Shown here: positions 1 to 64,000 of the stretch, piece by piece
How the letters are laid out: each line of letters begins with the position of its first letter
How positions within the stretch are numbered: the first letter of the stretch is position 1
Sequence record: MK327944.1
DNA from: Escherichia phage vB_EcoM_G2540-3
DNA length: 64,000 nt
Direction: 5' to 3' (one strand)
Translations under genes and position numbers: made by a program
Notes under the pieces: model-generated
The model's input: the letters and a program-made list of their open reading frames with translations, nothing else
Told to the model about the DNA's origin: nothing
The model's database searches: none

Positions 1-30
1 CAGAGCAGTAGTATCTTTAGACAGTTTCAT
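1..30 (-). CDS. 45: Sliding clamp gp45, first 10 codons only (gene continues beyond window start)
   Basis: Reverse complement of 1-30 reads ATG AAA CTG TCT AAA GAT ACT ACT GCT CTG = MKLSKDTTAL, the N-terminus I recall for T4 gp45; position downstream of rpbA fits T4 order. Confidence 0.5.
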   Translation of the reverse strand, partial: MKLSKDTTAL

Positions 31-85
31 GTAATTTCCTTCAATTCAAATGAGATTTAATTTTATAACTAATTTAATAAAGCAA

Positions 86-475
86 TTAACGATTAAAATC
101 AGCAGCAATTGTTTCCGCAACAATTTGAGCAGCAACAATTAGACGTTCATCTGCATTACCACAATAATCATCTTCAAGGCGTTCACCACATGAAGTCATA
201 ATAAATTTGGCGCCAGCGTTTAGAGATTCTGCCGTATGTTTGCGCATCAGTTCAATCCATTTATCACTCACTTCACGATCGATAGCTTCATAATACGCAT
301 GACGAGCAGGTGCAGATTTAATTTTGTTCTGAATAACTTCCATTGCGTTATCAGAAAGAGACAAAACCCATGCTCGACGAATTTTATTTTGGTTTTGCGG
401 ATTTGATTCAGAACGCACGTGTTTTGGCTGAATATCTTTTACATCAACAGTATAATTCACAGTAATTTTAGTCAT
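86..475 (-). CDS. rpbA: RNA polymerase-binding protein RpbA-like, 129 aa
   Basis: 129 aa ORF in the position between 45 and 45.2/46 expected from T4 synteny; size matches recalled T4 RpbA. Confidence 0.55.
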
Positions 476-484
476 AATACACCT

Positions 485-673
485 TTAGTCATAATAATCA
501 GTAACAGTCCAAGCTTCATTTCTATTGGACATTATTTTCGTATATTCTGCTTTAAATGCATTTTTGAGCATAGATTCAGTAACTATATGCTCTTCATTAG
601 AAAAATTATTTCTCAGAATATATCGTTTTATTTCAGGAATAGTTAATAGATGCTGTCCAGTTGAATATTCCAT
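485..673 (-). CDS. 45.2: Small protein 45.2-like, 62 aa
   Basis: 62 aa ORF immediately downstream of gene 46, synteny only. Confidence 0.4.
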   Translation of the reverse strand: MEYSTGQHLLTIPEIKRYILRNNFSNEEHIVTESMLKNAFKAEYTKIMSNRNEAWTVTDYYD

Positions 674-728
674 GTTTTTCCTCCATAGAGATTATACTCT
701 AATAAATTAAAGCATAATCTCTTATAAA

Positions 729-2411
729 TTAAACCATTACAGTAAATCGACCAACTTTCTTCATTTGAAGATGCTGACCATATTCTTGTGGGTCATGGTC
801 TTTATGCGAAATTATAAAAACATTAGTGTTTTTCATTGAATTTATAATATTAGCTACACCTTTAATACCTTCGGCATCAAATGACCCATCAAACACTTCA
901 TCAAGAATTAATGTACTAATACTAACACCAGATACAATAGAAGCAATATCACGCCAAGTAAATAAAAGAGCAATATCGATTCGTGCCTTTTCGCCTTCAC
1001 TAAATGAAGCATAACTAAAATCTTCACGACCACGGGATTTAATTGTCTCATTAAATTCTTCATCTAATGTAAACACATAATCCGCTTCCATTATTTTAAG
1101 ATAATGGTTAATCTGCTTATTAAATAATGGAATGTACTTTTTAATAATAGCACCTTTAATACCAGAATCTTTGAGCATATCAGTCAAAATTCCTCTGTGG
1201 TATTTTTCCATTACTAAATTAGTTTTTGTCTTAACAATTTTATCAAGTTCTTCTTGAAGCAGTGCTATTTCATCAGCATGGTCAATAAACTCAGATGATG
1301 CTTTTTCTATAGCCGCTTTAACTTTTTTAGCTTTATCTACCGTCGTGATTAAGGATTGCTTTTTATTGCGAATATCATTTGCCAGCGTCTGCTGGGTTTT
1401 AATATTATCTCGGTATTCATCAACAAGAACTTTTAAATTATCACGATGTGTTGAAAGCTGTTCAAAAGAATGCGTGCATTCAGAAATTTTATCTTTAATT
1501 TTAGAAACAACTTTATCACCGGAACTTAATTGTGACAAACAGGTTGGACATAATCCACCTTCGTGATACATATTAATGACTTTATTATACGAGTCAATTT
1601 TTGATTTAATTAAAACTGCTTCTTGACCGATTTTATTAAATGCATCAGTTGGGTCTTCATCCAAAACAATATTAACTAATCTTTCGTTAGCTTCTTCTAT
1701 TTCCGATTTTAGCGTTCTAGCTTCTTTTGCCAAATCATCATACATATTTTGCAGACGAGTAAGGTTGTCACCCGTTAATTTTTTCTGGCGTTCAACGTTA
1801 TCATTATATATTTTAATTTGTTGGATAATACTATCTTTTTTAACATCAAGCACTTGGTTCTGCGAATTTAATTCGCGTATTAGTGCTTTATTAAGCTTAT
1901 CCATTTCAGCTAATGTTCCTACCTCAAGCAGGTCTTCCACAAGTTTTCTTCTTGCAGGAGTGGATAGGCCCATAAAAGGGGTATATCCAGCCGTGCCGAG
2001 TACGACGATCTGTTTGAAACTGGTGTATGACATTCCGATAAGCTGTTCAAATTCTGCTTGGAAATCTTTACTGCTGGCAGATTCATTAAGACGTGTACCG
2101 TTAACGGTGATTTCGAAAACATTTGGTTTTTGTCCTCTTTTGATATAGTACTTTTTCTCATCATATTCCATCCACAGTTCAACTAAAAGCTCTTTCTTAT
2201 TTGTGCTGTTTATTAATTGACCTTTCTTTACATCACGAAATGGCTTGCCAAAAAGCCCAAATGTGATGGCTTCTAACATAGTAGACTTACCACCGCCATT
2301 TCGTCCAGTAATAAGAGTTTTTTGAGCCTTATCTAGTTGAATGTCAACTCCATTTTGACCAACTGACATTATATTTTTATATTTTACTCTATTAAGTTTA
2401 AATGATTTCAT
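729..2411 (-). CDS. 46: Recombination endonuclease subunit gp46 (Rad50/SbcC-like ATPase), 560 aa
   Basis: Walker A GRNGGGKST near N-terminus, long coiled-coil middle with CPTC zinc hook, C-terminal ABC signature/Walker B region (LILDEVFDGSFD); 560 aa equals T4 gp46. Confidence 0.9.
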   Translation of the reverse strand: MKSFKLNRVKYKNIMSVGQNGVDIQLDKAQKTLITGRNGGGKSTMLEAITFGLFGKPFRDVKKGQLINSTNKKELLVELWMEYDEKKYYIKRGQKPNVFEITVNGTRLNESASSKDFQAEFEQLIGMSYTSFKQIVVLGTAGYTPFMGLSTPARRKLVEDLLEVGTLAEMDKLNKALIRELNSQNQVLDVKKDSIIQQIKIYNDNVERQKKLTGDNLTRLQNMYDDLAKEARTLKSEIEEANERLVNIVLDEDPTDAFNKIGQEAVLIKSKIDSYNKVINMYHEGGLCPTCLSQLSSGDKVVSKIKDKISECTHSFEQLSTHRDNLKVLVDEYRDNIKTQQTLANDIRNKKQSLITTVDKAKKVKAAIEKASSEFIDHADEIALLQEELDKIVKTKTNLVMEKYHRGILTDMLKDSGIKGAIIKKYIPLFNKQINHYLKIMEADYVFTLDEEFNETIKSRGREDFSYASFSEGEKARIDIALLFTWRDIASIVSGVSISTLILDEVFDGSFDAEGIKGVANIINSMKNTNVFIISHKDHDPQEYGQHLQMKKVGRFTVMV

Positions 2412-2426
2412 TTTGTATCCAATTGT

Positions 2427-3281
2427 TCACAATGAAGAAAATTCTTTAACTAAAGCCTGTAATGAAGCCTCTATTGGATATCCATTCTTAACTAACATTT
2501 TCCTAAACATTACATGTTTAGGACGATTATATGATATCCACAATTCATACAATTTATCTTTATTATCCCAATGATAGCCTTTTCGTCGAGATGCTATATG
2601 AGCTTTTCTAATCTCCGGATTTTTCCAACTAGCAGCTACTGAATTTGATATAGCTATTTTATATTCAGGTTTTGATAAAGCAGCACGAACAGCCTTTTGG
2701 TGTTTAATTTTATTTTCTTCGTTATTAAACCATTCCCTTGAAGCAATTGAAATTTTTTGTTTTGTTTTAAAATTATTTAATCTTTCTTTGTTATCTTTCC
2801 TATTTTTTGCTACTGAAAAATATTTTAATGCCCTTTCTCTAGCAGCATTTCTATTTTGCGGATTTGAATAATACTGTTGAAGCCTTTTTGATATTGTGTC
2901 ACTTACATCTTGTTTTATAAAACTATATTCAGCAGCTATTAAATCAACTTCGGCTAAAGATAAATTTTTATATGTTTTTCCTGACATCATTCTATTTAAA
3001 GCATTTAGCATTTTTCCATTTTTACCTTTTGCTAATAAGAAATGTGCTTTAAAATGATTAAAATGACTTAAATTAACTAAATTCCATGTAGATTTTAAAT
3101 ATTCAGGAAATATTGATTTAGGAAGCACGTGGTGTGCTTCCGTTTTACCTGGAGTTTTAACAGTTGAATTCATAGAAATAAAATTAATGTAAGACTTGGC
3201 GTCTTCTTCACTCAACGCTAATTTTTCAACTAATTCCTTTATTAAAAATTCATCATTAATGTCAAGTTTAAAATTCTTCAC
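2427..3281 (-). CDS. HNH homing endonuclease-like protein (Mob family-like), 284 aa, GTG start
   Basis: HHVLPKS motif followed by NLVNLSHFNHFKAH (HNH-type His/Asn pattern); start codon is GTG overlapping stop of upstream ORF (GTGA); inserted between genes 47-side small ORFs and 46. Confidence 0.65.
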   Translation of the reverse strand: MKNFKLDINDEFLIKELVEKLALSEEDAKSYINFISMNSTVKTPGKTEAHHVLPKSIFPEYLKSTWNLVNLSHFNHFKAHFLLAKGKNGKMLNALNRMMSGKTYKNLSLAEVDLIAAEYSFIKQDVSDTISKRLQQYYSNPQNRNAARERALKYFSVAKNRKDNKERLNNFKTKQKISIASREWFNNEENKIKHQKAVRAALSKPEYKIAISNSVAASWKNPEIRKAHIASRRKGYHWDNKDKLYELWISYNRPKHVMFRKMLVKNGYPIEASLQALVKEFSSL

Positions 3282-3493
3282 AAAAGATTCCTTTTAATGT
3301 ATCTTTTAGACCATTCTATCATATCATCATAATCTAAAAAGTATTCGTCAAATTCAGCCATGCAAACAACGCCTTGTGCTGTTTTTGATGTAATGTAAAT
3401 TATTCCAACATATCTAGAATCTTCTTCGATATAATCAATATTTGCTATGAATTCATCATTAATGTCAAATGTCGAAAACTTCACAGTATGCAT
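3278..3493 (-). CDS. Hypothetical small protein (start assumed at internal Met MHTVKF with SD AAGGA)
   Basis: ORF 3278-3541 on track; probable start at 3493 preceded by AAGGA; shares FDINDEF segment with N-terminus of adjacent HNH protein. Confidence 0.35.
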   Translation of the reverse strand: MHTVKFSTFDINDEFIANIDYIEEDSRYVGIIYITSKTAQGVVCMAEFDEYFLDYDDMIEWSKRYIKRNLL

Positions 3494-3728
3494 CCTTAAT
3501 ACAAGATACAGCCATATCTCGTAATGATTTAGGTGTGTCATTATCTAAAATGTTGAAGTTAAAAGATACAGCCCAGTCAGTGCAGACTGTAACCTTTTTA
3601 ATACAATTATCTTCAACCTCTAACGGTTCAAACCAATATTCAATAATTTCTTTATGCCCAATATCATCTTTTACTTCGCATTCAAAATGCTGACTCATCA
3701 TAACATTTTTAAATTCATCAAAAGTCAT
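3465..3728 (-). CDS. Hypothetical protein, 87 aa
   Basis: ATGA overlap with gene 47 stop (coupled translation); acidic small protein. Confidence 0.4.
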   Translation of the reverse strand: MTFDEFKNVMMSQHFECEVKDDIGHKEIIEYWFEPLEVEDNCIKKVTVCTDWAVSFNFNILDNDTPKSLRDMAVSCIKDAYCEVFDI

Positions 3729-4744
3729 TGTGTTGCCTCTACATATAACTGATTTGCATATTGAATAAGTGCTTCACGGTCAGAATCAGTGATGTCTGGA
3801 ATTGCATTAATGTATTCTTCCATCAACGTCTGAAGAGATTGAACTTCAACTTCTTCACTGTCATCTGACTCGACAGAGTTATCAATCTTTGACACAACTC
3901 GTAATGAATGCACAACTTTTTCTAGTTCAGATTCGAACTTCGTCAGATTTTTGTCTACTTCAGTTACTATAACACGTACTGATAGATTTGTAAAATCTTT
4001 ATAGTCAATTTTTCCTTTAAACGGATAATGAATTCTACGATGCCAGGTAGTATTGTTTGGAATAAATTCCATTCGTTCTGTTTCTGTATCAAACATCCAG
4101 AACCCGCGAGGGTCATTCTCGTCACCTGCAGTTAGTGTCCATGGTGTCCCAATATATCTGACGTTAGCAGCCTCAGAGATAGTATGGAAGTGACCAGACC
4201 ACACTTCTTTATAAGTCTTAAGGAAATCAGGTTCAAGACCGTGAGATTTCATTCCTTTATAAAAATAAAATCCATTCAGTTCCCAGTGACCAACACAAAA
4301 AGAAGCAGAAGAAGTTTTTATGTGCTCGAGAATTTCACCAGTATTTTCTTCACACATCCAAGGAATTAAATCAATTAAACATCCGTCAAAATCTACTGTA
4401 GTAGGCTTATCATACACTTTAACATTAGGATATTTAGCCAAAAGCTCAGTAGAAGCATTTGGATGCATTACATTTTTGTAGTGGAGATCGTGATTTCCTA
4501 CAATAGTATGTAATGTGATTCCAGCGTCATCAAGCATTTGAACTATTTCACGGGCAAACTCCATAGTTTTATGTGTAATTGCTTTTCGCACATCAAAAAT
4601 ATCACCATATTGAATCCATACAGTAATTCCATTTTTCTTAGAATATTCTATCGCTTGCTTAATTCCATCAATTTGAATACCGCGAATCCACTCATCATCA
4701 GCTTTAACGCCTAAATGCCAATCACCCAAGTTTAGTATTTTCAT
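3725..4744 (-). CDS. 47: Recombination endonuclease subunit gp47 (Mre11/SbcD-like phosphoesterase), 339 aa
   Basis: Calcineurin-like phosphoesterase motifs GDWHLG, GDIFD, GNHD, GHWE; 339 aa equals T4 gp47; adjacent to gp46. Confidence 0.9.
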   Translation of the reverse strand: MKILNLGDWHLGVKADDEWIRGIQIDGIKQAIEYSKKNGITVWIQYGDIFDVRKAITHKTMEFAREIVQMLDDAGITLHTIVGNHDLHYKNVMHPNASTELLAKYPNVKVYDKPTTVDFDGCLIDLIPWMCEENTGEILEHIKTSSASFCVGHWELNGFYFYKGMKSHGLEPDFLKTYKEVWSGHFHTISEAANVRYIGTPWTLTAGDENDPRGFWMFDTETERMEFIPNNTTWHRRIHYPFKGKIDYKDFTNLSVRVIVTEVDKNLTKFESELEKVVHSLRVVSKIDNSVESDDSEEVEVQSLQTLMEEYINAIPDITDSDREALIQYANQLYVEATQ

Positions 4745-5345
4745 GGTGTCTTTTCCATCCTAATTTAGCTGCTTTTGAAACCAGTTCTTTAATTTTTCCT
4801 TTTGTCCATTCAGGACCAGGAGGTTCATGACATAACATTTGCTTAACTCCGTTATTATACCATTTTTTACCTTTATTATGTGATGAAGCTTTAAATTTAT
4901 TTGACCTTCCTTTTACATAACCTTCTGGAATATAAGGCAAAAAGGCAGATTTTCCTGTTAATGGATCATGTGAATGTATATTTCCTTTACAATTATGAGA
5001 ACCATATAATGGATGATTTTGTCCTTTATTATCTCTTCCAAATGAACCTTTTGGAGCAGCATATGACATATTAAAGAATAATGGATTTTTAACTGCATCA
5101 TGCAATCGTTGATAATATAACTCGCATTTAATAGCTTCTTCACGCGTATCAAATTCAGCTAAAATGCATGAATCAAATAAGTGAGGATTATCTGAAAGCT
5201 CTTTATTATAAATTTTCTTATACTTTTTAGATAAAACTGAACCATGATATCCAGCTAAATGCCTATCTAAAGACGTAGATCCAATATAAAAAGGAGGAAG
5301 TTTATCTCCGCTATATATTGTTAAATAAGTTATATATTTTTTCAT
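4722..5345 (-). CDS. GIY-YIG family homing endonuclease-like protein (Seg-like), 207 aa
   Basis: N-terminal YITYLTIY...FYIGST...R...GY.GS pattern typical of GIY-YIG module, basic C-terminal half; lies between a-gt and 47. Confidence 0.6.
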   Translation of the reverse strand: MKKYITYLTIYSGDKLPPFYIGSTSLDRHLAGYHGSVLSKKYKKIYNKELSDNPHLFDSCILAEFDTREEAIKCELYYQRLHDAVKNPLFFNMSYAAPKGSFGRDNKGQNHPLYGSHNCKGNIHSHDPLTGKSAFLPYIPEGYVKGRSNKFKASSHNKGKKWYNNGVKQMLCHEPPGPEWTKGKIKELVSKAAKLGWKRHHENTKLG

Positions 5346-5502
5346 ATATCAAGAACCGTCATTGAAATGCAAAATAAAATTATTGAAATAAACCCATCTG
5401 GTGTGCTAAAGAACCCAATCCAACATGCTCTAGTGAATAGATAAAATGCAAGAAAAAGTATCACATATCCAAGAAATATCATTATATCAAACTCCGTATA
5501 AA

Positions 5503-5520
5503 GCTAAAGGGCCGAAGCCC
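5503..5520. terminator. GC hairpin with UUCG/CGAA tetraloop downstream of a-gt
   Basis: AAAGGGC-CGAA-GCCCTTT palindrome with flanking A/T runs. Confidence 0.35.
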
Positions 5521-5521
5521 T

Positions 5522-6724
5522 TTATTTTGTAATAATGTCAAACTGTTCTTTAAAGCAGAAGCTTGAATCTTGATGCTGATACAAAAATTCATAAGCTTTT
5601 TCGCGTTCGCGGTCATAAAGAGTTCGGTCAGATGACAGTTCTTTAATACGTTCAAATGTTGATTCCATGTCATTTTCATCAAACCAAATGATACCGCTAT
5701 CATGCGAGGTCAAAGGAGTATTATCAACACGGAATTTTAAATTTTCGCCAGTAGATTTCCAAAATACCGGAATTGTTCCACATGCACCAAGCTCGAGATG
5801 AGTATATTCTAAAGAGCGCTGTAGATATTTTTTATCCAACTTACTCAACTGATAACCAAAACCGGATTTACTCATACGTTCAAGCATTTCGCTATTTACA
5901 TAACGGTCAAGAATTTGCGTTGGCAAATTAGGAGCAATTTTAATTTGGTCTACTTGATGAAGACGATAATACTCGTATGGAATTCCTTTTTCTTTAATAG
6001 GAATGAACGCTGGAGAACGTTCCAGACCTTCCATAATAGTACTTAGTCCTGCAGGTTTAAGATGTTTTTCATGAAAATCAAACATCTGATAAAAACCTTT
6101 CCATGTAGTCGTACGACCAATCCAACGGTTGATATTCATGTTAATTTCAGAAACATCTTTCCAGTAGGTTGATCGAACCTTCGCAATATCCATAGGAGGC
6201 TGAAAGTTATATACTGTCGGCGCTTCTTCAATATCATCAAACAGAGAAACTGTTTCCGGATACCATTCTTTCATCAGAACTTTATTAAAATCGCCATTAT
6301 CAGAATGGCTAAAAATAACATCAGCTCGACGAACAGTTTCTTCTAATCCCAAATTTCGACGCAAAGAAAGAGAAGAATGGTCATGCTGATAAACTACAAC
6401 ACGAACAGAAGGTTTAATGTTATCAATAATTTTTTTATAGTTATTAATAGTGTCTTCTTCAACCCAAGTAGCAGGAACTGAATTGATAATTAGAATATCA
6501 CAATCATTTACCAGCTTAAGTGTTTTATCGTATTCTTTTGCCAATAAAACCGGAATTGAAAATGATTTATAATCATGCGCGCAATTACGAGTAAATGATT
6601 TATCTTTAGCATAAACCAAAGTCACTTCATGACCATTTTTAATAAACCAATCACGTTGCTCGAGTGAGAATTTAGTTACACCACAACCTTCAAGACCTCG
6701 AGCCATAAAAATACATACTTTCAT
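5522..6724 (-). CDS. a-gt: DNA alpha-glucosyltransferase, 400 aa
   Basis: 400 aa; N-terminus MKVCIFMARGLEGCGVTKFSLEQRDWFIKNGHEVTLVYAKDKSF and C-terminus FCFKEQFDIITK match recalled T4 AGT nearly residue for residue. Confidence 0.9.
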   Translation of the reverse strand: MKVCIFMARGLEGCGVTKFSLEQRDWFIKNGHEVTLVYAKDKSFTRNCAHDYKSFSIPVLLAKEYDKTLKLVNDCDILIINSVPATWVEEDTINNYKKIIDNIKPSVRVVVYQHDHSSLSLRRNLGLEETVRRADVIFSHSDNGDFNKVLMKEWYPETVSLFDDIEEAPTVYNFQPPMDIAKVRSTYWKDVSEINMNINRWIGRTTTWKGFYQMFDFHEKHLKPAGLSTIMEGLERSPAFIPIKEKGIPYEYYRLHQVDQIKIAPNLPTQILDRYVNSEMLERMSKSGFGYQLSKLDKKYLQRSLEYTHLELGACGTIPVFWKSTGENLKFRVDNTPLTSHDSGIIWFDENDMESTFERIKELSSDRTLYDREREKAYEFLYQHQDSSFCFKEQFDIITK

Positions 6725-7139
6725 TTAATATCCTCTTTGTTTTGGTTTATTTTACCAAAAATTTATAAAGCAATATAGGAGCCGAAGCTCCTATCCACAT
6801 AATACGCCATACAGAGGCTCGTTAGAACTTTTAAATTTTATGCGCTTATATTTTATAGTTCCTTCTGCTTTAGCTTTATCATGAGACTCTTTAAAGCGTC
6901 TCATCATTTCCTCTTTAGAGGAACGAATTTTATTATAATCTATTTCAGAAGTCTGGGTGTTCATCTTTCATAACTGCCACCATTTTTTGACTTGATAAGA
7001 ATCAACCCACACTTTCATATTAGGGTCTGCTCTTACAATAGGAGAATTAACTTCTTTAATTGAACTATCATGGTATTCTTTTTCAGAAATTTTCACACAA
7101 AGATGACCATTCAAAGATTCAGTAAATCCTGCATTAATT

Positions 7140-7457
7140 TTAAGACGCTTGAATTTTACGTGTGTAAGCATCAATCATATCCTCAATCTGCGATCTAGTA
7201 GTCTTCCAAAGAATACTGATGAGTTCATCGTTATATGGCTGTTTTAGAATATCCCGACTTTTCTTGATAGCATATTCGTATTGAGCAAAATTATTATTTT
7301 CAGCTGCAATCTGAGCGTGCTTATAAAGACGATTCAGTTCGCGTTTGTTTTTAGACAATAACTTATTTGCTTTTCTTTCTGCTTCAAGACGGTTCTTTTC
7401 TTCAATAGAAGAAATAAGCTTTTCCACTTCATCATTAATTTCGGGTTTATCAGTCAT
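7140..7457 (-). CDS. Hypothetical coiled-coil protein, 105 aa
   Basis: ORF with charged heptad-like content; position between 55 and a-gt. Confidence 0.4.
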   Translation of the reverse strand: MTDKPEINDEVEKLISSIEEKNRLEAERKANKLLSKNKRELNRLYKHAQIAAENNNFAQYEYAIKKSRDILKQPYNDELISILWKTTRSQIEDMIDAYTRKIQAS

Positions 7458-7458
7458 A

Positions 7459-7677
7459 TTATTTCTCTAATATAAAATAAAAATCATCATCTGTTAAATG
7501 ATACCGATAATTTAATTCTACACCATTAGATTTAAAAGCGGTATCATACGGATTTTCTGGATCAATATCAATGTCAAGAGCTAAAACTTCCCTGAGATAC
7601 ATTTTAAGTAAATAGGGAATAGCTTCAACTTCAGGTATTTCTTCCAAGAATCCGGAGAGGTTAATCGTTAGCCTCAT
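7459..7677 (-). CDS. Hypothetical protein, 72 aa
   Basis: ORF abutting gene 55 stop. Confidence 0.4.
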
Positions 7678-8218
7678 ATAAAAAATCCAAACTAGGAGAA
7701 TCGTCTACAACACTTTTCTTTTCAGCCCCCGGTGTTCTATAGGTTGATTCTTCGTAATGCGTCATTTTATCGTAGATGTCTTGAATAAAAGTTTCATCTA
7801 CTAACGCAACCATATCGTCGTCACGGCTGTCATAGACATTGTGAACGAAGTAACTATATTTCTTTGCAACTTCCTTACGTTCTTTTTTAATACGTTGGAC
7901 GAATGCATTAAAACAAGCTTGAGTTATATACGCATGTGGGTTTTTATATTTCGTTTCATCAAAATTATGAAGCCCCTTAATAGAAGCTTCTATACCATCT
8001 GCAATCATTTCTTGTTTCCAAGACTGGGTGTATCCTGAAAAGTTGAAACGTTTAGATAAGCCTTCTGCAATAAGCATAATGGCTAATCCGATAGTATCAT
8101 TTTGACGAACTACTTTATTTGGGTCTTTATTATTTGCTAATTCTGTTTTCCAATCAATAATAGCTTGTAAAAGCTCTTTATTGTTTACGTAATTATATTT
8201 AGGCTTAGTTTCTGACAT
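7661..8218 (-). CDS. 55: Late-transcription sigma factor gp55, 185 aa
   Basis: Start at [20 protein letters not shown] preceded by SD GAGGTG; 185 aa equals T4 gp55; sigma region-2-like segment. Confidence 0.85.
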
Positions 8219-8296
8219 TTTCACCTCTTAGCTCAATTCATAGATCTATTATATCATAATATTTGAAGATCTATCTTAAAGCACAGAGGATATCAG

Positions 8297-8566
8297 TTAT
8301 CTAAGTAAACAGTATGCTTGGAACACTTTCTCCATCATCTTTTTAAATTCATGAATATCTATATAATGACTAGTTAAATCAGCATGATATAAAAAGTCTA
8401 AAAACTTTTCATGTGTGCTAACATATTCACTTTCATTTAATTCAGAAACATGACTTTCCCAATATCCAACACCAGTCTTATTTGGGAAAAATGAAATTTT
8501 CATGTATTGGTCAACATAGAAAATGCCATAATTTTCAATAGTAATAGAAATATTAATAAATTTCAT
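8297..8566 (-). CDS. Hypothetical protein, 89 aa
   Basis: ORF in gene-dense minus-strand array upstream of 55. Confidence 0.4.
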   Translation of the reverse strand: MKFINISITIENYGIFYVDQYMKISFFPNKTGVGYWESHVSELNESEYVSTHEKFLDFLYHADLTSHYIDIHEFKKMMEKVFQAYCLLR

Positions 8567-8778
8567 ACATTCATCAACTTAGCCGCTTCAAGAGCTGCAT
8601 CTAGTGAATCAAATTGGTCAACATATTCAATCAATTCGCCATAATTGGCATATAACCACCATTGGCTAAATTCATACTCAAGGATGAATCCGTTTCCTTC
8701 AATTTGAGTTAAACCAATGCCATTTGTATTTACTTCATATCCAGCAAGACGCAAATCGTTAATAAGAGCTTCGTTCAT
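8563..8778 (-). CDS. Hypothetical acidic protein, 71 aa
   Basis: ORF with 4-nt overlap to neighbours. Confidence 0.4.
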   Translation of the reverse strand: MNEALINDLRLAGYEVNTNGIGLTQIEGNGFILEYEFSQWWLYANYGELIEYVDQFDSLDAALEAAKLMNV

Positions 8779-8780
8779 AA

Positions 8781-9107
8781 TTATACCTTAGTAATTTTCA
8801 GGTCTGCAAATTTTTTCTTGCGTTGATTTTTCATACGACGAATAGTTTTATCGGAAATTTCATGCTTTTGATAAGCTTTAGATTCTACACCAAAAGCTTT
8901 AACATCAAATTCTGACAAGATATATTGAACCAACAATTCACGGACAGTATTGCGTCCAATCTTCTGATCATTCTGTTTCATCGTCTGATGAAGCTCTTTT
9001 TCCCATTTATCCAAAATTTGAGGAGTTACAATATCGCCTTTTTCTAGCAAAGAAACTACTTTATCATATGCGTAAGAATTAATGACGTTTTTAATTTGAA
9101 TAGTCAT
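8781..9107 (-). CDS. Hypothetical protein, 108 aa
   Basis: ORF, basic C-terminus. Confidence 0.4.
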   Translation of the reverse strand: MTIQIKNVINSYAYDKVVSLLEKGDIVTPQILDKWEKELHQTMKQNDQKIGRNTVRELLVQYILSEFDVKAFGVESKAYQKHEISDKTIRRMKNQRKKKFADLKITKV

Positions 9108-9142
9108 ACATTATCCTCAATTACGTTAAAATTTTATTATCC

Positions 9143-9161
9143 AAAAAGGGCCGAAGCCCTT
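9143..9161 (-). terminator. Terminator-like UUCG hairpin
   Basis: Minus-strand AAGGGC-UUCG-GCCCUU followed by UUUUGG. Confidence 0.45.
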
Positions 9162-9360
9162 AGCTAAACTTTTTGGCACCCTTCCAGCCTTCATACATCA
9201 TTGCGGCTGATATTAATATTGCTCCTGAGCAACTTGAATATTTGTGATTCCAAAACCAGTTCAGAAAAACTTCATCATCAATACCTTGGGCTATCATATT
9301 TTCAAAGAACTGACGACGAGATTCGGCAATTCGTTGCGATAATTTAGATTCAGGATTCAT
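9160..9360 (-). CDS. Hypothetical protein, 66 aa
   Basis: ORF followed by terminator hairpin. Confidence 0.35.
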   Translation of the reverse strand: MNPESKLSQRIAESRRQFFENMIAQGIDDEVFLNWFWNHKYSSCSGAILISAAMMYEGWKGAKKFS

Positions 9361-9499
9361 TTAAATTTTCCAGTTACCATTTTCATCAATAAATTTAATC
9401 CAGTCATTTACTGACCACTTAGTTGTATCACCTTTTGGAGTAACATTTAAAGTATATAGCCCTTGCTTAAAAAGCATTCGTTTGATATTCATATTTTCC

Positions 9500-9793
9500 T
9501 CAGCTGTAACGATAACACTCGTTTGATTTGCGTTTAGCAACTCGTTGAGAAGTATTATAATCAAAATCATCGTCAATGTAAACTGATTTTTTCAACTTTC
9601 TTACTTCACCGCGTAATTGACGATTTAACTCATCTTTAACTTCTGAATCAATGCCTTTCATTCTACGCCATTTATCTGAGCGAAAAATGTTTTCAACCAT
9701 ATCTTTATGACTTACACCGTCTGGAGCTTTACGCTTTCCAAAATAGTCATAATCACGAACTTTCAAGTCTTTACGACGATACGTTTTACCCAT
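9500..9793 (-). CDS. Hypothetical basic protein (start assumed at MGKTYRRK)
   Basis: ORF 9500-9838 on track; internal ATG at 9793 overlaps stop of an unlisted upstream 58-aa ORF (ATGGGTAA), suggesting this is the real start. Confidence 0.35.
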   Translation of the reverse strand: MGKTYRRKDLKVRDYDYFGKRKAPDGVSHKDMVENIFRSDKWRRMKGIDSEVKDELNRQLRGEVRKLKKSVYIDDDFDYNTSQRVAKRKSNECYRYS

Positions 9794-9992
9794 GGAGTTT
9801 AATTTCCTTAGCAACTGAACTAAATACAGCACGATCACAAATCATACGTTTGTTCCATTTAATCACAGTATAATGAACATCTAGATCATCGACTGCTGTA
9901 ACAATAACGATATGTCCGTTAACGCGATAATACTGGTCAATTTTAATCTCTTTATCAACCATATCAATTCCTCAAAGGCAATTCATATGTTA

Positions 9993-10022
9993 ATAATACC
10001 ACAGTTTGAACTTGTTGTAAAC
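9993..10022 (-). promoter_or_regulatory. T4-type early promoter (GTTTACA -35, TATTAT -10)
   Basis: Minus strand GTTTACA-17 nt-TATTAT. Confidence 0.5.
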
Positions 10023-10093
10023 AACTTTGTGAAAAATATTTTAGGGAATGATAAGAAAGGAACGATAGCTTAGAATGGTAATATACAGAATGT

Positions 10094-10117
10094 TAGAAAG
10101 AAAGGCCCAGAGGGCCC
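10094..10117 (-). terminator. Terminator-like hairpin downstream of nrdH
   Basis: GGGCC-CUCU-GGCCC followed by U-rich UUUCUUUCUA on minus strand. Confidence 0.4.
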
Positions 10118-10120
10118 GTC

Positions 10121-10573
10121 TTAATCTTCTATGATATCTCTATCATATCCAAGTGAAATGAGAGTTTCTTTGAAGTGTTTAATGTTCTTTTGTCTAGAAT
10201 CATTAATGAAAATGACTGGATAACGAATGTTAAGAGATGTGAATCCAGCGCGTTTAGCAAGAGATACAATCAGTGGACGATCATACTCAATCTTACCGTT
10301 ATTTGTAAGAACTTTATAGAAAGTAAAAGGAGCATTGAGCTCCTTTAGAAGTTTTGTAACTGATTGACATCCAGGACAACGACCTACTTCATCTGGAATT
10401 CCATAGACTTCAATCTTATTCTTTAAGTTCGAGTTTTGTTCCACGAGAAATAATTCCTTGGTAAGCCCAATAAGGAGGATTAACAGAATCATCACCAGAA
10501 TTTTCTTCAGGGAAATAAACCTGGATAACGAAGCCGGATTCATCAAAGGTAAAATAAACCGTAGGCAGTTCAC
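10121..10573 (-). CDS. nrdH: Glutaredoxin/NrdH-like redoxin (CPGC motif); true start probably well inside this ORF
   Basis: Thioredoxin-fold signature KIEVYG...CPGCQ; first ~50 codons overlap upstream ORF and look untranslated; synteny next to nrdG. Confidence 0.5.
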   Translation of the reverse strand: MNCLRFILPLMNPASLSRFISLKKILVMILLILLIGLTKELFLVEQNSNLKNKIEVYGIPDEVGRCPGCQSVTKLLKELNAPFTFYKVLTNNGKIEYDRPLIVSLAKRAGFTSLNIRYPVIFINDSRQKNIKHFKETLISLGYDRDIIED

Positions 10574-10727
10574 CTAACAAATCGGCACGAGCATTAATTT
10601 CTTCGAGATCTCGTTCACGTCCAGCCCAAAAACTAGGATTTAGACTACATTCGTAAAAATAATAGTCATTACCGAACATATCAAACCCCTTCCAACTCTC
10701 TACCACATACTGCTCAAAACTAATCAT
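10416..10727 (-). CDS. Hypothetical protein, 103 aa
   Basis: ORF between nrdG and nrdH. Confidence 0.4.
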   Translation of the reverse strand: MISFEQYVVESWKGFDMFGNDYYFYECSLNPSFWAGRERDLEEINARADLLGELPTVYFTFDESGFVIQVYFPEENSGDDSVNPPYWAYQGIISRGTKLELKE

Positions 10728-10729
10728 AA

Positions 10730-10969
10730 TTAAGCCTTTTTATCAAGAACAGCATTCAGCTTGTTAGTAATTTTATCCAGACGCTCATTGAATTCGCTAG
10801 AAGATAAGCCTTTTTCTGGAGAAATCAAACTAATCACGAAAAATATAGCAATAAAAGGAATAAGGAAAATAGCTCCAACTGCCATAAACAAAAAGAACGT
10901 TACGGTTGTAAGAAAATCAGCTAAACCTTTACGAAATTTATACATATTTACCCTTAATTGATTAACCAA
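10730..10969 (-). CDS. Small membrane protein, 79 aa
   Basis: One long hydrophobic span (FLTTVTFFLFMAVGAIFLIPFIAIFFVISLI). Confidence 0.4.
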   Translation of the reverse strand: MVNQLRVNMYKFRKGLADFLTTVTFFLFMAVGAIFLIPFIAIFFVISLISPEKGLSSSEFNERLDKITNKLNAVLDKKA

Positions 10970-11059
10970 GCATTGATAAGCACTAAACTGTATTGCGAAT
11001 AAAATTCTGGACCAAAATGAAAAATCATATCATTTATAGTGTCCATAATATAATTCAAT

Positions 11060-11530
11060 TTAATCATGTTTCCACACCCCATCGGTATTTGACCAAAGTC
11101 GCTGATTATCTGATCCTCGCCACAGCTTTTTAGTCGGAAGATTTTTCTCATACTTCCCATCAATAATAACATCAACATATTTAAGCATTTCTAGTTGTTT
11201 AATATCTTCAAACTTATATCCTGTCCACAACCAGATATCTTTCTCCGGAAATCTTGCTTTAACCCAAGAAACTAAATTTGAAATCTCTTCTCGGTTCTGT
11301 GGATAAAGTGGGTCACCACCGGTTAAGGTAAGGCCTTGGATATACGATTTGCTTAAATGGGACGCAAGTTCTTTAACGGTATTCATAGTGAATAACTGTC
11401 CGTTACGAGCATTCCAAGTACTACGATTATAACAACCTTCGCATTTATGCAAACATCCAGTGACGAAGAGAACGACCCTACATCCAGGGCCGTTAACGAA
11501 ATCGCATGGATAAATTCTATCATAATTCAT
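11060..11530 (-). CDS. nrdG: Anaerobic ribonucleotide reductase activating protein NrdG (radical SAM), 156 aa
   Basis: Start at MNYDRIYPCDFVNGPG (same N-terminal pattern as E. coli NrdG MNYHQYYPVDIVNGPG); CxxxCxxC radical-SAM cluster motif CLHKCEGC; GGDP motif. Confidence 0.85.
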   Translation of the reverse strand: MNYDRIYPCDFVNGPGCRVVLFVTGCLHKCEGCYNRSTWNARNGQLFTMNTVKELASHLSKSYIQGLTLTGGDPLYPQNREEISNLVSWVKARFPEKDIWLWTGYKFEDIKQLEMLKYVDVIIDGKYEKNLPTKKLWRGSDNQRLWSNTDGVWKHD

Positions 11531-12152
11531 CTTTATATTTCCAAGTATATCCCTTATGAATAGATTGAATTCCTTTGCAACATTTATAAACAGCAGAATG
11601 AAAAAATCCTGCATTTCTTATTTCAGTTGCTCCAGTTAGTTCTATTGTATTTCCGTCTGGTGAATAGCCAATAACCGTTTTGGTGTTAAAGCGATTTCTA
11701 GAACTATTTTTGATATGCTCTTTATGATTAGTAGACAAAGTTCTTCCTGTTAGCCCATCAGATATCCTTTTTCCAAAATCATCAGGAAGAGTTACTTTAG
11801 ACCTAGCTATGCTCATTAGCTTCTTAGTTTTATCGCTTCTTTTTGCGCCACGCTGATTTTCAAATTTCTTAGCTTTTGCATACGCGTATTGTGAAGAAGT
11901 AACTTTTCTATGCTTACTATTACTCATTATCCAATATGCATCATACATCTTTCCACCATATATTTTAGCCAATAAATGGTGAGCAGTATAGTGGGCCTTA
12001 TAAGTTAAAAATACTAAGTTGTCTAAATCATCTGAACCACCCATACTTCTTGGAATTATATGATGAAGTTCATACCCGGCTTTAGTTTGACGGGGCTTAG
12101 ATGGGTGTTCAGCAGAATTAACTAGATTTGAATAGATTCTGTCATAATTCAT
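11520..12152 (-). CDS. HNH homing endonuclease-like protein (Mob family-like), 210 aa
   Basis: HHIIPRSMGGSDDLDNLVFLTYKAHYTAHHLL motif block shared with the other Mob-like ORFs in this window; sits between nrdD and nrdG, overlapping nrdG start. Confidence 0.7.
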   Translation of the reverse strand: MNYDRIYSNLVNSAEHPSKPRQTKAGYELHHIIPRSMGGSDDLDNLVFLTYKAHYTAHHLLAKIYGGKMYDAYWIMSNSKHRKVTSSQYAYAKAKKFENQRGAKRSDKTKKLMSIARSKVTLPDDFGKRISDGLTGRTLSTNHKEHIKNSSRNRFNTKTVIGYSPDGNTIELTGATEIRNAGFFHSAVYKCCKGIQSIHKGYTWKYKDEL

Positions 12153-13966
12153 TGGTGTTTAACCCTATGCATGATTTCTTTGTTTTTACCGAGATTAAAT
12201 CCGCGTTCGTTCGGATTTCCCAAATAACCACATGTTCTTCTTATTGTGTTCATCTTTTTAGGATCAGTTTCTCCACAAATAGAACAAACAAATCCGTTTT
12301 CAGTAGGAGTCATTTCATGGGTACTTCCACATGTAAAACATTTATCTACTGGCATATTAACACCAAAATAATCTAAATGTTGTGCAGCATAATCCCATAC
12401 AGCCTCAAGACCCTTTAAGTTATTTTTCATATCAGGAAGTTCAACATAAGAAATGTGACCACCTGTCGCAATGAAATGATATGGCGCTTCACGAGAAATC
12501 TTTTCAAACGGAGTAATATTTTCTTCTACTGAAACATGGAAACTATTAGTGTACCAGCCTTTATCGGTAACATCTTTTACACTTCCATATTTTTCTGTAT
12601 CAAGTTTACAGAAGCGATAACAAAGGTTTTCAGCAGGAGTCGAATATAAACTAAAAGCAAATCCGGTTCTTTCAGTCCACTGTTTAAGATGAGCATTCAT
12701 TTTAGTTAAAATTTCTTGTCCAATATCACGACCGACAAGAATATTCAATTCGTGAATACCAATGTATCCTAAAGACACTGAACTTCTACCGTTTTTAAAT
12801 AACTCAATTATGTCGTCATCAGGTTTAAGACGAACCCCGAATGCACCTTCTTGGTAAAGAATAGGAGCAACAGTCGCTTTAACTCCTTTTAAGGAACTAA
12901 TTCTACACATCAAAGCTTCAAAACATAAATCCATTCGTTCATTAAATAGCTCAACAAATTTCTGTTCATTGAATTGTGTTCCAATATAAGAATCTAACGC
13001 GATGCGAGGAAGATTCAGTGTTACAACACCAAGATTATTACGTCCATCAAGAATTTCATTACCAGTCGAATCTTTCCATACGCTCAAGAAACTACGGCAA
13101 CCCATCGGAGAAACAGGAACTGAAGAACCGGTAATAGCTTTATTGTTCTTAGCTGAAATAATGTCAGGATACATTCTTTTGCTTGCGCACTCTAGAGCAA
13201 GCTGTTTAATATCATAGTTCGGATCGTCTTTATAAAGATTAACACCTTCTTCAACGAACATAACAAGCTTAGGGAAAATAGGAGTTATCCCGTCACGACC
13301 AAGACCTTTAATACGATTTTTCAGAATTGCTTTCTGAATCATTCGTTCAGTCCAGTCAGTTCCCGTACCAAATGTAATTGTTACAAAAGGCGTTTGTCCG
13401 TTTGAACTAAAGAGAGTATTTACTTCATATTCATAAGCTTGGAATGCATCGTATACGTCTTTTTCTGTTTTAGACTGGGCGTAATTCAACGCATCAGCGA
13501 TTTGCCATTTTTCTGCATCTTCAATATGTTTTGCATAGGTGCGTTTAACATAAGGAGAAAGTACTTTGTCTACATTCGCAAAAGTCGTTCCACCATATTG
13601 ATGGGAAGCAACCTGTGCAGTAATTTGTGCCATAATTGCAGTAGCAACACCGATTGATTTAGGAGTTTCAATCTGTGCATTACCAAGCTTAAATCCGTTC
13701 TCAAGCATTCCTTTTAAATCTACTAAACAGCAATTAGTAAATGGAAGAGCAGGGGAATAATCAATATCATGGAAATGGATAATTCCGCTTTCATGCGCTT
13801 TCATAATAAAAGACGGGACCATATTTTTGGCAATGTGTTTAGACACAATACCAGCCATAAGGTCCCGTTGAGTTGGAAAAACACGAGAATCTTTATTAGC
13901 ATTCTCGTTCAAAAGGTCTTTATTAGTTTTATGAATCAATCCTTCAATTTCTTTTTCAATTGTCAT
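12149..13966 (-). CDS. nrdD: Anaerobic ribonucleoside-triphosphate reductase NrdD, 605 aa, uninterrupted
   Basis: 605 aa; C-terminal Zn-ribbon CFTCGSTHE...CSICGETD and glycyl-radical motif RRTCGYLG; single continuous ORF (no intron). Confidence 0.9.
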   Translation of the reverse strand: MTIEKEIEGLIHKTNKDLLNENANKDSRVFPTQRDLMAGIVSKHIAKNMVPSFIMKAHESGIIHFHDIDYSPALPFTNCCLVDLKGMLENGFKLGNAQIETPKSIGVATAIMAQITAQVASHQYGGTTFANVDKVLSPYVKRTYAKHIEDAEKWQIADALNYAQSKTEKDVYDAFQAYEYEVNTLFSSNGQTPFVTITFGTGTDWTERMIQKAILKNRIKGLGRDGITPIFPKLVMFVEEGVNLYKDDPNYDIKQLALECASKRMYPDIISAKNNKAITGSSVPVSPMGCRSFLSVWKDSTGNEILDGRNNLGVVTLNLPRIALDSYIGTQFNEQKFVELFNERMDLCFEALMCRISSLKGVKATVAPILYQEGAFGVRLKPDDDIIELFKNGRSSVSLGYIGIHELNILVGRDIGQEILTKMNAHLKQWTERTGFAFSLYSTPAENLCYRFCKLDTEKYGSVKDVTDKGWYTNSFHVSVEENITPFEKISREAPYHFIATGGHISYVELPDMKNNLKGLEAVWDYAAQHLDYFGVNMPVDKCFTCGSTHEMTPTENGFVCSICGETDPKKMNTIRRTCGYLGNPNERGFNLGKNKEIMHRVKHQ

Positions 13967-14436
13967 TTTAAACTCTTTCTAAGCTGCTTCTTAAATGAAG
14001 CTATTAACTGTGTTTTGGTGTCAGATTCATTATATTCAAATCCTCTTTGAAGCATCTCGGCCATCATTTCCTCTTTTCCTAAACGAGAAAATTCCTTTGA
14101 TTTATCTCCAACAAAGTTAGGGTGAATATTATTTTGGGTGTAATCGGATTTTAAATAAGTAAGTAAATTTTCTAACCATTCAAGATAATCAACCCCTTGT
14201 CCCTTTAAGCCAGAACGATTAAATTTGTGCTTCATTTGACCTTCTGCGGCATTGCAGAGATTACAAAGCAATCCACGCACCTTTCCTGCTTTTGGTCCAT
14301 TTAATTCATGGTCATGGTCGAGGTGATTAGCTTGAACATCAGGATTTAGTTCTCGTTGGCAAATTAAGCATTTACCGTTTTGTGCATCATAAAATTTCTG
14401 TTTTTCTTCTTTATATAATTTGCCAGTCAATAACAT
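13963..14436 (-). CDS. 49: Endonuclease VII (Holliday junction resolvase) gp49, 157 aa
   Basis: 157 aa; CLICQ...HLDHDHELNG...CNLCN zinc/His-Cys box arrangement typical of T4 endo VII. Confidence 0.85.
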   Translation of the reverse strand: MLLTGKLYKEEKQKFYDAQNGKCLICQRELNPDVQANHLDHDHELNGPKAGKVRGLLCNLCNAAEGQMKHKFNRSGLKGQGVDYLEWLENLLTYLKSDYTQNNIHPNFVGDKSKEFSRLGKEEMMAEMLQRGFEYNESDTKTQLIASFKKQLRKSLK

Positions 14437-14477
14437 AATAAACCCTTACCTTAAATAGATAAGGGTATTTATTATTT

Positions 14478-14963
14478 TCAAGTATTGTAAAACATTTGAT
14501 TCAATCGCTTATATTGCCGAATCTTTTGGTCAGAAAAAGAAATTTGGGTTTCAAGCCATTCAATGTACTCTGCGGCAGCTTGCATTAAATTTCCTTCATA
14601 ACCATCGTTATTTTCTTGTGCAGCTAATTTAGCTAATGCGTATGAAATACGTTCACCTTGAAAATCAGCTTTAGGCTTCTGAACAACTTGATTAGTTCTC
14701 TCTACAACTTCTTCAATTTCGCCATTTTCTACTGATTCAGTATTCCACAAGCACCAATACGTAATTGGCTTATCGTAGATGTTAATAATCTTTCCATCAG
14801 AAAGTTCAATTTCAATAATTCCAGTATCAGGCTCTATATCATCTTCACATTCTTTTGCAAGTTCACGAACTTTAAAGACAGTACCTGCACTAAGTTCCGG
14901 CCAGTAATTACACAGCCCTGTATCAGCACGATTAATTCTAAACCACTTATCTACTGTAATCAT
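14478..14963 (-). CDS. pin: Pin-like protein (inhibitor of host Lon protease), 161 aa from MITVDKWF
   Basis: Synteny (between 49 and nrdC) and length 161 aa when started at second Met; no motif-level confirmation. Confidence 0.45.
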   Translation of the reverse strand: MITVDKWFRINRADTGLCNYWPELSAGTVFKVRELAKECEDDIEPDTGIIEIELSDGKIINIYDKPITYWCLWNTESVENGEIEEVVERTNQVVQKPKADFQGERISYALAKLAAQENNDGYEGNLMQAAAEYIEWLETQISFSDQKIRQYKRLNQMFYNT

Positions 14964-15086
14964 GTCCCATCTCCATATCAATTAAGTCATTTATCGTTGG
15001 TTCATTATATATTGTTTCTTCATCAGTGTAAACCGGTTCTTCCGGCTCTGGCTCTACAGTTTCCCATCTAGCCGCCCACCAAGGTT

Positions 15087-15407
15087 TTATAGCGTAATCC
15101 ATTCTCGTACTGTCTGAGTTACTACACGTTCATGGGGCTCGACTAGTTCAACAGTCGGAACTGCATAATACCAGTCAGAATGATAAGAACCTGACCGAGA
15201 TTCATTTACAGCCACATGTACATTATGTTTTGGACTAAAGTAAACACACTGACGATATTGACATTTACCATCTTGCACCCAGTCTTCTATTTCGACAGGT
15301 TTAAGATAATCGGAAAAATCGAAATCATAGTTTTCCGAAAATGCATCATGGTCTTCAATGATTTCGCTCAGAACTGCATCAACATCTAATTTATTTTCAA
15401 TAGTCAT
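15087..15407 (-). CDS. Hypothetical acidic protein, 106 aa
   Basis: ORF in 49-nrdC interval. Confidence 0.4.
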   Translation of the reverse strand: MTIENKLDVDAVLSEIIEDHDAFSENYDFDFSDYLKPVEIEDWVQDGKCQYRQCVYFSPKHNVHVAVNESRSGSYHSDWYYAVPTVELVEPHERVVTQTVREWITL

Positions 15408-15417
15408 TTTTCACCAA

Positions 15418-15627
15418 TTAATTTCGCAATTTATTAAGTTCTTCATCATCAATCCAGGATTCTAGTCCTGATGGCAGGTCACATTCAATTTCCCAAAGAA
15501 GTTCTTCAATTTTCTGAAGACGATCTAGTTCTTCGGCTGGAATAGTAACCATTGACGGAGCTCGTGATACATTAATATCGTAAATCATATTTACCCCAGT
15601 TTGACCATGCAATCGCCGTATTTCCAC
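15418..15627 (-). CDS. Hypothetical protein, 69 aa
   Basis: ORF in 49-nrdC interval. Confidence 0.4.
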   Translation of the reverse strand: MEIRRLHGQTGVNMIYDINVSRAPSMVTIPAEELDRLQKIEELLWEIECDLPSGLESWIDDEELNKLRN

Positions 15628-15806
15628 TTAGAAATAGACTTTTCGCCATTAGAATAATAAACTTCGAGTTTAGCACGATTATTTTTAATTTGAATAACCT
15701 TGGCTGTCATCAAAGTTCCATACCCATAATAAACTGCAACTTCATCACCTACATATACCGCGCTTCCGCGGTAATCATGAATATAGTCAGTTCCTTCGAG
15801 CATCAT
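15591..15806 (-). CDS. Hypothetical protein, 71 aa
   Basis: ORF with ATGA-type overlap to nrdC. Confidence 0.4.
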   Translation of the reverse strand: MMLEGTDYIHDYRGSAVYVGDEVAVYYGYGTLMTAKVIQIKNNRAKLEVYYSNGEKSISKWKYGDCMVKLG

Positions 15807-16066
15807 TTAAAATATTCTCGCAGTTGGTCAAATCCACCAATATGACTTCCATTAGGAGCAAATACCTGAGGCATTGTCAAGCCGATTTGAGTATCACGAC
15901 CTAGTTTAGTCAGAAGCTCAGCGATTTTCTCATCATCAAAAACACCTTTTTCCGGCATAATGTTGATAAATTCAAACGGCTGTTTCTTCACAGTCAAAAG
16001 ACGTTTTGCATTATCGCAATACACGCATTTATGAATGTTGCTATCATAACCATATACTTTAAACAT
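15803..16066 (-). CDS. nrdC: Phage glutaredoxin/thioredoxin NrdC, 87 aa
   Basis: 87 aa with CVYC active-site motif near N-terminus, as in T4 NrdC. Confidence 0.85.
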   Translation of the reverse strand: MFKVYGYDSNIHKCVYCDNAKRLLTVKKQPFEFINIMPEKGVFDDEKIAELLTKLGRDTQIGLTMPQVFAPNGSHIGGFDQLREYFK

Positions 16067-16067
16067 A

Positions 16068-16310
16068 TTATTCCTTAATTCCTAGTACTTGTTTAAAAGT
16101 CTCGTCGTAATCAAGACTTTGGCCCGTTTGTTCTTTATGTTTGTATATAATATCACTTACTTCTGATAGCATATTTTTATATGAACGAGTTAAAGCTGAT
16201 TTAAGCACGCTGTATCTATCAGGAAATTTACCATGTTCATTATAATAAGCTATTGCTAATTCACGGACTGCCTTTTCAGCAGTCTCCATATATTCTTTAC
16301 GCTTTGTCAT
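16068..16310 (-). CDS. Hypothetical protein (start assumed at MTKRKEY)
   Basis: ORF 16068-16451 on track; N-terminal part overlaps upstream zinc-ribbon ORF so internal start is more likely. Confidence 0.35.
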
Positions 16311-16611
16311 TTTCTTCTCGGTCAAATCGGTGTTTACAATGGCGACATTTATAACGAAGATTACTAGTCTGCCAATGGACCAATTGCACCTGTTCAGTTC
16401 CACATTCAGGGCAATTAGGAACGTTTTTAGAAGCACGTTCGCGGCGTTCAACCATGACCATTACAGAATCCCAATTAATAGGGCTGCTATAATCATCACA
16501 ACCATGAATCTTTCCACGCATTTCCAAATCGTCTTCTTCACCGGCCATAATAATTTTAATTAAACTGGAATTACTTGAAGCTGCAATGTCTTCTAATAGA
16601 CGCTTTTTCAT
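16297..16611 (-). CDS. Zinc-ribbon protein, 104 aa
   Basis: Two Cys pairs CPECG...CRHCKH. Confidence 0.45.
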
Positions 16612-17540
16612 TTCAATATCTCAATAGCATTACGTAAACCATTTGCTTTTGCATTAAGAGCTTTTAACAATTTGGTGTGTTCTGCAATTTGGGCTTCAAC
16701 TTCAATCAAACGAGCATTGAGATATTCGCGTTCTTCACTCAGATTATCAACCTTTTCTACTTTAGGCTCTTTTACAACTGTCTTATATGTATTAGGGTTC
16801 TTCAGTTTAATTAGAATGCGTGAACTGTATAACATTGAACCATTATCTTCGGTTTCGTCATACATTTCCACTACGTCCATAATTTTTAACATCATGCGGA
16901 GTTTATAAGACAACGAACGAATAGTTTTGTTGTGCTTATTAATTTCTTTAGCTGTCATGGTGCCAAGATTACGTGAGTAATAATAAGGAACCTGGATATT
17001 AATTAATACTGATGAACCACCTGGCTTGTGTGTTACTTCATCAGCAATAACCCAGTCCTTAACATGAACTGTATTTGTACGGTCATCGCCCGCGGTAAAT
17101 AGTTTGCGAGCATGCTTAAAAAGCATATTCACTTGGTCATTGAATTGACAAGCAAATTTATCAGCAAATTTAGTTTCAGGAATGGTAGAAAACCAATCAG
17201 CCAAATGAGTCTTTTTAACATCATTAACAATAGTAAATTCAACCAAATCGGTTATAGATGTCTCAGATTTAATGAAGCTCGGCTTCATAAAGTTTTTAAT
17301 GTTCTCATGAGCTACAGTAGAAGATAACATACGAGAACGTTTAAACCATTCAAGCAAATTGCCTAACGAATGAGAATAAGCGTTTTGAGTATCTTTACAG
17401 ATATGATTTTCCTGACCAACATATTGAAGGAAATCACGAAGAATATTATTATTGATTACTGCCCTGTGTCCTATCTGATAATTACGATGTTTAGTAATAA
17501 GACTGTCAAAATAATCAATATAATGTTTACGAGTTTTCAT
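16608..17540 (-). CDS. Hypothetical protein, 310 aa, C-terminal coiled coil
   Basis: Long ORF with SD and 4-nt overlaps to neighbours. Confidence 0.5.
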   Translation of the reverse strand: MKTRKHYIDYFDSLITKHRNYQIGHRAVINNNILRDFLQYVGQENHICKDTQNAYSHSLGNLLEWFKRSRMLSSTVAHENIKNFMKPSFIKSETSITDLVEFTIVNDVKKTHLADWFSTIPETKFADKFACQFNDQVNMLFKHARKLFTAGDDRTNTVHVKDWVIADEVTHKPGGSSVLINIQVPYYYSRNLGTMTAKEINKHNKTIRSLSYKLRMMLKIMDVVEMYDETEDNGSMLYSSRILIKLKNPNTYKTVVKEPKVEKVDNLSEEREYLNARLIEVEAQIAEHTKLLKALNAKANGLRNAIEILK

Positions 17541-17548
17541 GGTGTTCC

Positions 17549-18460
17549 TTAAGATTTAAGTAAATCAACAATTTTAATTAACTTTTCACGCTCAGATTTA
17601 GCTTTACTACTCAGTCCAGATAGTCTGAAAATTTCATCATCATATTGTTGAATAGAAATATTCAGCTCTTCAATCTGTTTATTAAAATAATCAATTTGTT
17701 CAGAATGTTTTTCGTTACTACGAACTGATACAGGTTTTGTAGGCAATTTAGTTGAACTAGATTCATCCGGGCGATAAATTAAAATACAACTTGAACCAAT
17801 TGGACATTTTGCACCAGATGAATATTCTAATGTTCCGGCTTCTTTTAAAACTTCAAAAGCTAAACAGAGATGATGCCCCATATTAACATAATCAGTAGAG
17901 CGAGCTCTGATGTAATAATCATCTCCGCGAATACTAAATTTAAAGCATTTAAGGTCTTCTGTATTATTGGTCTTAAAAATCATTTGTTTATTTAGACCTT
18001 TAGCTAATCGAGCGCCTAATGCTAATAATCGTCGTTGATTTTCCCACAAATCTGCGATCATTTGGTCAAATGATAATTTCGGCATTAGTCGACCATAAAG
18101 GTCATATCCTTTATTATAATTACGAAGGATTTCACTCGCATTAATACGAGACAATGCTCCAATTTTATTAAGGGCTTTCATAATGCGATTAGATAAACTC
18201 ATTCCAGATCCGTTTGTTCGCTGCAAATGTTTTTCTAATCCAAATCCAATATCAACTTTAAACTTATCTAAAATTTCTGCATGAACATCTCTGTCAATAA
18301 CATTCAAATCCAAAGTTGAGTTAAATCTATGAAAAAATTTATCTGGCTCTGCACTGCGAAATACAGTCCATTCATTCATCATTTTTTTATTAACTAAAGA
18401 TTTAATTACTGCATTGACATTATTAATTACTACTGACATATTTTCCTCACTCAATTTCAA
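17549..18460 (-). CDS. Hypothetical protein, 303 aa, C-terminal coiled coil
   Basis: Long ORF in same array. Confidence 0.5.
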   Translation of the reverse strand: MKLSEENMSVVINNVNAVIKSLVNKKMMNEWTVFRSAEPDKFFHRFNSTLDLNVIDRDVHAEILDKFKVDIGFGLEKHLQRTNGSGMSLSNRIMKALNKIGALSRINASEILRNYNKGYDLYGRLMPKLSFDQMIADLWENQRRLLALGARLAKGLNKQMIFKTNNTEDLKCFKFSIRGDDYYIRARSTDYVNMGHHLCLAFEVLKEAGTLEYSSGAKCPIGSSCILIYRPDESSSTKLPTKPVSVRSNEKHSEQIDYFNKQIEELNISIQQYDDEIFRLSGLSSKAKSEREKLIKIVDLLKS

Positions 18461-18854
18461 TTTTACTAAATATACAGAATAAGATGGAACAGACTATATA
18501 AGCACCACACACAGATTGAACTAATACCATTCCAAAGAACCAAATAATATTATCAAACAGTGTCTGTTTTACGTCGAAAGGACGTAAACTTACAGTAATA
18601 TTATCACCTTTTTCTATTGAAGAATACATCTCTGGGGAAATATATTCACTAAATCTATAACCGTCTTTGAGTTCATATACGGCAATAAACGATAAACTAG
18701 ACCCCTTTCCTTGAGTTCCTGCAAGGGTATTAACTACAGTAACATCATAATCTTTATAATGCATATAATCATTAATAGCATAATAACCATATGCAATTAC
18801 TATACATAAACAACATATCAATAAATTCAATCTTTTAATTATCAACTGTTTCAT
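18447..18854 (-). CDS. Membrane protein, 135 aa
   Basis: Hydrophobic spans at N-terminus and C-terminus. Confidence 0.45.
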   Translation of the reverse strand: MKQLIIKRLNLLICCLCIVIAYGYYAINDYMHYKDYDVTVVNTLAGTQGKGSSLSFIAVYELKDGYRFSEYISPEMYSSIEKGDNITVSLRPFDVKQTLFDNIIWFFGMVLVQSVCGAYIVCSILFCIFSKIEIE

Positions 18855-18909
18855 AATAATCTCAATTAAAAGGGCTTAGAACCATTATACCATCCTTGGT
18901 ATAAAGCAG

Positions 18910-19437
18910 TTATGCGAGTACCGTCTTTAACCGTTCTTCAAACTTCCGAAGAGTATTCTGGCGTTCAGCTCTTTGCTTTTTGTAAGTTTCAATACGTTCT
19001 GAAATGAGAGTGTATCGTTCATTTACTGATTCTTTCATAAAATCAGGAATTTCACGAGAAGCTTTAATCTCGTCAAATTTATCAATAACAGCTTGCTCTT
19101 CAGCAATTAAGTTATCATACATCAAAATATCTTTCTTGATGAACTCAATATCTTCTTGAGTTACACGAGATAATTTAGATGCTTTATCCTTTTTGTACTG
19201 TTCGTTAGTATCACGAGACCAGTGTAATGTACGATTTTTATTCGTATTCTTGTAAATTTCTACAATACCAATCTCATCAATAATAACGATCCAATTCCAA
19301 CGAGATTTGTAAATTTGCCCTCCGTCAACCGTGATTTCACCTCCGATTGAGATGTCATTAAAGAACTTGCTTTGTGCTTCAGATTTAAATTTACCATCGT
19401 TGTAATTTACCGGGTTGAAAATATCTTTAGCGTTCAT
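18910..19437 (-). CDS. Hypothetical protein, 175 aa
   Basis: ORF with SD GGAGGA; early promoter cassette directly upstream. Confidence 0.5.
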   Translation of the reverse strand: MNAKDIFNPVNYNDGKFKSEAQSKFFNDISIGGEITVDGGQIYKSRWNWIVIIDEIGIVEIYKNTNKNRTLHWSRDTNEQYKKDKASKLSRVTQEDIEFIKKDILMYDNLIAEEQAVIDKFDEIKASREIPDFMKESVNERYTLISERIETYKKQRAERQNTLRKFEERLKTVLA

Positions 19438-19464
19438 TTGTGTTCCTCCGTAGTTGATAGTTGT

Positions 19465-19494
19465 ATAGTACCACAGAGGAACAGTCTTGTAAAC
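19465..19494 (-). promoter_or_regulatory. T4-type early promoter cassette
   Basis: Minus strand GTTTACA-17 nt-TACTAT followed by conserved ACAACTATCAACT leader. Confidence 0.55.
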
Positions 19495-19496
19495 AA

Positions 19497-19811
19497 CTAA
19501 AAGAAACTTCTTTCACAATTTTTTCCACTGAACCAAGCGCTCACTGCTTTCTTAGTCTCAGGAGCAGTGTTATCCATAAACCATTCAAAGGCAGCCTTTT
19601 TATGATTCTGGAGGGCTTCTCGGGCTTTAATCTGCTCACGGTCTATTAACACTAACATATGAGCCTTTCTTGTCACCAAGGGCTTCTTATGATTCTTGGA
19701 GTATTCCCAGTCATTTGTCCAACGCATTGTCGTTGCGAACTGATGAATCGCGTCTTTAATTTTAGTTTCATAAATTTCACGAGCCTTTGAGTATAACATC
19801 ACTACCTCCAT
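19497..19811 (-). CDS. Hypothetical protein, 104 aa
   Basis: ORF. Confidence 0.45.
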   Translation of the reverse strand: MEVVMLYSKAREIYETKIKDAIHQFATTMRWTNDWEYSKNHKKPLVTRKAHMLVLIDREQIKAREALQNHKKAAFEWFMDNTAPETKKAVSAWFSGKNCERSFF

Positions 19812-19900
19812 TTACCAGTTTAATTCTAATCATCTTTTTGATGGCAGTCCATATAATCTATTTCTGAACTGCCTTTTTGTCATAGAAGTCCTCTTATGAA

Positions 19901-20869
19901 TTATTTCAGAAGAGTAACCTCAGCAATTTCTTCCCAACCGTTTTTGTCGGTCATAATAAAGTCAGCAAGATAAAGAGCAGTACGCAGTGAAACATTGCGT
20001 AAACGATTAACATTAACTTTCATCCATGATAATGCTTTATAAGTTTCTTCATCAGAAAGACCGCGCTTTTGCATCATGTCAGTTGAAAGAATAACATCTT
20101 CAACCCTGACCATAATTTCTTCATTAGTGTGAACACCCAAATCCAAATAAACCGAGCGGGACACTAATGCTTGTAAATGTGGAGCAAGTTTAGTACCACG
20201 GTCTAATTCGCGGTCAATGTCAACGTTTGTGATAAAAACAATCGTTCCTTTAAATTCAAACTCACGCTCAATGCCTTTTTCTTCTAAGTAAGAAGACGCA
20301 GTGCTCCAGCAGACTTTACGGGTCTCTCCGGTGTCCAGAGCAGCTTTCAGAAGATTAAGAATGTCCATATCAGAGAAAACATCCACATCATCAATCAAAA
20401 GGACAGAATTCTCTTCACGATTATTCCAAAGCTGTTCATAAAGACCAATACCAGAGATTTTACCATTAATGCTTTTATATTCAATGTATCCAATATCATT
20501 TGCTTTATTTAAAGCTTTATCTAAAGAATACGTTTTACCAATGCCTGCCGCACCAGAGATAATTAATGAACGAATGTTTCCGTTAATAATACCATTCGTC
20601 ATCATTCCCATAACATTAAATCTTTTATTAATGCGGGTTTTCATATCTTCATACGATTCTTTAACTTCTTCAACTTTTACACCATCATATGAAATGTCTG
20701 ATTTGTAAACCCAAACACCGCGACGTTTACCGTCAATTTCAACAAAAACTTTACCATCTCCTTGTGCATCTACTGGAGCATTATCTGGGAACCATTCGCC
20801 TAAGAGCTCAAAAGTTCCAGAGATTTCTTTACCGAAGTAGATACCCTTATTGATAGTTACAGTTTTCAT
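19901..20869 (-). CDS. P-loop NTPase (AAA-like), start assumed at MKTVTINKG
   Basis: Walker A GAAGIGKT and Walker B-like VLLIDDVD; internal ATG at 20869 has SD GGAG, and early promoter lies in the first 22 codons of the longer ORF. Confidence 0.55.
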   Translation of the reverse strand: MKTVTINKGIYFGKEISGTFELLGEWFPDNAPVDAQGDGKVFVEIDGKRRGVWVYKSDISYDGVKVEEVKESYEDMKTRINKRFNVMGMMTNGIINGNIRSLIISGAAGIGKTYSLDKALNKANDIGYIEYKSINGKISGIGLYEQLWNNREENSVLLIDDVDVFSDMDILNLLKAALDTGETRKVCWSTASSYLEEKGIEREFEFKGTIVFITNVDIDRELDRGTKLAPHLQALVSRSVYLDLGVHTNEEIMVRVEDVILSTDMMQKRGLSDEETYKALSWMKVNVNRLRNVSLRTALYLADFIMTDKNGWEEIAEVTLLK

Positions 20870-20903
20870 TTTATTCTCCAAATCCGTATCAGTTGATAGT
20901 TGT

Positions 20904-20933
20904 ATAGTACCATAAAGCTTTATGCTTGTAAAC
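20904..20933 (-). promoter_or_regulatory. T4-type early promoter cassette
   Basis: Same cassette as 19465-19494 (TGGTACTATACAACTATCAACT). Confidence 0.55.
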
Positions 20934-20956
20934 AATTTTGTGAAAAAATTTTTGAA

Positions 20957-20984
20957 ATAAAAAAAAGGGAGCCCGAAGGCTCCC
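20957..20984 (-). terminator. Rho-independent terminator (UUCG tetraloop hairpin + U-run)
   Basis: Minus-strand RNA GGGAGCC-UUCG-GGCUCCC followed by UUUUUUUUAU. Confidence 0.6.
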
Positions 20985-20986
20985 TA

Positions 20987-21997
20987 TCATTTATAATAAC
21001 TTCGGTGGTTTTCAAGATAAACCTGTTCGAGGAAATTATTCCAAAAGCTCATATCTACTGTTTTAGGCATACCATTCTTAGAAGCTTCAGTAGATGCTGC
21101 TTCTACTTGATCGACCACATCTTCCAAAAACTCTTGAACTGTTTTAAATGGATGTTTACCCAACTTCACGTCGAGAATAAATGGAGCATCTTGGAGTGGA
21201 TAAACCAAGTCACCAGTTTTGTAAATTTCCAATAGTTGAAGTCCACCACGACAAGCATGACTCAGAGCTTTCCAGTCAATACCTTCATTGGCTTCGGCCT
21301 TACGAGCACGTTCACCATATTCAGCATCTAATTTGTTCAGTGACTGCTTAAGCTCAATAAGAGAAAGAGTTGTCTGATATTTACGACCCAACACTGTGTA
21401 AAACGTTTGTGGGCCTGTTTTCTCATGATTATGGAACACCCATTCACAGAATTCGTTTTCTGGAAGACGATGCTTAATATCTTCAACTTTAGTACGACGC
21501 TGCTTAATGGAACCGTCTTCTTGGTAATCAACCCATTGCTCAGGGATTTGATTAACTACTTTCAATACATCGCGTAATGCAGCCAAACGAGAACCCTTGA
21601 CACCATATTTAGAAGCTTGCTTGCGGACATATCCTAAATAGGATTTCATGTTAGTCGTATAAAAACGAGAACGGTTGTCTTGAATAAACTTCCACACATC
21701 AGGCAAATCAGATTTAACCACTAGTTCAGGTGGAGTGTGAAGCATATCCAATGCTACAGTTTCACCATCTACTGCTAATTTAAAGAAATATTTAAGACTG
21801 TATAGTTCATGGTCAATATCATCTTTAGTGTTTTTAGATGATGTGTTGTTGGTATTTTTACTCATATGCTCTTTAACATTTCCGATAAGAATATCACGAG
21901 CAGGAGGAACAAAGATTTCTTTAAAATCTACATCAGATTCTGGGGTAGAAGTTCCATAAAGATGACTACCAAAATAAGACTTAACTACAGTTTTCAT
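20987..21997 (-). CDS. Nucleotidyltransferase-fold protein (Pol-beta superfamily motif), start assumed at MKTVVKSYF
   Basis: GS-x9-DxD signature GSHLYGTSTPESDVDF close to N-terminus; strong terminator hairpin downstream. Confidence 0.55.
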   Translation of the reverse strand: MKTVVKSYFGSHLYGTSTPESDVDFKEIFVPPARDILIGNVKEHMSKNTNNTSSKNTKDDIDHELYSLKYFFKLAVDGETVALDMLHTPPELVVKSDLPDVWKFIQDNRSRFYTTNMKSYLGYVRKQASKYGVKGSRLAALRDVLKVVNQIPEQWVDYQEDGSIKQRRTKVEDIKHRLPENEFCEWVFHNHEKTGPQTFYTVLGRKYQTTLSLIELKQSLNKLDAEYGERARKAEANEGIDWKALSHACRGGLQLLEIYKTGDLVYPLQDAPFILDVKLGKHPFKTVQEFLEDVVDQVEAASTEASKNGMPKTVDMSFWNNFLEQVYLENHRSYYK

Positions 21998-22760
21998 TAT
22001 TAGACCTTTCATAATCTTCATTAAATTGTACAATCAATCGATGATAATTAGATTTTGGATATCCTAATTTACTTATATAAGTTCCGAATGACCCACGTTT
22101 AGGTCTATTTAATTTAATCCATAACTTATAAAGTAAGTCATAGTCTTGCCAATGTTTACCAGTTCTTTGTCTAATTTTAGATGAATTTGATTGTTTCTTT
22201 TTAGTTTCAAAATTATTCAAAGATTTTTTGACTGCAGCAGAGTGTTTTTCTTTAACTCCCGGTCGTTTAAAAGCAGCTTTCACCCCTTTAGATATTTTTT
22301 CTTTAACTTCCGGTTTGTTTTGTGCTTCTAACTGGGATTCTGAAATTTTAGCCCTTATTTCAGGAAGACTTAATGTTATCGAACGTTTTTCTCTGTATTC
22401 ATTAGACTTCCACATTTCTTTCATTGTATTAGAATGTATTTTTGAAAATTTTTCTCTAACTAACTGATATCCTCTTGAAGTTAATTTGAGATTTCTTCCT
22501 AAAGAATCTTCTCCAAAATTATAAAATGACCACCATGCATAAATTAATCCAGGCGAATTATAATGAATTTTAGCTAAAAGCCAATGGGCTATAAAATGCT
22601 CTCTAGCTGTTAATAAAACTAGATTATCAGAATCATCATTACCACCAATACAAGATGGAATAATATGATGCTTTTCCGTATAAAAATTTAATTTAGATTT
22701 ATCTAATTTTCTGAGTTTTCCTTTCTTAATTAAATTATTATATACTTTAGTATAATTCAT
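21981..22760 (-). CDS. mobD: HNH homing endonuclease MobD-like, 259 aa
   Basis: MNYTKVYNNLI N-terminus and HHIIPSCIGGNDDSDNLVLLTAREH block; position between nrdC-side unknown genes and rI matches recalled T4 mobD. Confidence 0.65.
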   Translation of the reverse strand: MNYTKVYNNLIKKGKLRKLDKSKLNFYTEKHHIIPSCIGGNDDSDNLVLLTAREHFIAHWLLAKIHYNSPGLIYAWWSFYNFGEDSLGRNLKLTSRGYQLVREKFSKIHSNTMKEMWKSNEYREKRSITLSLPEIRAKISESQLEAQNKPEVKEKISKGVKAAFKRPGVKEKHSAAVKKSLNNFETKKKQSNSSKIRQRTGKHWQDYDLLYKLWIKLNRPKRGSFGTYISKLGYPKSNYHRLIVQFNEDYERSNNENCS

Positions 22761-22834
22761 TGGTTCTTCGTCTCATTTAATTTTGCTTTGCATTTATAAC
22801 ACATGTCTGTTCCACTTGAAATAAACATATTTCC

Positions 22835-23401
22835 TCACTTTGAAATCATAGTTGGAATGACAGAATCAAGATAAGTCTTTAGCGCAATAGCTTCGTCTTT
22901 TGTAAATGTAACAATATGTGCTCGAAAATCGTCAATTTGGCGAATAGTTAAGACATCTCCTTCTTCATAACATTTTGATACATTTAAAACAGTTTCATCA
23001 TTCTGATCGCACTGATCGCAAGCGTTAGTAATAATAGCATTGCAATTTTTGAGCCATTTTAAACTATGTTTTCTTTCATTAGAATAATAAAAATATTTAA
23101 TCTTAGCTATAAAACTATCCCAATGGATAACTGATAAACACATTGACTCACTTTTAATATTAAATCCTGGGCATGAAGAATAAAAATGAATTTTGTGCTC
23201 ATCATTGATGCTTACTATTTTATCAGTATAAGGATATTCAATTTGGATTAAATGAACGATTTCACTAGGCGTAAAATATAGCATATCGTCTTCTTGCGTC
23301 AAACGATACATGTTATTTACTTTTTCTATAGCCAATTCACCAAAAAGCGGACTAACTTCTAATACTAATCGTTTCATATTGATTCTCTTCGACTCACTCA
23401 C
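22835..23401 (-). CDS. Hypothetical Cys-rich protein, 188 aa
   Basis: ORF. Confidence 0.45.
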   Translation of the reverse strand: MSESKRINMKRLVLEVSPLFGELAIEKVNNMYRLTQEDDMLYFTPSEIVHLIQIEYPYTDKIVSINDEHKIHFYSSCPGFNIKSESMCLSVIHWDSFIAKIKYFYYSNERKHSLKWLKNCNAIITNACDQCDQNDETVLNVSKCYEEGDVLTIRQIDDFRAHIVTFTKDEAIALKTYLDSVIPTMISK

Positions 23402-23536
23402 AATTACATACTCCTTTGAATAATATCAATAATGTTGTTCACCAGATTATAAGTAAACATTGGGTAATTATATTGAATCATCACATACACAACAAACAAA
23501 ACTTTCATTCTCTTCTCCTTGACCGTTGACAAGATT

Positions 23537-23566
23537 ACTATACCATAACCTTGTCAACTTGTAAAC
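23537..23566 (-). promoter_or_regulatory. T4-type early promoter with flanking inverted repeat
   Basis: GTTTACA-17-TATAGT; 9-bp inverted repeat GTTGACAAG (23525-23533) / CTTGTCAAC (23550-23558) brackets the -10. Confidence 0.5.
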
Positions 23567-23731
23567 CATTAAATGACGTTTTCAATAAAATTCTGAAGCT
23601 TTGTGTGAGCATCAACCATAATTTTCATTTCTTCCTTTGCGAAAGCTGTACCTCTTTCCCGAGCAGAATACTCATAGTCAGAAACTGCATTAGCATATTC
23701 TTCAATTAGCTTCATTAAAAACATTTGCTTT

Positions 23732-23962
23732 TCAGTTTTCATTATTCCACCTAATCATTTCAAGATATTGAACTAACTTAGCTTTGGATTTATCCAAATC
23801 CTTTTTAGCTGCTTCTATACCGTCGTATGAATATCCTTCACAGTGCTCAACTGCCAATTGATATGAATCTATTTCAATATCACGTGCTAATTTAATGATT
23901 TTTTCAAACTGTTCACGTGTTAGCATACTAAACTCTCGTATTATGATCAATAATTTCATCAA
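23732..23962 (-). CDS. Hypothetical protein, 76 aa
   Basis: ORF. Confidence 0.35.
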   Translation of the reverse strand: MMKLLIIIREFSMLTREQFEKIIKLARDIEIDSYQLAVEHCEGYSYDGIEAAKKDLDKSKAKLVQYLEMIRWNNEN

Positions 23963-24167
23963 GAAACATATCTAACGCTTCTAAAGCATTATCAACTTTA
24001 GCTTCAAATTTTTCAATACCTTTATTTGCAATGCCTGCCGAAAACCAAGCAAAGTCACTAAGTTCCTCATCTGCTTTGCGAATTAAAGCTACCAATTCTT
24101 TAATTTTATCTGCTTGTTCAATTCTAGTCATTATTCCACCACATATGAAAGAGAGAATATTGCACAC
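23928..24167 (-). CDS. Hypothetical protein, 79 aa
   Basis: ORF. Confidence 0.35.
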
Positions 24168-24319
24168 GCCATATGAGTTGCAGCTTCATCACACATATCA
24201 TAACGTTTCTTAAGAAGTTCTACAAGTTCTTCACTAGTAACTTCATCCATGTCGACGAAAAAATCACCATTAATGATGACGTAGATATTTCCTTCTTGAT
24301 TGAGTGCTTCAATTTTCAT
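24131..24319 (-). CDS. Hypothetical protein (start assumed at [16 protein letters not shown])
   Basis: ORF 24131-24364 on track; early promoter cassette upstream. Confidence 0.35.
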
Positions 24320-24347
24320 GATGTTCTCCTCTTTATCCGATAGTTGT

Positions 24348-24377
24348 ATAGTACCACAGCTCAAACGGAAAGTAAAC
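24348..24377 (-). promoter_or_regulatory. T4-type early promoter cassette
   Basis: GTTTACT-17-TACTAT with conserved leader. Confidence 0.5.
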
Positions 24378-24385
24378 CGGCAAAA

Positions 24386-24410
24386 TGAAAAAAGTCTCCC
24401 GAAGGAGACT
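24386..24410 (-). terminator. Rho-independent terminator (UUCG tetraloop hairpin + U-run)
   Basis: Minus-strand RNA AGUCUCC-UUCG-GGAGACU followed by UUUUUUC. Confidence 0.55.
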
Positions 24411-24414
24411 AATG

Positions 24415-24801
24415 TTATTCGAGGGAAAGAAGATACTTACTCTGGTAAAACATTCCAGTAATATCATCTATCGTGCTTTGAATGGCTGGAGGCATTTCTT
24501 TATAAATGCTGTTAGATTGATCTAGTATGCGATCAATCATTTTAATTGTGTCGGTAGGAAGTTTACTGGCATCTGGAATTGAAGGCGTGTATTTTCTACC
24601 AGAATACCCCAAATATTGCTCACCAAATTTATCAATCAAATCTGGCAACTCGGAGAAAATAAAATCGTATGCTTTGTGTCTAGCATAACTTTTAGTTTCA
24701 AAATGTGCAGAATGAAAATAAGCTTGTGCAGCCATTAATAAACCTAAGTATTCATCTGCCTTTGAAGGTTTTCCACTTTGTGAAAAGTCGCTGAATTTCA
24801 T
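24415..24801 (-). CDS. Hypothetical protein rI.-1-like, 128 aa
   Basis: Synteny directly upstream-adjacent to rI. Confidence 0.45.
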
Positions 24802-25091
24802 TCAGTCTCCAATTTAATGTTCATAATTCTAGCGTATGATTGTGCCATCTCCGCGCCTCGCTCTATACATTCAAAATCGGAAGAGCACGGGTCATTTTTA
24901 TAAGTCGTTCGCATAAAACTATAGAACTGTTCAGATGATTCTACGCTTTTGTTTTCAAAAAGCATATAAACGTGTCTAATACCAGATTCCATAAATTTAT
25001 CAAAATGAGAATCGACATTCGCTTCAATTGGTGGAGATAAAGCAAATGCTAATCCTAGCATGGCAAATAGTGCCGTTGCTTTTAAGGCCAT
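24798..25091 (-). CDS. rI: Lysis inhibition regulator RI, 97 aa
   Basis: 97 aa, N-terminal signal-anchor MALKATALFAMLGLAFALSP; matches recalled T4 RI sequence closely. Confidence 0.8.
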   Translation of the reverse strand: MALKATALFAMLGLAFALSPPIEANVDSHFDKFMESGIRHVYMLFENKSVESSEQFYSFMRTTYKNDPCSSDFECIERGAEMAQSYARIMNIKLETE

Positions 25092-25103
25092 AAAGGCCTC
25101 CTA

Positions 25104-25316
25104 TCATTTTTGTCCTGTATTTACTTTATGCCGATGCACGGCCTTAACTTTATCAAGGTATTTTTCAAAATTTCGCAATCTAGTATAGTCTGCCGGAGAT
25201 TGGTTGAGTGATACTTCTCGACGCAAAGCTGAAATGATATTTCCAACTTCCCTACGAATTTCATCTAATTGAAGAACAGTAAGATTGCGAAGTTGCTTTT
25301 CAGTTAATTGTAGCAT
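25104..25316 (-). CDS. Hypothetical protein rI.1-like, 70 aa
   Basis: Synteny between tk and rI. Confidence 0.4.
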
Positions 25317-25341
25317 ATATACCCCTTTAGTTAGATAAACC

Positions 25342-25349
25342 TATTTATA
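25342..25349 (-). promoter_or_regulatory. Late promoter TATAAATA (minus strand) upstream of rI.1/rI
   Basis: Plus strand TATTTATA about 26 nt upstream of the 25316 start. Confidence 0.4.
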
Positions 25350-25358
25350 ACTTTTGCA

Positions 25359-25940
25359 CTAACCGAGCTTTTTAGTTAATTCATTCCAATGTTTTCTACA
25401 CAAAGAAACATAAATTTCATCACCAATACAGATTTGATTACCTTCTTTAACTGGTGTTCCATCTTCCATTAATCGAGCTGTTATAATAGCTTTTTTACCA
25501 CAATGACAAACTGCCTTTAGTTCAATAAGTTTATCTGCAATCGCCAAAAGTTCTTTAGAACCTTCAAATAATTTTCCAGCGAAATCAGTCCTTAGCCCAT
25601 AAGCCATAACAGGAACATTATATGTATCAACAATTCGACTTAATTGATGCACCTGTTCAGTTTTTAAAAACTGAGCTTCATCTACAAATACACAATGAAT
25701 ATCTTTTTGTGCTTCAGCCCATTTATAGAACTCAAAAATATCCATATCATCCGTAATAATATTCGCTTCCTGCTTAATTCCAATGCGAGAAACGACTTCA
25801 CAGACAGAATCGCGAGTATCAATAGCAGGCTTAAGAACTAATACACCCATTCCGCGTTCTTTATAATTATGTGCAGCAGTCAAAAGAGAAGCAGATTTTC
25901 CAGCATTCATTGCTGCGTAAGTAAAAATTAAACTCGCCAT
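25359..25940 (-). CDS. tk: Thymidine kinase, 193 aa
   Basis: P-loop NAGKSAS, 193 aa, C-terminal zinc-binding Cys pairs (CHCG...CRKHW). Confidence 0.9.
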   Translation of the reverse strand: MASLIFTYAAMNAGKSASLLTAAHNYKERGMGVLVLKPAIDTRDSVCEVVSRIGIKQEANIITDDMDIFEFYKWAEAQKDIHCVFVDEAQFLKTEQVHQLSRIVDTYNVPVMAYGLRTDFAGKLFEGSKELLAIADKLIELKAVCHCGKKAIITARLMEDGTPVKEGNQICIGDEIYVSLCRKHWNELTKKLG

Positions 25941-25949
25941 ATCACCTTC

Positions 25950-26135
25950 TTAAAGCATATTCACATAAGCTATTAATTCGTTTTCTTTCTTATCAAACCG
26001 ATCAGCAAATTCTTCTTGCTGTTCGGGAGATAGCGGGCCGTATTCATCATAAAAGGTGTTTGCTTCTGTATGCTCATCTAGAAGTTCATGGATAAGCTCA
26101 AACAATTTATCTTTTTGTTCTTTACTCAGACTCAT
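25950..26135 (-). CDS. Hypothetical acidic protein, 61 aa
   Basis: ORF downstream of tk. Confidence 0.4.
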   Translation of the reverse strand: MSLSKEQKDKLFELIHELLDEHTEANTFYDEYGPLSPEQQEEFADRFDKKENELIAYVNML

Positions 26136-26301
26136 ATATTAATTTCCAGGAGTTTTAAAATAATTCGCTTTTGCTTAAATATTTCCATAGTTAAATGACC
26201 AGTATCTTTTTGACCGATTCCAATGGCAAAACCTTTATTGACAGCGAGTTCAATTAAATTATCAAGCTCACGTAACACTTCATACTGTAACTCAAAACTA
26301 T

Positions 26302-26514
26302 TCATTTCGGTTTACCTTCTTTAACGAAATCTGGATAAGGATAAAATCCCGAATAAAATCCTTCACCTTTATGATTGATGCATCCTTTATTAGAACAATA
26401 GCACCAATAATCGAAATCACAAGCCATTTCATCGTTGCATAAAGCAAAAACAACTGGCCATTTACACTTTTCACAATGGGCATTTTTAAGAATACTAGTT
26501 TGGCTCATAACCAT
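26302..26514 (-). CDS. Cys-rich small protein, 70 aa
   Basis: Many Cys (CEKCKW...CNDEMACDFDYWCYCSNKGC); preferred over overlapping 26298-26483 frame. Confidence 0.4.
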   Translation of the reverse strand: MVMSQTSILKNAHCEKCKWPVVFALCNDEMACDFDYWCYCSNKGCINHKGEGFYSGFYPYPDFVKEGKPK

Positions 26515-26732
26515 GTAACCTTTAAGCAGTATTCTTCTACATGCTGTTTACGACCTTTCTTATCAATAAAGGTATATTCAACGAATGTTCCAATGTAGTC
26601 TTTATCTACATCATGCGGACTATTAATTGGACATTTAGTACGGCAAATGCGTTCCCATTGACGAATAATTACTGCCTTATTCTTTGGGTCATATGGATGT
26701 GGATAATGTATATTCATAATAACGGTTCCCAA
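26505..26732 (-). CDS. Hypothetical protein, 75 aa
   Basis: ORF. Confidence 0.4.
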   Translation of the reverse strand: MGTVIMNIHYPHPYDPKNKAVIIRQWERICRTKCPINSPHDVDKDYIGTFVEYTFIDKKGRKQHVEEYCLKVTWL

Positions 26733-27181
26733 TCAACAATCACAATTTCTAATTTAGAGGAATATGTATCTAAAATCCCCTCAATAATATCCCAGTTCCC
26801 TTTACCTATGCCTGCACCAATCCTAGGCATATAGATTGTAGGTTTAATCAGTTTATTTTCACCAAACTCATTTAATTCTAACATACAATTCATTAAAGCG
26901 GAATACTCAAAATTTGGCCCTGGTTGAAATTGAGTATAAAGGTTGAAGCAATACGCTTTATGAGTCCTAAAATATTTTTCATAGACTGAGTAAGAACCGA
27001 GTTTAGTTACATCACCCCATTCAGTCTGTAATTTATCAGCTTCCAAAATTTTAGGGAAAGCTTTGGTTAATTGACCCGCTACGCCTGAACCCATAGTATG
27101 AAAACAATTGCATCCATGCGCAATATTTTTACCTTCAGCGAAAAGGGCGACAATATCGCCCTTGATATATTTTACAATCAT
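26714..27181 (-). CDS. Macro domain (ADP-ribose binding/processing) protein, 155 aa
   Basis: Macro-domain-like N-terminus KGDIV...NIAHGCNCFHTMGSGVAGQL. Confidence 0.55.
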   Translation of the reverse strand: MIVKYIKGDIVALFAEGKNIAHGCNCFHTMGSGVAGQLTKAFPKILEADKLQTEWGDVTKLGSYSVYEKYFRTHKAYCFNLYTQFQPGPNFEYSALMNCMLELNEFGENKLIKPTIYMPRIGAGIGKGNWDIIEGILDTYSSKLEIVIVDWEPLL

Positions 27182-27519
27182 CTAGTACTCAATCCTCGAT
27201 TATAAGAATCTACCAAACGGTCAACCATTGAATGACAAGCGGCTTTATCTTTCTCCTCCGCAACTGAACATTCTAAGGTATTCCACTTTTTAGCATATCG
27301 TTTTAATAATGTATCGTTTTTGTATCTGCTTGATTTATCTCTTTCTCCGTCTTTATATGCATATATTAATTTCTGCGCAAATTCAGCTTGGCATGCTTTA
27401 TTTTTCCCACAATAATCTGCCGCAGTGCGATTTACATATTCTCTAATTTCAGTATATGATGTATCTGCTAACGCAGAAAATGAAATTAATCCTATACATA
27501 AAACCAAAATTTTAGTCAT
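27178..27519 (-). CDS. Secreted Cys-containing protein, 113 aa
   Basis: Signal peptide MTKILVLCIGLISFSALA. Confidence 0.45.
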   Translation of the reverse strand: MTKILVLCIGLISFSALADTSYTEIREYVNRTAADYCGKNKACQAEFAQKLIYAYKDGERDKSSRYKNDTLLKRYAKKWNTLECSVAEEKDKAACHSMVDRLVDSYNRGLSTR

Positions 27520-28057
27520 TTACTATTTCCAAAAGTTTATTATTTTTAAGGTAATTAGCCTTTTCTAGGACTTCAGAAGCATATTTAGAACCTGCTTTAA
27601 CATTCCATCCCGAATTATAAGATGATATTGCTTTTCTTATATCGCCCTTATGTATATTTAACCAATAAGAAAGTTCAATGTACGCCCAGGAAGCTGAATT
27701 GGATCGTTTATTCAACATTCTTTTTATTTCAGCATCGGTCATATTATAACCAAGTTCCTTAACTCTTGCTCGCATAGTAGGCAAATAATTTTGGAACATT
27801 CCATAAGCGTGATGCTTTGGTTTAGATTTTAAATTAACTCCGCCAGAGCTTTCTTGCCATAAAATAGCAGCCATTATATGACCTAATCCGCTCTTGTGGA
27901 TATTTTTGTGTGTTTTATATTTTCCATCCTTAGAAAATTGTTCCCCGAATTGATACGCGTAACGCATGTTATCGAGTTGGACATTACTGAAAGTATGCTC
28001 GGAGCTATGTGCCATCATTGAAATGGCCAATAGACCAGCGAGTAGTGCTTTTCTCAT
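27512..28057 (-). CDS. Periplasmic lytic transglycosylase-like protein (SLT domain), 181 aa
   Basis: Signal peptide MRKALLAGLLAISMMAHS; SLT motifs ILWQESSGG, AYGMFQ, SSYNSG. Confidence 0.55.
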   Translation of the reverse strand: MRKALLAGLLAISMMAHSSEHTFSNVQLDNMRYAYQFGEQFSKDGKYKTHKNIHKSGLGHIMAAILWQESSGGVNLKSKPKHHAYGMFQNYLPTMRARVKELGYNMTDAEIKRMLNKRSNSASWAYIELSYWLNIHKGDIRKAISSYNSGWNVKAGSKYASEVLEKANYLKNNKLLEIVND

Positions 28058-28064
28058 GCTTACC

Positions 28065-28526
28065 TCATTGAGTTTTAATTACTGCTTTAGAAGCCTTTCC
28101 TGGTAAACGACGACTGTTGATAATTGCCATCCTGCATTGAAGTGACGGGTTTTTGAACTTCTCGTTAGGTTTACAAACTGTAAATCCAAGCCAAAGATTT
28201 CCATCTGTGATTTCTAAACGTCCAGGACGATATTCAACCCCATCAATAAAATCCTCGTCAATGTCAGGACGCGGAGGCATACTCAGGAATTCATTAACTT
28301 CTAAAACATGGTCTTTTATTTTATGGAATAATTCAAAAACATATGTCTCATCAATCTCCCGTTGAATTGCACGATCAAGAAGATGTTGAGAATATTTTAG
28401 ATGAAACGATGAGACTCCTGCTGCTTTTGATGCCTCACGAATCTCATTGTTAATTTGACGAAACTCCGACTCAAAATGACGACGAAGCTTATTTCTACGG
28501 ATAAAAACTTCTGTATTGATAGTCAT
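28065..28526 (-). CDS. regB: RegB-like endoribonuclease, 153 aa
   Basis: 153 aa (size of T4 RegB) in the expected position between tk-side genes and denV; SD GAGGAG; no motif-level confirmation. Confidence 0.5.
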   Translation of the reverse strand: MTINTEVFIRRNKLRRHFESEFRQINNEIREASKAAGVSSFHLKYSQHLLDRAIQREIDETYVFELFHKIKDHVLEVNEFLSMPPRPDIDEDFIDGVEYRPGRLEITDGNLWLGFTVCKPNEKFKNPSLQCRMAIINSRRLPGKASKAVIKTQ

Positions 28527-28553
28527 GTTATTCTCCTCTTAACTGATAGAAAA

Positions 28554-28585
28554 ATTATACCACAGTCAAGAGGAAAAGTAAACAG
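28554..28585 (-). promoter_or_regulatory. T4-type early promoter upstream of regB-like gene
   Basis: Minus strand TGTTTAC then about 17 nt then TGGTATAAT. Confidence 0.45.
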
Positions 28586-28906
28586 TTATTCTTTAAATCT
28601 AATCAATTTATTCATAGACTTTGTAACTTCTGCACGAACCTCATGTAAGTTTTTAAGCTGTTCAAGACTTTGCTCATAGTAAGCAATTTCATCTTCTTCG
28701 AGGCAGTCCTGTGAATCTTCTTTAAGATAACGTGCATAGTCCTGGAAAGCTTTACGGACTACTTCCTGGAAGTCATCAAGACTTTGAATTTTCTTAGGAG
28801 CAACAGATACACGACGAGGGGCAGTATAATACTCATAACCAAACCCTGCGCTTAATTGAGCCATTAGTATTTTTCCTCTGGTTGGAACACTGCGCGACAA
28901 GCCCAC
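28586..28906 (-). CDS. Hypothetical protein, 106 aa
   Basis: ORF. Confidence 0.4.
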
Positions 28907-29130
28907 ATACTGGCTTCTTTGAGTTTCGTTTTAGCAATAGTTAACTGATCGAGGCTTTCGGCGTAATTCTTCGCGAGTTCATCATCTTCACAGCTATCAA
29001 ATGCTTCCCAGAATTCATCATATAAAGCATCAAAGATAAGCCCTAAACGAACTTCAGCATCTTTGATAGCATTCACTTTACTGATTTTATCGTCAGTATG
29101 TGGTTTATAACCTTTAATGTCTTCAATCAT
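28864..29130 (-). CDS. Hypothetical small acidic helical protein, 88 aa (positional candidate for vs.4/Acb2-type protein)
   Basis: ORF; candidate only by position in regB-denV interval. Confidence 0.35.
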
Positions 29131-29344
29131 ATTTTACTTCCTCACCTGTTCCCAAATCATATTCAACTAAACGAATAGGTTCATGAATGCCATATCCTTG
29201 AACAGAAATTTCTGTCGTAGGATAAATTCCATTAATATCACCCATGTTCCATGCTTCGTTAAATTGCTGTTCGCCTGAATTACTAAACCACTCGGCGAAA
29301 GCATTTAGCACATCTTCAGAACCTTCAATAATTATCTTTGCCAT
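29123..29344 (-). CDS. Hypothetical protein, 73 aa
   Basis: ORF. Confidence 0.4.
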   Translation of the reverse strand: MAKIIIEGSEDVLNAFAEWFSNSGEQQFNEAWNMGDINGIYPTTEISVQGYGIHEPIRLVEYDLGTGEEVKYD

Positions 29345-29706
29345 TACAAACTCTCGGTGAAGGTACGAGCGATAACGTCGCGCTGCTGTTCCGGAGTCAG
29401 AGAGTTAAAGCGAACTGCATAACCGGATACACGGATGGTCAGCTGCGGATATTTTTCCGGATGCTTAACTGCATCTTCCAGAGTTTCACGACGCAGAACG
29501 TTAACGTTCAGGTGTTGACCACCTTCAATTTTAACTGTAGGCTGTTGCTCAATTTCAATTTCACGGGCATGCAAACCATAGAAAATTTCTGGGTCTACAA
29601 AAGAGTCCTCTTTAAAGGTTTTAGAGACAATAATTCGTGCTTGAATACCATCTTCAAAATAAATAGTACCTTTATGTGTGCCTTCAAGAATTTGATATGC
29701 TTTCAT
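29344..29706 (-). CDS. Autonomous glycyl radical cofactor (GrcA/YfiD-like), 120 aa
   Basis: C-terminal glycyl-radical domain [28 protein letters not shown]. Confidence 0.7.
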
Positions 29707-29712
29707 ATAACC

Positions 29713-30093
29713 TCAATTAGAAAATAAATTTATCCAAGATTGTTCTTTAATTAAAAATGGCTCAGAATCATATGCCATTAAACTCTGTGTGATTAGTCCT
29801 TTAAAAGGCCCATCAATAAATTCCATGGTAAAATATGGAATTTTATTCATTAGCCGTGCATTAGGAGCCGTGCACAAAACTCTGCATCCTTTGAATACGC
29901 CTTTTTGTAATTTGTATTGCTTGGGATAAAATTCGCTCAAAATGTTATTTTTTGCCAAAATTTCAAAATGATTCACCAATTTATTTTTAATAGTTTTTGG
30001 CGAAAAATAAAGATATTCGAAAAGCTGAGTGTCTGTCATCATTGCATTCCGATTACGAAAAACTGTGGACGAGTAATACCACCAATGCAACAT
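29713..30093 (-). CDS. Hypothetical protein, 126 aa
   Basis: ORF. Confidence 0.4.
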   Translation of the reverse strand: MLHWWYYSSTVFRNRNAMMTDTQLFEYLYFSPKTIKNKLVNHFEILAKNNILSEFYPKQYKLQKGVFKGCRVLCTAPNARLMNKIPYFTMEFIDGPFKGLITQSLMAYDSEPFLIKEQSWINLFSN

Positions 30094-30626
30094 TTAATAT
30101 TACAGCAGCAGTGTACAGTGTCAATATGGACACTATAAATCTTATCCATATCAGGAGATTTGACAGGCTCATCAATTATATACAAAATTCGCGAAAGCGA
30201 TAAACCTCTGAACTTGCTTCCTTTATTACCAATAAAACTGCGCACAGAATCAGTAAATAAACGAAAACGTATATCATCATTAGAATAACGCGAAAATTCC
30301 TTTTTAATATTATCTGCGGAAATTTTAGCGTAAGCTGAAGTATTAGAAAGAACAATAACTGTTCCACCGTCATACAACCAATTAGCGGCAAAATTAGTTA
30401 CTGCAGTTGATTTACCAGATTGACGCCCACCATCTAGTCGAAGTGTACAATACTGTTTAAGTAAGTCTTCAAATGGCGGGATATATTCGTTTTTACAAAT
30501 TTCTTCTACTCTAGCATCAGAATGGTGTGTAAAAGCATTCATCAGGGATAGATAAGGACCAGTTAAAAATGTTCTCATTTTGTTCTCTCTAGGTTTGGGC
30601 CATTCCATGGCGCATGAATTGTCCAT
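30039..30626 (-). CDS. Hypothetical P-loop protein, 195 aa
   Basis: Walker A-like GGRQSGKST. Confidence 0.45.
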   Translation of the reverse strand: MDNSCAMEWPKPRENKMRTFLTGPYLSLMNAFTHHSDARVEEICKNEYIPPFEDLLKQYCTLRLDGGRQSGKSTAVTNFAANWLYDGGTVIVLSNTSAYAKISADNIKKEFSRYSNDDIRFRLFTDSVRSFIGNKGSKFRGLSLSRILYIIDEPVKSPDMDKIYSVHIDTVHCCCNIKCCIGGITRPQFFVIGMQ

Positions 30627-30723
30627 TTCTGTATTTACCCATTACCGCACTTGGGCTCGACCTTATTACAGGTTGGCGGGAATCCCTCACAGAATCATGA
30701 GGTCCAGGTTATTCCCATGTTAT

Positions 30724-31140
30724 TTAAATGTAAATATTTTTGCCGTAATACTTATACCAGTGTGGCTTCATTAAAATTTTTTCATCGAGTCGTTGTTGAC
30801 TCAACTTAATAGCTGATTTGCATGGATTATAATCATTTTTCCATTCTACTGGAATATCGCTGATGTCAGGAACTTCAGTATCTTTTATACTGAACCCGCG
30901 TTTTAAGCATTCCGTTATAATGTCCGATTGACGCTTTCGCAAAAATTCTAACTTATCGTAAAAGAAAGTAACATGACCAGAACCTAAAATAAATTTAGAA
31001 GATATTTTAAAATCTTTAACGCGCTTACCGTTTGCCACATGCTTACGAACTATACCAAAAACACGCGGCAATTCACGGTATTCTGCGATTAAATGTTGAT
31101 CAGCAAGTTCAGATACTAAAGTCAAATTAATACGAGTCAT
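30724..31140 (-). CDS. denV: Endonuclease V (pyrimidine dimer DNA glycosylase), 138 aa
   Basis: 138 aa; [17 protein letters not shown]...[10 protein letters not shown] matches recalled T4 endo V with scattered substitutions. Confidence 0.9.
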
Positions 31141-31164
31141 TTTATCCCTCCAAGTAACTGTGAA

Positions 31165-31196
31165 TATACTATCACAATTCTAGGAGAAAGTAAACA
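31165..31196 (-). promoter_or_regulatory. T4-type early promoter upstream of denV
   Basis: Minus strand GTTTAC... TAGTATAT. Confidence 0.45.
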
Positions 31197-31199
31197 ACT

Positions 31200-31730
<531 letters not shown>

Positions 31731-32186
31731 TTAAAAGAGGCTGTTCATTATTCGGTAAAGTGAAGGACCCATCACATATTGCCACTGAGTACGAGGAATA
31801 AGAGCAAAAGCATCCATCTCTGGAATCATAACGCCATCTTTATTTTCAAAATAAGACTCGCAATGGCAATTTCTAAACATCTCATGCTCTACTGGAATCG
31901 TATAATAAAATAACTGTAAGTCTTTATTACTAGAATATTTAAATACACCTAAGTCTTCTAGAAGGTCTGGATTATAATCGATAAAACCAGTCTCTTCTGA
32001 GCATTCTCTTTTTGCAGCTTCCAGTGCATTCAAATCAGAACTTTCTACGCGGCCCTTTGGAATATCCCAGCGATGTGCCATCATTCCAGGCTTACGAGAA
32101 CCAGTAACCCGACCCATAAATAAATCTTTATCTTCTGTCATAAAGATAATACCAGCTGATAGTGTTTTCATTTTAATTTCCTGCAT
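31731..32186 (-). CDS. nudE: Nudix hydrolase NudE (e.1), 151 aa
   Basis: Nudix box GRVESSDLNALEAAKRECSEETGF; 151 aa; directly upstream of e. Confidence 0.8.
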   Translation of the reverse strand: MQEIKMKTLSAGIIFMTEDKDLFMGRVTGSRKPGMMAHRWDIPKGRVESSDLNALEAAKRECSEETGFIDYNPDLLEDLGVFKYSSNKDLQLFYYTIPVEHEMFRNCHCESYFENKDGVMIPEMDAFALIPRTQWQYVMGPSLYRIMNSLF

Positions 32187-32656
32187 TCAGTGATAAAGTT
32201 ATTTAAATTTTGAGTATATTTCTTTTCATCAAAAATCTTTTGTTGTCTGCGTAAACGCCATGGCATTTCAATGAACATACGCCATATTCCTGATAATACT
32301 GCTGCTGTAAAAATATTAACAAGTATAGTTAAAAGAACCCAATCTCCTATTCTGTCCATTGGATTTTTTATAAAAAAGTAAAATACGAACGATGATATAG
32401 GAAGACTAATGATATACCACAGAAGAACCTTCTTATCTGTGAACCAATCAGCATTCGTTAACTTAGCGCGACCGTTTTGAATACATACGAACTTATCATC
32501 TGTTACAGTAAATGGCTTAGCTGCTTGATATCCCATTCTAAACTCCCTAATCAACAAATTTTTCATATCTTCGGAACAACCATTCCAGTCAACTCTATCA
32601 ACTGAAATGCCATCATCCCCATCATCTAAATCATACCAGCGAGTTTTTAAAATCAT
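32168..32656 (-). CDS. Hypothetical protein, 162 aa, with hydrophobic segment
   Basis: ORF in e-to-tRNA interval. Confidence 0.45.
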   Translation of the reverse strand: MILKTRWYDLDDGDDGISVDRVDWNGCSEDMKNLLIREFRMGYQAAKPFTVTDDKFVCIQNGRAKLTNADWFTDKKVLLWYIISLPISSFVFYFFIKNPMDRIGDWVLLTILVNIFTAAVLSGIWRMFIEMPWRLRRQQKIFDEKKYTQNLNNFITECRKLK

Positions 32657-33015
32657 TTAATTTTCCTACAATCACTCACAAACTCTTTCATTGACTCATT
32701 TTCAATATAAGACATGTAGCTATTATATTCTTTTAATTGTATTTTGTAATCCTTTTTTCTTTGCCAATTTATTTTAAAATTATCATAATGAAAATATAAC
32801 ATGGTACCAAAGAATGAAAATAATGAAATCGCTATAGTAAAACGAAGTTCACTCCAAACCTCTGTTATAATTACTGTGCCGTCGATATTTAAAATAAAAC
32901 AGTCAATTAACAATCCAATAAGACTACCCGCAAGAGCTGTAAATACTGATACAGCAAGAATTAATAGTGCCTCAGGAAACGAATATTTGACTTTATTTAG
33001 TTTTGGCTTTTGCAT
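32653..33015 (-). CDS. Membrane protein, 120 aa
   Basis: Two hydrophobic spans. Confidence 0.45.
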   Translation of the reverse strand: MQKPKLNKVKYSFPEALLILAVSVFTALAGSLIGLLIDCFILNIDGTVIITEVWSELRFTIAISLFSFFGTMLYFHYDNFKINWQRKKDYKIQLKEYNSYMSYIENESMKEFVSDCRKIK

Positions 33016-33410
33016 CGTGATTCCTTAACAAATTTCATAATTTCATCAAATTCATACATATCTAGCTTAAGCTGGTGTTCCTTTTTAATCTTTTTACACT
33101 GAGCTTTCCAATCACGTACACGTTTACGATAATGTCTTCCTTGATACCAGTATCCTACCCAATTTACGGGTACTAATAAAAGTGGAACTATTAATGGAAG
33201 AATTAGCATTAACACAAGTATTTCGCCAGAATCAATATCAGTCATAACATCTAAAACACCTCCAATAATCAATAGAATTACAAATGATATGAGTATAACA
33301 GGACCTATTAACACATCAGTAGAAATTATCTGACGCTTTGGTTCATACTTCACAGGTTTACTTGGAAGGTATAGTGATGGTTTTGACATATTCTCTACAT
33401 TCCTTAACAA
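32997..33410 (-). CDS. Membrane protein, 137 aa
   Basis: Two hydrophobic spans. Confidence 0.45.
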   Translation of the reverse strand: MLRNVENMSKPSLYLPSKPVKYEPKRQIISTDVLIGPVILISFVILLIIGGVLDVMTDIDSGEILVLMLILPLIVPLLLVPVNWVGYWYQGRHYRKRVRDWKAQCKKIKKEHQLKLDMYEFDEIMKFVKESRCKSQN

Positions 33411-33972
33411 ATTTTTCTAGTAATAAATCACTTTCAAAATTGGGATTTTCTACAAATTTATCAAAAAGATCATCAACAATAGTTAAGATATTCTTTTTAC
33501 TAAGAATACGTTTATTTTCATGCTTCGTTTCAGAATCAACTATAAGAGTAAAGAAATATTTCTTGCCCTGAAATTTTACAGTAGTATCAATATAAAATAA
33601 ATTTGACTTTTGTAAATTACGTTTAAACCATGCGTCACTTAAACTATAAACACCGAGATAATCAAAATCGTCGTTTAAATAACAAACCGTCCATTCAGGA
33701 GAAATGAAATCAGTAAATTCAACATCAAAATCACACGTCAATGAATGAATTGATTCAATACTGTTAATGAGTATTCCAGGACGTATTAAAGACTTTTTAC
33801 CTCTAGAAAATCTTCCGGAAAGGCTTTCATCAGTTTCATATGAAGACCCCCAATAGTAATTACGTCCTTCTGCCATGCGTTTAAGAGCATTTAGTAATTG
33901 GTCTGGAACATCAACCTGTCTTTGGAACTCTTCAAACATTGAATTGAAATCACTTTGCATTTTCATTTTCAT
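33358..33972 (-). CDS. Hypothetical protein, 204 aa
   Basis: ORF. Confidence 0.45.
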   Translation of the reverse strand: MKMKMQSDFNSMFEEFQRQVDVPDQLLNALKRMAEGRNYYWGSSYETDESLSGRFSRGKKSLIRPGILINSIESIHSLTCDFDVEFTDFISPEWTVCYLNDDFDYLGVYSLSDAWFKRNLQKSNLFYIDTTVKFQGKKYFFTLIVDSETKHENKRILSKKNILTIVDDLFDKFVENPNFESDLLLEKFVKECREYVKTITIPSK

Positions 33973-34013
33973 TCCTATTTACTCCAAGTATAAGGGGCCG
34001 AAGCCCCTTATCA

Positions 34014-34607
34014 TTATTTCAGAGAATTAATGTATTCCTGAACATCGGCAGAGGTAGTTTCAACCCCAGAAATATTACCGTTAAAGGTTTCAACTCGAGC
34101 AAGGGTATCTTCAATATCAACCTTAGTCAGTGCTGCAATTTCAACTACATCATCAGCAGTACTAATTCCAAGGGCATTTGCTGCACGAGTTTCACGGATA
34201 TATTCCAATTTAACCGCAAGTTCTTGACGAGCATCATCTAACTCAACTACTTTCTTGGCGATTTCAATTCGCATTTCAGCATAACCGTCAGCCTTAGTAG
34301 TCAACTGCTCAGCTGTTCGACGATATAGTAAACCGAGTTTAGCATGCATTGTTACATCTTGGCCTTCGGAAAGAAGTTTACGAATTTCACGCTCTTTTGA
34401 TTCGGCCTGTCGATTCTTTTCGATAACAAGTTCACGAATACGTTTTTCTTCGTTAATAGATTTAACAGAAGCAGTTTTTAGATCTTTAATTTTATCAAGT
34501 AGTTTTGCTGCTGCAGCAGTATACTGTTCTTCGACAGATAGATTTTTAGCCATAGCAGAACCAAGTTTAGTGCGAATAAACTCAACAATTTTCTTCAGTG
34601 TGTTCAT
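34014..34607 (-). CDS. Hypothetical coiled-coil protein, 197 aa
   Basis: ORF; hairpin immediately downstream. Confidence 0.45.
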
Positions 34608-34708
34608 AGTATTTCCTTAGGTTAATTGAGATTTAAAATCCGTAGGAGTATAATACTCTATCGTCAAATTATAGGCTCATAATATCTCAATCATGAGCCT
34701 ATGTAAAC

Positions 34709-34984
34709 TTATTTCATATTATTGAAATATTCTTCTGCGATTTCGTCGTTATCATGGTAAACTTTAGAAGACAGTTTAACATAACTTTCAGCAGTGAACA
34801 TGTTAATCACAACCTTTACAGTATACCACTGACCGTCTTCATTGCCCATTACCGCATAAGTTTCAAACATCGGATGATCAGGACCGATAACTTTAATATC
34901 ATTCACTGTACGACCGAAATCTTCTGAAACACATTTCATAAAGAAGTTGAACAGTTCGCCGTAATTATCCATTTCATTCTCCAA
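34709..34984 (-). CDS. Hypothetical acidic protein, 91 aa
   Basis: ORF served by early promoter cassette at 35016-35045. Confidence 0.4.
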   Translation of the reverse strand: MENEMDNYGELFNFFMKCVSEDFGRTVNDIKVIGPDHPMFETYAVMGNEDGQWYTVKVVINMFTAESYVKLSSKVYHDNDEIAEEYFNNMK

Positions 34985-35015
34985 GTTGTTTTCTGTATCA
35001 GTAGTTGATAGTTGT

Positions 35016-35045
35016 ATAGTACCATGGAAGAACGGGGATGTAAAC
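35016..35045 (-). promoter_or_regulatory. T4-type early promoter cassette
   Basis: Same conserved cassette (GTTTACA-17-TACTATACAACTATCAACTAC). Confidence 0.55.
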
Positions 35046-35177
35046 CGTTTTGTGAAAAAATTTTTTAAAAAGTTTTAGGGAATTCTAGGGCAGGGAGGGG
35101 CAATTAAAAGATAGGATAATATATTATAAAGGGTATAAACTAAATGATGTCTAGAGAGGCCCGGAAAGGCCTAGATA

Positions 35178-35207
35178 CCAAAAAGCCCCAACCTTTCGGT
35201 CGGGGCT
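35178..35207 (-). terminator. Rho-independent terminator closing the tRNA/stable RNA unit
   Basis: Minus-strand RNA would form GCCCCGACC-GAAA-GGUUGGGGC hairpin followed by UUUUUGG. Confidence 0.5.
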
Positions 35208-35254
35208 AAGCCTTGCGGCAACCTTGTCGGGGTTCCACCTGCTAAGGCAAGTGT

Positions 35255-35410
35255 TTGTACGAAACGCCGGGATCGAACCCGGTTATTAAGTAGTTGACGC
35301 TACTCAATATTTTTAAAAGGCCATATCTCGACCATATCCGAACGTTCCGTCAAAAACGCTACTCGGCTTACGGCAAAGATATTTCCTCGAATCGATAATT
35401 CGGTGCGCCG
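35255..35410 (-). ncRNA. Possible small stable RNA(s) with tRNA-like 3' domain (comparable to T4 species 1/2 RNAs)
   Basis: No ORF; contains T-arm-like CCGGG-TTCGAT-CCCGG on minus strand but no canonical cloverleaf; located between tRNA-Arg and terminator. Confidence 0.3.
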
Positions 35411-35522
35411 TTTCTGCTGTGATATAAGGGGACATTAACAAAACATAAAGATTTATTAATGCCAGTCCTTAAACAGGGAACATCAGTCCGACGACTTACC
35501 GGTAGCGACCCGGTTTCTTGTC

Positions 35523-35598
35523 TGGTCGAGGCAGTAGGGATCGAACCTACGACCCAGGACTTAGAAGGTCCTTGCTCTTCCTTCTGAGCTATGCCCCG
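35523..35598 (-). tRNA. tRNA-Arg (anticodon UCU), CCA encoded
   Basis: Hand-folded cloverleaf: acceptor CGGGGCA/TGCCTCG, anticodon loop CTTCTAA, T-arm GTAGG-TTCGATC-CCTAC. Confidence 0.75.
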
Positions 35599-35601
35599 TA
35601 A

Positions 35602-36267
35602 TTAAAATTTCATTTTTCGACCTTTAAACCATCCTTCTGGAATTGGGTCAGTTTTCTTAATACGTTTAGAAACTTTTTCATCTAATGAATGAATCCACAT
35701 CATACCAAATTGGGAATTCTTTTCGCCCTGTTGGTGTTTATTTCTGGCGTGAGATTCTTTCATTTTATTAATAGTTTCATCTGAATGGGACTTACCCAAG
35801 AAAGATTTAGTATTTGAAAATTTCTCTCTATACTTAGGATTATCCCAAAGCTGTTTAAACCTTTCTGAACCCATTTTACGATATTTTTCTTTAAGGTCTG
35901 GGTCGTTCTCAAATCTGGTTTTAAAAGCGGCAACTCCTTTTAAGGAAGCTTCTTTCTTTTTATCCAAATATTCTTTAGTGTTTAAATGGTCCCAACCACC
36001 TTCACCACCTAATTTCAAATTATAAACGTCAGGGCGCTTTAAAAACTCTTCAGTCACAATATTCTTTTCTGACTCAAACATAGAGGTTTTATCGTCAAAG
36101 AACTCTAATATTTCTTTAGAGAAATTTTCTATACCATACTTGTCTTGGGCTCTTTTTAATAATTTACCAGAACCCATATATCCATCATCTAAATTTTCGG
36201 TAGAATGAGCGCCTATATAGATTTTATTATTAATTTTATTTGTTATTTTATAAGTGTAATGGAACAT
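35602..36267 (-). CDS. segB: GIY-YIG homing endonuclease SegB-like, 221 aa
   Basis: GIY-YIG N-terminus YTYKITNKINNKIYIGAH; 221 aa; embedded in the tRNA cluster as in T4. Confidence 0.75.
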   Translation of the reverse strand: MFHYTYKITNKINNKIYIGAHSTENLDDGYMGSGKLLKRAQDKYGIENFSKEILEFFDDKTSMFESEKNIVTEEFLKRPDVYNLKLGGEGGWDHLNTKEYLDKKKEASLKGVAAFKTRFENDPDLKEKYRKMGSERFKQLWDNPKYREKFSNTKSFLGKSHSDETINKMKESHARNKHQQGEKNSQFGMMWIHSLDEKVSKRIKKTDPIPEGWFKGRKMKF

Positions 36268-36308
36268 AAATATCTCCTATTTCTAAGAGTATTTATGTTC
36301 CCAAAATA

Positions 36309-36380
36309 TGGCCCTGGGTGGAATTGAACCACCATCTGGCGATTATGAGTCGCTTGCTTGAACCTTCCAGCTACAGGGCC
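36309..36380 (-). tRNA. tRNA-Ile (anticodon CAU, Ile2/Met-type)
   Basis: Acceptor GGCCCTG/CAGGGCC, anticodon loop CTCATAA, T-loop GGTTCAATTCC; no encoded CCA. Confidence 0.7.
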
Positions 36381-36386
36381 TTGATA

Positions 36387-36459
36387 TGCTGATTGACGGA
36401 ATCGAACCGCCGACGTCCTCATTACAAGTGAGGTGCTCTACCTACTGAGCTAAATCAGC
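36387..36459 (-). tRNA. tRNA-Thr (anticodon UGU)
   Basis: Acceptor GCTGATT/AATCAGC, anticodon stem-loop CCTCA-CTTGTAA-TGAGG, T-loop GGTTCGATTCC. Confidence 0.8.
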
Positions 36460-36466
36460 GAAATTA

Positions 36467-36553
36467 CGGAGGCGATAGGATTTGAACCTATGAGTCGCCG
36501 GAGCGACTGCCGGTTTTCAAGACCGGTGCATTAAACCACTCTGCCACGCCTCC
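36467..36553 (-). tRNA. tRNA-Ser (anticodon UGA), long variable arm
   Basis: Acceptor GGAGGCG/CGCCTCC, anticodon loop CTTGAAA, extended variable arm, T-loop GGTTCAAATCC. Confidence 0.8.
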
Positions 36554-36555
36554 AG

Positions 36556-36629
36556 TCTCCATACAAGGATTTGAACCTTGGACCTCCTGATCCCAAATCA
36601 GGCGCTCTACCAAACTGAGCTACACGGAG
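36556..36629 (-). tRNA. tRNA-Pro (anticodon UGG)
   Basis: Anticodon stem-loop CCTGA-TTTGGGA-TCAGG, T-arm CAAGG-TTCAAAT-CCTTG. Confidence 0.75.
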
Positions 36630-36641
36630 TAAATTAAATTT

Positions 36642-36713
<72 letters not shown>

Positions 36714-36719
36714 AAACTT

Positions 36720-36806
36720 TGGTACGAGAAGTGGGACTCGAACCCACAAGGAAATCATTCCGCAGCATTTTAAGTGCTGTGCCTTTACCAATTTGACCAT
36801 TCTCGC
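36720..36806 (-). tRNA. tRNA-Leu (anticodon UAA), long variable arm, CCA encoded
   Basis: Anticodon stem-loop CAGCA-CTTAAAA-TGCTG, T-arm GTGGG-TTCGAGT-CCCAC, 3' ACCA; G1-U72 wobble in acceptor stem. Confidence 0.8.
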
Positions 36807-36807
36807 G

Positions 36808-36880
36808 CTGGGAATAAAGGACTCGAACCTTTGCATCCTGGAATCAAAATCCAGTGCCTTACCAACTTGGCTAATTCCCA
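36808..36880 (-). tRNA. tRNA-Gln (anticodon UUG)
   Basis: Acceptor TGGGAAT/ATTCCCA, anticodon stem-loop CTGGA-TTTTGAT-TCCAG, T-arm AAAGG-TTCGAGT-CCTTT; separated from tRNA-Leu by 1 nt. Confidence 0.8.
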
Positions 36881-36905
36881 ATTATTAACAAAGGCTCTTA
36901 AGCAA
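36881..36905 (-). promoter_or_regulatory. Possible MotA-dependent middle promoter for tRNA cluster
   Basis: Minus strand reads cTTGCTTAag (MotA-box-like TGCTT) about 11 nt upstream of TAATAAT, immediately 5' of tRNA-Gln. Confidence 0.3.
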
Positions 36906-36977
36906 GAACCCTTGATGATAGAGGGTATTAATCAGTGCGGTATGAGTTAATAATAACAAATAATTCTTAAAGCATAT

Positions 36978-37271
36978 TTACCATTTATGATAATACATAT
37001 TTACGATGCATTCAAGACCCAAAGGATTCTTGAAAATATCATATTCAAGAGGACCTTTTTCTGTTTCAATAAAGAAATCAAAATTTACTGTATTAAATTT
37101 ACGGTCTTCCTTTACTAATTTAACTTGAGAAGATGAACGGTCAATGTAAACCTTTTCAACTTCAAAACATGTTAAAATGCCATAATCATCAATCAAGGCT
37201 TTAGCTGCTTCTTGATCATATTTATATCCATTTTCAATGGATGATACTTTCGCATAAAGAATCATTATCAA
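36978..37271 (-). CDS. Hypothetical protein, 97 aa
   Basis: ORF upstream of tRNA cluster. Confidence 0.4.
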   Translation of the reverse strand: MIMILYAKVSSIENGYKYDQEAAKALIDDYGILTCFEVEKVYIDRSSSQVKLVKEDRKFNTVNFDFFIETEKGPLEYDIFKNPLGLECIVNMYYHKW

Positions 37272-37684
37272 CCTTCATCAACAATAGTGTGCGTATTGGC
37301 ATTAACTATTTGCCACCAATCAAAGCGATTAAAACCATACATCGGTTTGTTTTCATTTTCTTTGATAATGTCACGGAGTTCATCTTCGGTAGCGGCTTTC
37401 GCTATTAAATCAGCATATCCACCACGAGGATAATAATTATCACCTGCAAAAAGTAAAAAGTTTGGTGTAATATTATTGAACTCTTCAAGAGTAATAACTG
37501 TTCCTGATGGTAGTTGAACAATCTCTACATATTTATATCCCAATTTTTGAGCAGCATCTACTGCTTCAAGCAAAGTATCATGAGCCCGTCCTATTTGGCA
37601 ATTTGGCTTTTTAGATGGATTAGCCTGATAATCCGCGTACACTTTATACATTCTATTCACCTTTAGAAATTTTATCCATAACAA
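37268..37684 (-). CDS. Hypothetical protein, 138 aa
   Basis: ORF with 4-nt overlap to downstream ORF. Confidence 0.4.
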   Translation of the reverse strand: MLWIKFLKVNRMYKVYADYQANPSKKPNCQIGRAHDTLLEAVDAAQKLGYKYVEIVQLPSGTVITLEEFNNITPNFLLFAGDNYYPRGGYADLIAKAATEDELRDIIKENENKPMYGFNRFDWWQIVNANTHTIVDEG

Positions 37685-37838
37685 TAGCGATTAAACCAAT
37701 TAAAAATGCTACTACAAGTGAAAACACATTTTCTGCTGTAGTCAATAATCCGCATATAAATCCAACAAACATTGAAAAACTAAAAGCGGAAGCAGAAATT
37801 GCAATAGCAACATTTCGAATTAATTCACAACGTTTCAT
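37653..37838 (-). CDS. Small membrane protein, 61 aa
   Basis: Hydrophobic span; early promoter cassette upstream. Confidence 0.35.
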   Translation of the reverse strand: MKRCELIRNVAIAISASAFSFSMFVGFICGLLTTAENVFSLVVAFLIGLIAIVMDKISKGE

Positions 37839-37857
37839 TTTATTCTCCTCAGTAGTT

Positions 37858-37896
37858 GATAGGGTAATAATATCACCACCCTATCTAAAAGTAAAC
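37858..37896 (-). promoter_or_regulatory. T4-type early promoter with inverted repeat around -10
   Basis: GTTTAC -35; 8-bp inverted repeat GATAGGGT (37858-37865) / ACCCTATC (37878-37885). Confidence 0.45.
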
Positions 37897-38130
37897 TTAT
37901 TTTTTACGAAAAATTGATTTATATTTATCAGCCCATTTCTCGATGACTTTTTCTGGTCCATAGATAACAAAATAATCACCAAACTCTTCACCACCGAGCT
38001 GACCGAAATTATCTAATGCATCACGAAGAACTCCATGAGGCATTTCGCCCATTTTATCTTTCTTGCCAATGTAAATAAACTCAACTTTTACATCAGCAGC
38101 TTCAGCAATAAATTCTTGATAAGTTTTCAT
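37897..38130 (-). CDS. Internal protein (Ip)-like, with capsid targeting sequence MKTYQEFIAE (start assumed at second Met)
   Basis: N-terminus MKTYQEFIAE-A matches the T4 internal-protein capsid-targeting leader ending in the protease-site pattern (hydrophobic-x-E); own early promoter cassette. Confidence 0.55.
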   Translation of the reverse strand: MKTYQEFIAEAADVKVEFIYIGKKDKMGEMPHGVLRDALDNFGQLGGEEFGDYFVIYGPEKVIEKWADKYKSIFRKK

Positions 38131-38167
38131 TTTATTCTCCAATTTCACATTTGTTTTGATAGGGTAA

Positions 38168-38197
38168 TAGTATCACTACTAAAACCCCGTGTAAACA
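38168..38197 (-). promoter_or_regulatory. T4-type early promoter for Ip-like gene
   Basis: GTTTACA at 38190-38197 (minus), conserved GATAGGGTAATAGTATCACTAC block and TTTAAAATAATTTCACAAAGTTGTTTACA upstream region shared with 38497-38528. Confidence 0.5.
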
Positions 38198-38208
38198 ACT
38201 TTGTGAAA

Positions 38209-38466
38209 TTATTTTAAATCTTCTAATCGTTTCTTCATCTTAGAACCGTTCTTAGCGATTTCTCCTGCATCAGAGCATAATGCTAAAAGTGCTTTAACTT
38301 TAGTTTGGTCTCCTTTAAAAGATGAAGGATCGACTGCAGCAGCAAGTTCTTTAATACGAGAAAAAAGACGCTCAGCTTCAGCTAAAGCCATTCCAAGCTT
38401 TACTTCCATACCATGAGAAGATTCAGTGATAATAGTTTCTGTAGCAAACTCTTTGAAAGTTTTCAT
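38209..38466 (-). CDS. Internal protein (Ip)-like, with CTS-like leader MKTFKEFATE
   Basis: Leader MKTFKEFATE-T resembles CTS; own near-identical early promoter cassette. Confidence 0.5.
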   Translation of the reverse strand: MKTFKEFATETIITESSHGMEVKLGMALAEAERLFSRIKELAAAVDPSSFKGDQTKVKALLALCSDAGEIAKNGSKMKKRLEDLK

Positions 38467-38488
38467 TTTTATTTTCCTAATTAATTTT

Positions 38489-38528
38489 GATGAGGTAATA
38501 GTATCACTACCTCATCAGTATGTAAACA
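38489..38528 (-). promoter_or_regulatory. T4-type early promoter for Ip-like gene, with inverted repeat
   Basis: GTTTACA at 38521-38528; 9-bp inverted repeat GATGAGGTA (38489-38497) / TACCTCATC (38508-38516). Confidence 0.5.
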
Positions 38529-38539
38529 ACTTTGTGAAA

Positions 38540-39236
<697 letters not shown>

Positions 39237-39237
<1 letters not shown>

Positions 39238-39962
39238 TATAGTACCTTTAGTGTATTTTTAATTTTAGAAAAAAGTTCTTCAAGAGAACCATCGTTTGTA
39301 ATTACTAAATCGCCATCACGAATTGGCAATCCAGCTTCTGTAATATGTGTATCATTGGATTTTTGACCAGGACGAACTACATGAATTACTGTAGCACCCA
39401 TCGCCCTAGCCGCATCCATTTCATGATCTTGACGAGTATCAGGAACGATATAATAATCATAACCTGGGTTAAATTTATCAAGATAATCTAAAGCAAATAA
39501 TTTTACCCAATACATGCGGTCGAAGTTATTAACAATCAAATCCGTACCTAGGGCTTGCATAAGACGACGGACTGACCATTGGTCTTCAATATTATTTATA
39601 ACGTCAATAATCTTGTTAAATGCTACGGAATTAACTGATTCTTTTCCTTCGTCATCAAAAACAAACACGCCTTTAATTGGGCTTTTACTATTAAGATAGC
39701 AAAATGCTTGTTCCATAATCGTAATTACTTCTAATTTAGTCAGATTTAAATTAGTCTCACGATCATAGTCAATTCCTTCAAACTCTTTACGAGTTAAGCA
39801 AGGATAGTCAGTGTTTGCTGCGAATACGCCCCATGCATAAGCCAATGCATCTTTAATAGGACCAGCAAGTTGATATTTAACTGCAGAATAATTATTCATG
39901 ATAAAATCTGCAGTAGTATCTTTTCCACTACGCTTTACACCACTCAAAAAGATTAGTTTCAT
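39237..39962 (-). CDS. 1: Deoxynucleoside monophosphate kinase gp1, 241 aa
   Basis: P-loop GVKRSGKDT; 241 aa as T4 gp1. Confidence 0.9.
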
Positions 39963-40011
39963 ATGTTTCTCCTCAAATTTAGTTAAGATTATAACACATG
40001 AAACTGAAGCA

Positions 40012-40542
40012 TTAAACTTCTGCTATAATTTTACCATCTTTTTCTACTTGAAAATACGTATAAGGAATCGTTGCTGTACATACTAAAGCCGGGTCTGAAT
40101 CTTCCGTGTAGCTAAATTCTACTTCAGACAGGTCAGAAACCCAAGGCTTATAAAAGTTTATTGACATCACGATTTCAGTTTTACTATTATCTAAAATGTA
40201 AAGCGTAATGTATTCAGGACCTGTTTTTTGGGCAGTATTTTCGCCTGTAAGATAGTTACTAGTTCCTAGCATCCATTCATACATTCCTATCCACGACTTA
40301 AGTTCTTCATCAACTATAAATCTCACGATGAGTGGATCGTACTCAAATGTAACTCCTGGACGCTGTGCTCGGCCTAGTCCAAACGGCCCAGTCACGGTAT
40401 CAGTAACAGGTATCCTAATTCCCGGAATAGGAACTGACTGAGCATTTAAAGTAAAAGCAGATGTAGTATTACTATGCGGTATTGATACTACAAAGTTAGT
40501 TGTATTTGCTTGGTTAAAAATTTGTTGCAGAGCTTGCGACAT
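40012..40542 (-). CDS. 3: Tail completion/sheath stabiliser gp3, 176 aa (start at MSQALQQ, SD GAGGAA)
   Basis: Synteny 1-3-2-4 and length 176 aa from internal start. Confidence 0.75.
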   Translation of the reverse strand: MSQALQQIFNQANTTNFVVSIPHSNTTSAFTLNAQSVPIPGIRIPVTDTVTGPFGLGRAQRPGVTFEYDPLIVRFIVDEELKSWIGMYEWMLGTSNYLTGENTAQKTGPEYITLYILDNSKTEIVMSINFYKPWVSDLSEVEFSYTEDSDPALVCTATIPYTYFQVEKDGKIIAEV

Positions 40543-40648
40543 ATATTCCTCATAATGCTTTATAAATGTTGGTGGTATAATGGGTCTAAGTCCCTTCCAT
40601 TCAATTCCAATTAGAACAAACAATAGAAAAGAATGGAAGATAATAGAA

Positions 40649-41473
40649 TTAGATATTTGACCAGACTTTGTTTGCAGAGAAACGTTTTCCTTTTGAAACG
40701 AACTGCTGAAGTGGCATTAACACAACGTTCGCCCAGTCTTTCGGGGCGATTTCAACTAGGCTACCCATAATATTACCGGGTATATATGCCTTAATCATTT
40801 GGTCTGCACCCCTAAATCCTTTCACTTGACTCCAATCAATTTTTAATTTCGTTTTATTAGTAATAGTAGGTGTATTCGAATATTGCTTTAAAAGCTCTTC
40901 TAGAAATTGCTGACGAGCTTTAGGTGGAATATAGTGCAAGTTCAATCCATACATTAAATTATGTTTACCTAAACCAAGATAAATTATCAAAGGAAATTTA
41001 TCCCAGTAAGGAAGAGTTTCTTTGTGTTTAGCATCATAAGCAAAAGCATATATTCGTCCCGGCTGAGGGCGAACAACTTTATGTCCTTTTACCTGCTTAA
41101 TAGTTTCAGCAAACCACTTTCTGGTTTTATTATTAATTGCTGCACCTTCATTACGAATTTTATCGCGCAATGTTTGCCTGAATGAATTTATCATAAGCAG
41201 TTGTCTTTCTTGCTTATTGAGTTTATTCATTGGTTTCGATTCAAGCTTTTGAATCTTTTCAGCTGTTTTAATTCCTGAAGCATATTTTGACATTGCCGAA
41301 GTAAACGTAGAATATTTAATTCCTCTTTCTTCAGCAAATTGCTTTCCTGTCATTCCTTTTGCTTTGGCCTTTTTGTATTCAAGACCTATCTGAATCCATT
41401 TCTTTTCGTTTAATGATTGCTTAACCTTTGGAACTTGGGGAGTGCTTTCATTAATTATTTGAAAAATAGCCAT
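40649..41473 (-). CDS. 2: DNA end protector gp2, 274 aa
   Basis: 274 aa, synteny between 3 and 4. Confidence 0.8.
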
Positions 41474-41925
41474 TATGCCCCCTTAAAGCCAAGAGCTCGT
41501 AATCCATCTTCTGTTAGAATTCTAAATTTTATTCCACGCTTTTCAGCTAAAGATTGTGCTGCTTTCCATTTGTCAGTATTAACGGAATATGTATAAATTT
41601 CATTCATAAATCTTTTCTTCGCTGCAGTTGTTAGATGCGCTGGTTTAACTGGTGGTTGTGTTTCTTTTTTAGGCTTTATTTCAATAAAAAATTCTTGTCC
41701 AGAAGAATCTTTCATCCAAATATCCATGAAGTATCTACGTTTTTTCCCTTCTGCATTACAAAAATAAGGAATTACTGCTGTTTCACTACCCCATGCAATA
41801 ATTTCTGGATTTTTATCTAACCATTCAAAAAAGAATTTTTCCCAATTTGATCTATACGTAATTTTTTTAGGGTCACCTCTATATTTTGATATATTTTTAG
41901 GAACCCATTTTCCAGAATATGCCAT
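41473..41925 (-). CDS. 4: Head completion protein gp4, 150 aa
   Basis: 150 aa, divergent from gene 53; late promoter upstream. Confidence 0.8.
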
Positions 41926-41936
41926 TGGATTCTCCT

Positions 41937-41944
41937 TATAAATA
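41937..41944 (+). promoter_or_regulatory. Late promoter TATAAATA for gene 53 operon
   Basis: Exact TATAAATA about 29 nt upstream of gene 53 ATG. Confidence 0.55.
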
Positions 41945-41951
41945 GATAATA

Positions 41952-41959
41952 TATTTATA
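41952..41959 (-). promoter_or_regulatory. Late promoter TATAAATA (minus strand) for gene 4
   Basis: Plus strand TATTTATA = minus-strand TATAAATA about 27 nt upstream of gene 4 ATG. Confidence 0.55.
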
Positions 41960-41972
41960 AACAGGAGGGCCC

Positions 41973-42563
41973 ATGCTCTTTACATTTTTTGATCCGATTG
42001 AATATGCGGCCAAAACGGTGAATAAAAACGCGCCGACTATTCCTATGACAGATATTTTTAGAAACTATAAAGACTATTTCAAACGCGCTCTTGCGGGATA
42101 CCGTTTACGTACTTATTATATTAAAGGTTCACCACGCCCGGAAGAATTAGCAAATGCTATATATGGAAATCCACAGTTGTATTGGGTTTTATTGATGTGT
42201 AATGATAATTATGATCCGTATTATGGATGGATTACTTCGCAAGAAGCTGCTTATCAAGCATCTATACAAAAATACAAAAATGTAGGTGGAGACCAAATAG
42301 TATATCATGTGAATGAGAATGGTGAAAAATTTTATAATTTAATATCATACGATGATAATCCATATGTTTGGTATGACAAAGGCGATAAAGCTAGAAAATA
42401 TCCTCAATATGAAGGAGCACTTGCTGCGGTCGATACGTATGAAGCTGCTGTTCTTGAAAATGAAAAACTTCGTCAAATAAAAATAATAGCAAAATCAGAC
42501 ATTAATTCATTTATGAACGACCTTATACGTATAATGGAGAAATCTTATGGAAATGATAAGTAA
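41973..42563 (+). CDS. 53: Baseplate wedge protein gp53, 196 aa
   Basis: 196 aa, SD AGGAGGG, first gene of plus-strand baseplate operon. Confidence 0.85.
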   Translation: MLFTFFDPIEYAAKTVNKNAPTIPMTDIFRNYKDYFKRALAGYRLRTYYIKGSPRPEELANAIYGNPQLYWVLLMCNDNYDPYYGWITSQEAAYQASIQKYKNVGGDQIVYHVNENGEKFYNLISYDDNPYVWYDKGDKARKYPQYEGALAAVDTYEAAVLENEKLRQIKIIAKSDINSFMNDLIRIMEKSYGNDK

Positions 42564-44274
42564 TAACCTTAATTGGTTTGTTGGTGTTGTTGAAGATAGA
42601 ATGGACCCATTAAAATTAGGTCGTGTTCGTGTTCGTGTGGTTGGTCTGCATCCACCTCAAAGAGCACAAGGCGATGTAATGGGTATTCCAACTGAAAAAT
42701 TACCATGGATGTCAGTTATTCAACCTATAACTTCTGCAGCAATGTCTGGAATTGGAGGTTCTGTTACTGGACCGGTAGAAGGAACTAGAGTTTATGGTCA
42801 TTTTTTAGACAAATGGAAAACTAACGGAATTGTTCTTGGCACGTATGGTGGAATAGTTCGCGAAAAGCCTAATAGACTTGAAGGATTTTCTGACCCGACT
42901 GGACAGTATCCTAGACGTCTAGGAAATGATACTAACGTATTAAACCAAGGCGGAGAAGTAGGATATGATTCGTCTTCTAATATTATCCAAGATAGTAATT
43001 TAGATACTGCGATAAATCCCGATGATAGACCACTATCAGAGATTCCAACTGATGATAATCCAAATATGTCAATGGCTGAAATGCTTCGCCGTGATGAAGG
43101 ATTAAGACTAAAAGTTTATTGGGATACTGAAGGATATCCGACAATTGGTATTGGTCATCTTATCATGAAGCAGCCAGTTCGTGATATGGCCCAAATTAAT
43201 AAAGTTTTATCAAAACAAGTTGGTCGTGAAATTACCGGAAATCCAGGTTCTATTACAATGGAAGAAGCGGTAACTTTATTTGAACGTGATTTAGCTGATA
43301 TGCAACGTGACATTAAATCACATTCTAAAGTTGGCCCAGTTTGGAAAGCAGTTAATCGTTCTCGTCAAATGGCATTAGAAAATATGGCATTTCAGATGGG
43401 TGTTGGCGGTGTAGCTAAATTTAACACAATGTTAACAGCTATGTTAGCCGGAGATTGGGAAAAAGCATATAAAGCTGGTCGTGATTCATTGTGGTATCAA
43501 CAAACAAAAGGCCGTGCATCTCGTGTTACCATGATTATTCTTACAGGGAATTTGGAATCATACGGTATTGAAGTGAAAACACCAGCTAGGTCTTTGTCGG
43601 CAATGGCTGCTACTGTAGCTAAATCTTCTGATCCAGCTGACCCTCCTATTCCGAATGATTCGAGAATTTTATTTAAAGAACCTGTTTCTTCATATAAAGG
43701 TGAATATCCTTATGTGCATACAATGGAAACTGAAAGCGGTCATATTCAGGAATTTGATGATACCCCTGGGCAAGAACGATATAGATTAGTTCATCCGACT
43801 GGAACGTATGAGGAAGTGTCACCGTCAGGAAGAAGAACAAGAAAAACTGTTGATAATTTGTATGATATAACAAACGCTGACGGTAATTTTTTGGTAGCCG
43901 GCGATAAAAAGACTAACGTCGGTGGATCAGAAATTTATTACAACATGGATAATCGTCTTCACCAAATAGATGGAAGCAATACGATATTTGTGCGTGGCGA
44001 TGAAACTAAGACGGTTGAAGGTAATGGAACTATCCTAGTCAAAGGTAATGTTACTATTGTAGTTGAAGGTAATGCTGACATTACAGTTAAAGGGGATGCT
44101 ACTACTTTAGTTGAAGGAAATCAAACTAACACAGTAAATGGAAATCTTTCTTGGAAAGTTGCTGGGACAGTTGATTGGGACGTTGGTGGTGATTGGACAG
44201 AAAAAATGGCATCTATGAGTTCTATTTCATCTGGTCAATACACAATTGATGGATCGAGGATTGACATTGGCTAA
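42547..44274 (+). CDS. 5: Baseplate hub/tail lysozyme gp5, 575 aa
   Basis: 575 aa; internal lysozyme domain MAEMLRRDEGLRLKVYWDTEGYPTIGIGHL paralogous to e; C-terminal VEGN/TVNGN beta-helix repeats. Confidence 0.9.
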   Translation: MEMISNNLNWFVGVVEDRMDPLKLGRVRVRVVGLHPPQRAQGDVMGIPTEKLPWMSVIQPITSAAMSGIGGSVTGPVEGTRVYGHFLDKWKTNGIVLGTYGGIVREKPNRLEGFSDPTGQYPRRLGNDTNVLNQGGEVGYDSSSNIIQDSNLDTAINPDDRPLSEIPTDDNPNMSMAEMLRRDEGLRLKVYWDTEGYPTIGIGHLIMKQPVRDMAQINKVLSKQVGREITGNPGSITMEEAVTLFERDLADMQRDIKSHSKVGPVWKAVNRSRQMALENMAFQMGVGGVAKFNTMLTAMLAGDWEKAYKAGRDSLWYQQTKGRASRVTMIILTGNLESYGIEVKTPARSLSAMAATVAKSSDPADPPIPNDSRILFKEPVSSYKGEYPYVHTMETESGHIQEFDDTPGQERYRLVHPTGTYEEVSPSGRRTRKTVDNLYDITNADGNFLVAGDKKTNVGGSEIYYNMDNRLHQIDGSNTIFVRGDETKTVEGNGTILVKGNVTIVVEGNADITVKGDATTLVEGNQTNTVNGNLSWKVAGTVDWDVGGDWTEKMASMSSISSGQYTIDGSRIDIG

Positions 44275-44803
44275 TATACTTCCAATGAGCGCTGATTTAG
44301 GAGAATCCATGGAAGGTTCTTCTATCGACGTCACCTTTACCGCTCAATTAGAAACAGGTGAAACGTTAGTATCTATAAATATAACTAGTTACGAAGAAAC
44401 TCCTGGGGTTTTAGTAGAAGAAAATCGCTTATACGGAACATATGAATCTGTGTTTGGATTTGGAAATGACGCGTTGAAATATCGTTTAGGCGATGAATTT
44501 AAAACTGCTGCTTCATGGGAAGAACTTCCTACTGATTCTGATACTCAGTTGTATTTATGGAAAGCTCCTCAAAACCTCCAGAAGACATTCACTTACGAAG
44601 TAACATTAATATATGACTACCAAGAACAAAGTGAATCTGGAGGTTCTGGCAGTAATTCTAGGTCATCTTCTGATACTACTGAACCGACAGATCCTCCTGC
44701 TCCAGTAAGAAAAACTCTCGTTAAAAATTATACTAAAACTATAGTTGGAAATTGGAGTCGTTGGGCTAATAAATTAAGAAGCTATGTGTATGAGAGGTCA
44801 TAG
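44246..44803 (+). CDS. 5.1: gp5.1-like protein (start uncertain: 44246 or 44285)
   Basis: ORF between 5 and 5.4. Confidence 0.45.
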
Positions 44804-45097
44804 ATGTCAGGATTAAGTTATGATAAATGTGTTACTGCTGGTCATGAAGCATGGCCTCCAACAGTTGTGAATGCTACACAAAGTAAAGTATTCACTGGAG
44901 GAATTGCTGTTCTCGTAGCAGGTGATCCAATTACAGAACATACAGAAATTAAAAAGCCATATGAAACACATGGCGGAGTGACACAACCCAGAACTTCTAA
45001 GGTATATGTCACTGGAAAGAAAGCTGTTCAAATGGCTGATCCAATATCATGCGGTGATACTGTGGCTCAGGCATCATCTAAAGTATTCATTAAATAG
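44804..45097 (+). CDS. 5.4: PAAR-repeat baseplate spike tip protein gp5.4, 97 aa
   Basis: 97 aa; PAAR-like motifs ([25 protein letters not shown]). Confidence 0.7.
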
Positions 45098-45105
45098 GAT
45101 TTAAA

Positions 45106-47088
45106 ATGGCAAATACCCCTGTAAATTATCAATTAACAAGAACAGCAAATGCTATTCCCGAGATATTCGTCGGGGGTACGTTTGCTGAAATAAAACAAAA
45201 CCTCATTGAATGGCTTAATGGCCAAAATGAATTTTTGGATTATGATTTTGAAGGCTCAAGATTAAACGTTCTGTGTGACCTTTTAGCTTATAATACATTG
45301 TACATTCAACAGTTTGGTAATGCTGCTGTGTATGAAAGCTTTATGCGTACTGCTAACTTACGAAGTTCAGTTGTTCAAGCTGCACAAGATAACGGATATT
45401 TACCTACTTCAAAATCCGCTGCGCAGACCGAAATTATGTTAACATGCACCGACGCATTGAATAGGAATTACATTACTATTCCTCGCGGAACTCGCTTTTT
45501 AGCATATGCAAAAGATACTTCTGTTAATCCATATAACTTCGTTTCTACCGAAGACGTTATTGCTATTCGTGATAAAAATAACCAATATTTTCCGCGTTTA
45601 AAATTGGCCCAGGGACGTATAGTAAGAACTGAAATCATTTATGATAAATTAACACCTATTATCATTTATGATAAAAATATTGATAGAAACCAGGTTAAAT
45701 TATACGTTGATGGAGCAGAATGGATTAACTGGACAAGAAAGTCAATGGTTCATGCTGGTTCTACATCGACAATTTACTACATGCGTGAAACTATTGATGG
45801 AAATACTGAATTCTATTTTGGTGAAGGTGAAATTTCTGTTAATGCTTCTGAAGGAGCTTTGACCGCTAATTATATCGGAGGTCTTAAACCTACTCAGAAC
45901 TCTACGATTGTTATTGAGTACATCAGTACTAATGGTGCTGACGCGAACGGAGCAGTCGGATTTTCATACGCAGATACATTAACAAATATAACTGTCATCA
46001 ATATTAATGAAAATCCAAACGATGACCCAGATTTTGTTGGGGCAGATGGCGGCGGTGATCCAGAAGATATTGAGCGTATCCGCGAATTGGGTACTATTAA
46101 ACGCGAAACCCAGCAACGCTGCGTAACTGCGACTGACTATGATACATTCGTTTCAGAGAGATTTGGTTCTATTATTCAAGCAGTTCAGACTTTCACTGAT
46201 TCTACTAAACCTGGTTATGCATTTATTGCTGCTAAACCTAAATCAGGTCTGTATTTAACTACTGTACAGCGTGAAGATATTAAAAATTATCTCAAAGACT
46301 ATAATTTAGCTCCTATTACGCCATCAATTATTTCTCCTAATTATCTTTTTATTAAGACTAATTTAAAAGTCACATATGCTTTAAATAAGCTGCAAGAATC
46401 CGAACAGTGGCTCGAAGGTCAAATAATTGATAAAATTGATCGTTATTATACCGAAGATGTAGAAATTTTTAACTCATCTTTCGCTAAATCTAAGATGCTG
46501 ACATACGTAGATGATGCAGATCATTCTATCATTGGCTCATCCGCGACAATTCAAATGGTACGTGAAGTACAAAACTTCTATAAAACGCCTGAAGCGGGTA
46601 TTAAATACAATAATCAAATAAAAGATCGTTCTATGGAATCTAATACGTTTTCATTTAATTCCGGACGAAAGGTTGTAAATCCTGATACTGGCTTAGAAGA
46701 AGATGTATTATATGACGTTCGTATAGTATCAACAGACCGAGATTCTAAAGGAATTGGTAAAGTTATTATTGGTCCATTTGCTTCGGGTGATGTTACAGAA
46801 AATGAAAACATTCAGCCATATACAGGCAACGATTTTAACAAATTAGCAAATTCTGATGGACGCGACAAATACTATGTTATCGGTGAAATAAATTATCCAG
46901 CTGATGTGATTTATTGGAATATCGCTAAAATTAATTTAACATCTGAAAAATTTGAAGTTCAGACCATCGAATTATATTCTGACCCAACCGATGATGTTAT
47001 CTTTACTCGCGACGGTTCACTGATTGTATTTGAAAATGACTTACGTCCACAATACTTAACTATCGATTTGGAGCCTATATCACAATGA
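45106..47088 (+). CDS. 6: Baseplate wedge protein gp6, 660 aa
   Basis: 660 aa, synteny. Confidence 0.85.
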   Translation: MANTPVNYQLTRTANAIPEIFVGGTFAEIKQNLIEWLNGQNEFLDYDFEGSRLNVLCDLLAYNTLYIQQFGNAAVYESFMRTANLRSSVVQAAQDNGYLPTSKSAAQTEIMLTCTDALNRNYITIPRGTRFLAYAKDTSVNPYNFVSTEDVIAIRDKNNQYFPRLKLAQGRIVRTEIIYDKLTPIIIYDKNIDRNQVKLYVDGAEWINWTRKSMVHAGSTSTIYYMRETIDGNTEFYFGEGEISVNASEGALTANYIGGLKPTQNSTIVIEYISTNGADANGAVGFSYADTLTNITVININENPNDDPDFVGADGGGDPEDIERIRELGTIKRETQQRCVTATDYDTFVSERFGSIIQAVQTFTDSTKPGYAFIAAKPKSGLYLTTVQREDIKNYLKDYNLAPITPSIISPNYLFIKTNLKVTYALNKLQESEQWLEGQIIDKIDRYYTEDVEIFNSSFAKSKMLTYVDDADHSIIGSSATIQMVREVQNFYKTPEAGIKYNNQIKDRSMESNTFSFNSGRKVVNPDTGLEEDVLYDVRIVSTDRDSKGIGKVIIGPFASGDVTENENIQPYTGNDFNKLANSDGRDKYYVIGEINYPADVIYWNIAKINLTSEKFEVQTIELYSDPTDDVIFTRDGSLIVFENDLRPQYLTIDLEPISQ

Positions 47089-50000
47089 CAGTAAAAGCAC
47101 CTTCAGTCACTAGTCTCAGAATTTCCAAGTTATCCGCAAATCAGGTGCAAGTACGCTGGGATGACGTTGGTGCTAATTTCTACTATTTTGTAGAAATCGC
47201 TGAGACAAAAACGAACTCGGGGGAAAATCTCCCGAGTAATCAATACAGATGGATTAACTTAGGATATACTGCAAATAACAGCTTCTTTTTTGATGATGCT
47301 GACCCATTGACATCATACATTATCAGAGTAGCTACAGCTGCGCAAGATTTTGAGCAGTCTGATTGGATTTATACCGAAGAGTTTGAAACTTTTGCTACAA
47401 ATGCTTATACATTTCAAAACATGATTGAAATGCAATTAGCCAATAAATTCATTCAGGAAAAATTTACTCTTAATAATTCTGATTATGTTAATTTTAACAA
47501 TGACACTATAATGGCTGCATTGATGAATGAATCATTTCAATTCAGCCCATCGTATGTTGATGTTTCATCAATAAGTAATTTTATTATTGGTGAAAATGAG
47601 TATCATGAAATACAAGGTTCTATTCAGCAAGTATGTAAGGATATTAACCGAGTTTATTTGATGGAATCAGAAGGAATTCTATATCTTTTTGAGCGCTATC
47701 AACCTGTAGTTAAAGTATCCAATGATAAAGGACAAACCTGGAAAGCCGTAAAGCTCTTCAATGACCGTGTAGGATATCCTTTATCTAAGACAGTATATTA
47801 CCAATCTGCGAACACAACATACGTTCTAGGATACGACAAGATTTTCTATGGCCGTAAATCGACTGACGTTAGATGGTCAGCAGATGATGTCAGATTCAGT
47901 TCGCAGGATATAACATTTGCTAAACTTGGCGACCAGTTACATTTAGGATTTGATGTAGAAATCTTTGGTACTTATGCGACTTTACCAGCGAATGTATATC
48001 GTATAGCTGAAGCCATTACTTGTACGGATGATTATATCTATGTTGTTGCCAGAGATAAAGTTAGATATATAAAAACGAGCAATGCACCTATAGATTCTGA
48101 TCCATTATCTCCAACATATTCGGAAAGGCTATTTGAATCTGATACAATGACTATAACTGGAAATCCTAAAGCAGTATGCTATAAAATGGATTCTATTGGT
48201 GATAAAGTTTTTGCTCTTATTATCGGTGAAGTTGAAACATTAAATGCTAATCCTAGAACGTCAAAAATAATTGATTCTACTGATAAAGGAATATATGTTT
48301 TAAATCATGACACAAAAACGTGGAAAAGAGTTTTTGGCAACACTGAAGAAGAAAGAAGACGTATTCAACCTGGGTATGCGAATATGTCAACTGATGGTAA
48401 ATTAGTTTCTCTATCTTCGAGTAATTTTAAATTTTTAAATGATAACGTTGTTAATGACCCTGAAACTGTAGCAAAATATCAGTTAATCGGTGCCGTTAAA
48501 TATGAATTTCCTCGTGAATGGTTAGCTGATAAGCATTATCATATGATGGCATTTATAGCAGATGAAAAGTCTGATTGGGAAACTTTTACGCCTCAGCCAA
48601 TGAAATACTACGCAGAACCGTTCTTTAATTGGTCTAAAAAATCTAACACACGCTGTTGGATAAACAACTCTAATAGAGCTGTAGTAGTTTATGCTGATTT
48701 AAAATACACTAAAGTTATAGAAAATATTCCGGAAACATCACCAGATAGATTAGTTCATGAATACTGGGATGATGGTGATTGTACGATAGTAATGCCAAAT
48801 GTTAAATTCACGGGATTTAAAAAATATGCGTCTGGGATGCTTTTTTATAAATCTTCTGGTGAAATAATTTCTTATTATGATTTTAACTATCGTGTGAGAG
48901 ATACAGTAGAAATTATTTGGAAGCCGACTGGAGTATTTTTAAAAGCATTTTTACAAAACCAAGAGCATGAGACTCCTTGGTCGCCAGAAGAAGAGCATGG
49001 ATTAGCTGACCCTGATTTAAGACCATTAATTGGCACAATGATGCCTGATTCTTATTTGTTGCAGGATTCGAATTTTGAGGCATTTTGCGAAGCATATATT
49101 CAGTATCTTTCTGATGGATATGGAACTCAGTATAACAATTTACGAAATTTAATTCGTAATCAGTATCCACGAGAAGAGCATGCGTGGGAATATTTGTGGT
49201 CAGAGATATATAAAAGAAACATTTATTTAAATGCTGACAAACGTGATGCTGTTGCAAGATTTTTTGAATCACGTAGTTATGATTTTTATTCTACTAAAGG
49301 AATTGAAGCATCATACAAGTTTCTTTTTAAAGTTCTTTATAATGAAGAAGTTGAAATTGAAATTGAATCTGGGGCCGGTACTGAATATGACATAATCGTT
49401 CAATCTGATTCTTTGACTGAAGATTTAGTAGGACAAACGATTTATACGGCAACAGGAAGATGTAATGTTACTTATATAGAAAGAAGTTATTCTAATGGTA
49501 AATTGCAATGGACCGTAACTATTCATAATCTTTTGGGAAGATTAATTGCTGGTCAAGAAGTTAAAGCAGAAAGACTCCCTAGTTTTGAAGGCGAAATTAT
49601 TCGTGGAGTTAAAGGAAAGGATTTGCTTCAAAACAATATAGACTATATTAATAGAAGTAGATCATACTATGTAATGAAAATTAAATCCAATTTACCTTCT
49701 TCCCGCTGGAAATCTGACGTTATTCGTTTTGTTCATCCAGTAGGATTTGGATTTATAGCAATTACCCTTTTAACGATGTTTATTAATGTTGGTTTAACTC
49801 TTAAACACACAGAGACAATAATTAATAAATATAAAAACTATAAATGGGATTCTGGATTGCCTACTGAATATGCTGATAGAGTAGCTAAATTAACTCCAAC
49901 CGGTGAAATTGAGCATGATTCAGTAACAGGCGAAGCAATTTATGAGCCTGGCCCAATGGCTGGTGTAGAATATCCTCTTCCTGATGACTATAATGCTGAA

Positions 50001-50183
50001 AATAATAATTCAATATTTCAAGGTCAATTGCCGTCTGAACGACGTAAATTAATGAGTCCCCTATTTGATGCTTCTGGAACAACATTTGCGCAATTTAGGG
50101 ATTTAGTTAATAAACGTCTAAAAGATAATATAGGAAATCCAAGAGACCCTGAAAATCCAACACAGGTTAAAATAGATGAATGA
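47085..50183 (+). CDS. 7: Baseplate wedge protein gp7, 1032 aa
   Basis: 1032 aa, synteny, overlapping start/stop with neighbours. Confidence 0.85.
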   Translation: MTVKAPSVTSLRISKLSANQVQVRWDDVGANFYYFVEIAETKTNSGENLPSNQYRWINLGYTANNSFFFDDADPLTSYIIRVATAAQDFEQSDWIYTEEFETFATNAYTFQNMIEMQLANKFIQEKFTLNNSDYVNFNNDTIMAALMNESFQFSPSYVDVSSISNFIIGENEYHEIQGSIQQVCKDINRVYLMESEGILYLFERYQPVVKVSNDKGQTWKAVKLFNDRVGYPLSKTVYYQSANTTYVLGYDKIFYGRKSTDVRWSADDVRFSSQDITFAKLGDQLHLGFDVEIFGTYATLPANVYRIAEAITCTDDYIYVVARDKVRYIKTSNAPIDSDPLSPTYSERLFESDTMTITGNPKAVCYKMDSIGDKVFALIIGEVETLNANPRTSKIIDSTDKGIYVLNHDTKTWKRVFGNTEEERRRIQPGYANMSTDGKLVSLSSSNFKFLNDNVVNDPETVAKYQLIGAVKYEFPREWLADKHYHMMAFIADEKSDWETFTPQPMKYYAEPFFNWSKKSNTRCWINNSNRAVVVYADLKYTKVIENIPETSPDRLVHEYWDDGDCTIVMPNVKFTGFKKYASGMLFYKSSGEIISYYDFNYRVRDTVEIIWKPTGVFLKAFLQNQEHETPWSPEEEHGLADPDLRPLIGTMMPDSYLLQDSNFEAFCEAYIQYLSDGYGTQYNNLRNLIRNQYPREEHAWEYLWSEIYKRNIYLNADKRDAVARFFESRSYDFYSTKGIEASYKFLFKVLYNEEVEIEIESGAGTEYDIIVQSDSLTEDLVGQTIYTATGRCNVTYIERSYSNGKLQWTVTIHNLLGRLIAGQEVKAERLPSFEGEIIRGVKGKDLLQNNIDYINRSRSYYVMKIKSNLPSSRWKSDVIRFVHPVGFGFIAITLLTMFINVGLTLKHTETIINKYKNYKWDSGLPTEYADRVAKLTPTGEIEHDSVTGEAIYEPGPMAGVEYPLPDDYNAENNNSIFQGQLPSERRKLMSPLFDASGTTFAQFRDLVNKRLKDNIGNPRDPENPTQVKIDE

Positions 50184-51180
50184 TTCAAGTGTTATCTATC
50201 GTGCGATAGTTACTTCAAAATTTAGAACAGAAAAAATGTTGAATTTTTATAATTCAATTGGAAGTGGTCCGGATAAAAACACTATCTTTATCACATTTGG
50301 AAGATCAGAACCGTGGTCATCAAATGAAAATGAGGTGGGCTTTGCCCCACCTTATCCAACCGATTCTGTATTAGGCGTAACTGACATGTGGACGCATATG
50401 ATGGGAACAGTAAAGGTTCTTCCATCAATGCTTGACGCAGTTATTCCTCGTCGAGATTGGGGAGATACTAGATATCCGGATCCATACACATTTAGAATTA
50501 ACGATATTGTAGTGTGTAACTCAGCTCCTTACAACGCTACTGAATCAGGCGCAGGCTGGTTAGTATATCGTTGTTTAGATGTTCCTGATACTGGAATGTG
50601 TTCAATTGCATCTTTAACTGATAAGGATGAATGCCTTAAATTAGGCGGAAAATGGACTCCTTCTGTTAGGTCAATGACTCCTCCTGAAGGTCGAGGAGAT
50701 GCGGAAGGAACAATCGAACCTGGAGACGGATATGTTTGGGAATATCTTTTTGAGATTCCGCCTGATGTATCTATAAATAGATGCACAAATGAATATATCG
50801 TAGTTCCTTGGCCTGAGGAATTAAAAGAAGATCCAACTAGATGGGGGTATGAAGATAATCTCACTTGGCAGCAAGATGATTTTGGATTAATTTACCGGGT
50901 TAAGGCAAATACTATCCGTTTTAAAGCATATTTAGATTCAGTTTATTTTCCTGATGCTGCATTGCCAGGAAATAAAGGATTTAGACAAATATCAATAATC
51001 ACGAATCCTCTTGAAGCTAAAGCTCATCCAAATGACCCAAACGTTAAAGCTGAAAAGGATTATTATGACCCAGAAGATTTAATGAGGCATTCGGGCGAAA
51101 TGATTTATATGGAAAATAGGCCACCTATTATCATGGCAATGGATCAGACAGAAGAAATCAATATTCTGTTTACATTTTAA
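50176..51180 (+). CDS. 8: Baseplate wedge protein gp8, 334 aa
   Basis: 334 aa, synteny. Confidence 0.85.
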   Translation: MNDSSVIYRAIVTSKFRTEKMLNFYNSIGSGPDKNTIFITFGRSEPWSSNENEVGFAPPYPTDSVLGVTDMWTHMMGTVKVLPSMLDAVIPRRDWGDTRYPDPYTFRINDIVVCNSAPYNATESGAGWLVYRCLDVPDTGMCSIASLTDKDECLKLGGKWTPSVRSMTPPEGRGDAEGTIEPGDGYVWEYLFEIPPDVSINRCTNEYIVVPWPEELKEDPTRWGYEDNLTWQQDDFGLIYRVKANTIRFKAYLDSVYFPDAALPGNKGFRQISIITNPLEAKAHPNDPNVKAEKDYYDPEDLMRHSGEMIYMENRPPIIMAMDQTEEINILFTF

Positions 51181-51185
51181 ATTAA

Positions 51186-51212
51186 GGGAGCCCATGGGCT
51201 CCCTTTTTCTTT
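51186..51212 (+). terminator. Rho-independent terminator after gene 8
   Basis: Perfect palindrome GGGAGCCCATGGGCTCCC followed by TTTTTCTTT. Confidence 0.6.
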
Positions 51213-51219
51213 ATAAATA
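51212..51219 (+). promoter_or_regulatory. Late promoter TATAAATA for gene 9
   Basis: Exact TATAAATA about 25 nt upstream of gene 9 ATG. Confidence 0.55.
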
Positions 51220-51243
51220 CTATAAACTCATAAGGAAACCGCT

Positions 51244-52110
51244 ATGTTCATTCAAGAACCAAAGAAATTGATTGATACCGGCGAAATTGGTAACGCTTCT
51301 ACTGGTGATATCTTATTCGACGGTGGTAATAAAATTAATAGTGATTTTAACGCAATTTATAATGCGTTTGGCGATCAGCGTAAAATGGCAGTAGCAAATG
51401 GCACTGGAGCAGATGGTCAAATTATCCATGCTACTGGGTATTATCAAAAACACTCTATTACAGAGTACGCAACTCCAGTGAAAGTTGGCACTAGACATGA
51501 TATTGATACCTCTACTGTAGGTGTTAAAGTTATTATTGAAAGAGGCGAACTCGGCGATTGTGTTGAATTCATTAACTCTAATGGATCAATATCAGTTACT
51601 AATCCTTTAACGATTCAAGCTATTGATTCAATTAAAGGTGTTTCAGGTAATTTAGTAGTAACTAGCCCATATAGTAAAGTAACTTTACGCTGTATTTCAT
51701 CTGATAATTCTACATCGGTTTGGAATTATTCTATTGAAAGTATGTTTGGACAAAAGGAATCACCAGCTGAAGGTACATGGAATATTTCTACATCCGGATC
51801 AGTTGATATTCCACTATTTCATCGCACTGAATACAATATGGCTAAATTGCTAGTTACGTGCCAATCAGTAGATGGAAGAAAAATTAAAACAGCAGAAATA
51901 AATATTCTTGTGGATACTGTTAATTCAGAAGTTATTTCTTCTGAGTATGCTGTCATGAGAGTTGGAAATGAAACAGAAGAAGACGAGATTGCTAATATTG
52001 CATTTAGTATTAAAACCAACTATGTAACGGCGACTATAAGTTCTTCTACCGTTGGCATGAGAGCAGCAGTTAAAGTTATCGCTACGCAGAAAATCGGGGT
52101 GGCTCAATAA
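51244..52110 (+). CDS. 9: Baseplate protein gp9 (long tail fibre socket), 288 aa
   Basis: 288 aa, synteny. Confidence 0.85.
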   Translation: MFIQEPKKLIDTGEIGNASTGDILFDGGNKINSDFNAIYNAFGDQRKMAVANGTGADGQIIHATGYYQKHSITEYATPVKVGTRHDIDTSTVGVKVIIERGELGDCVEFINSNGSISVTNPLTIQAIDSIKGVSGNLVVTSPYSKVTLRCISSDNSTSVWNYSIESMFGQKESPAEGTWNISTSGSVDIPLFHRTEYNMAKLLVTCQSVDGRKIKTAEINILVDTVNSEVISSEYAVMRVGNETEEDEIANIAFSIKTNYVTATISSSTVGMRAAVKVIATQKIGVAQ

Positions 52111-53915
52111 TGAAACAAAATATTAATATCGGTAATGTTGTTGATGATGGTACCGGTGACTACCTGCGTAAAGGTGGTATAAAAATAAATGAAAACTTTG
52201 ATGAACTTTATTATGAACTTGGCGATGGAGATGTTCCATATTCAGCCGGTGCCTGGAAAACTTATAATGCTTCATCCGGTCAAACATTAAAAGCTAAGTG
52301 GGGAAAATCATACGCTATTAATACCTCTTCTGGAAGAGTAACTTTACAACTTCCTAAAGGAACTGTTAATGATTATAATAAAGTAATTAGAGCTAGGGAT
52401 GTATTTGCAACATGGAACATTAATCCAGTTACTTTAGTAGCTGCTTCTGGGGATACAATTAAAGGGTCGTCATCGTCAGTTGAAATTAATATTCAATTTA
52501 GTGATTTAGAGCTCGTTTATTGCGCTCCAGGACGTTGGGAATATGTCAAAAACAAACAAATTGACAAAATTATTAGTTCAGATATTAGTAATGTAGCACG
52601 TAAAGAATTTTTAGTCGAAGTTCAAGGACAAACAGACTTTTTAGATGTTTTCCGCGGAACTAGCTATAATGTTAATAACATCCGAGTAAAACACCGTGGT
52701 AATGAATTATATTACGGCGATGTATTTAGTGAAAACAGTGACTTTGGCTCTCCCGGAGAAAATGAAGGAGAATTGATTCCTCTTGATGGATTTAATATTA
52801 GGTTAAGACAGCCTTGTAATATTGGTGACACTGTTCAAATTGAAACATTTATGGATGGTGTATCACAATGGAGAAGTTCATATACAAGACGCCAAATAAA
52901 AGTACTGGATTCAAAACTAACGTCAAAAACGTCTTTAGAAGGAAGTATTTACGTTACTGATTTATCAACAATGAAATCAATTCCATTTTCTGCATTTGGA
53001 TTAATTCCTGGAGAACCTATTAATCCTAATTCTCTTGAAGTTCGTTTTAATGGAATTTTACAACAACAAGCTGGAACAGCAGGATATCCTCTGTTTTTGT
53101 GTGAAGGTGCTAACTCAGATACGCAAGCAGGATGTATATCTCTTGGTGGTGAATGGAAAGAATCGAACACAGATTATTCTATAGAATATGAAGATGGAAA
53201 ACCTGTCAGTCTTTTATTTGATAGAAAATTTGAATCAGGTGATATAATCGTTATAACATGGTTTAATAATGATTTAGGAACTCTTTTAGAAAAAGATGAC
53301 ATTATTGAATTAACTGATGACCGTTATGTTAGTAAAGGATCATCTACTGAAGTTACTGGGGATGTAGCCTTAACAGATTTTGATAAAATCGGTTGGCCAA
53401 ATGTTGAAAAAGTTGATTCTTATACTAGAACGTATAATTCAATATCATCTATTTTCGACAGCATTTATCCTGTTGGTTCAATTTATGAAAATGCTATAAA
53501 CCCAAATAATCCGGTGACTTATATGGGATTTGGTTCATGGAAATTATTTGGTAAAGGACAAGTTTTAGTAGGATGGAATGATGATGTTACGGATCCAAAC
53601 TTTGCTTTAAACAATAATGATTTAGATTCTAGCGGAAATCCTTCACATACTGCCGGTGGAACAGTTGGTACAACATCAGTAACGCTTGAAAACGCAAATC
53701 TTCCTGCGACTAAAACTGATGAAAGAGTTTTAATTGAAGACGAAAATGGATCAGTTATTATTGGAGGATGTCAATATGACCCAGACGAAACTGGTCCTAT
53801 ATATACAAAATATCGTGAAGACTACGCAACAACAAACTCTTCACATACTCCTCCTACTAATATTAGTAATATTCAACCGTCTATTACTGTATACCGTTGG
53901 ATAAGGATTGCATAA
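52110..53915 (+). CDS. 10: Baseplate wedge/short tail fibre attachment gp10, 601 aa
   Basis: 601 aa (T4 about 602), synteny. Confidence 0.85.
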
Positions 53916-54574
53916 TGAGTTTACTTAATAATAAAGCGGGAGTTATTTCCCGCTTAGCAGATTTTCTTGGTTTTAGAACTAAGAAAAATGATATTTCGGT
54001 TATGAATAATCAGCCAGTAGGCGCTGTAACAATTTCACAAATATCAAAAGGTTTTTATGATTCAAATGTAGAATCTGCTATCAATGACGTTAGAAATATG
54101 GCAGAGCAACCAGTTGGAGCTGTATTAGTTAATATAAGCGGCGTATCTCCTACTGGCGTGCAACAGACCGACTATTGGTCATTTGAAGGAACTGTTACTG
54201 ATACTTCAGTCAAATCAGGTGACCCAGTTATTGTTAACATGTTTGGTATTCCAGTTAAAGCTACTAATGGAATGACTTCAATTGAATTTACTAGTGCCGT
54301 TAGAATAGCTCTACAGGAAATGGTTGTAAAATTTATTGCAATTGATTCATTTGAAGACCATCCTACCATAGGAAATAAAATACAAGTTAAGTATTTAGAT
54401 AACCAAGAACATATCTTAGAACAATACTCTGATAAAGGAATTACTTTCAAACAGGAAATAATTTCTCCTTCTAAACCTGGGTATGGAACTTGGCAATTAT
54501 TAGGTGCGCAAACTGTTACGCTAGATAGTCACACACAACCTACAGTATTTTATTATTTTGAGAGAGTAGCATGA
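53915..54574 (+). CDS. 11: Baseplate wedge protein gp11, 219 aa (start at [14 protein letters not shown] overlap with gp10)
   Basis: 219 aa from internal start, synteny. Confidence 0.8.
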
Positions 54575-56121
54575 GTAACAATACATATCAGCACGTATCA
54601 AATGAATCAAAATATGTTAAATTCGATCCTACTGGATCGAATTTTCCTGGCACTGTTACGACAGTACAGTCTGCATTATCAAAAATAAGTAATATCGGCG
54701 TAAATGGTATTCCTGATGCAACTATGGAAGTTAAAGGAATAGCAATGATTGCGTCAGAACAAGAGGTTTTAGATGGAACTAATAATTCTAAAATCGTTAC
54801 ACCAGCTACATTAGCAACAAGATTATTATATCCAAATGCTACTGAAACTAAATATGGTTTAACGCGTTATTCAACAAATGAAGAAACATTAAAAGGCTCA
54901 GATAATAATTCATCAATAACACCACAAAAACTGAAATACCACACTGACGATGTGTTCCAAAATAGATATTCGTCTGAGTCATCAAACGGGGTTATTAAAA
55001 TATCATCTACACCTGCAGCTTTAGCTGGAGTTGATGATACTACGGCGATGACTCCATTAAAAACGCAAAAACTTGCAATAAAATTAATTTCACAAATAGC
55101 TCCTTCCGAAGATACTGCATCAGAATCTGTGAGAGGTGTAGTTCAATTATCTACTGTTGCGCAAACTCGTCAAGGAACTCTCCGCGAAGGATATGCAATT
55201 TCTCCGTATACCTTTATGAATTCTGTTGCAACACAAGAATATAAGGGTGTTATACGTTTAGGAACACAATCGGAAATTAACAGTAATTTAGGAGATGTTG
55301 CAGTAACAGGTGAAACACTAAATGGTCGAGGAGCTACTGGTTCTATGCGTGGGGTGGTAAAATTAACGACGCAAGCCGGTATTGCCCCTGAAGGTGATAG
55401 CTCTGGTGCATTAGCATGGAACGCAGATGTAATTAATACTCGTGGTGGACAAACTATTAATGGTTCTTTAAATTTAGACCATCTTACAGCAAATGGAATT
55501 TGGTCACGCGGTGGAATGTGGAAAAATGGCGATCAACCTGTTGCCACTGAAAGATATGCGTCCGAACGAGTTCCGGTTGGAACTATTATGATGTTTGCGG
55601 GTGATTCAGCACCTCCAGGTTGGATTATGTGTCATGGTGGAACCGTGTCAGGTGACCAATTTCCTGATTATAGAAACGTAGTTGGAACAAGATTTGGTGG
55701 CGATTGGAATAATCCTGGCGTTCCTGATATGCGAGGTCTTTTCGTCAGAGGAGCCGGCACAGGCGGTCATATTTTAAATCAACGAGGACAAGATGGTTAT
55801 GGAAAGGATAGACTTGGCGTAGGATGTGACGGAATGCATGTTGGTGGTGTTCAAGCACAACAAATGTCATACCATAAACACGCCGGTGGTTGGGGGGAAT
55901 ATAACAGAAGTGAAGGCCCATTTGGCGCGTCTGTTTATCAAGGATATCTTGGAACTAGAAAATATTCCGACTGGGATAATGCTTCATACTTCACTAATGA
56001 TGGATTTGAATTAGGCGGACCGAGAGATGCCCTTGGTACACTTAATCGTGAAGGATTAATTGGTTATGAAACTAGACCATGGAATATATCATTAAACTAT
56101 ATTATTAAAGTTCATTACTAA
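54571..56121 (+). CDS. 12: Short tail fibre protein gp12, 516 aa
   Basis: Synteny; 516 aa versus about 527 in T4 as I recall. Confidence 0.8.
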
Positions 56122-57588
<1,467 letters not shown>

Positions 57589-57619
57589 CATGGGGCCGCA
57601 AGGCCCCAAAGGATTTTAA

Positions 57620-60130
<2,511 letters not shown>

Positions 60131-60171
60131 TAAATATTATAAACTAATTAAAGCCCAGATTAGGAGAAATC

Positions 60172-63312
<3,141 letters not shown>

Positions 63313-63340
63313 TATTAAAGCATATTAAAGAGGATTAAAA

Positions 63341-64000
63341 ATGACTTTATTATCTCCGGGCATTGAGCTCAAAGAAACTACGGTTCAAAGCACCGTGGTT
63401 AATAACTCTACTGGTACAGCAGCTTTGGCCGGTAAATTCCAGTGGGGTCCTGCTTTTCAGATCAAACAGGTTACAAATGAAGTAGATTTAGTTAATACTT
63501 TTGGTCAACCTACAGCTGAAACTGCTGACTATTTTATGTCTGCAATGAATTTCTTACAATATGGAAATGATTTGCGAGTTGTGCGTGCTGTCGATAGAGA
63601 TACCGCTAAAAACTCATCTCCGATTGCTGGTAATATTGAATACACTATTTCTACCCCAGGTAGTAACTACGCGGTTGGAGATAAAATCACAGTTAAGTAT
63701 GTTTCAGAAGACATTGAAACGGAAGGTAAAATTACCGAAGTAGATGCTGATGGAAAAATTAAGAAAATTAATATTCCTACCGCAAAAATTATCGCTAAAG
63801 CGAAAGAAGTCGGTGAATATCCAGCATTAGGTTCTAACTGGACCGCGGAAATTTCTTCGTCTTCCTCTGGTTTAGCTGCAGTAATAACTCTTGGAAAAAT
63901 TATTACTGATTCTGGTATTTTATTAGCTGAAATTGAAAATGCCGAAGCTGCTATGACAGCGGTTGAATTTCAAACAAATCTCGAAAAATATGGAATTCCA
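63341..64000 (+). CDS. 18: Tail sheath protein gp18, N-terminal 220 codons (runs off window end)
   Basis: ATG at 63341 with SD AAAGAGGA; open frame to window end beginning MTLLSPGIELKETTVQSTVVNNSTGTAALAGKFQWGPAF; not on ORF track because no stop in window. Confidence 0.85.
   Translation, partial: MTLLSPGIELKETTVQSTVVNNSTGTAALAGKFQWGPAFQIKQVTNEVDLVNTFGQPTAETADYFMSAMNFLQYGNDLRVVRAVDRDTAKNSSPIAGNIEYTISTPGSNYAVGDKITVKYVSEDIETEGKITEVDADGKIKKINIPTAKIIAKAKEVGEYPALGSNWTAEISSSSSGLAAVITLGKIITDSGILLAEIENAEAAMTAVEFQTNLEKYGIP

Follow-up and report, generated by a model that had tools for sequence, protein, structure and literature searches.

The window, i.e. the whole stretch of 64,000 nucleotides analysed here, comes from a T-even phage, and vB_EcoM-G28 is 99.8% identical to it. 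On the minus strand, the genes follow each other in the order a-gt, 47.1, a GIY-YIG gene, 47, 46.2, 46.1, an HNH gene and 46. Hence, each nuclease gene lies directly upstream of one subunit gene (47 or 46), and the pair does not flank gene 47. The first-pass annotation had given both open reading frames with the correct coordinates, including the GTG start of the HNH gene, and had described them as bracketing genes 46 and 47. Both are indeed present beside these genes, but the wording was loose, because each homing endonuclease gene (HEG) abuts the 5' end of its own neighbour gene. The features of the region are:

729..2411, minus strand: gene 46, Rad50/SbcC-like recombination nuclease subunit, 560 aa (ORF list; Pfam SMC_N/AAA_23/Rad50 zinc hook)
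2394..2411, minus strand: new 5' end of gene 46, ATGAAATCATTTAAACTT; copy B in an imperfect direct repeat of 18 bp (blastn against T4; multi-genome alignment)
2403..3272, minus strand: HNH cassette, 870 bp, absent from T4 (blastn against T4; multi-genome alignment)
2412..2426, minus strand: 15-nt spacer from the HEG stop (TGA) to the new gene 46 ATG (sequence)
2427..3281, minus strand: MobD-like HNH HEG, 284 aa, GTG start, HNH motif at residues 47-80 (phrog_655, 4.8e-45; phrog_12434, 2.5e-15)
3247..3265, plus strand: copy 1 of the 19-mer, HEG codons 6-12 (L DINDEF) (exact match; multi-genome alignment)
3264..3281, minus strand: captured native gene 46 start, GTGAAGAATTTTAAACTT (VKNFKL), now HEG codons 1-6; copy A in the direct repeat of 18 bp (same sequence as at the 46.1/46 junction of T4)
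3278..3484, minus strand: gene 46.1 (Pfam DUF5487, 4.9e-48)
3450..3468, plus strand: copy 2 (source copy) of the 19-mer, 46.1 codons 6-12 counted from GTG (only copy in HEG-less relatives)
3465..3728, minus strand: gene 46.2, T4_Y03C family (Pfam, 2.6e-43)
3725..4744, minus strand: gene 47, Mre11/SbcD-like subunit (Pfam; multi-genome alignment)
4722..5345, minus strand: Seg-like GIY-YIG HEG, 207 aa (Pfam GIY-YIG; phrog_10820, 1e-94)
4745..5345, minus strand: GIY-YIG cassette, 601 bp, absent from T4 (blastn against T4; junction sequences)
5342..5482, minus strand: gene 47.1, small predicted membrane protein (phrog_6693; T2 and T4 annotation)

Neither HEG is found in T4, and the boundaries of both insertions are sharp in the blastn comparison with T4 and in the multi-genome alignment. 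From these comparisons, the region appears to consist of two independent free-standing HEG cassettes of known kinds, each lying within the first codons of one Mre11/Rad50-type nuclease subunit gene.

The assignment of the HNH open reading frame to the homing endonucleases, made from the letters alone in the first-pass annotation, was borne out. The protein hits PHROG families annotated as homing endonuclease and as HNH endonuclease, shares 30% identity with MobD of T4/RB3 over residues 47-281 (E = 3e-11) and is 44-45% identical to the HEGs upstream of gene 46 in the phages Melville and F2. Among 16 family members there is no variation at E48, H50, H51, P54, N67, L71 and H76, and almost none at H80; an alignment that includes MobD of T4/RB3 likewise shows these columns as invariant. 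An AF2 model (pLDDT 80.5, with the first 10 residues low at 65) places the HH pair on a strand at 47-51, a second strand at 68-72 after N67, and H76 and H80 on a helix at 73-84. The invariant residues HH..N..H..H are thus retained and sit on a predicted beta-beta-alpha element, which agrees with the HNH fold at the level of secondary structure in the model. No Pfam HNH domain was found above threshold (best AHH, E = 0.18), fold searches with the full-length model gave no significant match and NCBIfam holds no family for either HEG. A literature search found no paper on either of the two genes.

We found that the HNH cassette is placed after codon 6, within the coding sequence of gene 46, and not at a gene junction as had been proposed. 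By blastn, window positions 2300-2402 correspond to 8874-8976 of the T4 locus and positions 3264-4744 to 8968-10448, and the cassette boundaries can be moved by up to 9 bp owing to the repeated TTTAAACTT. The native start of gene 46, with the T4 ribosome-binding site AAAGGAA just upstream of it, now belongs to the HEG. Its reading frame uses this ribosome-binding site, the GTG start, which overlaps the 46.1 stop (GTGA) and is coupled to it, and the first six codons. In turn, the 3' end of the cassette provides gene 46 with a substitute ATG and recoded first codons. The two versions of the gene 46 start form the 18-bp direct repeat, which is identical at 14 of 18 positions, the last 9 bp, TTTAAACTT, being perfect. 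ATGAAATCATTTAAA is the gene 46 start of the Mosigvirus type, as in O157tp3. From codon 7 on, gene 46 is 96% identical to its T4 counterpart. The spacer between HEG stop and new ATG resembles the HEG-46 junction of Melville, GGATATTAAATG, and its GGA is a possible weak Shine-Dalgarno element.

The 19-mer AATTCATCATTAATGTCAA occurs exactly twice in the window, on the plus strand at both places, as had been noticed at first reading. The view that it is unlikely to recur by chance is supported by numbers: in shuffles of the 64 kb, the number of matches averages 0.17 even when up to 3 mismatches are allowed, and at the local base composition a 17-mer has a chance of about 1.4e-6 of being found again within +-500 bp. 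In the self-comparison, the repeat extends at 78% identity to 45 nt (3238-3282 against 3441-3485). The insert opens with 17 bases that are foreign to T4 and belong to copy 1, and HEG codons 7-12 (DINDEF) exactly reproduce, at the DNA level, codons 7-12 of T4-type 46.1, located 203 bp upstream. The repeat is not part of a longer paralogous family shared by all relatives, as those lacking the HNH HEG, such as T4, RB27, AR1 and teqhad, carry a single copy, in 46.1. In the HEG copy, the only change seen is a synonymous one in T2 (GAC to GAT).

In Tequatrovirus, Gaprivervirus, Mosigvirus, Karamvirus and Dhakavirus, 46.1 keeps the pattern F-D/N-I-x-D-x-aromatic, while HEG relatives have other N-termini, without DINDEF. 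This distribution indicates that the DINDEF segment is native to the 46.1 family. One HEG relative, KM16 (P0020/21), starts with MDIN, so that a short DIN could belong to the HEG family itself. The N-terminus of the HNH HEG is made up of three parts, namely gene 46 codons 1-6, 46.1 codons 7-12 and the HEG body. The earlier reading of the repeat as a recombination scar holds, but it was incomplete in missing this three-part chimera. The 19-mer is a real scar, and the first 12 HEG codons derive from the two neighbouring genes.

The GIY-YIG cassette shows a similar arrangement at gene 47. A direct repeat of 7 bp, ATGAAAA, lies on either side of it (4738-4744 and 5339-5345). The ATG of the HEG is the former start of gene 47, overlapping the 47.1 stop, and the last 23 nt of the HEG overlap the new gene 47 start. 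Codons 3-6 of gene 47 are synonymously recoded (ATA CTA AAC TTG instead of ATT TTA AAT TTA), and this recoding is found only in genomes with the GIY-YIG gene. The proposed GIY-YIG homing endonuclease type was supported when the N-terminal domain was scanned alone: residues 1-100 reach 23.7 bits (E = 5.8e-5; Pfam PF01541, cut-off 22.6), whereas the full-length protein, at 21.4 bits, falls just under this cut-off. Homologues with 60-70% identity are located at the same site, directly upstream of gene 47, in QL01 and SmallBear. ITY (5-7), YIG (20-22), E75 and N92 are invariant in three GIY-YIG homologues, and R28 occupies the position expected for the catalytic arginine, which is a lysine in QL01 and SmallBear. 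The presumed correspondence of these positions to I-TevI is taken from its motif spacing. RefSeq assigns the protein to the wrong family by calling it 'HNH endonuclease'. The GIY-YIG open reading frame and gene 47 also share a near-repeat of 13 nt (4711-4723 and 5255-5267), probably a chance match.

No T4 late promoter (TATAAATA) was found on the coding strand of 2200-5700, MotA-box-like TGCTT sites in the same interval have no convincing -10 element, and sigma-70 sites are at background (17 against 18.4 expected). RNA structure at the four initiation regions does not differ from that of shuffles.

The HNH gene is present, at 95% identity or more, in 70 phage records. For the GIY-YIG gene the number is 67, and for 46.1 of the T4 type it is about 517. 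The two HEGs are combined in 8 records, where about 9 are expected for independence; the two genes assort independently. T4, RB27 and AR1 lack both, T6 and T2 have the HNH gene only and teqhad has the GIY-YIG gene only. Across the compared genomes, the cassette boundaries are defined to within 9 bp for the HNH and 7 bp for the GIY-YIG insertion. The HNH gene is intact in T6 and frameshifted in T2, RB51, RB68 and Ac3, a decay typical of HEGs. Moreover, in Melville and F2 its relatives are found immediately in front of gene 46. With relatives of both HEGs at the same sites in other phage genera, the alignments point to site fidelity.

The flanking sequences vary with the presence of the cassettes. 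Genomes with the GIY-YIG gene share the initial ~350 bp of gene 47, with 4 differing sites compared with 15-45 for those without it, as well as the four synonymous changes in codons 3-6. Over the first ~200 bp of gene 46, HNH-positive genomes show 3-4 differences, compared with 17-20 for the RB27 type. These haplotypes are compatible with co-conversion. T4 shares the HNH-linked haplotype at the 5' end of gene 46 although it is HEG-less, so that its state could reflect either a gain of the cassette elsewhere or its precise loss between the 9-bp repeats. In a mixed infection, each enzyme would cut relatives without the HEG at the start of gene 46 or 47, or close to it, and repair of the break would copy the cassette along with markers on its flanks. 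Protection of the HEG-bearing genome would come from the insertion and from the recoding of the first codons.

For the chimeric N-terminus we propose an origin in two steps. In an ancestor, the HEG would have been fused to the first 12 codons of 46.1, displacing the rest of this gene. An illegitimate join at a 2-nt TT microhomology would then have linked codon 6 of gene 46, in a genome bearing 46.1, to codon 6/7 of the 46.1::HEG fusion, giving the present order of 46.1, then 46(1-6)::46.1(7-12)::HEG, then 46. The predicted intermediate would have the order 46.2, VKFSTFDINDEF-LIKELVEKL... HEG, 46, with the junction sequence ACATTTGACATTAATGATGAATTTTTAAT. A precedent for the 46.1::HEG fusion, made with a related HEG, exists in F2: compared with O157tp3, a 44%-related HEG cassette displaces 46.1 from codon 8 to the start codon of gene 46, and MTKTDYE is kept. 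All full-length members listed from an 85-member cluster start with MKNFKLDINDEF (MKNFKL), and this uniform start argues for a single origin of the chimera. The 46.1(1-12)::HEG intermediate was not found in the best 12 of the 67 phage records covering at least 80% of a synthetic query; in all 12, the query matched as two separate pieces over 298 bp, which is the observed arrangement. A related-locus search in IMG/VR gave no relative, and a search of 5.8 billion proteins gave no relative between 36% and 99% identity. The IMG/VR search and exact-pattern scans of metagenome and viral contigs are uninformative, because even the observed junction was absent from them.

The absence of the fusion intermediate from the listed cluster members and from these best 12 of 67 records is what would be expected if the 46.1 stretch had been picked up as filler DNA, copied by template switching from 203 bp away during one illegitimate break-repair event and inserted between codon 6 of gene 46 and the HEG body, with no fusion stage in between. 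The copied stretch is short, exact and located precisely at the junction, and only the two TT nucleotides of microhomology mark the 46/46.1 join. However, a 17-nt patch would by chance have to leave the frame intact and take the place of the native HEG start, and F2 shows that HEGs of this family do become fused in frame to the beginning of 46.1. We consider this single-event origin unlikely. Much less probable is an old paralogy, in which 46.1 would be a degenerate remnant of a MobD-like HEG, or share an N-terminal module with it, and the 19-mer would be the best-kept part. There is a weak extra resemblance (EEDSR-Y..I against EEDAKSY..I), and the 3' ends of T4 46.1 and the F2 HEG cover the same translation-initiation region of gene 46. 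An extended paralogy beyond DINDEF was nevertheless rejected, since the similarity past the shared block is not significant in a local protein alignment (score 26 against 20.2 +- 3.8 for shuffles, p = 0.09). Besides, 19 perfect nucleotides amid unrelated sequence indicate a recent copy rather than old divergence, DUF5487 forms a family of its own that is conserved across genera and lacks the HNH motif, and DINDEF is absent from HEG relatives.

A similarly slight probability is given to a repeat maintained by gene conversion, serving 46.1 and the HEG as a common mRNA regulatory site or N-terminal peptide motif. Both copies do lie 15-16 nt past a GTG AAG start with an AAGGA-type Shine-Dalgarno sequence, and the only change in the HEG copy is silent. 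Neither initiation region has an outstanding RNA structure, though (z = -0.48 and weaker), the N-termini of HEG relatives are unrelated, and the model has low confidence in just these first residues. A chance repeat, for which the 68% A+T of the region could be cited, is practically negligible in view of the shuffles and the recurrence estimate given above, and of the exact coincidence of the repeat with the cassette boundary. Taken together, the two HEG cassettes, the two-step origin of the 19-mer and a role in homing form a reading that we regard as probable.

A more speculative extension, which we put forward tentatively, is that both cassettes share one strategy of insertion, in which the HEG enters the first codons of an essential gene, takes over its ribosome-binding site and translational coupling for its own expression and brings a recoded start for the host gene. 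This recoded start might then also be the immunity determinant against self-cleavage, the first codons of genes 46 and 47 might be the targets, and the hyper-divergent patch at codons 6-20 of RB27-type gene 46 might represent a naturally resistant allele. If this start-codon capture is true, the targets would belong to the very nuclease that processes the breaks on which homing depends.

Both HEGs belong to known kinds and do not constitute a new kind of system; the main value of the locus is its clean insertion footprint. It records, base by base, how a free-standing HEG settled beside an essential gene without harm, borrowing the start signals of the host gene, returning a recoded copy and gaining a few codons of the neighbouring gene. 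This may be of use for studies on HEG spread and mosaicism in T-even phages, and the first codons of genes 46 and 47 are candidate places for cleavage sites. In addition, annotation errors have been exposed, namely the GIY-YIG protein labelled as HNH and gene 46 starts called too far downstream.

Among known systems, the HNH HEG is close to T4 MobD and the Mob group (MobA-E), of which MobE is the characterised member. They have in common the motif TEAHH..P...N.V.L...H..AH and a helical C-terminal region with NUMOD3-like repeats. Like the HNH HEG described here, T4 mobD and mobE are free-standing, promoter-less cassettes read from a host operon, as described in the review by Edgell et al. (PMC2988022), where the activity and target of MobD are listed as 'ND'. 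The site is different, being inside the 5' end of gene 46 and not at nrdC.11/mobD.1. In contrast to MobD, moreover, our HEG has a chimeric N-terminus derived from two host genes, and its Pfam HNH scores are under threshold. The MobD-like HEG of Escherichia phage F2 and the homing endonuclease of Salmonella phage Melville are likewise located immediately upstream of gene 46, with their 3' ends over its initiation region, and that of F2 is also fused in frame to the first codons of 46.1. However, 46.1 is displaced in F2, and 46.1 together with 46.2 in Melville, whereas 46.1 is intact here and the HEG bears gene 46 codons 1-6 in addition to 46.1 codons.

The GIY-YIG HEG resembles the T4 Seg proteins and I-TevI in its N-terminal GIY-YIG domain, which has the presumed YIG, Glu and Asn positions of the motif. 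Where the catalytic arginine is expected, the protein has an arginine but two homologues have a lysine. As with T4 Seg, it is a free-standing cassette by a conserved essential gene, with co-inherited flanking markers; such co-inheritance was described in the marker-exclusion work on SegB, SegF and SegG (PMC2988022, PMC2330249). None of the 15 tabulated T4 HEGs is listed between 47.1 and 47 (PMC2988022). HEG islands, in which nuclease genes lie beside essential genes at the boundaries of allele exchange, have been described by Barth et al. 2023 (PMC10448857). These islands concern T5orf172 and IPA-HNH HEGs in ICP1-like phages, and genes 46/47 and MobD are not mentioned in that work (PMC10448857). 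The haplotype mosaic at genes 46 and 47 is compatible with such islands.

Across its 3.2 kb, the region shares 99.8% identity with Escherichia phage vB_EcoM-G28 (Tequatrovirus); for T2, T6, RB51 and many further T-even phages the figure is 97-98%. Every gene of the region is carried on the minus strand, as listed here from the first to the last in transcription order.

5522-6724, minus strand, a-gt
5342-5482, minus strand, 47.1
4722-5345, minus strand, 207-aa ORF, the GIY-YIG homing endonuclease gene (HEG)
3725-4744, minus strand, gene 47
3465-3728, minus strand, 46.2
3278-3484, minus strand, 46.1/DUF5487
2427-3281, minus strand, 284-aa ORF with GTG start, the HNH HEG
729-2411, minus strand, gene 46

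The order in T4 is a-gt, 47.1, 47, 46.2, 46.1, 46, and alignment with its 46-47 interval confirmed that both extra ORFs are missing there, delimiting cassettes of 870 bp (HNH) and 601 bp (GIY-YIG). The annotated ATG of 46.1 directly adjoins an AAGGA Shine-Dalgarno sequence (window 3475-3484); a GTG three codons further on lies 8 nt from it, at the Val where the Pfam DUF5487 profile starts, and may be the true start. Gene 46 is 1683 bp long in T4. Several GenBank records (RB27, AR1, teqhad) miss the GTG overlapping the 46.1 stop and annotate the gene from a downstream ATG (1641 bp), so that gp46 is 14 residues short.

The first-pass annotation had proposed two nuclease-type ORFs, and both assignments held. 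The N-terminal 100 residues of the 207-aa protein reach 23.7 bits with Pfam GIY-YIG (threshold 22.6) and contain the YIG, Glu and Asn motif positions. Judged by this score and motif the protein belongs to the GIY-YIG family, and its RefSeq label 'HNH endonuclease' (NC_054916.1 KMC08_gp061) names the wrong one; homologues in QL01, SmallBear, fPS-90 and others carry the same label. For the 284-aa protein, the PHROG hits are family 655, 'homing endonuclease' (4.8e-45), and family 12434, 'HNH endonuclease' (2.5e-15), and T4/RB3 MobD is 30% identical to it over 235 residues. E48, H50, H51, P54, W66, N67, L71 and H76 are invariant in 16 family members, with H80 nearly so. In the AlphaFold model (pLDDT 80.5) two strands (47-51 and 68-72) and a helix (73-84) carry the motif residues, a predicted layout corresponding to the HNH beta-beta-alpha arrangement. 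Since curated HNH profiles and fold searches gave no significant match, what supports the HNH assignment is the motif together with predicted secondary structure and homology to MobD. A terminator-like hairpin (9 bp, GGAAGCACG/TGTGCTTCC) on the non-coding strand at window 3121-3141 covers the codons for EAHHVLP within the motif-coding region and is probably incidental.

In the alignment with T4, window 2300-2402 corresponds to T4 locus 8874-8976, whereas 3264-4744 of the window corresponds to 8968-10448; the 870-bp cassette is therefore bounded by the 9-bp repeat TTTAAACTT. In T4 the coding strand passes from the last bases of 46.1 into gene 46, with its GTG start, as ...AAAAGGAATCTTTT GTG AAG AAT TTT AAA CTT / AAT AGA GTA... 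(slash, breakpoint). The window is the same through CTT and continues into the HEG with GAC ATT AAT GAT GAA TT T TTA ATA AAG...; the far end of the cassette reads ...TCA TTG TGA ACAATTGGATACAAA ATG AAA TCA TTT AAA CTT / AAT AGA GTA... From these junctions, the HNH HEG has taken over the ribosome-binding site, GTG and codons 1-6 (VKNFKL) of gene 46; the captured GTG overlaps the stop codon of 46.1 (GTGA). Gene 46 now starts at a cassette-borne ATG with recoded codons (MKSFKL). Because ATGAAATCATTTAAA is a gene 46 start of the Mosigvirus type and the spacer between HEG and gene 46 is similar to the same junction in Melville, a diverged phage is suggested as the origin of the 3' end of the cassette. 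A 290-aa HEG variant from Logan assemblies (P0017) has a changed C-terminal frame, consistent with a 1-nt deletion (cf. window 2412-2440), and its final TGA overlaps the gene 46 ATG (ATGA) in the classic coupled arrangement, which may be the ancestral form of this end.

The 19-mer AATTCATCATTAATGTCAA, previously likened to a recombination or insertion scar, occurs exactly twice in 64 kb, at 3247-3265 and 3450-3468, against a mean of 0.17 matches in shuffles with three mismatches allowed; extended without gaps, the match reaches 45 nt with 78% identity. The HEG copy comprises TT of codon 6 and codons 7-12 (DINDEF). The insert opens with the 17 non-T4 bases of this copy, and these equal codons 7-12 of T4-type 46.1 (counted from GTG), 203 bp upstream. 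T4, RB27, AR1 and teqhad, which lack the HNH HEG, have the 46.1 copy only. As F-(D/N)-(I/L)-x-D-x-aromatic-x-x-N is kept at this segment in 46.1 homologues of five genera, and the N-termini of HEG relatives are unrelated (MIDAETILK, MTKTDYETQIYK, MDINFKS, MNYDRF), 46.1 would be the source and the HEG the recipient. A longer paralogous family of 46.1 and HEG was rejected, similarity outside the block being not significant (p = 0.09). Codons 1-12 of the HNH gene are a patchwork of genes 46 and 46.1, which explains the repeat. Every full-length member among those listed from an 85-sequence cluster starts with MKNFKLDINDEF, which points to a single origin of the chimera; T2, whose HEG is frameshifted, has one synonymous change in the HEG copy (GAT for GAC).

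How the chimera arose may be seen from F2. In F2, compared with Mosigvirus O157tp3, a cassette with a 44%-related HEG (F2 locus 1466-2291) stands in place of 46.1, from codon 8 to the gene 46 start codon, and the F2 HEG therefore opens with the 46.1 ribosome-binding site and MTKTDYE. This arrangement is a direct precedent for a 46.1::HEG fusion. A T4-type ancestor might have carried 46.1(1-12)::HEG, and illegitimate joining across a TT microhomology could then have connected ...AAA CTT in gene 46 with ...ACA TTT/GAC in the fusion, restoring a complete 46.1 upstream and giving the observed gene order. Alternatively, the 17 nt may have been copied in one step as filler DNA, by template switching in the original repair event. 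No genome with the intermediate 46.1(1-12)::HEG was found among the best 12 of 67 phage records or the listed cluster members. By either route, the repeat is a recombination footprint.

The GIY-YIG cassette follows the same design. It is flanked on both sides by ATGAAAA, the HEG starts at the ATG overlapping the 47.1 stop, formerly the gene 47 start, and gene 47 restarts 23 nt within the 3' end of the HEG. Codons 3-6 of gene 47 are ATA CTA AAC TTG in both GIY-YIG-positive genomes (window, teqhad) and ATT TTA AAT TTA in all five negative ones, four synonymous changes in 12 nt.

In counts including duplicate GenBank/RefSeq entries, the HNH gene was found in 70 records and the GIY-YIG gene in 67 (each at at least 95% identity), T4-type 46.1 in about 517 (at least 80%), and both HEGs together in 8, against about 9 expected if independent. 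GIY-YIG-positive genomes have the first ~350 bp of gene 47 in common (4 differences versus 15-45 in others), as HNH-positive genomes do the first ~200 bp of gene 46. The HNH gene has decayed by frameshift in T2, RB51, RB68 and Ac3. Diverged relatives occupy the same positions: Melville (Gelderlandvirus) and F2 carry HNH homologues (44-45%) immediately before gene 46, while QL01 (Dhakavirus) and SmallBear, a Klebsiella phage, carry GIY-YIG homologues (60-70%) immediately before gene 47, overlapping its start. Such a population pattern would be the expected signature of site-specific homing. In Melville, a MobD-like HEG straight after gene 47 accompanies the absence of both 46.1 and 46.2, and F2 misses 46.1 alone; both small ORFs therefore appear dispensable and repeatedly overwritten by HEGs. 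HNH-less phages show two sharply distinct haplotypes adjoining the insertion site (window 2348-2394, gene 46 codons 6-20), CTT AAT AGA GTA AAA TAT AAA (T4 type) and CTA AAC CGA GTT AGG TAT CAA (RB27/AR1/teqhad type), with 14 differing sites in 47 nt versus <5% in the rest of gene 46. This patch may represent a target allele resistant to cleavage, or it may have been imported from another lineage.

Overall, the repeat is real and its earlier interpretation essentially right. Both HEGs are ordinary in kind: uncharacterised, they fall into the free-standing HEG families of Mob-like HNH and Seg-like GIY-YIG type, and dozens of public phage genomes already have them annotated; our literature search found no paper on them. 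The new detail is the anatomy, in which each HEG captures the start of the downstream essential gene and returns a recoded start.

The G28 record marks a GC-rich hairpin with a T run between a-gt and 47.1 (window 5505-5524, plus coordinates) as a putative coding-strand terminator, so the start of an operon comprising the GIY-YIG gene, 47, 46.2, 46.1, the HNH gene and gene 46 may lie downstream of it. Scans around the HEG cassettes revealed neither a late promoter nor an excess of sigma-70-like sites, and the RNA structure of the four initiation regions showed nothing unusual. Both cassettes appear to lack a promoter of their own and to be transcribed within the host operon, in which they resemble mobD, mobE and several seg genes, for which the same promoter-less, host-operon expression was reviewed by Edgell et al. 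(PMC2988022).

Follow-up and report, generated by a model that had tools for sequence, protein, structure and literature searches.

The phage T4 gene mobC probably opens with the start of nrdG at the nrdD/nrdG junction of Escherichia phage vB_EcoM_G2540-3

The nrdD–mobC–nrdG locus

The window analysed here, 64,000 nucleotides of Escherichia phage vB_EcoM_G2540-3 (MK327944.1), carries on its minus strand nrdD (12,149–13,966), encoding the anaerobic ribonucleotide reductase large subunit (Pfam NRDD, 572 bits, plus Gly_radical), and nrdG (11,060–11,530), encoding the 156-aa activating protein of that enzyme (Fer4_12, 171 bits, plus Radical_SAM). Between the two, as a preliminary description based on the letters alone had proposed, stands an HNH open reading frame of 210 codons (11,520–12,152, minus strand) that overlaps the start of nrdG. 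By sequence this frame is mobC of phage T4 (NP_049689; ORF 55.10 of Y00122), a gene already known. Over 633 nt it is 100% identical in nucleotides to T4 mobC, the two genes agree in slot, in overlaps and in the MNYDRIY start, and a 1.4-kb region around it is 99.4% identical to T4 DNA in which mobC, nrdG and nrdD are annotated. A published table enters mobC among the free-standing HNH genes, at nrdG/nrdD, and gives its activity as ‘ND’ and its target as unknown (PMC2988022).

The HNH assignment was borne out by a profile search, in which PF01844 matched residues 28–50 with 27.6 bits, above its gathering score of 21.4. In the PDB, residues 25–58 find matches in the HNH domains of a group II intron maturase and of Cas8-HNH proteins (E ~3e-4), and the catalytic core is placed at residues 28–58 (11,979–12,071, minus strand; ELHHIIPRSMGGSDDLDNLVFLTYKAHYTAH). 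Residues 155–207 matched I-HmuI (1u3e) weakly (E 0.45). No Pfam NUMOD was detected in MobC at E ≤ 0.01, although homologs do carry NUMOD3. MobC shows the traits of the Mob family, namely full-length similarity, an MNY-x-K/R-IY N-terminus and the core HH..P...GG.D..N.V.LT..H..AH.LL.K.

The gene is tightly fitted between its neighbours. Its ATG (12,152–12,150) overlaps the nrdD TGA (12,151–12,149) as ATGA (12,149–12,152), and its 3' end, reading ..K-D-E-L-stop, overlaps nrdG codons 1–4 by 11 nt (11,520–11,530), the mobC TGA (11,522–11,520) being formed by nrdG codons 3–4. No in-frame start lies upstream of the mobC ATG, which is preceded by a TAA at 9 nt, and downstream an ATG recurs in frame only at codon 37, within the HNH core. 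The true start of nrdG is at 11,530, and the gene differs from T4 nrdG by 2 nt. The mobC gene is free-standing, with no intron, between the nrdD stop and nrdG, or more exactly within the first 21 nt of nrdG. Neither start is preceded by a strong Shine-Dalgarno sequence, both in our reading of the sequence and in the literature (PMC2988022), and an exact-consensus search of 11,450–12,600 returned no match to the T4 late promoter (TATAAATA) or the MotA box; a review does speak of promoters associated with mobC.

The upstream neighbour was described as intronless, and so it is: nrdD is one continuous 605-codon frame that aligns (MAFFT) to T4 nrdD with a single 1033-nt gap where the I-TevII group I intron sits. 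T4 nrdD carries that 1033-nt intron, whereas the window has only the empty site, after nrdD nt 538 (13,428–13,429, minus strand). The exons are 3% different (97.03% identical), with mismatches concentrated at nrdD nt 537–576, beside the empty site. The 3' end of nrdD is ordinary T-even sequence up to the mobC ATG. The combination of mobC with an intronless nrdD is already present in phages HP3, Pinarejo and Elenatom. Two further Mob-like homing-endonuclease genes (HEGs) of the window have no T4 match among their best hits, and here too the phage differs from T4.

At most nrdD/nrdG junctions there is no HEG, and the TGA of nrdD overlaps the nrdG ATG at the very position where mobC begins; HEG-less G2540 and T2 read CA(C/T)CAATGAATTATGAT there. 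We found mobC in 31 of 835 related phage records with matching flanks, the remainder being empty or occupied by a different HEG. The idea that T4 and most relatives share the frame and its MNYDRIY start, which would make the gene ancestral, holds for T4 (100% identity) but not for most relatives. Because most relatives are without it, mobC is sporadic rather than ancestral. A scan of IMG/VR with NrdG gave 32 HEG-less loci out of 32, which served as reference nrdG starts and as Jiaodavirus-type backbone (L004, L027).

Two copies of the nrdG start

The first 21 nt of mobC, ATGAATTATGACAGAATCTAT (12,152–12,132), and the first 21 nt of nrdG, ATGAATTATGATAGAATTTAT (11,530–11,510), both on the minus strand and both encoding MNYDRIY, are 19/21 identical, with 2 mismatches, and are separated by 622 nt, in agreement with the near-identity at the DNA level noted earlier. 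They are the only two such sites in the 64-kb window at up to three mismatches, against 0.01 expected from shuffles, which are blind to coding constraints. The downstream copy (11,510–11,530), which is the functional nrdG start, is identical in T4, in the window and in the Jiaodavirus carriers of mobC described below. The other two Mob genes of the window begin MNYTKVY (21,981–22,760, minus) and MNYTKIY (58,546–59,358, plus), as had been pointed out. However, the contrast drawn with mobC was overstated, the family N-terminus being M-N-Y-x-[K/R]-I-Y. Neither of these two genes matches the start of its downstream neighbour (best 7 mismatches in 21).

The family N-terminus was assessed with an exhaustive representative search, a word-indexed search having yielded only 12 matches. 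Library proteins matching MobC at E ≤ 0.001 numbered 13,277, and the best 150 of these mostly align from residue 1. A canonical start was present in 115 of the 160 sequences examined (158 of them longer than 100 aa), with M in 99%, N in 74%, Y in 99%, K/R in 74%, I in 63% and Y in 96% of the 115. The commonest heptapeptide is MNYQRIY. The NrdG of HEG-less T4-like phages begins MNYDR(I/F)YPCDF, so that, of the seven residues shared, five or six are also typical of the Mob family, and protein similarity alone would be weak evidence of copying from nrdG. Moreover, P0064, a Mob homolog located between the baseplate genes gp5 and gp6 and away from nrdG, also starts MNYDRIY. We therefore dropped the MNYDRIY protein match as evidence by itself, and for the same two reasons the origin of codons 4–7 is unprovable in T4 itself.

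On one rival reading, two conserved N-termini, each ancestral in its own family, merely coincide; mobC would have retained its original start, and the 19/21 match would stem from shared codon usage without any exchange with nrdG. The family statistics and P0064 speak for such a coincidence, as do matches in ICP1 and in Dickeya, Acinetobacter and Sinorhizobium phages, which align from residue 1, and the MobC homolog of Slopekvirus KP27 (44% identity), which immediately precedes nrdG, begins with an MNYQKIY of its own and gives no sign of start sharing. A comparison of KP27 with ‘HEG-less’ Slopekvirus relatives was uninformative as a test of start sharing, since this HEG begins with a start of its own and the ‘empty’ sites arose by secondary deletion and still retain its 3' end.

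Three Klebsiella phages of the genus Jiaodavirus, Wolf_ER13, Boboto and Shark_ER15, carry T4-type mobC in flanks only about 67–80% identical to those of the window. In this backbone nrdD ends ..VRETNEAS and is followed by a 177-nt spacer with a small ORF, and the resident nrdG start is ATGAATTTCGACAGAATCTA(C/T), encoding MNFDRIYPSDF. The mobC of Wolf_ER13 and Boboto differs from that of the window at two positions in 633 nt, nt 8 and 9 (TAT to TTC); Shark_ER15 has the same two changes and 4 further substitutions. Positions 8 and 9 are exactly where Jiaodavirus (MNF) and T-even nrdG starts differ, and TTC is codon 3 of the resident nrdG. The mobC start of these carriers, ATGAATTTCGACAGAATCTAT, is identical at 21 of 21 positions to the nrdG start of the HEG-less Jiaodavirus KMI12, while nrdG in these phages functionally starts from the T4-type copy and not from the resident MNF type. 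In a three-way alignment Wolf_ER13 equals the HEG-less backbone L004 up to nrdG nt 17–20 and equals the window from there through the mobC body. Its nrdG is of T4 type at all informative sites to about nt 136 and of backbone type again by nt 153.

Since the differences in mobC match the resident nrdG, with 21/21 identity to KMI12, the first mobC codons are of recipient origin and the downstream nrdG start comes from the cassette. These alignments demonstrate that the 5' end of mobC exchanges sequence with the nrdG start. Of the earlier suggestion of exchange or duplication between the two 5' ends, exchange is upheld, with the Jiaodavirus mobC starts carrying recipient nrdG codons, and simple duplication at insertion is not. 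The three carriers have one junction in common and may descend from a single event.

A coincidence of N-termini is contradicted by these observations for the Jiaodavirus carriers, and we regard it as unlikely overall. Over 633 nt mobC departs from the window's copy at just two positions, both of which match the resident nrdG; aspartate at position 4 occurs in just 2 of the 115 canonical starts; the mobC ATG stands exactly at the nrdG ATG position of HEG-less phages; and a second HEG found in the same slot has 40 nt of resident nrdG. We consider it probable instead that the upstream copy (12,132–12,152) is resident-derived sequence forming a left crossover patch, and that the downstream copy was carried by the cassette.

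The near-identity of mobC in the two genera (2 differences in 633 nt), set against flanks that are 20–33% diverged, is indirect evidence that the gene passed very recently between phage genera of Escherichia and Klebsiella. The Tequatrovirus and Jiaodavirus copies show a trait expected of a HEG, the gene being almost unchanged although the backbones have diverged, and its flanks being co-converted.

Mosaic nrdG genes and other occupants of the junction

The nrdG gene of the window is itself a mosaic. Its nt 1–60 are T-even-like with some unique changes. Over nt ~61–297 (11,234–11,470, minus strand) each 30-nt bin has 26–30 matches to Jiaodavirus KMI12 or L004 and 12–25 to T2, and over the 3' third, nt 301–471 (11,060–11,230, minus strand), the bins match T2 at 30/30, as expected of the resident backbone. 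The window's nrdG tract occurs at 100% identity in 28 records, all of which carry mobC, and we read the Jiaodavirus-type tract as DNA co-transferred with mobC. Codons 4–7 of mobC (GACAGAATCTAT) match the Jiaodavirus nrdG start at 12 of 12 positions and the T2 start at 9 of 12. The simplest history would be transfer from a Jiaodavirus-like donor to the T4 lineage with a left crossover inside nt 1–11 and a right crossover near nrdG nt 300, the direction being inferred. T4's own nrdG is a recombinant with a Jiaodavirus-type tract.

Immediately behind the radical-SAM CxxxCxxC codons, T4-type nrdG shows several changes close together, AAATCT to CGTAGT (nrdG nt 106–111), which amount to K36R plus a TCN-to-AGY serine codon switch. 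We considered CGTAGT as an allele conferring immunity to mobC and rejected it, as it is also present in the HEG-less Jiaodaviruses KMI12, 5N and KLB2 and is rather a marker of Jiaodavirus ancestry. It was the sole candidate immunity allele, and comparison of nrdG alleles pointed to no cleavage site. A ‘hit-and-run’ loss of mobC through the 21-nt repeats likewise found no support, there being no T-even record with the T4-type nrdG tract and without mobC.

A different HNH HEG of 279 aa occupies the same slot in 32 records, 22 from Tequatrovirus and 10 from Klebsiella phages, among them TadeuszReichstein, Yersinia phage PST (where it is annotated ‘mobC’) and Klebsiella SmallBear_ER8. It is 38% identical to MobC over just 60 aa round the HNH core. 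In the T-even backbone its first 40 nt equal the T-even nrdG start (MNYDRFYPCDFVN), and in Jiaodavirus SmallBear_ER8 they equal the Jiaodavirus nrdG start (MNFDRIYPSDFVN); in both backbones it is followed by a distinct cassette-borne nrdG start, MNYDRIYPCCFVNG. The exchange of 5' ends proposed for mobC is thereby replicated independently, by an unrelated gene that opens with 13 resident nrdG codons in two backbones. The two genes are alike in slot, in their 4-nt and 11-nt overlaps, in resident nrdG codons at the start and in an ..EL-stop inside nrdG codons 1–4 (..I-N-E-L-stop in the TadeuszReichstein type). They differ in that the 13 nrdG codons form an N-terminal extension of the 279-aa protein, whereas the seven in MobC are in register with the family N-terminus.

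The second HEG also bears on whether convergent selection on the initiation region produced the two similar starts, a possibility that we judge improbable. Here the AUGAAUUAUGA context, with two UGA triplets as upstream stops, would be favoured for termination-reinitiation. The TGA at nt 2–4 of the motif indeed ends nrdD, the TGA at nt 9–11 ends both mobC and the TadeuszReichstein-type HEG, and the want of a strong Shine-Dalgarno sequence before either start (PMC2988022) is in keeping with this. However, such selection would cover nt 1–11 at most and would account neither for codons 4–7 nor for the 40-nt identity of the second HEG, and the Jiaodavirus mobC starts ATGAATTTCGA, with nt 8–9 unconstrained and following the backbone. 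Finally, a transposon-like doubling of ~21 nt of nrdG at integration, with later divergence of the copies, would fit the 21-nt direct repeats flanking a 601-nt insert body (622 nt start to start) but is very improbable: the chimeras contradict it, with an upstream copy that follows the recipient backbone and a downstream copy that is constant across backbones, the repeat length differs between the HEGs (21 versus 40 nt), neither a transposase nor terminal inverted repeats are present, and HNH HEGs move by repair-mediated copying (PMC2790892).

Proposed capture of the nrdG start and its parallels

We consider it likely, from the comparisons above, that mobC is not a gene set between nrdD and nrdG but a cassette inside the 5' end of nrdG, which opens at the start codon of nrdG and gives nrdG a substitute start in return. 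The mobile unit would comprise mobC from about codon 7–8 onward together with the substitute nrdG 5' end. On insertion, the start codon and first seven codons of the resident nrdG would become the start of mobC, which would inherit the overlap of nrdG with the nrdD stop (AUGA) and hence, presumably, the translational coupling of HEG-less phages. Translation of nrdG would restart from the cassette copy, whose codons 3–4 (TA-TGA-T) also end mobC. Such an in-register fusion would cost the enzyme nothing, because the Mob N-terminus (MNY-x-K/R-IY) resembles that of NrdG (MNYDRIY). In transfer by double-strand-break repair, the shared patch of roughly 20 nt would be the left crossover point and the right crossover would fall within nrdG, so that a stretch of donor nrdG would be co-converted. 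MobC would on this account be catalytically active, cutting in or near HEG-less nrdG. A free-standing HEG could in this way fit into an operon harmlessly, taking a start codon and its coupling and repaying with a substitute 5' end.

In at least two unrelated HNH lineages the reading frame opens in the resident first 7–13 codons of the target and ends in a cassette-borne replacement copy. It is conceivable, and we offer this tentatively, that start-codon capture is a selected design of nrdG-targeting HEG cassettes, in which the patch serves as a portable left homology arm and provides translational coupling to nrdD. If so, a patch of 20–40 nt would allow transfer between genera whose upstream DNA is not collinear, nrdD lying directly upstream in Tequatrovirus and a 177-nt spacer in Jiaodavirus.

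The closest architectural parallel to the putative mobC cassette is MobA, an element of T4-like phages that includes a ‘HomR’ copy replacing its target segment (bioRxiv 10.1101/2022.08.31.505936). Like mobC, MobA, which splits gene 39/gene 60, is a Mob-family HNH cassette in a target gene and brings its own diverged replacement copy. However, MobA removes 55–75 nt of the resident gene, divides the protein into two parts and introduces a translational bypass element, whereas with mobC the resident segment survives and serves again as the HEG N-terminus, and nrdG remains undivided. The T4 gene mobE, between nrdA and nrdB, also belongs to the free-standing Mob HNH genes and stands in an nrd operon, its AUG overlapping the upstream stop; it targets the 5' part of the gene downstream, with co-conversion of flanking sequence (PMC2790892, PMC2988022). 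No sharing of the downstream start codon is reported for mobE, and MobE activity has been demonstrated, whereas the function of MobC is predicted.

In the accessible literature, which mentions mobC only in passing and outside which the primary mobC/segH paper falls, we found no description of the start-sharing architecture. This architecture and the link between Tequatrovirus and Jiaodavirus are modest additions to a known gene. They do explain two recurring annotation errors, namely nrdG called from the upstream ATG in mobC and unrelated HEGs of the slot labelled ‘mobC’.

Sandegren and colleagues reportedly placed a segH-type GIY-YIG gene at the nrdD/nrdG junction in 2005. In other T-even phages, here 132 and fPS-2, the slot is filled by a GIY-YIG gene with an altered nrdG 5' end after it (MNYDRIYPCCFVNG), and we take this gene to be probably segH. 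Its product is of another enzyme family than MobC, with NUMOD3, an I-TevI-like DNA-binding domain and a weak SegE GIY-YIG match. The gene opens with a start of its own, MHRYYIIYK, which overlaps an nrdD 3' end that has been replaced, and no nrdG codons lie inside it. Phage 215Ecol030PP combines an nrdD 3' end of the GIY-YIG-gene type with mobC, the two being joined through the shared CATGCATAGG.

HEG remnants and rearranged occupants beside nrdD and nrdG

Slopekvirus-type loci that would be scored as HEG-less retain the 3' end of a KP27-type HEG directly upstream of nrdG, and the empty state at these loci is secondary. The remnant in phage KLB3 (about 1765-1826 of its nrdG locus, L037) comprises ~58 nt, 616 nt having been deleted between two copies of an AAGGT microhomology. 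The one in Cronobacter phage JC03 (about 1790-1968 of locus L038) comprises ~190 nt. The JC03 record is labelled as a Pseudotevenvirus and at the nrdG locus is 99.3% identical to KP27. The HEG 3' end kept upstream of Slopekvirus-type nrdG may be needed for expression of that gene.

In two records labelled 'T4' (MZ375356.1 and OL964745.1), the match to the 90-nt nrdG probe was confined to its nt 56-90. Their genomes, at 152 and 160 kb, are both shorter than that of T4, and in each the region spanning nrdD, mobC and nrdG probably contains deletions. In Cronobacter phage leB, the annotation of a MobC-like HEG (1720-2362 of the leB locus, L039) covers a 148-aa fragment from an internal Met. This gene is probably frameshifted or decaying, because a complete MNYHKIY start lies ~200 nt upstream of the annotated one.

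In phage 215Ecol030PP, mobC is fused to the nrdD 3' end via a shared CATGCATAGG (3640-3700 of its locus, L041). This nrdD end is of the type (..KRVKHA-stop) typical of GIY-YIG (seg-type) occupants of the slot, and a leftover of the T4-type nrdD end (GGTTAAACACCA) persists as a spacer. The nrdD gene of this phage (L041 3666-5962) is annotated in two pieces separated by a 420-nt gap. A second putative HEG was observed in TadeuszReichstein, 273 aa long and located between nrdD and gene 49 (5665-6486 of its locus, L003), so that nrdD has HEGs on either side. It begins MNVVYKLSFINR..YYYIGSK and is GIY-YIG-like in appearance.

Gene boundaries around mobC and the Jiaodavirus spacer

A 2010 review (PMC2988022) gives a 24-bp overlap between mobC and the upstream ORF, with a ribosome-binding site 27 nt upstream. 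In the sequence itself (window 12149-12180), an in-frame TAA precedes the mobC ATG by 9 nt and limits the overlap to 4 nt. At the other end of mobC, the longest possible nrdG ORF in the window (184 aa; 11060-11614, minus strand) begins at an upstream ATG within mobC. Wolf_ER13 nrdG is likewise annotated from an ATG inside mobC (2417-2971 of its locus, L040), a long call in which the mobC/nrdG overlap has probably misled the annotation.

The 177-nt nrdD-nrdG spacer of Jiaodaviruses is filled by a conserved small ORF of ~78 aa that overlaps both genes (L040 3475-3714, and 1296-1529 and 1236-1469 of loci L042 and L047) and, in phages of this group carrying mobC, continues into the mobC start.

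The empty intron site in nrdD

Nine differences between the window and the T4 exons cluster around the empty intron site (window 13380-13440), at nrdD nt 537, 546, 549, 552, 553, 555, 558, 573, and 576. This is the pattern expected for exon polymorphisms linked to the presence or absence of the intron and I-TevII.

Other Mob-like HNH genes in the window

Between the two neck-protein genes lies a Mob-like HNH gene of 270 aa with the start MNYTKIY (58546-59358, plus strand), found in only 46 of 505 related records. Phage G9062 matches it best, and its top hits do not include T4. This gene is another sporadic HEG and shows that the window belongs to a mosaic T-even phage rather than to T4. The thioredoxin/nucleotidyltransferase (nrdC.x) region holds a second Mob-like HNH gene, of 259 aa with the start MNYTKVY (21981-22760, minus strand), which was found in 46 of 506 related records, with phage F25 as best match. 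Directly before the ATG of this gene stands ..GAACCA, similar to the ..CACCA that precedes the mobC ATG.

Follow-up and report, generated by a model that had tools for sequence, protein, structure and literature searches.

The vs.6 gene and its surroundings

The window, by which we mean the whole stretch of DNA analysed here, comprises 64,000 nt of Escherichia phage vB_EcoM_G2540-3 (MK327944.1). The gene vs.6 (Y06I) lies on its minus strand, and its open reading frame runs from an ATG at 29706 to a TAA at 29346-29344 and codes for 120 amino acids. The features of this gene are the following.

29344..29706, minus strand: coding sequence of vs.6 (Y06I), 120 aa plus stop, a GrcA/YfiD-type autonomous glycyl radical cofactor
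29711..29714, minus strand: Shine-Dalgarno sequence GAGG of vs.6, seen in the letters themselves 4 nt ahead of the ATG
29530..29706, minus strand: codons 1-59, the AT-rich N-terminal half of phage type, a distant homologue of the N-terminal half of GrcA
29360..29528, minus strand: host-identical tract, gene nt 179-347, codons 60-116, 169 nt that are 100% identical to E. coli grcA DNA
29422..29424, minus strand: codon of Gly95, the predicted radical site, at the RVSGYAV position in the GrcA and PflB alignments
29344..29359, minus strand: last 16 nt including the stop codon, a tail of phage type that differs from E. coli grcA at 5 positions, all synonymous, and marks the 3' edge of the tract

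The GAGG overlaps the TGA stop codon of the preceding gene, vs.7, and the stop codon of vs.6 overlaps the start of the next gene in the sequence TAATG, so that vs.6 is a tightly packed member of a minus-strand gene cluster. The number of consensus promoter and terminator sites around vs.6 is not above that found in shuffled sequence. In phages AR1 and T4 the order of genes is e ... vs.8, vs.7, vs.6, vs.5/vs.4/vs.3, regB, vs.1, vs, tk.

The ORF is a gene of Tequatrovirus. Its DNA is 100% identical to that of the Escherichia phages Pinarejo and REP2; with T2 and AR1 the identity is 99.2%. T4 vs.6 (NP_049730), which RefSeq names "autonomous glycyl radical cofactor GrcA", differs by 6 nt and 2 amino acids (118/120 residues are identical), and 1,506 phage records match the gene. 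As a gene call, vs.6 therefore adds nothing to what has been known since 2001: the original prediction treated it as a novelty, which is not correct, since the gene is annotated and has been studied experimentally in T4. The labels given to vs.6 in phage records include hypothetical protein, pyruvate formate-lyase, 2-ketobutyrate formate-lyase and acetyltransferase-related, and the family is listed as being of "unknown function" in PHROG 1209.

Several neighbours of vs.6 are worth a remark in their own right. Two genes downstream, an 88-aa ORF (28864..29130, minus strand) matches the Pfam family Acb2_Tad1_hairpin (E 1.4e-19); we take it to be T4 Vs.4/Acb2, an anti-CBASS cyclic-nucleotide sponge. 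The 155-aa ORF at 26714..27181 (minus strand) corresponds to T4 tk.4, whose annotation is that of a phosphatase carrying an A1pp motif (macro-domain). The product of vs.8 (30039..30626, minus strand) has a weak match to the ATPase family AAA_14, below the cutoff (E 0.0024). Between e and vs.8 the gene content is variable, as seen when window positions 30626..31200 are set beside L003 and L001: there is only denV in the window phage, denV-ipII-ipIII in T4, and Ip4 without denV in AR1.

The window also codes for an anaerobic ribonucleotide reductase and its activase, as the original prediction had stated.

12149..13966, minus strand: nrdD, anaerobic ribonucleotide reductase, an uninterrupted 605-aa ORF (Pfam NRDD 1.7e-171, Gly_radical 1.2e-25)
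11060..11614, minus strand: longest ORF of the nrdG activase (Pfam Fer4_12 3.4e-50, Radical_SAM 1.6e-7), with the domain starting from residue 40

The true start of nrdG is probably internal to this longest ORF. Within 11060..13966 (minus strand), nrdD and nrdG are separated by an ORF coding for an HNH endonuclease (11520..12152), which overlaps nrdG in its longest form. While nrdD is uninterrupted in the window, that of T4 is split by a group I intron. The idea that vs.6 is carried along with nrdD and nrdG is right at the level of the whole genome, but it does not hold as linkage, since these genes are 15-18 kb from vs.6, with many genes in between.

The two halves of the vs.6 protein

The product of vs.6 is a small protein that stands alone, in the size range of the GrcA/YfiD family (about 120-130 aa), and it has a ribosome-binding site, a start codon and a stop codon to itself. 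It ends in a glycyl-radical domain, as predicted originally: the ORF, the peptide quoted in that prediction and a match to Pfam Gly_radical (PF01228) over residues 60-101 (E 2.5e-18, 67 bits for a cutoff of 22.2) all confirm it. The best match among solved structures is 6OWR, the NMR structure of E. coli GrcA (E 9e-42, residues 22-120 aligned with 28-127), and the C-terminal 61 residues (60-120) are identical to residues 67-127 of E. coli GrcA/YfiD, so the description as a GrcA-like stand-alone cofactor was accurate. The alignment to GrcA that had been proposed as a check has the radical glycine in place: G95, in the motif RVSGYAV, aligns with G102 of GrcA and with G734 of PflB, so that the condition named as refuting the prediction, a missing radical glycine, does not apply. 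The C-terminal radical domain, the RVSGY motif and the radical glycine typical of GrcA/YfiD (IPR011140) are thus all present. Residues 58-120 also align with residues 697-759 of PflB (E 5e-26), with 49 of the 63 positions identical by hand count (78%).

The N-terminal half is different. The NCBIfam equivalog model TIGR04365 matches vs.6 with an E-value of 1.2e-45 and 154.9 bits, which is under its cutoff of 170 bits, because the N-terminal half has diverged; residues 20-120 alone are aligned. When the N-terminal halves of the phage protein and of host GrcA are compared on their own (hhalign), homology is detected in the profile-profile comparison with a probability of 85% (E 6e-6) over 46 columns, at 33% identity. 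The N-terminal part of the phage protein is 7 residues shorter than that of GrcA, and across 8 T4-like phages 25 of its 59 columns are invariant.

This division follows the structure of the host protein. Residues 61-127 of YfiD fold like residues 693-759 of PFL, whereas residues 1-60 are disordered, yet required for binding cleaved PFL and for efficient installation of the radical (Andorfer et al., PMC8683613). The diverged half of the vs.6 protein corresponds to the disordered half of YfiD, and the 169-nt tract that is identical to host DNA encodes most of the structured radical domain.

Host-identical DNA in the radical-domain half of the gene

According to an ungapped alignment from the stop codon and to the longest common substring, nt 179-347 of vs.6 match E. 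coli grcA at 169 of 169 positions. Upstream of the tract, the identity drops at once to 17-50% (30-nt windows), and the edges lie at nt 178/179 and 347/348. The GC content is 0.337 in the 5' half of the gene and 0.492 in nt 179-363, compared to 0.348 in the window. Excess DNA identity, sharp edges and a shift of composition, which characterize a conversion tract derived from the host, are therefore all found in vs.6.

The whole window was compared by megablast with 5,426 complete E. coli genomes. Positions 1-22000 and 42900-64000 have no match in these genomes, and in the middle third of the window the best place in each of the 5,426 genomes is the vs.6 tract; the second place per genome is presumably pflB. 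No other part of the 64-kb window has a match to E. coli that could be identified. The 3' half of vs.6 is 82% identical to that of Salmonella, 90% to that of Citrobacter amalonaticus and 85% to that of a Klebsiella sp., while the tract is 100% identical to E. coli, which shows that the donor is E. coli itself. The transfer of the tract in the opposite direction, from phage to host, was considered and rejected: the divergence of E. coli grcA from its Salmonella, Citrobacter and Klebsiella counterparts is even across both halves, the composition step is in the phage gene, and the tract has the GC content of the host.

Similar observations, with another host, are made in T4-like phages of Klebsiella (Jiaodavirus). 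The identity of their copies to the tract of the window is 86-88%, and the host genes of E. coli and Klebsiella are the same distance apart. The tract of the Klebsiella phage is 96.6% identical to K. pneumoniae grcA, versus 86.9% to that of E. coli; here the K. pneumoniae reference was taken from a mis-filed chromosome in PLSDB (ung-grcA context), and Klebsiella phage JIPh_Kp122 was used in place of the IMG/VR locus L109 (KPV15), whose record has a frameshift. The segments compared are as follows.

29360..29528, minus strand, in the window, with L165:901-1070 and L164:602-786: host-tracking radical-domain half of vs.6, E. coli versus K. pneumoniae grcA copies

The E. coli and K. pneumoniae genes differ at 21 sites between nt 179 and 347. 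At all of these (21/21) the window phage has the E. coli letter, JIPh_Kp122 has that of K. pneumoniae at 17/21, and the two amino acids specific to the hosts are distributed likewise (ETLEDAVKH versus ETLLDAVEH). The 5' halves of these two phage genes, on the contrary, are 74% identical to each other, and their identity to either host is at the random level. RB69-like phages and Tequatrovirus have the E. coli type of the allele, while that of K. pneumoniae occurs in Jiaodavirus: the identity to the K. pneumoniae tract is 95-99% in 106 records of Klebsiella phages and 85-88% in E. coli phages. In independent lineages the donor is thus the species that the phage itself infects, and this is documented for two host species. 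We found no tract specific to Citrobacter, Salmonella or Enterobacter in the phages, the best matches merely reflecting the E. coli tract.

The edges of the tract are also informative. The 5' edge, at nt 178/179, is common to both genera, and it is there that the homology between phage and host ends. The 3' edge is at nt 347 in the window, 350 in L084, 353 in AR1 and 356 in T4; in JIPh_Kp122 it is at about nt 300. The terminal sequence GAGAGT(C/T)T(A/G)TAA is common to the genera that were not converted, and is therefore ancestral in the phages. The genes of the window phage and of the RB69-like phage L089 were compared at codons that specify the same residue: in the first half (codons 1-59), 12 of 53 such codons have a synonymous change, whereas among codons 60-116 there is one in 57 (Fisher p 0.0007). 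The E. coli allele in the window phage, the K. pneumoniae allele in the Klebsiella phage and the contrast with L089 together mean that no fewer than two independent transfers from host to phage are required. For the E. coli phages one also needs either conversion more than once or the spread of a converted allele by recombination between phages; the two alternatives are inseparable here.

One may try to explain the tract without recombination, as an artefact of assembly or contamination, or as a single ancient capture that selection has preserved. It is true that the protein sequence of the radical domain is very strongly constrained in all relatives. However, this constraint is insufficient to account for identity in DNA: in the T4-like phages L095-L097 the last 44 residues are the same as those of the window protein, while the DNA is about 83% identical. 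From our own arithmetic, the chance of 169 consecutive matches at 83% per site is of the order of 1e-13. The copies of CC31/PG7-like phages (Karamvirus), of RB43/RB16 and of KP15-like phages (Slopekvirus) are 77-83% identical to E. coli grcA DNA over the tract; over the 3' 186 nt they reach at most 84% identity to any sampled host grcA, and they have no host-identical tract. An artefact would not be expected to lie in frame with phage sequence on both flanks, nor to recur, at 95% identity or more, in 637 independent phage records that include T4, T2 and AR1. The nested 3' edges and the Klebsiella allele of the Klebsiella phages also speak against an explanation without recombination, which we consider so improbable that it deserves almost no weight.

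We consider it likely that vs.6 is instead a hot spot of recurrent gene conversion from host to phage, in which the DNA of the radical domain is overwritten by the grcA gene of the infected species. If so, the protein would be kept matched to the PflA and PflB of the host, and a gene of a lytic phage would evolve in concert with its host homologue. The tract is a clean and datable case of chromosomal DNA that enters lytic phages which contain hmC and destroy the DNA of the host; in two genera it follows the species of the host, and its extent is that of a structural domain. With watermarked grcA alleles one can measure directly how often such conversion occurs and what its selective value is. 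No description of a mosaic or of conversion in vs.6 was found in the searchable literature, which did not extend to Wagner et al. (2001) or to the review of the T4 genome, so that a prior mention is possible. The host-tracking conversion tract is a real side observation, which may not have been described before.

Some records call for separate comments. The loci L153-L163 were excluded as phage homologues, because their tail is of the PflB type TFTQSM, or one of its variants TFTQTM and TFTKSL; they are probably the 3' ends of host pflB genes on contigs that flank prophages. OR584013, a 165-kb genome named "Pseudomonas phage PsgM02F", has the E. coli tract at 98.4% identity, an odd host label for a Tequatrovirus-like genome. 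In PP355766, the 288,685-bp genome of Klebsiella phage vB_Kpn_AM_K4, the grcA tract is 96.4% identical to that of K. pneumoniae.

Candidate targets and comparison with known systems

The biochemistry of the T4 protein has been published. T4 Y06I and YfiD both receive a glycyl radical from PFL activase, and PFL that has been cleaved by O2 regains activity in the presence of either of them (Knappe lab, Wagner et al. 2001, PMID 11444864, as reported in passages of PMC8683613). In the same passages, YfiD and T4 Y06I are the only validated spare-part proteins for glycyl radical enzymes (PMC8683613). The activation of the window protein by PFL activase and the reconstitution of PFL by this protein are supported by analogy, as properties carried over from the near-identical T4 protein. 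In E. coli, the route of the radical is from G102 of GrcA to C419 of PflB (PMC12338860).

Two rescue targets had been put forward in the original prediction, host PFL and the phage's own NrdD. The former stands on the T4 Y06I biochemistry, the two proteins being 2 residues out of 120 apart, whereas the latter does not. If vs.6 were a spare part for NrdD, it would be activated by NrdG and replace the radical domain of NrdD cleaved by O2. NrdD and NrdG are indeed encoded in the same genome, both vs.6 and NrdD match Pfam Gly_radical, and the repair of other glycyl radical enzymes by some of the GrcA-like proteins has been raised as a speculation (PMC8683613). Nolan et al. (2006), who counted vs.6 as one of the 11 ORFs without a known function that T4 and five T4-like genomes have in common, also suggested a role in nucleotide metabolism, from the Pfam domain that it has in common with NrdD (PMC1524935). 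However, a spare part must mimic the piece that it replaces, and vs.6 does not mimic the C-terminal radical domain of NrdD. A BLASTP comparison of vs.6 with the NrdD of the window detects no significant similarity (best E 3.9). The radical region of this NrdD reads ...CSICGETDPKKMNTIRRTCGYLG..., with pairs of cysteines followed by RRTCGYLG; this Cys-rich motif is unlike the PFL-type loop of vs.6, from which RRTCGYLG is absent. The domain of vs.6 is entirely that of host GrcA and 78% that of the C-terminus of PflB, and the distance of 15-18 kb between the genes is a further point against this proposal. The rescue of NrdD, an idea that recurs in the literature as "nucleotide metabolism", is without support in sequence, and we regard it as highly improbable.

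It could also be that vs.6 acts on the right enzymes in another manner, as a decoy or a regulator that binds host PflA, or intact PflB or TdcE, and redirects or dampens fermentation, or that it serves another glycyl radical enzyme of the host, such as TdcE. In favor of this, the N-terminal half, which in YfiD recognises cleaved PFL, is about 33% identical in vs.6, the protein scores under the cutoff of the GrcA equivalog model, and GrcA also acts in vivo on full-length inactive PflB (PMC12338860). On the other side, the T4 orthologue is reported to restore cleaved PFL (in the passages of PMC8683613 already cited), and the conserved radical glycine in a perfect host-type domain fits with productive use. 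A decoy or regulator is therefore improbable.

The proposal that we favor, and that we consider very likely, is that vs.6 is a spare part by which the phage restores host PFL damaged by O2, and that the DNA of its radical domain has been overwritten from host grcA by homologous recombination. Since this domain is that of host GrcA, and is the same as that of PflB at 49 of 63 positions, the piece that it mimics points to host PFL as the target, and to PflA as the activase. The mechanism would be as follows. While the host is anoxic or microaerobic, its activase PflA would make Gly95 of the vs.6 protein a radical. Once O2 has cut host PflB at Gly734, the phage protein would dock onto the cleaved enzyme, and its C-terminal domain would stand in for the radical loop that PflB has lost. 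The radical would then move to Cys419 of PflB, and pyruvate would again be split into acetyl-CoA and formate. The benefit for the phage would probably be that the fermentative supply of energy goes on under fluctuating O2 after the shut-off of host expression. By conversion, the phage would carry the exact domain that is recognised by the PflA and the PflB of its host.

The closest known system is T4 Y06I, an orthologue of 120 residues at the equivalent genome position, which also has a host-type C-terminal domain. It differs from the window protein by P54 and H73, in place of Q54 and R73, and by the extent of the E. coli-identical tract, which reaches nt 356 instead of nt 347. E. coli GrcA/YfiD (P68066, 6OWR) is likewise a stand-alone protein, of about 14 kDa, whose radical Gly102 lies in a segment identical to phage residues 60-120. 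Unlike in GrcA, the N-terminal half of the phage protein, only about 33% identical to that of the host, is encoded by AT-rich DNA and is 7 residues shorter, and the protein scores below the TIGR04365 cutoff. Another difference is that vs.6 is borne by a lytic phage, so that it would be expressed when host genes are shut off. The radical domain of PflB (1H16/2PFL) aligns with vs.6 residues 58-120, but vs.6 has neither the ten-stranded barrel nor the catalytic cysteines of PflB, and therefore is not an enzyme on its own.

The vs.6 genes of other T4-like genera and those of T5-like phages have the same architecture and the same radical motif. In the T5-like phages (L126-L151 in IMG/VR, contigs of about 104-122 kb), however, the GrcA-like protein has 122 residues and is about 53% identical to the window protein; the genes have no host-identical tract, and their DNA is at most 75% identical to any sampled host grcA.

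Last, mosaics between phage and host genes were reportedly described for psbA and psbD of cyanophages, by Zeidner in 2005 and Sullivan in 2006. That system resembles vs.6 in that a metabolic gene borne by a phage swaps internal segments with its host homologue. The gene, the host and the group of phages are different, and in vs.6, unlike in psbA and psbD, the tract coincides with one structural domain and tracks the host species.

Follow-up and report, generated by a model that had tools for sequence, protein, structure and literature searches.

This study investigated the interval between denV and the lysozyme gene e in a 64,000-nucleotide stretch of DNA from Escherichia phage vB_EcoM_G2540-3 (MK327944.1; hereafter, the window) and concluded that this spacer is most probably a natural "empty cassette site" within the plastic stretch from e to vs.8 of T-even phages. 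We regard the following account, taken as a whole, as probable: a common empty site for internal-protein (Ip) cassettes is held by a promoter/hairpin module of denV that serves as a recombination joint, in a phage with an altered Ip set.

Results

The denV–e interval is noncoding and occurs in many phages

The results revealed that denV and e are separated by exactly 59 bp (Table 1), which bore out the distance of approximately 60 bp given in a preliminary description of this DNA. The ORF listing for 31141..31199 contained no ORF of at least 30 aa on either strand, and the plus-strand ORFs around the gap are located inside the flanking genes. A hidden small or opposite-strand gene was ruled out on this ground and because 59 bp can hold at most 19 codons. 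In the T4 reference (NC_000866), denV (64939-65355) is followed by ipII (65416-65718; 303 bp), ipIII (65834-66415; 582 bp), and e (66503-66997). The preliminary description was thus correct in placing ipII and ipIII at this position in T4, and denV and e are not directly adjacent in that phage.

The direct junction is not peculiar to Escherichia phage vB_EcoM_G2540-3. A 159-bp probe centred on the junction was covered over at least 80% of its length by 247 phage records, including those of RB51, HY01, slur04, pSs-1, GiZh, and fPS-90, and denV, the spacer, and e were contiguous in 273 of the 595 matching records. These records bear on the question of an assembly or annotation artefact, in which a repeat-mediated collapse would have removed the ip genes. 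The cassettes lie between similar modules, by which an assembler might in principle be misled; nevertheless, the same junction was sequenced independently for all these records in many laboratories, and both denV and e are intact. We consider an artefact extremely improbable.

Relatives fill the region in different ways. The order of genes is e, ipIII, ipII, denV in T4; e and a 157-aa Ip gene in T2, where no denV match was found in this region; e, an Ip5-like gene (93 aa), denV, and a 157-aa Ip gene in slur03; e, an Ip5-like gene, denV, orf84, a 104-aa Ip gene, and ipII in Mosigvirus SA79RD; e, ip5, denV, and ip10 in Gaprivervirus VR25; and e, an ORF, denV, and an "Ip4 homolog" in Gelderlandvirus CGG4-1. 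UGKSEcP2 carries another insert, of approximately 370 bp, at the denV–e site. Searches with tblastn gave matches to IpIII in 261 records and to IpII in 198; Klebsiella, Mosigvirus, and Dhakavirus phages account for many of these. The view of the locus as hyperplastic agrees with the documented plasticity of Ip genes in this region (PMC4122927, PMC12373910): T4 has three Ips in two loci, its relatives encode at least 10 others, T2 and T6 lack Ip2 (PMC12373910), and Ip content is among the differences between T4 and PST (PMC4122927).

In the T2 record AP018813, the 157-aa Ip gene (2489-2962, extract numbering; DUF7412, phrog_3155) is labelled "valyl tRNA synthetase modifier," and small ORFs near it are labelled as tail or capsid proteins. 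These labels look like annotation errors that arose through similarity transfer.

Table 1. Positions of the denV–e junction, its predicted signals, and the Ip genes and sites considered in this study (window numbering unless stated otherwise)
Feature	Position	Strand	Details
denV (endonuclease V, pyrimidine-dimer glycosylase)	30724..31140	minus	138 aa; Pfam PF03013
e (lysozyme)	31200..31694	minus	164 aa; Pfam PF00959
e–denV spacer, putative promoter/hairpin module, noncoding	31141..31199	minus	59 bp
Putative T4 early-promoter -35 element, GTTTAC	31190..31195	minus	AAAGTT just before; read from sequence
Putative extended -10, TGATAGTAT (TG, one base, TAGTAT)	31166..31174	minus	in hairpin loop; sequence and fold
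Predicted hairpin	31145..31189	minus	-23.7 kcal/mol in 71-nt context
denV Shine-Dalgarno, GGAGGG	31146..31151	minus	paired in hairpin; 7 nt before ATG; fold
Promoter-like matches (13)	9583, 10022, 15033, 19494, 20933, 24377, 28583, 31195, 34708, 35045, 37896, 38196, 38527	minus	GTTTAC pattern scan
denV–vs.8 spacer, unoccupied Ip site	30627..30723	minus	sequence comparison
Single copy of repeat, third unoccupied Ip site (e.8–rnaC)	35175..35210	minus	comparison with G9062
Ip6-family gene	37897..38130	minus	77 aa; N-terminus MKTYQEFIAEA; phrog_8111 "internal virion protein," E 1.8e-50
Ip5–Ip6 spacer	38131..38208	minus	same architecture as denV module
Ip5-family gene	38209..38466	minus	85 aa; N-terminus MKTFKEFATE; phrog_3499 "internal head protein," E 7.8e-50
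57B–Ip5 spacer	38467..38539	minus	same architecture: AAAGTTGTTTAC, then hairpin around GTGATACTAT
31-nt direct repeat bracketing the Ip5 cassette, GATTTAAAATAATTTCACAAAGTTGTTTACA	38521..38551 and 38190..38220		
T4 spacers ipIII–ipII and e–ipIII	4720-4834 and 5417-5503 (T4 extract numbering)		compared with window 30724-31260

The window carries Ip5- and Ip6-family genes beside 57B

The preliminary description had also pointed to Ip-like genes near 57B, and two such genes are indeed located just downstream of 57B (38540..38995). We scanned the 64-kb window for the capsid-targeting (CTS) N-terminus, taking a targeting sequence to be N-terminal and to end at the gp21 cleavage site (L/I-x-E), and obtained only these two ORFs. 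Each carries a targeting N-terminus of about 10 aa resembling MKTYQEFIAE and matches a recognised Ip family, which marks both as probable Ip genes. Homologues of phrog_8111 are annotated as Ip6 or IpVI in VR25 and PST, those of phrog_3499 are annotated as Ip5, and T4 Ip1, Ip2, and Ip3 are assigned to phrog_4363, phrog_7857, and phrog_5341, respectively. The mechanical ORF start of the Ip6-family gene is a GTG at 38148.

The first 11 aa of the Ip6-like protein are those of T4 IpII. Beyond the targeting peptide of 10-19 aa, tblastn at E values up to 10 detected no similarity to Ip1, Ip2, or Ip3, either in the window or across the complete genome of Escherichia phage vB_EcoM_G9062 (hereafter, G9062), and blastn with Ip2 and Ip3 matched only 32-44 nt of CTS-coding sequence. 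These findings support the earlier claim that the Ip complement of this phage differs from that of T4: the ORFs of the window belong to the Ip5 and Ip6 families and not to Ip1, Ip2, or Ip3. From G9062, the closest complete relative at this locus, we infer that Ip1, Ip2, and Ip3 are absent from the remainder of the roughly 168-kb genome as well.

The Ip5-like protein of the window shares 50% identity (E 4e-26) with the 93-aa Ip encoded between e and denV in slur03 and SA79RD; therefore, one family occupies either locus. The window is "empty" at three Ip sites that are filled in relatives, namely e–denV, denV–vs.8, and e.8–rnaC. The denV–vs.8 site contains the 157-aa Ip gene in slur03, the "Ip4 homolog" in CGG4-1, and ip10 in VR25. 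At the e.8–rnaC site, G9062 carries a terminator-like sequence in duplicate, and the two copies flank two extra CTS-bearing ORFs; the window contains this sequence once (35175..35210).

The extra ORFs of G9062 encode 187 aa (MKTYAEFLTEA) and 157 aa (MKSYTQFLNEA) and are located between the e.8 homologue and the tRNA cluster (17201-18363, numbering of the G9062 extract); the window has no such ORFs. G9062 also contains a 54-aa ORF by the primase gene (18878-19042, extract numbering) with the Ip-like start MKTYKEFIKE, at a locus that is not usually counted as an Ip locus.

Several further features of the window were recorded. A relatively GC-rich element of approximately 100 bp is located between denV and vs.8 (30627-30723, minus strand, including GGACCTCATGATTCTGTGAGGGATTCCCGCCAACCTG and GGTCGAGCCCAAGTGCGG); in T2 and slur03, a conserved counterpart follows the 157-aa Ip gene, and G9062 annotates a 33-aa ORF within the element. 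The small-RNA/tRNA region at 35258-36880 resembles that of T4, with rnaC 98.6% and rnaD 87% identical. In this region, a GIY-YIG homing endonuclease gene that resembles segB (35602..36267; 82.6% nucleotide identity to the T4 gene) separates tRNA-Arg from seven other tRNAs, and ARAGORN labels the tRNA with the CAU anticodon "Met" where T4 annotates tRNA-Ile. An ORF of the size of an alpha-glucosyltransferase gene is present at 5522..6724.

The spacer contains a putative T4-type early promoter

On the minus strand, the spacer reads AGTT-GTTTAC-TTTCTCCTAGAATTG-TGA-TAGTAT-ATTCACAGTTACTTGGAGGGATAAA-ATG. It therefore displays, on the early-transcribed strand, the sequence features of a T4 early promoter, namely GTTTAC, a gap of about 17 nt, and TAnnAT after TG. 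The distance from GTTTAC to TAGTAT is 18 nt, or 17 nt when the -35 hexamer is taken as TTTACT, and only one mismatch separates the spacer from the consensus TTTACW-N17-TAYWAT of T4/PST PeSL (promoter-early stem-loop) elements (PMC4122927). A generic sigma-70 scan of 29500-33500 did not list this promoter, which has 8 of 12 matches to TTGACA/TATAAT; such a scan is uninformative for T4-specific promoters, and the T4-consensus pattern was used in its place. The pattern GTTTAC-N16-18-TAnnAT returned 13 matches in the window, all of them on the minus strand, which is the early-transcribed one (Table 1). In addition, the 12-nt head of the module, AAAGTTGTTTAC, occurs 5 times in the window against 0.75 expected. 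The T4-specific consensus, together with promoter annotations in fPS-90 and SA79RD, suggests that the spacer contains a T4-type early promoter.

The denV leader is predicted to fold into a conserved hairpin

The hairpin predicted in the spacer had a z-score of -4.93, and none of 200 shuffles folded as well. Its 5' arm (31172..31189) overlaps the promoter spacer, the -10 element is located in the loop, and the denV Shine-Dalgarno (SD) sequence is located in the 3' arm. In the predicted fold, the hairpin accordingly pairs the SD sequence and has the putative promoter inside it. The motif GGAG is a cleavage motif of RegB (PMC3014915).

Equivalent hairpins were found in the denV leaders of six other phages, namely T4, slur03, W143, VR25, Ursula, and CGG4-1, which span at least five genera (the Ursula record is without a genus). 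Individual folds with shuffles gave the seven leaders z-scores of -3.3 to -6.0. Each leader has the -35 element, which is GTTTAC throughout except for GTGTAC in Ursula, followed at once by a 5' arm that contains CUCC; the -10 element is in the loop, and GGAG is paired in the 3' arm in all seven, 6-9 nt before the AUG. The inner stems vary yet stay complementary (CUGUAG/CUACAG, CAAG/CUUG, and GUGUUGAUG/CAUCAACAU). The leader design is thus conserved with compensatory changes across at least five genera, the covariation having been judged visually, fold by fold. With the seven leaders aligned by MAFFT, RNAalifold returned zero pairs, the arms being misaligned by indels, and an Rfam search of 30400-31400 at E values up to 1 yielded no family match for the spacer or the GC-rich element after denV.

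Strong hairpins are present at several of the 13 promoter-like sites. Those at 19494, upstream of the ORF 18910..19437, and at 28583, upstream of regB, both have folding energies of approximately -20 kcal/mol and pair the downstream GGAG Shine-Dalgarno, as does the denV leader. Early leaders in the window seem to share an SD-pairing promoter hairpin as a general design.

A strong hairpin that begins 11 nt past the stop codon of e might instead be mainly a terminator or a 3'-stabilising structure for e transcripts, the promoter-like hexamers being incidental. SA79RD annotates the homologous element as a rho-independent terminator, and PeSLs have been described as composite promoter-terminator motifs (PMC4122927). 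However, no U-tract follows the stem (GGGAUAAAAUG), which is therefore no canonical terminator, and a terminator scan of 29500-33500 reported none in the gap. The hairpin also accompanies denV rather than e: when an Ip gene intervenes, the hairpin is located between the Ip gene and denV. Moreover, the -35 hexamer and the -10 in the loop are retained in all seven leaders, with the SD sequence always in the 3' arm. We consider a mainly terminating or stabilising role improbable and favor a denV leader with its own promoter.

The spacer contains a mosaic boundary, and T4 spacers retain fragments of e and denV

Collinearity with T4 and T2 covers the last approximately 27 nt of e and the 47 nt that follow its stop codon (local alignments of 93/94 nt), and the homology ends at ...TTACTTG, between the -10 element and the SD sequence. 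In amino acid identity to T4, DenV (77.5%) is a divergent allele, whereas the adjacent lysozyme reaches 97%, NudE 93%, and 57B 99%. The difference between DenV and the lysozyme therefore places a sharp mosaic boundary within the 59-bp spacer. In Mosigvirus SA79RD, the same 55 bp, 92-94% identical, are located between ipII and vs.8, where they are annotated as a promoter plus a (rho-independent) terminator.

The window is a Tequatrovirus segment. Over 30000-32800, its identity is 100% with G9062 and 99.8% with DalCa, JK08, and others, whereas the best match to 32800-39300 in a search of the phage collection is 97% (vB_EcoM_112); therefore, the window is a mosaic.

The spacers around the T4 ip genes were compared with the denV–e region of the window. 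In T4, the sequence between ipIII and ipII includes part of the 3' end of e (ACTTGGGACGC...), a module, and 19 of 19 nt of the 3' end of denV; this denV end together with the Ip ribosome-binding site matches slur03 at 27 of 27 positions. The T4 e–ipIII spacer contains a shorter remnant of the same denV 3' end. Because fragments of the ends of e and denV are present in its ip spacers, the T4 layout looks derived and does not appear to be the baseline for a loss. These sequences suggest that it is a mosaic derived from an e-module-denV-ip scaffold through events deleting copies of denV.

The opposite history would be a secondary loss, in which the ip genes of a T4-like e-ipIII-ipII-denV ancestor were excised between modules and the 59 bp are a hybrid scar. 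The spacer has a hybrid form, with 5' 47 nt that are those found between e and ipIII in T4 and a 3' end that resembles the denV leaders of other phages, and T4 has three similar modules around ipIII and ipII. IpIII is widespread across genera, in several of which it adjoins e. Experiments with RB49/phi1 have demonstrated excision between flanking PeSLs (PMC2839356), and T4 readily loses ipIII in laboratory evolution (PMC9391042). Nevertheless, the gap between 77.5% for DenV and 97% for the lysozyme implies that the denV of the window is not the T4 denV moved beside e, and the e-end, module, and denV-end pieces in the T4 ip spacers point to an e-module-denV-ip state before the T4 layout. In addition, four genera have an Ip5-like gene, and not ipIII, between e and denV. 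A secondary loss is rather unlikely, although its probability is not negligible; we favor the reading in which the empty site is not a scar of the T4 arrangement.

Within the 64-kb window, the module is single-copy at up to 3 mismatches, and only its 12-nt head recurs. It therefore has no close partner there for intragenomic recombination. The spacers around the Ip5- and Ip6-family genes, including that between Ip6 and the next gene, share its architecture. The Ip5 cassette is bracketed by a 31-nt direct repeat (Table 1) that consists of the 3' ends of 57B and the Ip5 gene plus AAAGTTGTTTACA and includes the following -35 element. The 57B and Ip5 proteins both end in DLK.

Discussion

A mechanism can be proposed for the denV leader. 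RNA polymerase would start approximately 7 nt after the -10 element, near 31159, and the resulting mRNA would not contain the 5' arm of the hairpin, leaving the SD sequence of denV free on transcripts from its own early promoter. Read-through transcripts from e would carry both arms, and the SD sequence would be folded away. DenV would then be translated from its own early transcripts only and not from read-through e mRNA. The module, comprising a stop codon, AAAGTTGTTTAC, a hairpin around the -10 element, an SD sequence, and an ATG, may also act as a recombination joint for the insertion, deletion, or exchange of Ip genes. A joint of this kind is suggested by the break in T4/window homology inside the module and by the presence of modules, and of short pieces of adjacent genes, on both sides of Ip cassettes. 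From the comparisons described herein, we infer that the promoter is active, that the SD sequence is masked, that recombination takes place at the module, and that host range is affected.

A more ambitious reading joins these points, and we put it forward tentatively, as a possibility that is more doubtful than the account as a whole. It holds that the denV hairpin may be both a translational gate and the preferred crossover site of a system for cassette exchange, that the e-module-denV arrangement may be near the ancestral scaffold, and that T4 may be atypical. The T4 order would, in the same reading, result from two module-mediated insertions that deleted copies of denV, of which the e and denV 3'-end fragments in the T4 spacers would be the traces, and Ip5 and Ip6 would be inhibitors of GmrSD-type or other first-line defences.

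The Ip set matters because Ips, which T4-type phages pack into the head and process with gp21, are injected with the phage DNA. Each of T4 Ip1, Ip2, and Ip3 acts against a single, distinct GmrSD type IV restriction enzyme, which it inhibits (PMC12373910), and Ip3 is needed on ECOR17 (PMC9391042). Since each of these proteins disarms one GmrSD, the set of Ip cassettes is a direct predictor of T-even host range. The GmrSD enzymes that Ip1, Ip2, and Ip3 target would thus be expected to restrict a phage that carries only Ip5 and Ip6, provided that its DNA is glucosyl-hmC modified. We predict that Escherichia phage vB_EcoM_G2540-3 lacks the T4 Ip set, relies on Ip5 and Ip6, and would have a different spectrum of GmrSD resistance; presumably, it counters other defence systems instead. 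The difference in Ip set is useful for annotation and for the choice of therapeutic phages.

The empty site represents a type of cassette polymorphism that is already familiar, in a region of recognised plasticity, and involves no new principle. Variable Ip content, the plasticity of the e–denV region, and shuffling mediated by promoter/stem-loop elements have already been described, and the mildly new points are confined to how the junction is built and to the remnants that the T4 spacers contain.

Comparison with known systems

The closest reference for the locus is the ipII-ipIII region of T4. The genes denV, e, nudE, and vs.8 have the same order and strand in the window, and e and the first 47 nt past its stop codon are nearly identical. 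However, T4 has a 1.15-kb ipIII/ipII segment that the window lacks, and the leaders differ from the -10 element to the ATG. Tequatroviruses with the direct junction (RB51, HY01, pSs-1, slur04, fPS-90, HP3, G9062, and DalCa) have the same or nearly the same junction sequence, with 97-100% identity over 159 bp, and many of them also have Ip5 and Ip6 beside 57B, as does the window. Outside the locus, the window is identical to none of them, and it lacks the two extra CTS ORFs of G9062. In comparison with T4 Ip1-Ip3, the Ip ORFs of the window have the same targeting peptide and small size, and one is located at the ipI position by 57B, but they belong to other families, with no likeness past the targeting peptide.

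The spacer also resembles the PeSLs, which are likewise short intergenic modules of a -35 element, a -10 element, a stem-loop, an SD sequence, and an ATG at the boundaries of indels and replacements in plastic regions (PMC2839356, PMC4122927). All these elements, with the AT-rich lead of a PeSL, occur in the spacer, albeit in another arrangement. The spacer is also placed as a PeSL would be, given that the T4/T2 homology breaks inside it, that it occurs in another gene context in SA79RD, and that modules bracket the Ip5 and Ip6 cassettes. Its breakpoint between the -10 element and the SD sequence corresponds to the PeSL mini-circles of RB49/phi1, in which the crossovers range from the -10 element to the SD sequence or ATG (PMC2839356). 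The multi-copy character of PeSLs was not observed, the 64-kb window containing one copy of the module at up to 3 mismatches. The stem-loop differs as well: in the spacer it overlaps the promoter, encloses the -10 element, and pairs the SD sequence, whereas the published PeSL stem-loop (PST) is drawn upstream of the promoter (PMC4122927).

For the predicted regulation, the nearest parallels are T4 e, soc, 49, and I-TevI, whose leader hairpins mask the SD sequence and have a promoter inside; the ribosome-binding site is masked in the long transcripts, and the transcripts from the internal promoter are translated (PMC3014915). The modelled denV leader is similar, in that its SD sequence would be held in a helix whose 5' strand would be missing from transcripts of the internal promoter. 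The internal promoter of e, soc, 49, and I-TevI is late (TATAAATA), and the hairpin blocks early translation. In contrast, the putative internal promoter of the denV leader is of the early type, and by analogy the hairpin would serve to prevent denV translation on e transcripts that read through.

Follow-up and report, generated by a model that had tools for sequence, protein, structure and literature searches.

Small stable RNAs rnaD and rnaC in the T4-like Escherichia phage vB_EcoM_G2540-3: comparative support for a tRNA-like fold in rnaC and a stem-closed frame in rnaD

Several RNAs that are not tRNAs carry the "top half" of one, an acceptor stem with its T arm, mounted on unrelated modules. 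The tRNA-like domain of tmRNA, the Y RNA YrlA and the tRNA-like structures of plant viruses are all built in this way, and all make use of the proteins that process or bind tRNA. Bacteriophage T4 has two small stable RNAs of its own, species 1 and species 2, known in sequence since the 1970s and annotated in its reference genome, and T4 deletions of the tRNA region are viable on laboratory hosts. In that reference (NC_000866), rnaD, the "small stable RNA, species 2" (119 nt), occupies positions 71053-71171, and rnaC, species 1 (139 nt), positions 70908-71046, downstream of tRNA-Arg. Both accumulate late in infection, as seen by northern blot and RNA-seq (PMC9697503), and their roles were stated to be unknown in 2010 (PMC3014915), in 2022 (PMC9697503) and once more in 2025 (PMC12685909). 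What are these two RNAs for? To this 50-year-old question, a fold supported by covariation brings concrete mutants and predictions. This article describes the rnaD/rnaC locus of a relative of T4, with particular attention paid to how the comparison of homologues has helped to define the architecture of each RNA.

The window, by which is meant the whole stretch of DNA analysed (64,000 nucleotides of Escherichia phage vB_EcoM_G2540-3, sequence record MK327944.1), is by its sequence a Tequatrovirus, or T4-like, genome. A BLAST search with positions 35100-35620 returned 767 phage records, and the T4-like origin of the window is drawn from the fact that almost all of them are T4-like phages of Escherichia, Shigella or Yersinia (Tequatrovirus), with 90-99% identity. 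Pairwise alignment with the annotated NC_000866, which also provided the window coordinates of the two genes, identifies the minus strand of 35150-35520 as the orthologues of T4 rnaD and rnaC, then a trailer, then a terminator. The two copies sit in the same position as in T4, the synteny is the same (tRNA-Arg, rnaD, rnaC, terminator, e.8), and strand and lengths match too. From 5′ to 3′ along the transcript, the parts are the following:

35523-35598, minus strand: tRNA-Arg(UCU), found by ARAGORN and by Rfam (tRNA, 63.9 bits), the first gene of the tRNA-Arg/rnaD/rnaC sub-cluster
35402-35521, minus strand: rnaD orthologue, 86% identical to T4
35396-35401, minus strand: spacer GAAUUA, the 6 nt between rnaD and rnaC, 5/6 identical to T4, predicted RNase P leader of rnaC
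35258-35395, minus strand: rnaC orthologue, 98.6% identical to T4 (137/139 aligned positions)
35208-35257, minus strand: 3′ trailer with three small hairpins by folding (35236-35253, 35220-35234 and 35210-35219), 94% identical to T4
35179-35207, minus strand: intrinsic terminator found by scanning, 100% identical to T4 and annotated as a terminator in related records
35145-35180, minus strand: extra hairpin by folding, just beyond the terminator and of doubtful significance, with 4 of the differences from T4 inside

The terminator has a 10-bp stem with seven G-C pairs and a GAAA loop (35184-35207), directly followed by UUUUU at 35179-35183; it has the G+C-rich hairpin and the U run of a Rho-independent terminator. 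The next promoter past the interval is sigma-70-like and lies at 35016-35044 on the minus strand. Two further elements were considered and set aside. The hairpin at 35145-35180 takes in four of the differences from T4, hence is not conserved, and is probably without function; a plus-strand "terminator" called by a consensus scan at 35498-35514 turns out to be P1 of rnaD, seen from the opposite strand. On the other side of the locus, a minus-strand cluster of eight tRNA genes (35523-36880) is split by a SegB-like ORF that resembles a GIY-YIG homing endonuclease (35602-36267).

The original prediction, made from the sequence letters, had placed an ORF-free, structured interval with a minus-strand terminator downstream of tRNA-Arg, where T4 encodes species 1 and 2, and all of this was borne out. 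No ORF of at least 60 amino acids is present in 35150-35520, where the only two are mechanical ones of 34 and 42 amino acids. Folded against shuffled sequence, rnaC gives a z-score of -4.3, rnaD one of -2.5 and the 431-nt stretch as a whole one of -7.0, which argues for structure beyond chance. The original prediction had also stated that boundaries could not be set from sequence alone; here it was too cautious, for homology to T4 rnaD and rnaC sets them. As for the expressed noncoding RNA that it expected, the stable-RNA locus stands, but it makes up two RNAs and a structured trailer instead of one RNA. By analogy with T4, both RNAs are probably expressed in phage vB_EcoM_G2540-3. The rnaD/rnaC interval is kept across some 800 phage records, in some of which rnaC and rnaD are annotated. 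The locus is therefore real, though known before, and what the structural analysis adds to it is modest: an architecture backed by covariation, a spread over phage genera and a missing Rfam family. Neither rnaC nor rnaD gave a family in Rfam, at the gathering threshold or at E<=10.

Homologues of rnaC outside Tequatrovirus were recovered by distant BLAST and pattern scans in Kagamiyamavirus, Moonvirus, Karamvirus, Tegunavirus and Gelderlandvirus, as well as in Winklervirus, Mosugukvirus, Edwardsiella phage PEi20, Citrobacter phage Ursula and Marfavirus. The resulting comparative set contains 27 distinct sequences and spans at least 10 genera, T4-like and Marfa-like. Pattern scans of IMG/VR and metagenomes added few lineages, several GC-rich coding false positives being discarded, and the rnaC pattern was found in none of the genomes of 185,579 bacterial and archaeal species, taken one genome each. 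A covariance model, the kind of search that had been suggested as a check of the interval, was built on 17 homologues and finds exactly one match in the window (156 bits, E=1e-36). The window rnaC is made up of these elements:

35388-35394 with 35260-35266, minus strand: acceptor-like stem of 7 bp, supported by covariation
35318-35387, minus strand: long arm, with loop 1 UUGACG at 35348-35353
35310-35317, minus strand: conserved A-rich linker
35284-35309, minus strand: hairpin 2, with loop 2 CGUCAA at 35294-35299
35267-35282, minus strand: T arm CCGGG-UUCGAU-CCCGG, with a 5-bp stem supported by covariation
35255-35257, minus strand: invariant CAA just after rnaC

Over the 27 sequences, 89.4% of the cells in this 54-pair structure are standard pairs, a share that drops to 38-46% once the partners are shifted by 1-3 columns. 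Both sides have changed in 35 of the 54 pairs, and the observed covariation score was reached by none of 500 shuffles. The third pair of the acceptor-like stem goes from A-U to G-C, while that of the T stem is found as G-C, U-A, A-U or U-G. Two U.U mismatches interrupt the acceptor-like stem of most homologues; in phiR1-RT these are replaced by U-A and C-G, leaving a stem that is wholly Watson-Crick. The long arm, 68-69 nt on a three-pair AGG/CCU base, comes in two unrelated sequence types of constant length, and hairpin 2 is always 25-26 nt. Upstream of the acceptor-like stem, a U (35395, the first annotated base of rnaC) is found in 25 of the 27 homologues. At the other end, the tail has the form U-N-CAA, which is U-ACA-A in the window; CCA is not encoded, and U-CCA-A occurs only in Marfavirus.

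This comparison supports a reading of rnaC as a tRNA mimic, in which a 7-bp acceptor-like stem is stacked on a T arm and the 68-69-nt arm and the 25-26-nt hairpin take the place of the D and anticodon arms. The "tRNA-like 3′ domain" noticed earlier is the acceptor/T-arm half of rnaC, now supported by covariation, and the T-arm-like element CCGGG-UUCGAU-CCCGG that had drawn attention to it is indeed present at 35267-35282 on the minus strand. Like tRNA (RF00005), rnaC has a 7-bp acceptor-type stem and a 5-bp T stem, with the loop UUCGAAU in homologues; it likewise resides in tRNA arrays and is preceded by a U as in the usual substrates of RNase P. In Kagamiyamavirus, Karamvirus, Gelderlandvirus and Winklervirus it lies between two tRNA genes, with spacers of 2-9 nt. 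Unlike tRNA, it is about 140 nt long, has no D arm, anticodon arm or encoded CCA, and is missed by tRNA finders. Its resemblance to the domains of tmRNA, YrlA and plant viruses is one of concept, and no Rfam family resembles rnaC in sequence or by covariance model.

The two hairpin loops of rnaC are exact complements: loop 1, UUGACG (35348-35353), is the reverse complement of loop 2, CGUCAA (35294-35299). Both change together in other lineages, to UUGAUG/CAUCAA in Tegunavirus and to UUGGCG/CGCCAA in Marfavirus, and the six-pair loop-loop helix is 99.4% paired in the alignment of 27 sequences, the independent compensatory events behind it being only two. Exact complementarity and joint change in two lineages indicate a predicted kissing interaction between the loops. 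Loop-loop kissing complexes are also known from HIV-1 TAR/TAR* and DIS and from ColE1 RNA I/RNA II; rnaC resembles them in its two fully complementary 6-nt hairpin loops, with all six pairs kept by compensation, but in contrast to these complexes both of its loops sit on one RNA. The loops might pair inside a single molecule or reciprocally between the two copies of a homodimer, which covariation cannot tell apart. Within one molecule, a kiss between the 26-bp arm and the 10-bp hairpin needs a sharp bend in the long arm; between two copies, the product would be a symmetric dimer, tRNA-like at both poles.

The window copy of rnaC departs from its relatives in one respect. Its T loop (35272-35277) has six bases, UUCGAU, one A being missing from the UUCGAAU that T4 rnaC shares with every other Tequatrovirus homologue in the alignment, and so it lacks the seven-base loop (UUCRANY) of a tRNA. 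A 7-base T loop of the UUCGNNY type is found in 24 of the 26 other homologues, and the remaining two have other 7-base loops. The deletion is shared by none of 714 other phage records, 104 of which, the deletion apart, match the 171-nt query at 99% identity or better, nor was it seen in the IMG/VR scan. The missing base may reflect an error of sequencing, or else a mutation of this strain by which the T loop is weakened and this copy perhaps impaired. The recognition core of the homing endonuclease SegB is GGTTCRANTCC (PMC2330249). The deletion disrupts this core even though the window encodes the SegB-like endonuclease at 35602-36267; in T4, by contrast, an intact motif exists alongside the SegB gene.

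rnaD is built differently. A common fold was found in 18 distinct homologues, and in the window its elements are located as follows:

35498-35514, minus strand: P1 hairpin
35489-35495 with 35403-35410, minus strand: P2 closing stem
35479-35484 with 35413-35418, minus strand: P3, in which UGUU/AGCA is extended by tandem G.A pairs
35474-35479, minus strand: invariant UCCCUG
about 35421-35473, minus strand: variable central hairpin

Stems P1-P3 are 85% paired, as against 25-48% with the partners slid, and seven pairs are doubly changed. In P1, an A-U pair becomes G-C in two sequences, and in Karamvirus and Jiaodavirus the strands of P3 have been swapped wholesale for other sequences with the pairing retained. 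The central hairpin exists in at least four unrelated versions; 13 of the 17 aligned differences between the window and T4 rnaD fall inside it. Taken together, these data support a predicted stem-closed RNA in which P1, P2, P3 and the invariant UCCCUG frame a hypervariable hairpin.

The position of rnaD is as regular as its frame. In the window it begins 2 nt past the CCA end of tRNA-Arg. The T4-like phages, phage W70 (Vequintavirinae) and one Karamvirus record have it after a tRNA CCA end; one Jiaodavirus record and one further Karamvirus record have it after a tRNA-like sequence ending in CCA. In every lineage seen, rnaD lies a few bases past a tRNA CCA end, or past an insertion there. In Escherichia phage W70 (L059:1191-1294), the rnaD frame is almost identical and directly 3′ of a tRNA. 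The rnaD-like RNAs of W70, Karamvirus and Jiaodavirus (L060-L062) have a short central hairpin with the conserved loop GAGUUCYCUCAACGAUAAC. In JS98-type phages, rnaD is joined straight to the same trailer and terminator without rnaC, from which it follows that rnaD and rnaC are separable modules; such fusions were seen in JS98 itself (L005:2497-2709) and in L040, L044, L045 and L047. As with rnaC, one genome from each of the 185,579 bacterial and archaeal species yielded no match to the rnaD pattern.

How would the two RNAs be released? According to the classical T4 literature, RNase III is needed in the trailer to make species 1, and Watson et al. are said to have found in 1984 that the T4 species 1 precursor self-cleaves in vitro. 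The location in a tRNA array and the tRNA-like top half lead us to propose that the host tRNA-processing machinery would excise rnaD and rnaC from a polycistronic tRNA transcript. RNase P would make the 5′ cut of rnaC, at the U that precedes its acceptor-like stem, and the remaining ends would be produced by endonucleolytic cuts and by 3′ exonuclease trimming back to the closing stems. The RNAs would then accumulate since their ends are buried in helices. Taken as one joint claim, the identity, architecture and processing route of the rnaC/rnaD interval seem to us very probable, a judgement that does not extend to the decoy function considered below. Two TATAAATA boxes, the T4 late-promoter consensus, are found on the minus strand upstream of the tRNA cluster, at 37219-37226 and 37530-37537; they fit the late accumulation of T4 rnaC and rnaD, though the window has no more of these boxes than chance would give.

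Function can be approached through four features: the tRNA-like top half, the covarying complementary loops, the constant arm lengths and the modular, tRNA-adjacent rnaD. Our tentative reading, which we hold to be possible and no more, is that rnaC may be a mimic or decoy that presents its acceptor/T-arm surface to a tRNA-binding protein of the host or the phage, and not an antisense regulator. This reading is suggested by the tRNA-specific features being the most conserved, by rnaC travelling with tRNA genes, and by its being dispensable in some phages, as would be expected of a host-conditional accessory; an antisense role is disfavoured because the conserved loops are occupied by each other. 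Any function of rnaC would have to be conditional, since JS98 types do without it and T4 phages deleted for the tRNA region are viable. For rnaD, a role that depends on the host is hinted at by a convergent SNP, which arose in every phage line evolved on the host ECOR34 (PMC12685909). A broader scheme can be drawn, in which rnaC founds an uncatalogued family of phage tRNA mimics, its arms locked by the six-bp kiss or paired in a symmetric dimer, and serves as decoy to a host enzyme that targets tRNA or to a defence nuclease, while rnaD would move separately, as a tRNA-linked RNA whose specificity hairpin can be exchanged; as a whole, this scheme is speculative and rather unlikely.

The main rival to a mimic function of rnaC, and a somewhat doubtful one in our view, sees in both RNAs no more than stable, structured leftovers of tRNA operon processing, by-products or end-caps acting in cis, which protect the 3′ end of the tRNA transcript and guide its processing but have no function in trans. 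It draws on the location of rnaD and rnaC at the 3′ end of the tRNA operon directly before the terminator, on the JS98-type phages that manage without rnaC, on the free replacement of the rnaD central hairpin, and on the decades that passed without a function being found (PMC3014915). An end-cap would nevertheless not be expected inside tRNA arrays, where rnaC is found in other genera, and the loops, A-rich linker and arm lengths of rnaC are conserved far past the needs of stability. The near identity of the rnaD frame between Tevenvirinae and Vequintavirinae also speaks against it, as does the convergent SNP selected on ECOR34 (PMC12685909).

Could the two RNAs be base-pairing regulators instead, reaching phage or host mRNA targets through conserved single-stranded loops? 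They have been called "small regulatory RNAs" (PMC9697503), the invariant UCCCUG of rnaD is predicted to be unpaired, and the variable hairpin of rnaD could serve as a changeable seed. For the two RNAs together this is improbable: the conserved loops of rnaC are mutually complementary and covary, hence are not free seeds, and as of 2010 T4 had yielded no characterised regulatory RNA that acts in trans (PMC3014915). Base pairing is less likely for rnaC but possible for rnaD, whose variable hairpin could be the specificity element. The mimic reading of rnaC, on the other hand, accommodates loops that are engaged with each other.

A highly improbable alternative takes rnaC for a true tRNA gene, or a decayed one, in line with the annotation in some GenBank records: a 94-nt tRNA-Lys(ttt) is annotated within rnaC in the record of phage G2133 (MK327928, L002:2158-2251). 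The rnaC of T4 and of the window does contain CUUUUAA, the same seven bases as the anticodon loop of E. coli tRNA-Lys, and an alternative acceptor pairing, ACGGAAC/GUUUCGU, is possible in both. Neither feature is conserved beyond Tequatrovirus, however, whereas it is the 5′-terminal acceptor stem that covaries, and the tRNA-Lys(ttt) was for this reason rejected. An acceptor stem and a T arm are there, as covarying 7-bp and 5-bp stems, but covariation backs another architecture where a tRNA would have a D arm and an anticodon arm with a 7-base loop, and the window rnaC ends in U-ACA-A and not in CCA. That a full cloverleaf is lacking had been noticed earlier, and ARAGORN and the Rfam tRNA model indeed return nothing there, even at E<=10. 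The strong conservation and covariation of rnaC across genera also argue against a pseudogene.

It is scarcely credible that the interval encodes one or two small proteins, although ORFs of 34 (plus strand) and 42 amino acids (minus strand) exist and automatic annotations put hypothetical proteins over the region. Neither ORF has a Shine-Dalgarno sequence before its TTG start codon, T4 carries a stop codon within the 42-aa frame, whose start falls in hypervariable rnaD sequence, and substitutions track base-pair compensation rather than codon structure; their coding potential was rejected on these grounds. Many GenBank records mislabel the rnaC/rnaD stretch as hypothetical proteins or tRNA, and both the "hypothetical protein" over rnaC/rnaD and the tRNA-Lys(ttt) inside rnaC look like annotation artefacts. 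Equally hard to credit is a hammerhead-like self-cleaving core in rnaD (CUGAUG ... GAAAC), for while CUGAUG and GAAAC do flank a hairpin, no hammerhead family of Rfam matches at E<=10, the essential A9 is a U, and these bases are the strands of P3, replaced with pairing kept in Karamvirus and Jiaodavirus, so that the candidate (CUGAUGA / GAAA) was rejected on covariation and Rfam.

Some observations concern the neighbourhood of the two RNAs. The tRNA-Arg(UCU) gene of the window (35523-35598) shares only 43% identity with T4 tRNA-Arg, against 86-100% for the sequences on either side, and looks like a swapped allele or cassette inside a conserved locus. Many relatives carry unannotated insertions of about 360 nt between tRNA-Arg and rnaD, and many also have a second unannotated insertion, of roughly 550 nt, apparently downstream of the terminator. 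In phage Aplg8 (L003), the insertions lie at 1134-1497 and at about 1845-2404.

Follow-up and report, generated by a model that had tools for sequence, protein, structure and literature searches.

What are the two small genes that lie side by side between gene 57B and trna.4 in this phage, and what might their products do at the start of an infection? Within the 64-kb window (the whole stretch of DNA analysed), both ORFs lie on the minus strand, and the initial annotation had described them as internal-protein-like genes with capsid-targeting leaders. That description is correct: the ORF at 38209 to 38466 (85 amino acids, translation beginning MKTFKEFATETIITESSHG) and the ORF at 37897 to 38130 (77 amino acids, beginning MKTYQEFIAEAADV) match PHROG profiles at full coverage (PHROG 3499, E = 7.8e-50, and PHROG 8111, E = 1.8e-50) and belong to the families Ip5 and Ip6, respectively. 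The conserved left flank is 57B (38540 to 38995, minus strand), which encodes the anti-CBASS nuclease Acb1 (Pfam PF23474 Acb1, E = 2.6e-60) and whose DNA is 98.4% identical to T4 57B. The conserved right flank is trna.4 (37653 to 37838, minus strand; PHROG 1692), encoding a predicted membrane protein of 61 amino acids that carries no capsid-targeting sequence (CTS) and is so annotated in phages e11/2, GiZh, and T4. The synteny of 57B extends to the same three phages, and ip5 and ip6 thus occupy the slot that holds ipI in T4. The best genome match is e11/2 (97.6%), and the whole arrangement is common to 191 phage records. Anatomy, family membership, synteny, and exchange breakpoints are direct observations, and packaging, processing, ejection, and the timing of promoter use are inferences. 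The best overall explanation is a T2/T6-like Tequatrovirus whose “ipI” hyperplastic locus carries ip5 and ip6, a reading to which we give a probability of roughly 0.85.

Both genes were already known, and ip5 and ip6 are the correct names for the two ORFs. The ip5 product falls in the same 90% cluster as UniProt Q38630, “Ip5” of T6, and its identity to Ip5 of T2, RB70 (Q38378), and the cluster containing T6 Ip5 is 94 to 98%. Across about 250 phage records Ip5 is 95 to 99% identical, and about 230 other phages have a 50%-identical paralogue at their second IP locus; in the phage of the window, that second locus (denV-e) is empty. Ip6 is 75 to 100% identical to named Ip6 proteins, the name being used in vB_EcoM-VR7, VR20, and VR25, and related records annotate the gene pair as Ip5/Ip6 or ipV/ipVI. 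Compared with Ip5 and Ip6 of T-even phages, the proteins, locus, order, and flanks are the same, and the differences are only allelic, e.g., E10 for K10 in the Ip5 leader. The start of ip6 should be the ATG at 38130, which has GGAG 7 nt upstream, and not the GTG at 38148 to which the mechanical ORF reaches back.

The initial annotation had placed a near-duplicate early promoter before each gene, and this was confirmed by direct repeats at 38130 to 38224 and 38461 to 38555, which share 77% identity over 95 nt and contain T4-early-type promoters and hairpins. Cassette 1 (38467 to 38539, minus strand) consists of an AT-rich upstream stretch, a –35 element (GTTTAC, 38527 to 38522), a 17-nt spacer, TG plus the –10 element (TACTAT, 38503 to 38498), a hairpin, and the Shine-Dalgarno sequence AGGA. 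Its hairpin (38488 to 38517) encloses the spacer and –10 and folds at –20.2 kcal/mol (z = –4.5 versus shuffled sequence), and an equivalent element is also found upstream of T4 ipI. Cassette 2 (38131 to 38208, minus strand) has its –35 (TTTACA) at 38195 to 38190, TG plus –10 (TACTAT) at 38172 to 38167, and the Shine-Dalgarno sequence GGAG; an inner hairpin (38161 to 38188) and an outer stem (38140 to 38211) give a fold of –25.9 kcal/mol (z = –5.6 versus shuffled sequence). In the promoter scan both cassettes read TTTACA-17-TACTAT with TG upstream, and 50 of 60 positions match across the stop codon, AT-rich stretch, –35, spacer, and –10. The repeat even extends into the final codons of the upstream ORFs, 57B ending in DDLK and Ip5 in EDLK before the stop. 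The earlier inventory of two cassettes stands, but it left out a third, which lies within the range it covered (37653 to 38528): cassette 3 (37839 to 37896, minus strand) precedes trna.4, with –35 TTTACT at 37895 to 37890, TG plus –10 TATTAT at 37872 to 37867, and a hairpin at 37858 to 37885, and marks the limit of recombination on the right side of the slot.

The general form of these promoters, GTTTAC-N17-TGnTAYTAT with spacer and –10 inside a hairpin, is of the T4-early type; T4 early promoters are described as UP/–35/TGn/–10 promoters (PMC2988021), and by analogy those of the window would be used early. In related loci the stem sequence varies and the pairing around –10 is retained. The hairpins were also considered as intrinsic terminators, a role that was rejected because they have no U-tract and a scan returned no terminator-like site. 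A late promoter (TATAAATA) was sought directly upstream of ip5 and ip6 and was not found there; the nearest upstream late-promoter consensus on the same strand is located inside gene 1 (39593 to 39600). The early promoter alone does not account for a late supply of enough protein for packaging.

The boundaries of exchange were located by comparing the window with T4, T2, and IMG/VR contigs. T4 homology stops at 38443 (ip5 codon 8) and restarts at 37876, and T2 is collinear to 38094 (ip6 codon 12) and then again from 37896. Locus L036 shows an exact absence of ip5, and L035 has other cargo within the same boundaries, with homology back at 37896. By these comparisons, one breakpoint of exchange falls where the leader ends and the other at the –35 of the following cassette. 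Across 36 IMG/VR loci the slot holds 0 to 4 CTS ORFs, and clustering of 63 CTS ORFs (from the 36 loci and the window, four of them outside the slot) yielded 20 unrelated families. A module would comprise a hairpin-embedded T4-early-type promoter, a Shine-Dalgarno sequence, about 8 to 12 conserved CTS codons, and an unrelated cargo domain, and the repeated promoter-plus-leader units would provide the short stretches of homology through which cargo genes are exchanged, lost, or gained among T-even phages. The breakpoints bear out the modular shuffling behind a promoter-plus-leader unit that had been proposed from the initial annotation, and the idea is also found in the literature: Repoila et al. 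(1994) described the polymorphism of the locus together with its promoter/stem-loop elements, and the review by Arbiol et al. (2010) states that Repoila et al. saw such elements at both IP loci. The genes, leader, cassettes, and shuffling model were published between 1994 and 2014 and the Ip6-family function was reported in 2025, and the locus holds nothing new in kind.

A six-frame scan of the whole 64 kb with the pattern MK[TSA][YFWL]x[EDQ][FYLI]xx[ED] returned the ip5 and ip6 ORFs only. Both leaders begin MKT[Y/F]xEF, which includes the targeting residues 4 and 7. The Ip6 leader MKTYQEFIAE (codons 1 to 10, 38101 to 38130) is identical at 10 of 10 positions to those of T4 IPII and IPIII; the Ip5 leader (codons 1 to 15, 38422 to 38466) reads MKTFKEFATETIITE and has MKTFKEF in common with T4 IPI. 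Published work assigns CTS targeting to residues 4 and 7, processing to residues 8 and 10, and cleavage to an L/I-x-E rule (PMC9026906), and the known cleavage sites of T4 IPI, IPII, and IPIII are the only [LI]xE motifs in those proteins. This motif of the prohead protease gp21 closes both leaders, as IAE10 in Ip6 and ITE15 in Ip5, and it occurs within the first 25 residues of 58 of the 61 distinct CTS proteins (57 of the 61 are from the ipI-slot locus). The initial annotation had assumed cleavage after E10 in both proteins. For Ip6 this agrees with the predicted cut between IAE10 and A11, the counterpart of the site in T4 IPII and IPIII, whereas for Ip5 it puts the site five residues too early. 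Judging from its sequence, Ip5 would most likely be cleaved after ITE15; cleavage after E10 is unlikely because residue 10 is K in T2-type variants (E or K among the five sequences compared), P3 is Ala, and I13-T14-E15 is invariant in all five. Ip5 contains two more [LI]xE sites, LAE30 and IKE40, within the predicted first helix, and if gp21 cut at these there would be no 70-amino-acid Ip5 effector. These two sites would have been anomalous had internal gp21 sites been depleted in the cargo domains of internal proteins, but the idea was dropped, as the 35 internal [LI]xE motifs observed against 39.6 expected amount to no depletion.

By analogy with T4, the leader would carry each protein into the prohead scaffolding core, gp21 would then remove it, and the mature protein would be ejected together with the DNA; being ejected in this way, it would be able to act before any phage gene expression. 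No phage counter-defence factors other than internal proteins are present in the cell when the DNA enters, which puts them at the front of the response to restriction of modified DNA. Mature Ip5 (after E15) would have 70 residues and a pI of about 9.2, and its AF2 model is a two-helix hairpin (pLDDT 74). Mature Ip6 would have 67 residues and a pI of about 6.8, and is modelled as a ferredoxin-like β-α-β-β-α-β fold (pLDDT 85). The predicted folds differ and BLASTP of mature Ip5 against mature Ip6 gives no alignment at E ≤ 100, in agreement with the earlier impression that the mature parts are unrelated to each other. Against mature Ip1, Ip2, and Ip3, the best BLASTP E-values were 5.4 to 8.7, outside the range taken as homology; structure comparison of the predicted Ip5 and Ip6 folds yielded generic matches only, and Pfam, PADLOC, and PDB sequence searches returned nothing significant for either protein.

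The function of Ip6 is indicated by phage KarlGJung (Bas37), in which bas37_0260 is the ORF at the Ip6 position adjoining trna.4. The Ip6 of the window is its orthologue, 81% identical along the entire protein (77 of 77 residues) and with the same length, leader, and position. According to the HIDEN-SEQ preprint (November 2025, doi 10.1101/2025.11.20.689424), the Bas37_0260 knockout is specifically sensitive to McrBC. On the basis of this 81%-identical homologue from a preprint, the most likely role of Ip6 is to block McrBC, a type IV restriction enzyme of the host, an activity that is putative for the allele in the window. Since the 15 of 77 residues that differ are clustered at 46 to 62 and 68 to 70 (strands 3 and 4 and the last helix), the specificity of Ip6 may differ from that of Bas37_0260. 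The anti-restriction role suggested by the initial annotation is thus upheld for Ip6 through an experiment on its homologue, with McrBC rather than GmrSD as the target, and the statement that the activities are unknown is out of date for this family. McrBC can attack hydroxymethylcytosine that is left unglucosylated under T2/T6-type glucosylation. The closest relative, e11/2, has a T2/T6-type beta-alpha-glucosyltransferase in place of beta-gt, as does Bas37; IMG/VR pattern scans for an association of Ip6 with beta-alpha-gt rather than beta-gt, with a small sample of five contigs each, found beta-alpha-gt in both Ip6-bearing contigs and also in one without Ip6. The beta-gt or beta-alpha-gt gene of the phage analysed here and its gp21 gene both lie outside the 64-kb window.

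For bas37_0261 (Ip5), the searched passages of the HIDEN-SEQ preprint describe no phenotype. All three of Ip1, Ip2, and Ip3 enter the cell by injection and inhibit type IV enzymes (Silas et al. 2025). Ip5 probably also inhibits an early-acting defence once injected. We tentatively suggest that this may be a defence other than GmrSD or McrBC, not yet linked to internal proteins; the near-invariance of Ip5, set against the turnover of Ip6 and of the other cargo in the slot, would then reflect a conserved host target. Ip5 is well defined and very widespread, so that a directed screen for its target is reasonable, and the practical value of the present analysis lies in annotating both ORFs as Ip5 and Ip6.

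Alternatively, Ip5 and Ip6 could both inhibit particular GmrSD-family type IV enzymes, each for its own subtype. T4 IPI, in its mature form, inhibits GmrSD from CT596, and IPII and IPIII inhibit GmrSD from ECOR21 and ECOR17; Silas et al. (2025) found that each of the three blocks one GmrSD variant and proposed the same role for all genes of both IP loci, and GmrSD diversity is very large. IPI has the packaging leader, gp21 logic, and genomic slot in common with Ip5 and Ip6, and IPII and IPIII have the leader and gp21 logic; all are small and, for Ip5 and Ip6 by presumption, ejected proteins directed against type IV restriction. However, the mature domains have no sequence similarity to Ip1 to Ip3, and when ip4 to ip10 were set against the anti-T-even-active systems among 15 GmrSD group representatives, no reproducible interaction was reported. 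Moreover, GmrSD of ECOR21 and ECOR17 restricts T2 and T6 although both phages have Ip5, and the preprint maps the Ip6 homologue genetically to McrBC. A GmrSD-directed role for the pair is therefore unlikely.

A mainly structural role in the head for Ip5, and perhaps for Ip6, as core or scaffold cargo or as a DNA-associated counter-ion with no specific host target, is doubtful too. The basic pI and the 95 to 99% identity of Ip5 would suit such a role, as would published head-assembly aberrations in T4 IPIII mutants, copurification of internal proteins with gp22, and contacts of internal-protein lysines with DNA phosphates; with denV-e empty, the window shows no small internal proteins besides Ip5 and Ip6. 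Nevertheless, the slot carries 0 to 4 unrelated cargos in relatives, some having none, which speaks against any essential role in head structure; the pI of Ip6 is close to neutral, and the phenotype of its homologue is host specific. T4 IP0 propagates normally. In this strain all three IP genes carry amber mutations, and it has been isolated and studied. That the ORFs encode ordinary early cytoplasmic proteins, unpackaged and with leader-like N termini as a by-product of promoter/leader recombination, is very improbable: only early-type promoters are recognizable directly upstream and a literature search found no direct virion data for Ip5 or Ip6, but a 10-residue CTS, unchanged in Ip6, suffices to package foreign proteins, the cleavage motif is kept in nearly all leader-bearing ORFs, and targeting residues 4 and 7 are retained even where the DNA has diverged.

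The cassettes of the ipI slot resemble the promoter-early stem-loops (PeSLs) of RB49/phi1 and other T4-like phages, which are likewise repeated promoter plus stem-loop units that flank variable small genes and act as recombination sites for module exchange (Arbiol et al. 2010; Comeau et al. 2014). PeSLs combine a near-perfect sigma-70 consensus promoter (TTGACA-N17-TATAAT) with a G/C-rich terminator stem that precedes it, whereas the window cassettes have the T4-early form GTTTAC...TGnTAYTAT and an AT-rich stem that overlaps the –10 and has no U-tract, so that under a strict definition they fall outside the PeSL class. Unlike in PeSLs, the conserved unit of the window also takes in the coding leader. 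Arbiol et al. (2010) regarded the T-even IP elements as analogues, not homologues, of PeSLs.

The window is a portion of a Tequatrovirus (T4-like) genome, and both internal protein (IP) ORFs of the initial annotation, ip5 (38209-38466) and ip6 (37897-38130), are present on the minus strand, as are all genes surrounding them. The order is gene 1 (dNMP kinase, 39237-39962), 57A (38995-39237), 57B (38540-38995), ip5, ip6, and trna.4 (37653-37838), followed by trna.3, trna.2, and a cluster of eight tRNA genes (35523-36880); the T4 counterpart of this 57B-trna.4 slot is ipI. RefSeq records name 57B "RNA ligase"; it hits the Pfam family Acb1 (anti-CBASS nuclease) at E = 2.6e-60, which places another counter-defence gene immediately upstream of the slot. 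In a megablast search, the region 37200-39000 matched 808 phage records, 191 with query coverage of 80% or more; the best match (97.6%) is e11/2 (vB_EcoM_112), in which the two ORFs are labelled "Ip5" and "Ip6" (ipV and ipVI in phage GiZh). The observation is thus confirmed and its interpretation essentially right, with three corrections: the Ip5 cleavage site, a third promoter cassette, and McrBC in place of GmrSD as the likely target of the Ip6 family. Everything of substance on the locus is already published, making it a routine and well-characterized part of T-even genomes. The tRNA cluster is interrupted, as in T4, by the homing endonuclease gene segB (35602-36267, minus strand); GiZh has 10 tRNA genes and no segB at that place.

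The capsid-targeting sequences (CTSs) proposed for both proteins are borne out. Ip6 starts with MKTYQEFIAE/A, identical to the ten-residue CTS of T4 IPII and IPIII, and Ip5 starts with MKTFKEF, as does T4 IPI. When all six frames of the window were scanned for this leader motif, it occurred in ip5 and ip6 only. The second IP locus, between denV (30724-31140) and the lysozyme gene e (31200-31694), harbors ipII and ipIII in T4 and is empty here (59 nt, 31141-31199, with one early-promoter-like cassette), so that no CTS protein other than Ip5 and Ip6 is encoded in the window. Their mature parts have no detectable similarity to each other, as had been supposed, or to the T4 internal proteins. The 85-residue Ip5 aligns over its full length with PHROG 3499 ("internal head protein"), is 94 to 96% identical to Ip5 of T2 and RB70, and its exact sequence shares a 90% cluster with "Ip5" of T6 (UniProt Q38630). 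The 77-residue Ip6 matches PHROG 8111 ("internal virion protein"), and its name is already in use in phages VR7, VR20, and VR25. By tblastn, Ip6 was found in 250 phage records, mostly at 75 to 100% identity, and Ip5 in 268 at no less than 80%. A 50%-identical Ip5 paralogue adjoins gene e in 228 further records (e.g., NC_031103 and MN850590), indicating that this cargo has moved between the two IP loci. AlphaFold2 models from shallow alignments comprise a two-helix hairpin for Ip5 (residues 17-44 and 54-84, pLDDT 74) and a β-α-β-β-α-β domain for Ip6 (pLDDT 85); fold searches with both gave generic matches only.

Mechanically, the ip6 ORF extends through 38131-38148 to a GTG at 38148 (83 residues); this form is the one annotated in RefSeq e11/2, and some ENA calls reach 98 residues. 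Such longer forms would bury the N-terminal CTS; the functional start is the ATG at 38130, which GGAG precedes.

The prohead protease gp21 cleaves L/I-x-E motifs behind the Glu; within the CTS, targeting is determined by positions 4 and 7 and processing by positions 8 and 10 (PMC9026906). In each of T4 IPI, IPII, and IPIII, the sole [LI]xE of the whole protein is the known cleavage site. Ip6 likewise contains exactly one, IAE10, in keeping with the cleavage first proposed, whereas the corresponding proposal for Ip5 does not hold: the P3 position of ATE10 is Ala, T2-type variants have Lys as residue 10, and I13-T14-E15 never varies, not even where a variant's leader is shorter. We therefore predict from these sequences that Ip5 is cleaved after E15, yielding a 70-residue mature form. 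Ip5 also contains LAE30 and IKE40, which are only a caveat, since IP cargo domains show no overall depletion of internal [LI]xE motifs (35 observed versus 39.6 expected). Each mature protein has a mass of 7.5 to 7.7 kDa and, by analogy with the T4 paradigm, would be packaged, processed, and ejected. The gp21 gene lies beyond the window end, which falls around gene 17.

The cassettes preceding ip5 (38467-38539) and ip6 (38131-38208) are direct repeats, as the near-duplication described initially implies, sharing 77% identity across 95 nt and, within the core, 50 of 60 positions; a third, shorter copy, previously overlooked, precedes trna.4 (37839-37896). In all copies, an AT-rich stretch leads into GTTTAC, 17 nt of spacer, and a TG-extended -10 (TACTAT or TATTAT), which is the UP/-35/TGn/-10 architecture known for T4 early promoters (PMC2988021). 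Spacer and -10 sit within an inverted repeat whose predicted folding is considerably more stable than that of shuffled controls (z = -4.5, -5.6, and -2.6); no copy has a U-tract after the hairpin, and no terminator-like site was found. The repeat also takes in the final codons of the ORFs upstream, which end in DDLK (57B) and EDLK (Ip5). In related loci, a hairpin over the -10 is usual wherever such a promoter occurs and the stem sequences differ, so that pairing rather than sequence is conserved. Upstream of ip5 and ip6 on the minus strand, the nearest late-promoter consensus is in gene 1. Two exact late consensus sequences (TATAAATA; 37219-37226 and 37530-37537, minus strand) lie inside trna.2 and trna.3, both within a perfect repeat of 13 nt (plus strand, CATATTTATATCC) upstream of the tRNA genes.

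Breakpoints agree with the suggested shuffling of cargo behind a conserved promoter and leader. Homology to T4 (98%) runs from 57B through the first cassette to ip5 codon 8 (38443), stops, and restarts at 37876 within the third. T2 is collinear across ip5 and the second cassette to ip6 codon 12 (38094), then encodes a different 102-residue CTS protein, and homology (99%) returns at 37896, the -35 of the third cassette. Among IMG/VR contigs, one (L036) precisely lacks ip5, and another (L035) has the 102-residue cargo alone between the same two boundaries. In a survey of 36 loci located via 57B, 0 to 4 CTS ORFs occupy the slot; the 63 CTS ORFs detected in these loci plus the window, including four outside the slot, cluster into 20 families with unrelated mature parts. 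An Ip6 allele in contig 3300010279_000005 (3866-4099) has the hybrid leader MKTFKEFIAE, an IPI-type first half joined to an IPII/III-type cleavage site, which suggests a crossover within the CTS coding region. This modular-exchange picture is already in the literature: Arbiol et al. (2010) credit Repoila et al. (1994) with observing elements like PeSLs (promoter-early stem-loops) at the two highly variable T-even IP loci, built on T4 early promoters and having AT-rich stem-loops that are weaker, and give more than 30 known IP variants; Comeau et al. (2014) extended PeSLs to the T4/PST pair.

As for function, the initial annotation had put both proteins forward as candidate injected anti-defence effectors, pointing to T4 IPI as a type IV anti-restriction factor and to GmrSD or other type IV systems. 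T4 Ip1, Ip2, and Ip3 are inhibitors of one GmrSD-type enzyme each, reproducible inhibition of active GmrSD variants was not obtained with ip4-10, and the ECOR21 and ECOR17 enzymes restrict T2 and T6, both Ip5 carriers (PMC12373910). In the HIDEN-SEQ preprint (November 2025), the CTS-bearing gene bas37_0260, which phage Bas37 (KarlGJung) carries at its ipI locus, is needed on K-12 BW25113 and dispensable on a strain without McrA, McrBC, and Mrr, and its deletion renders the phage specifically McrBC sensitive. This gene is a 77-residue ORF adjoining trna.4, its product is 81% identical to the window Ip6, and bas37_0261 is Ip5 (98%). For Ip6, the anti-restriction proposal is backed by the experiments on this homologue, with McrBC rather than GmrSD as the likely target. 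The T2/T6 system (alpha-gt plus beta-alpha-gt) leaves part of the hydroxymethylcytosine unglucosylated, and such DNA is open to McrBC attack, which provides a rationale for an McrBC inhibitor. beta-alpha-gt is present in e11/2 and, according to the preprint, in Bas37; the only glucosyltransferase gene in the window is alpha-gt (5522-6724), the beta-gt slot being outside it. Gene 47 (3725-4744) has a homing/HNH endonuclease ORF on either side (2427-3281 and 4722-5345, minus strand); one separates it from gene 46, the other from alpha-gt.
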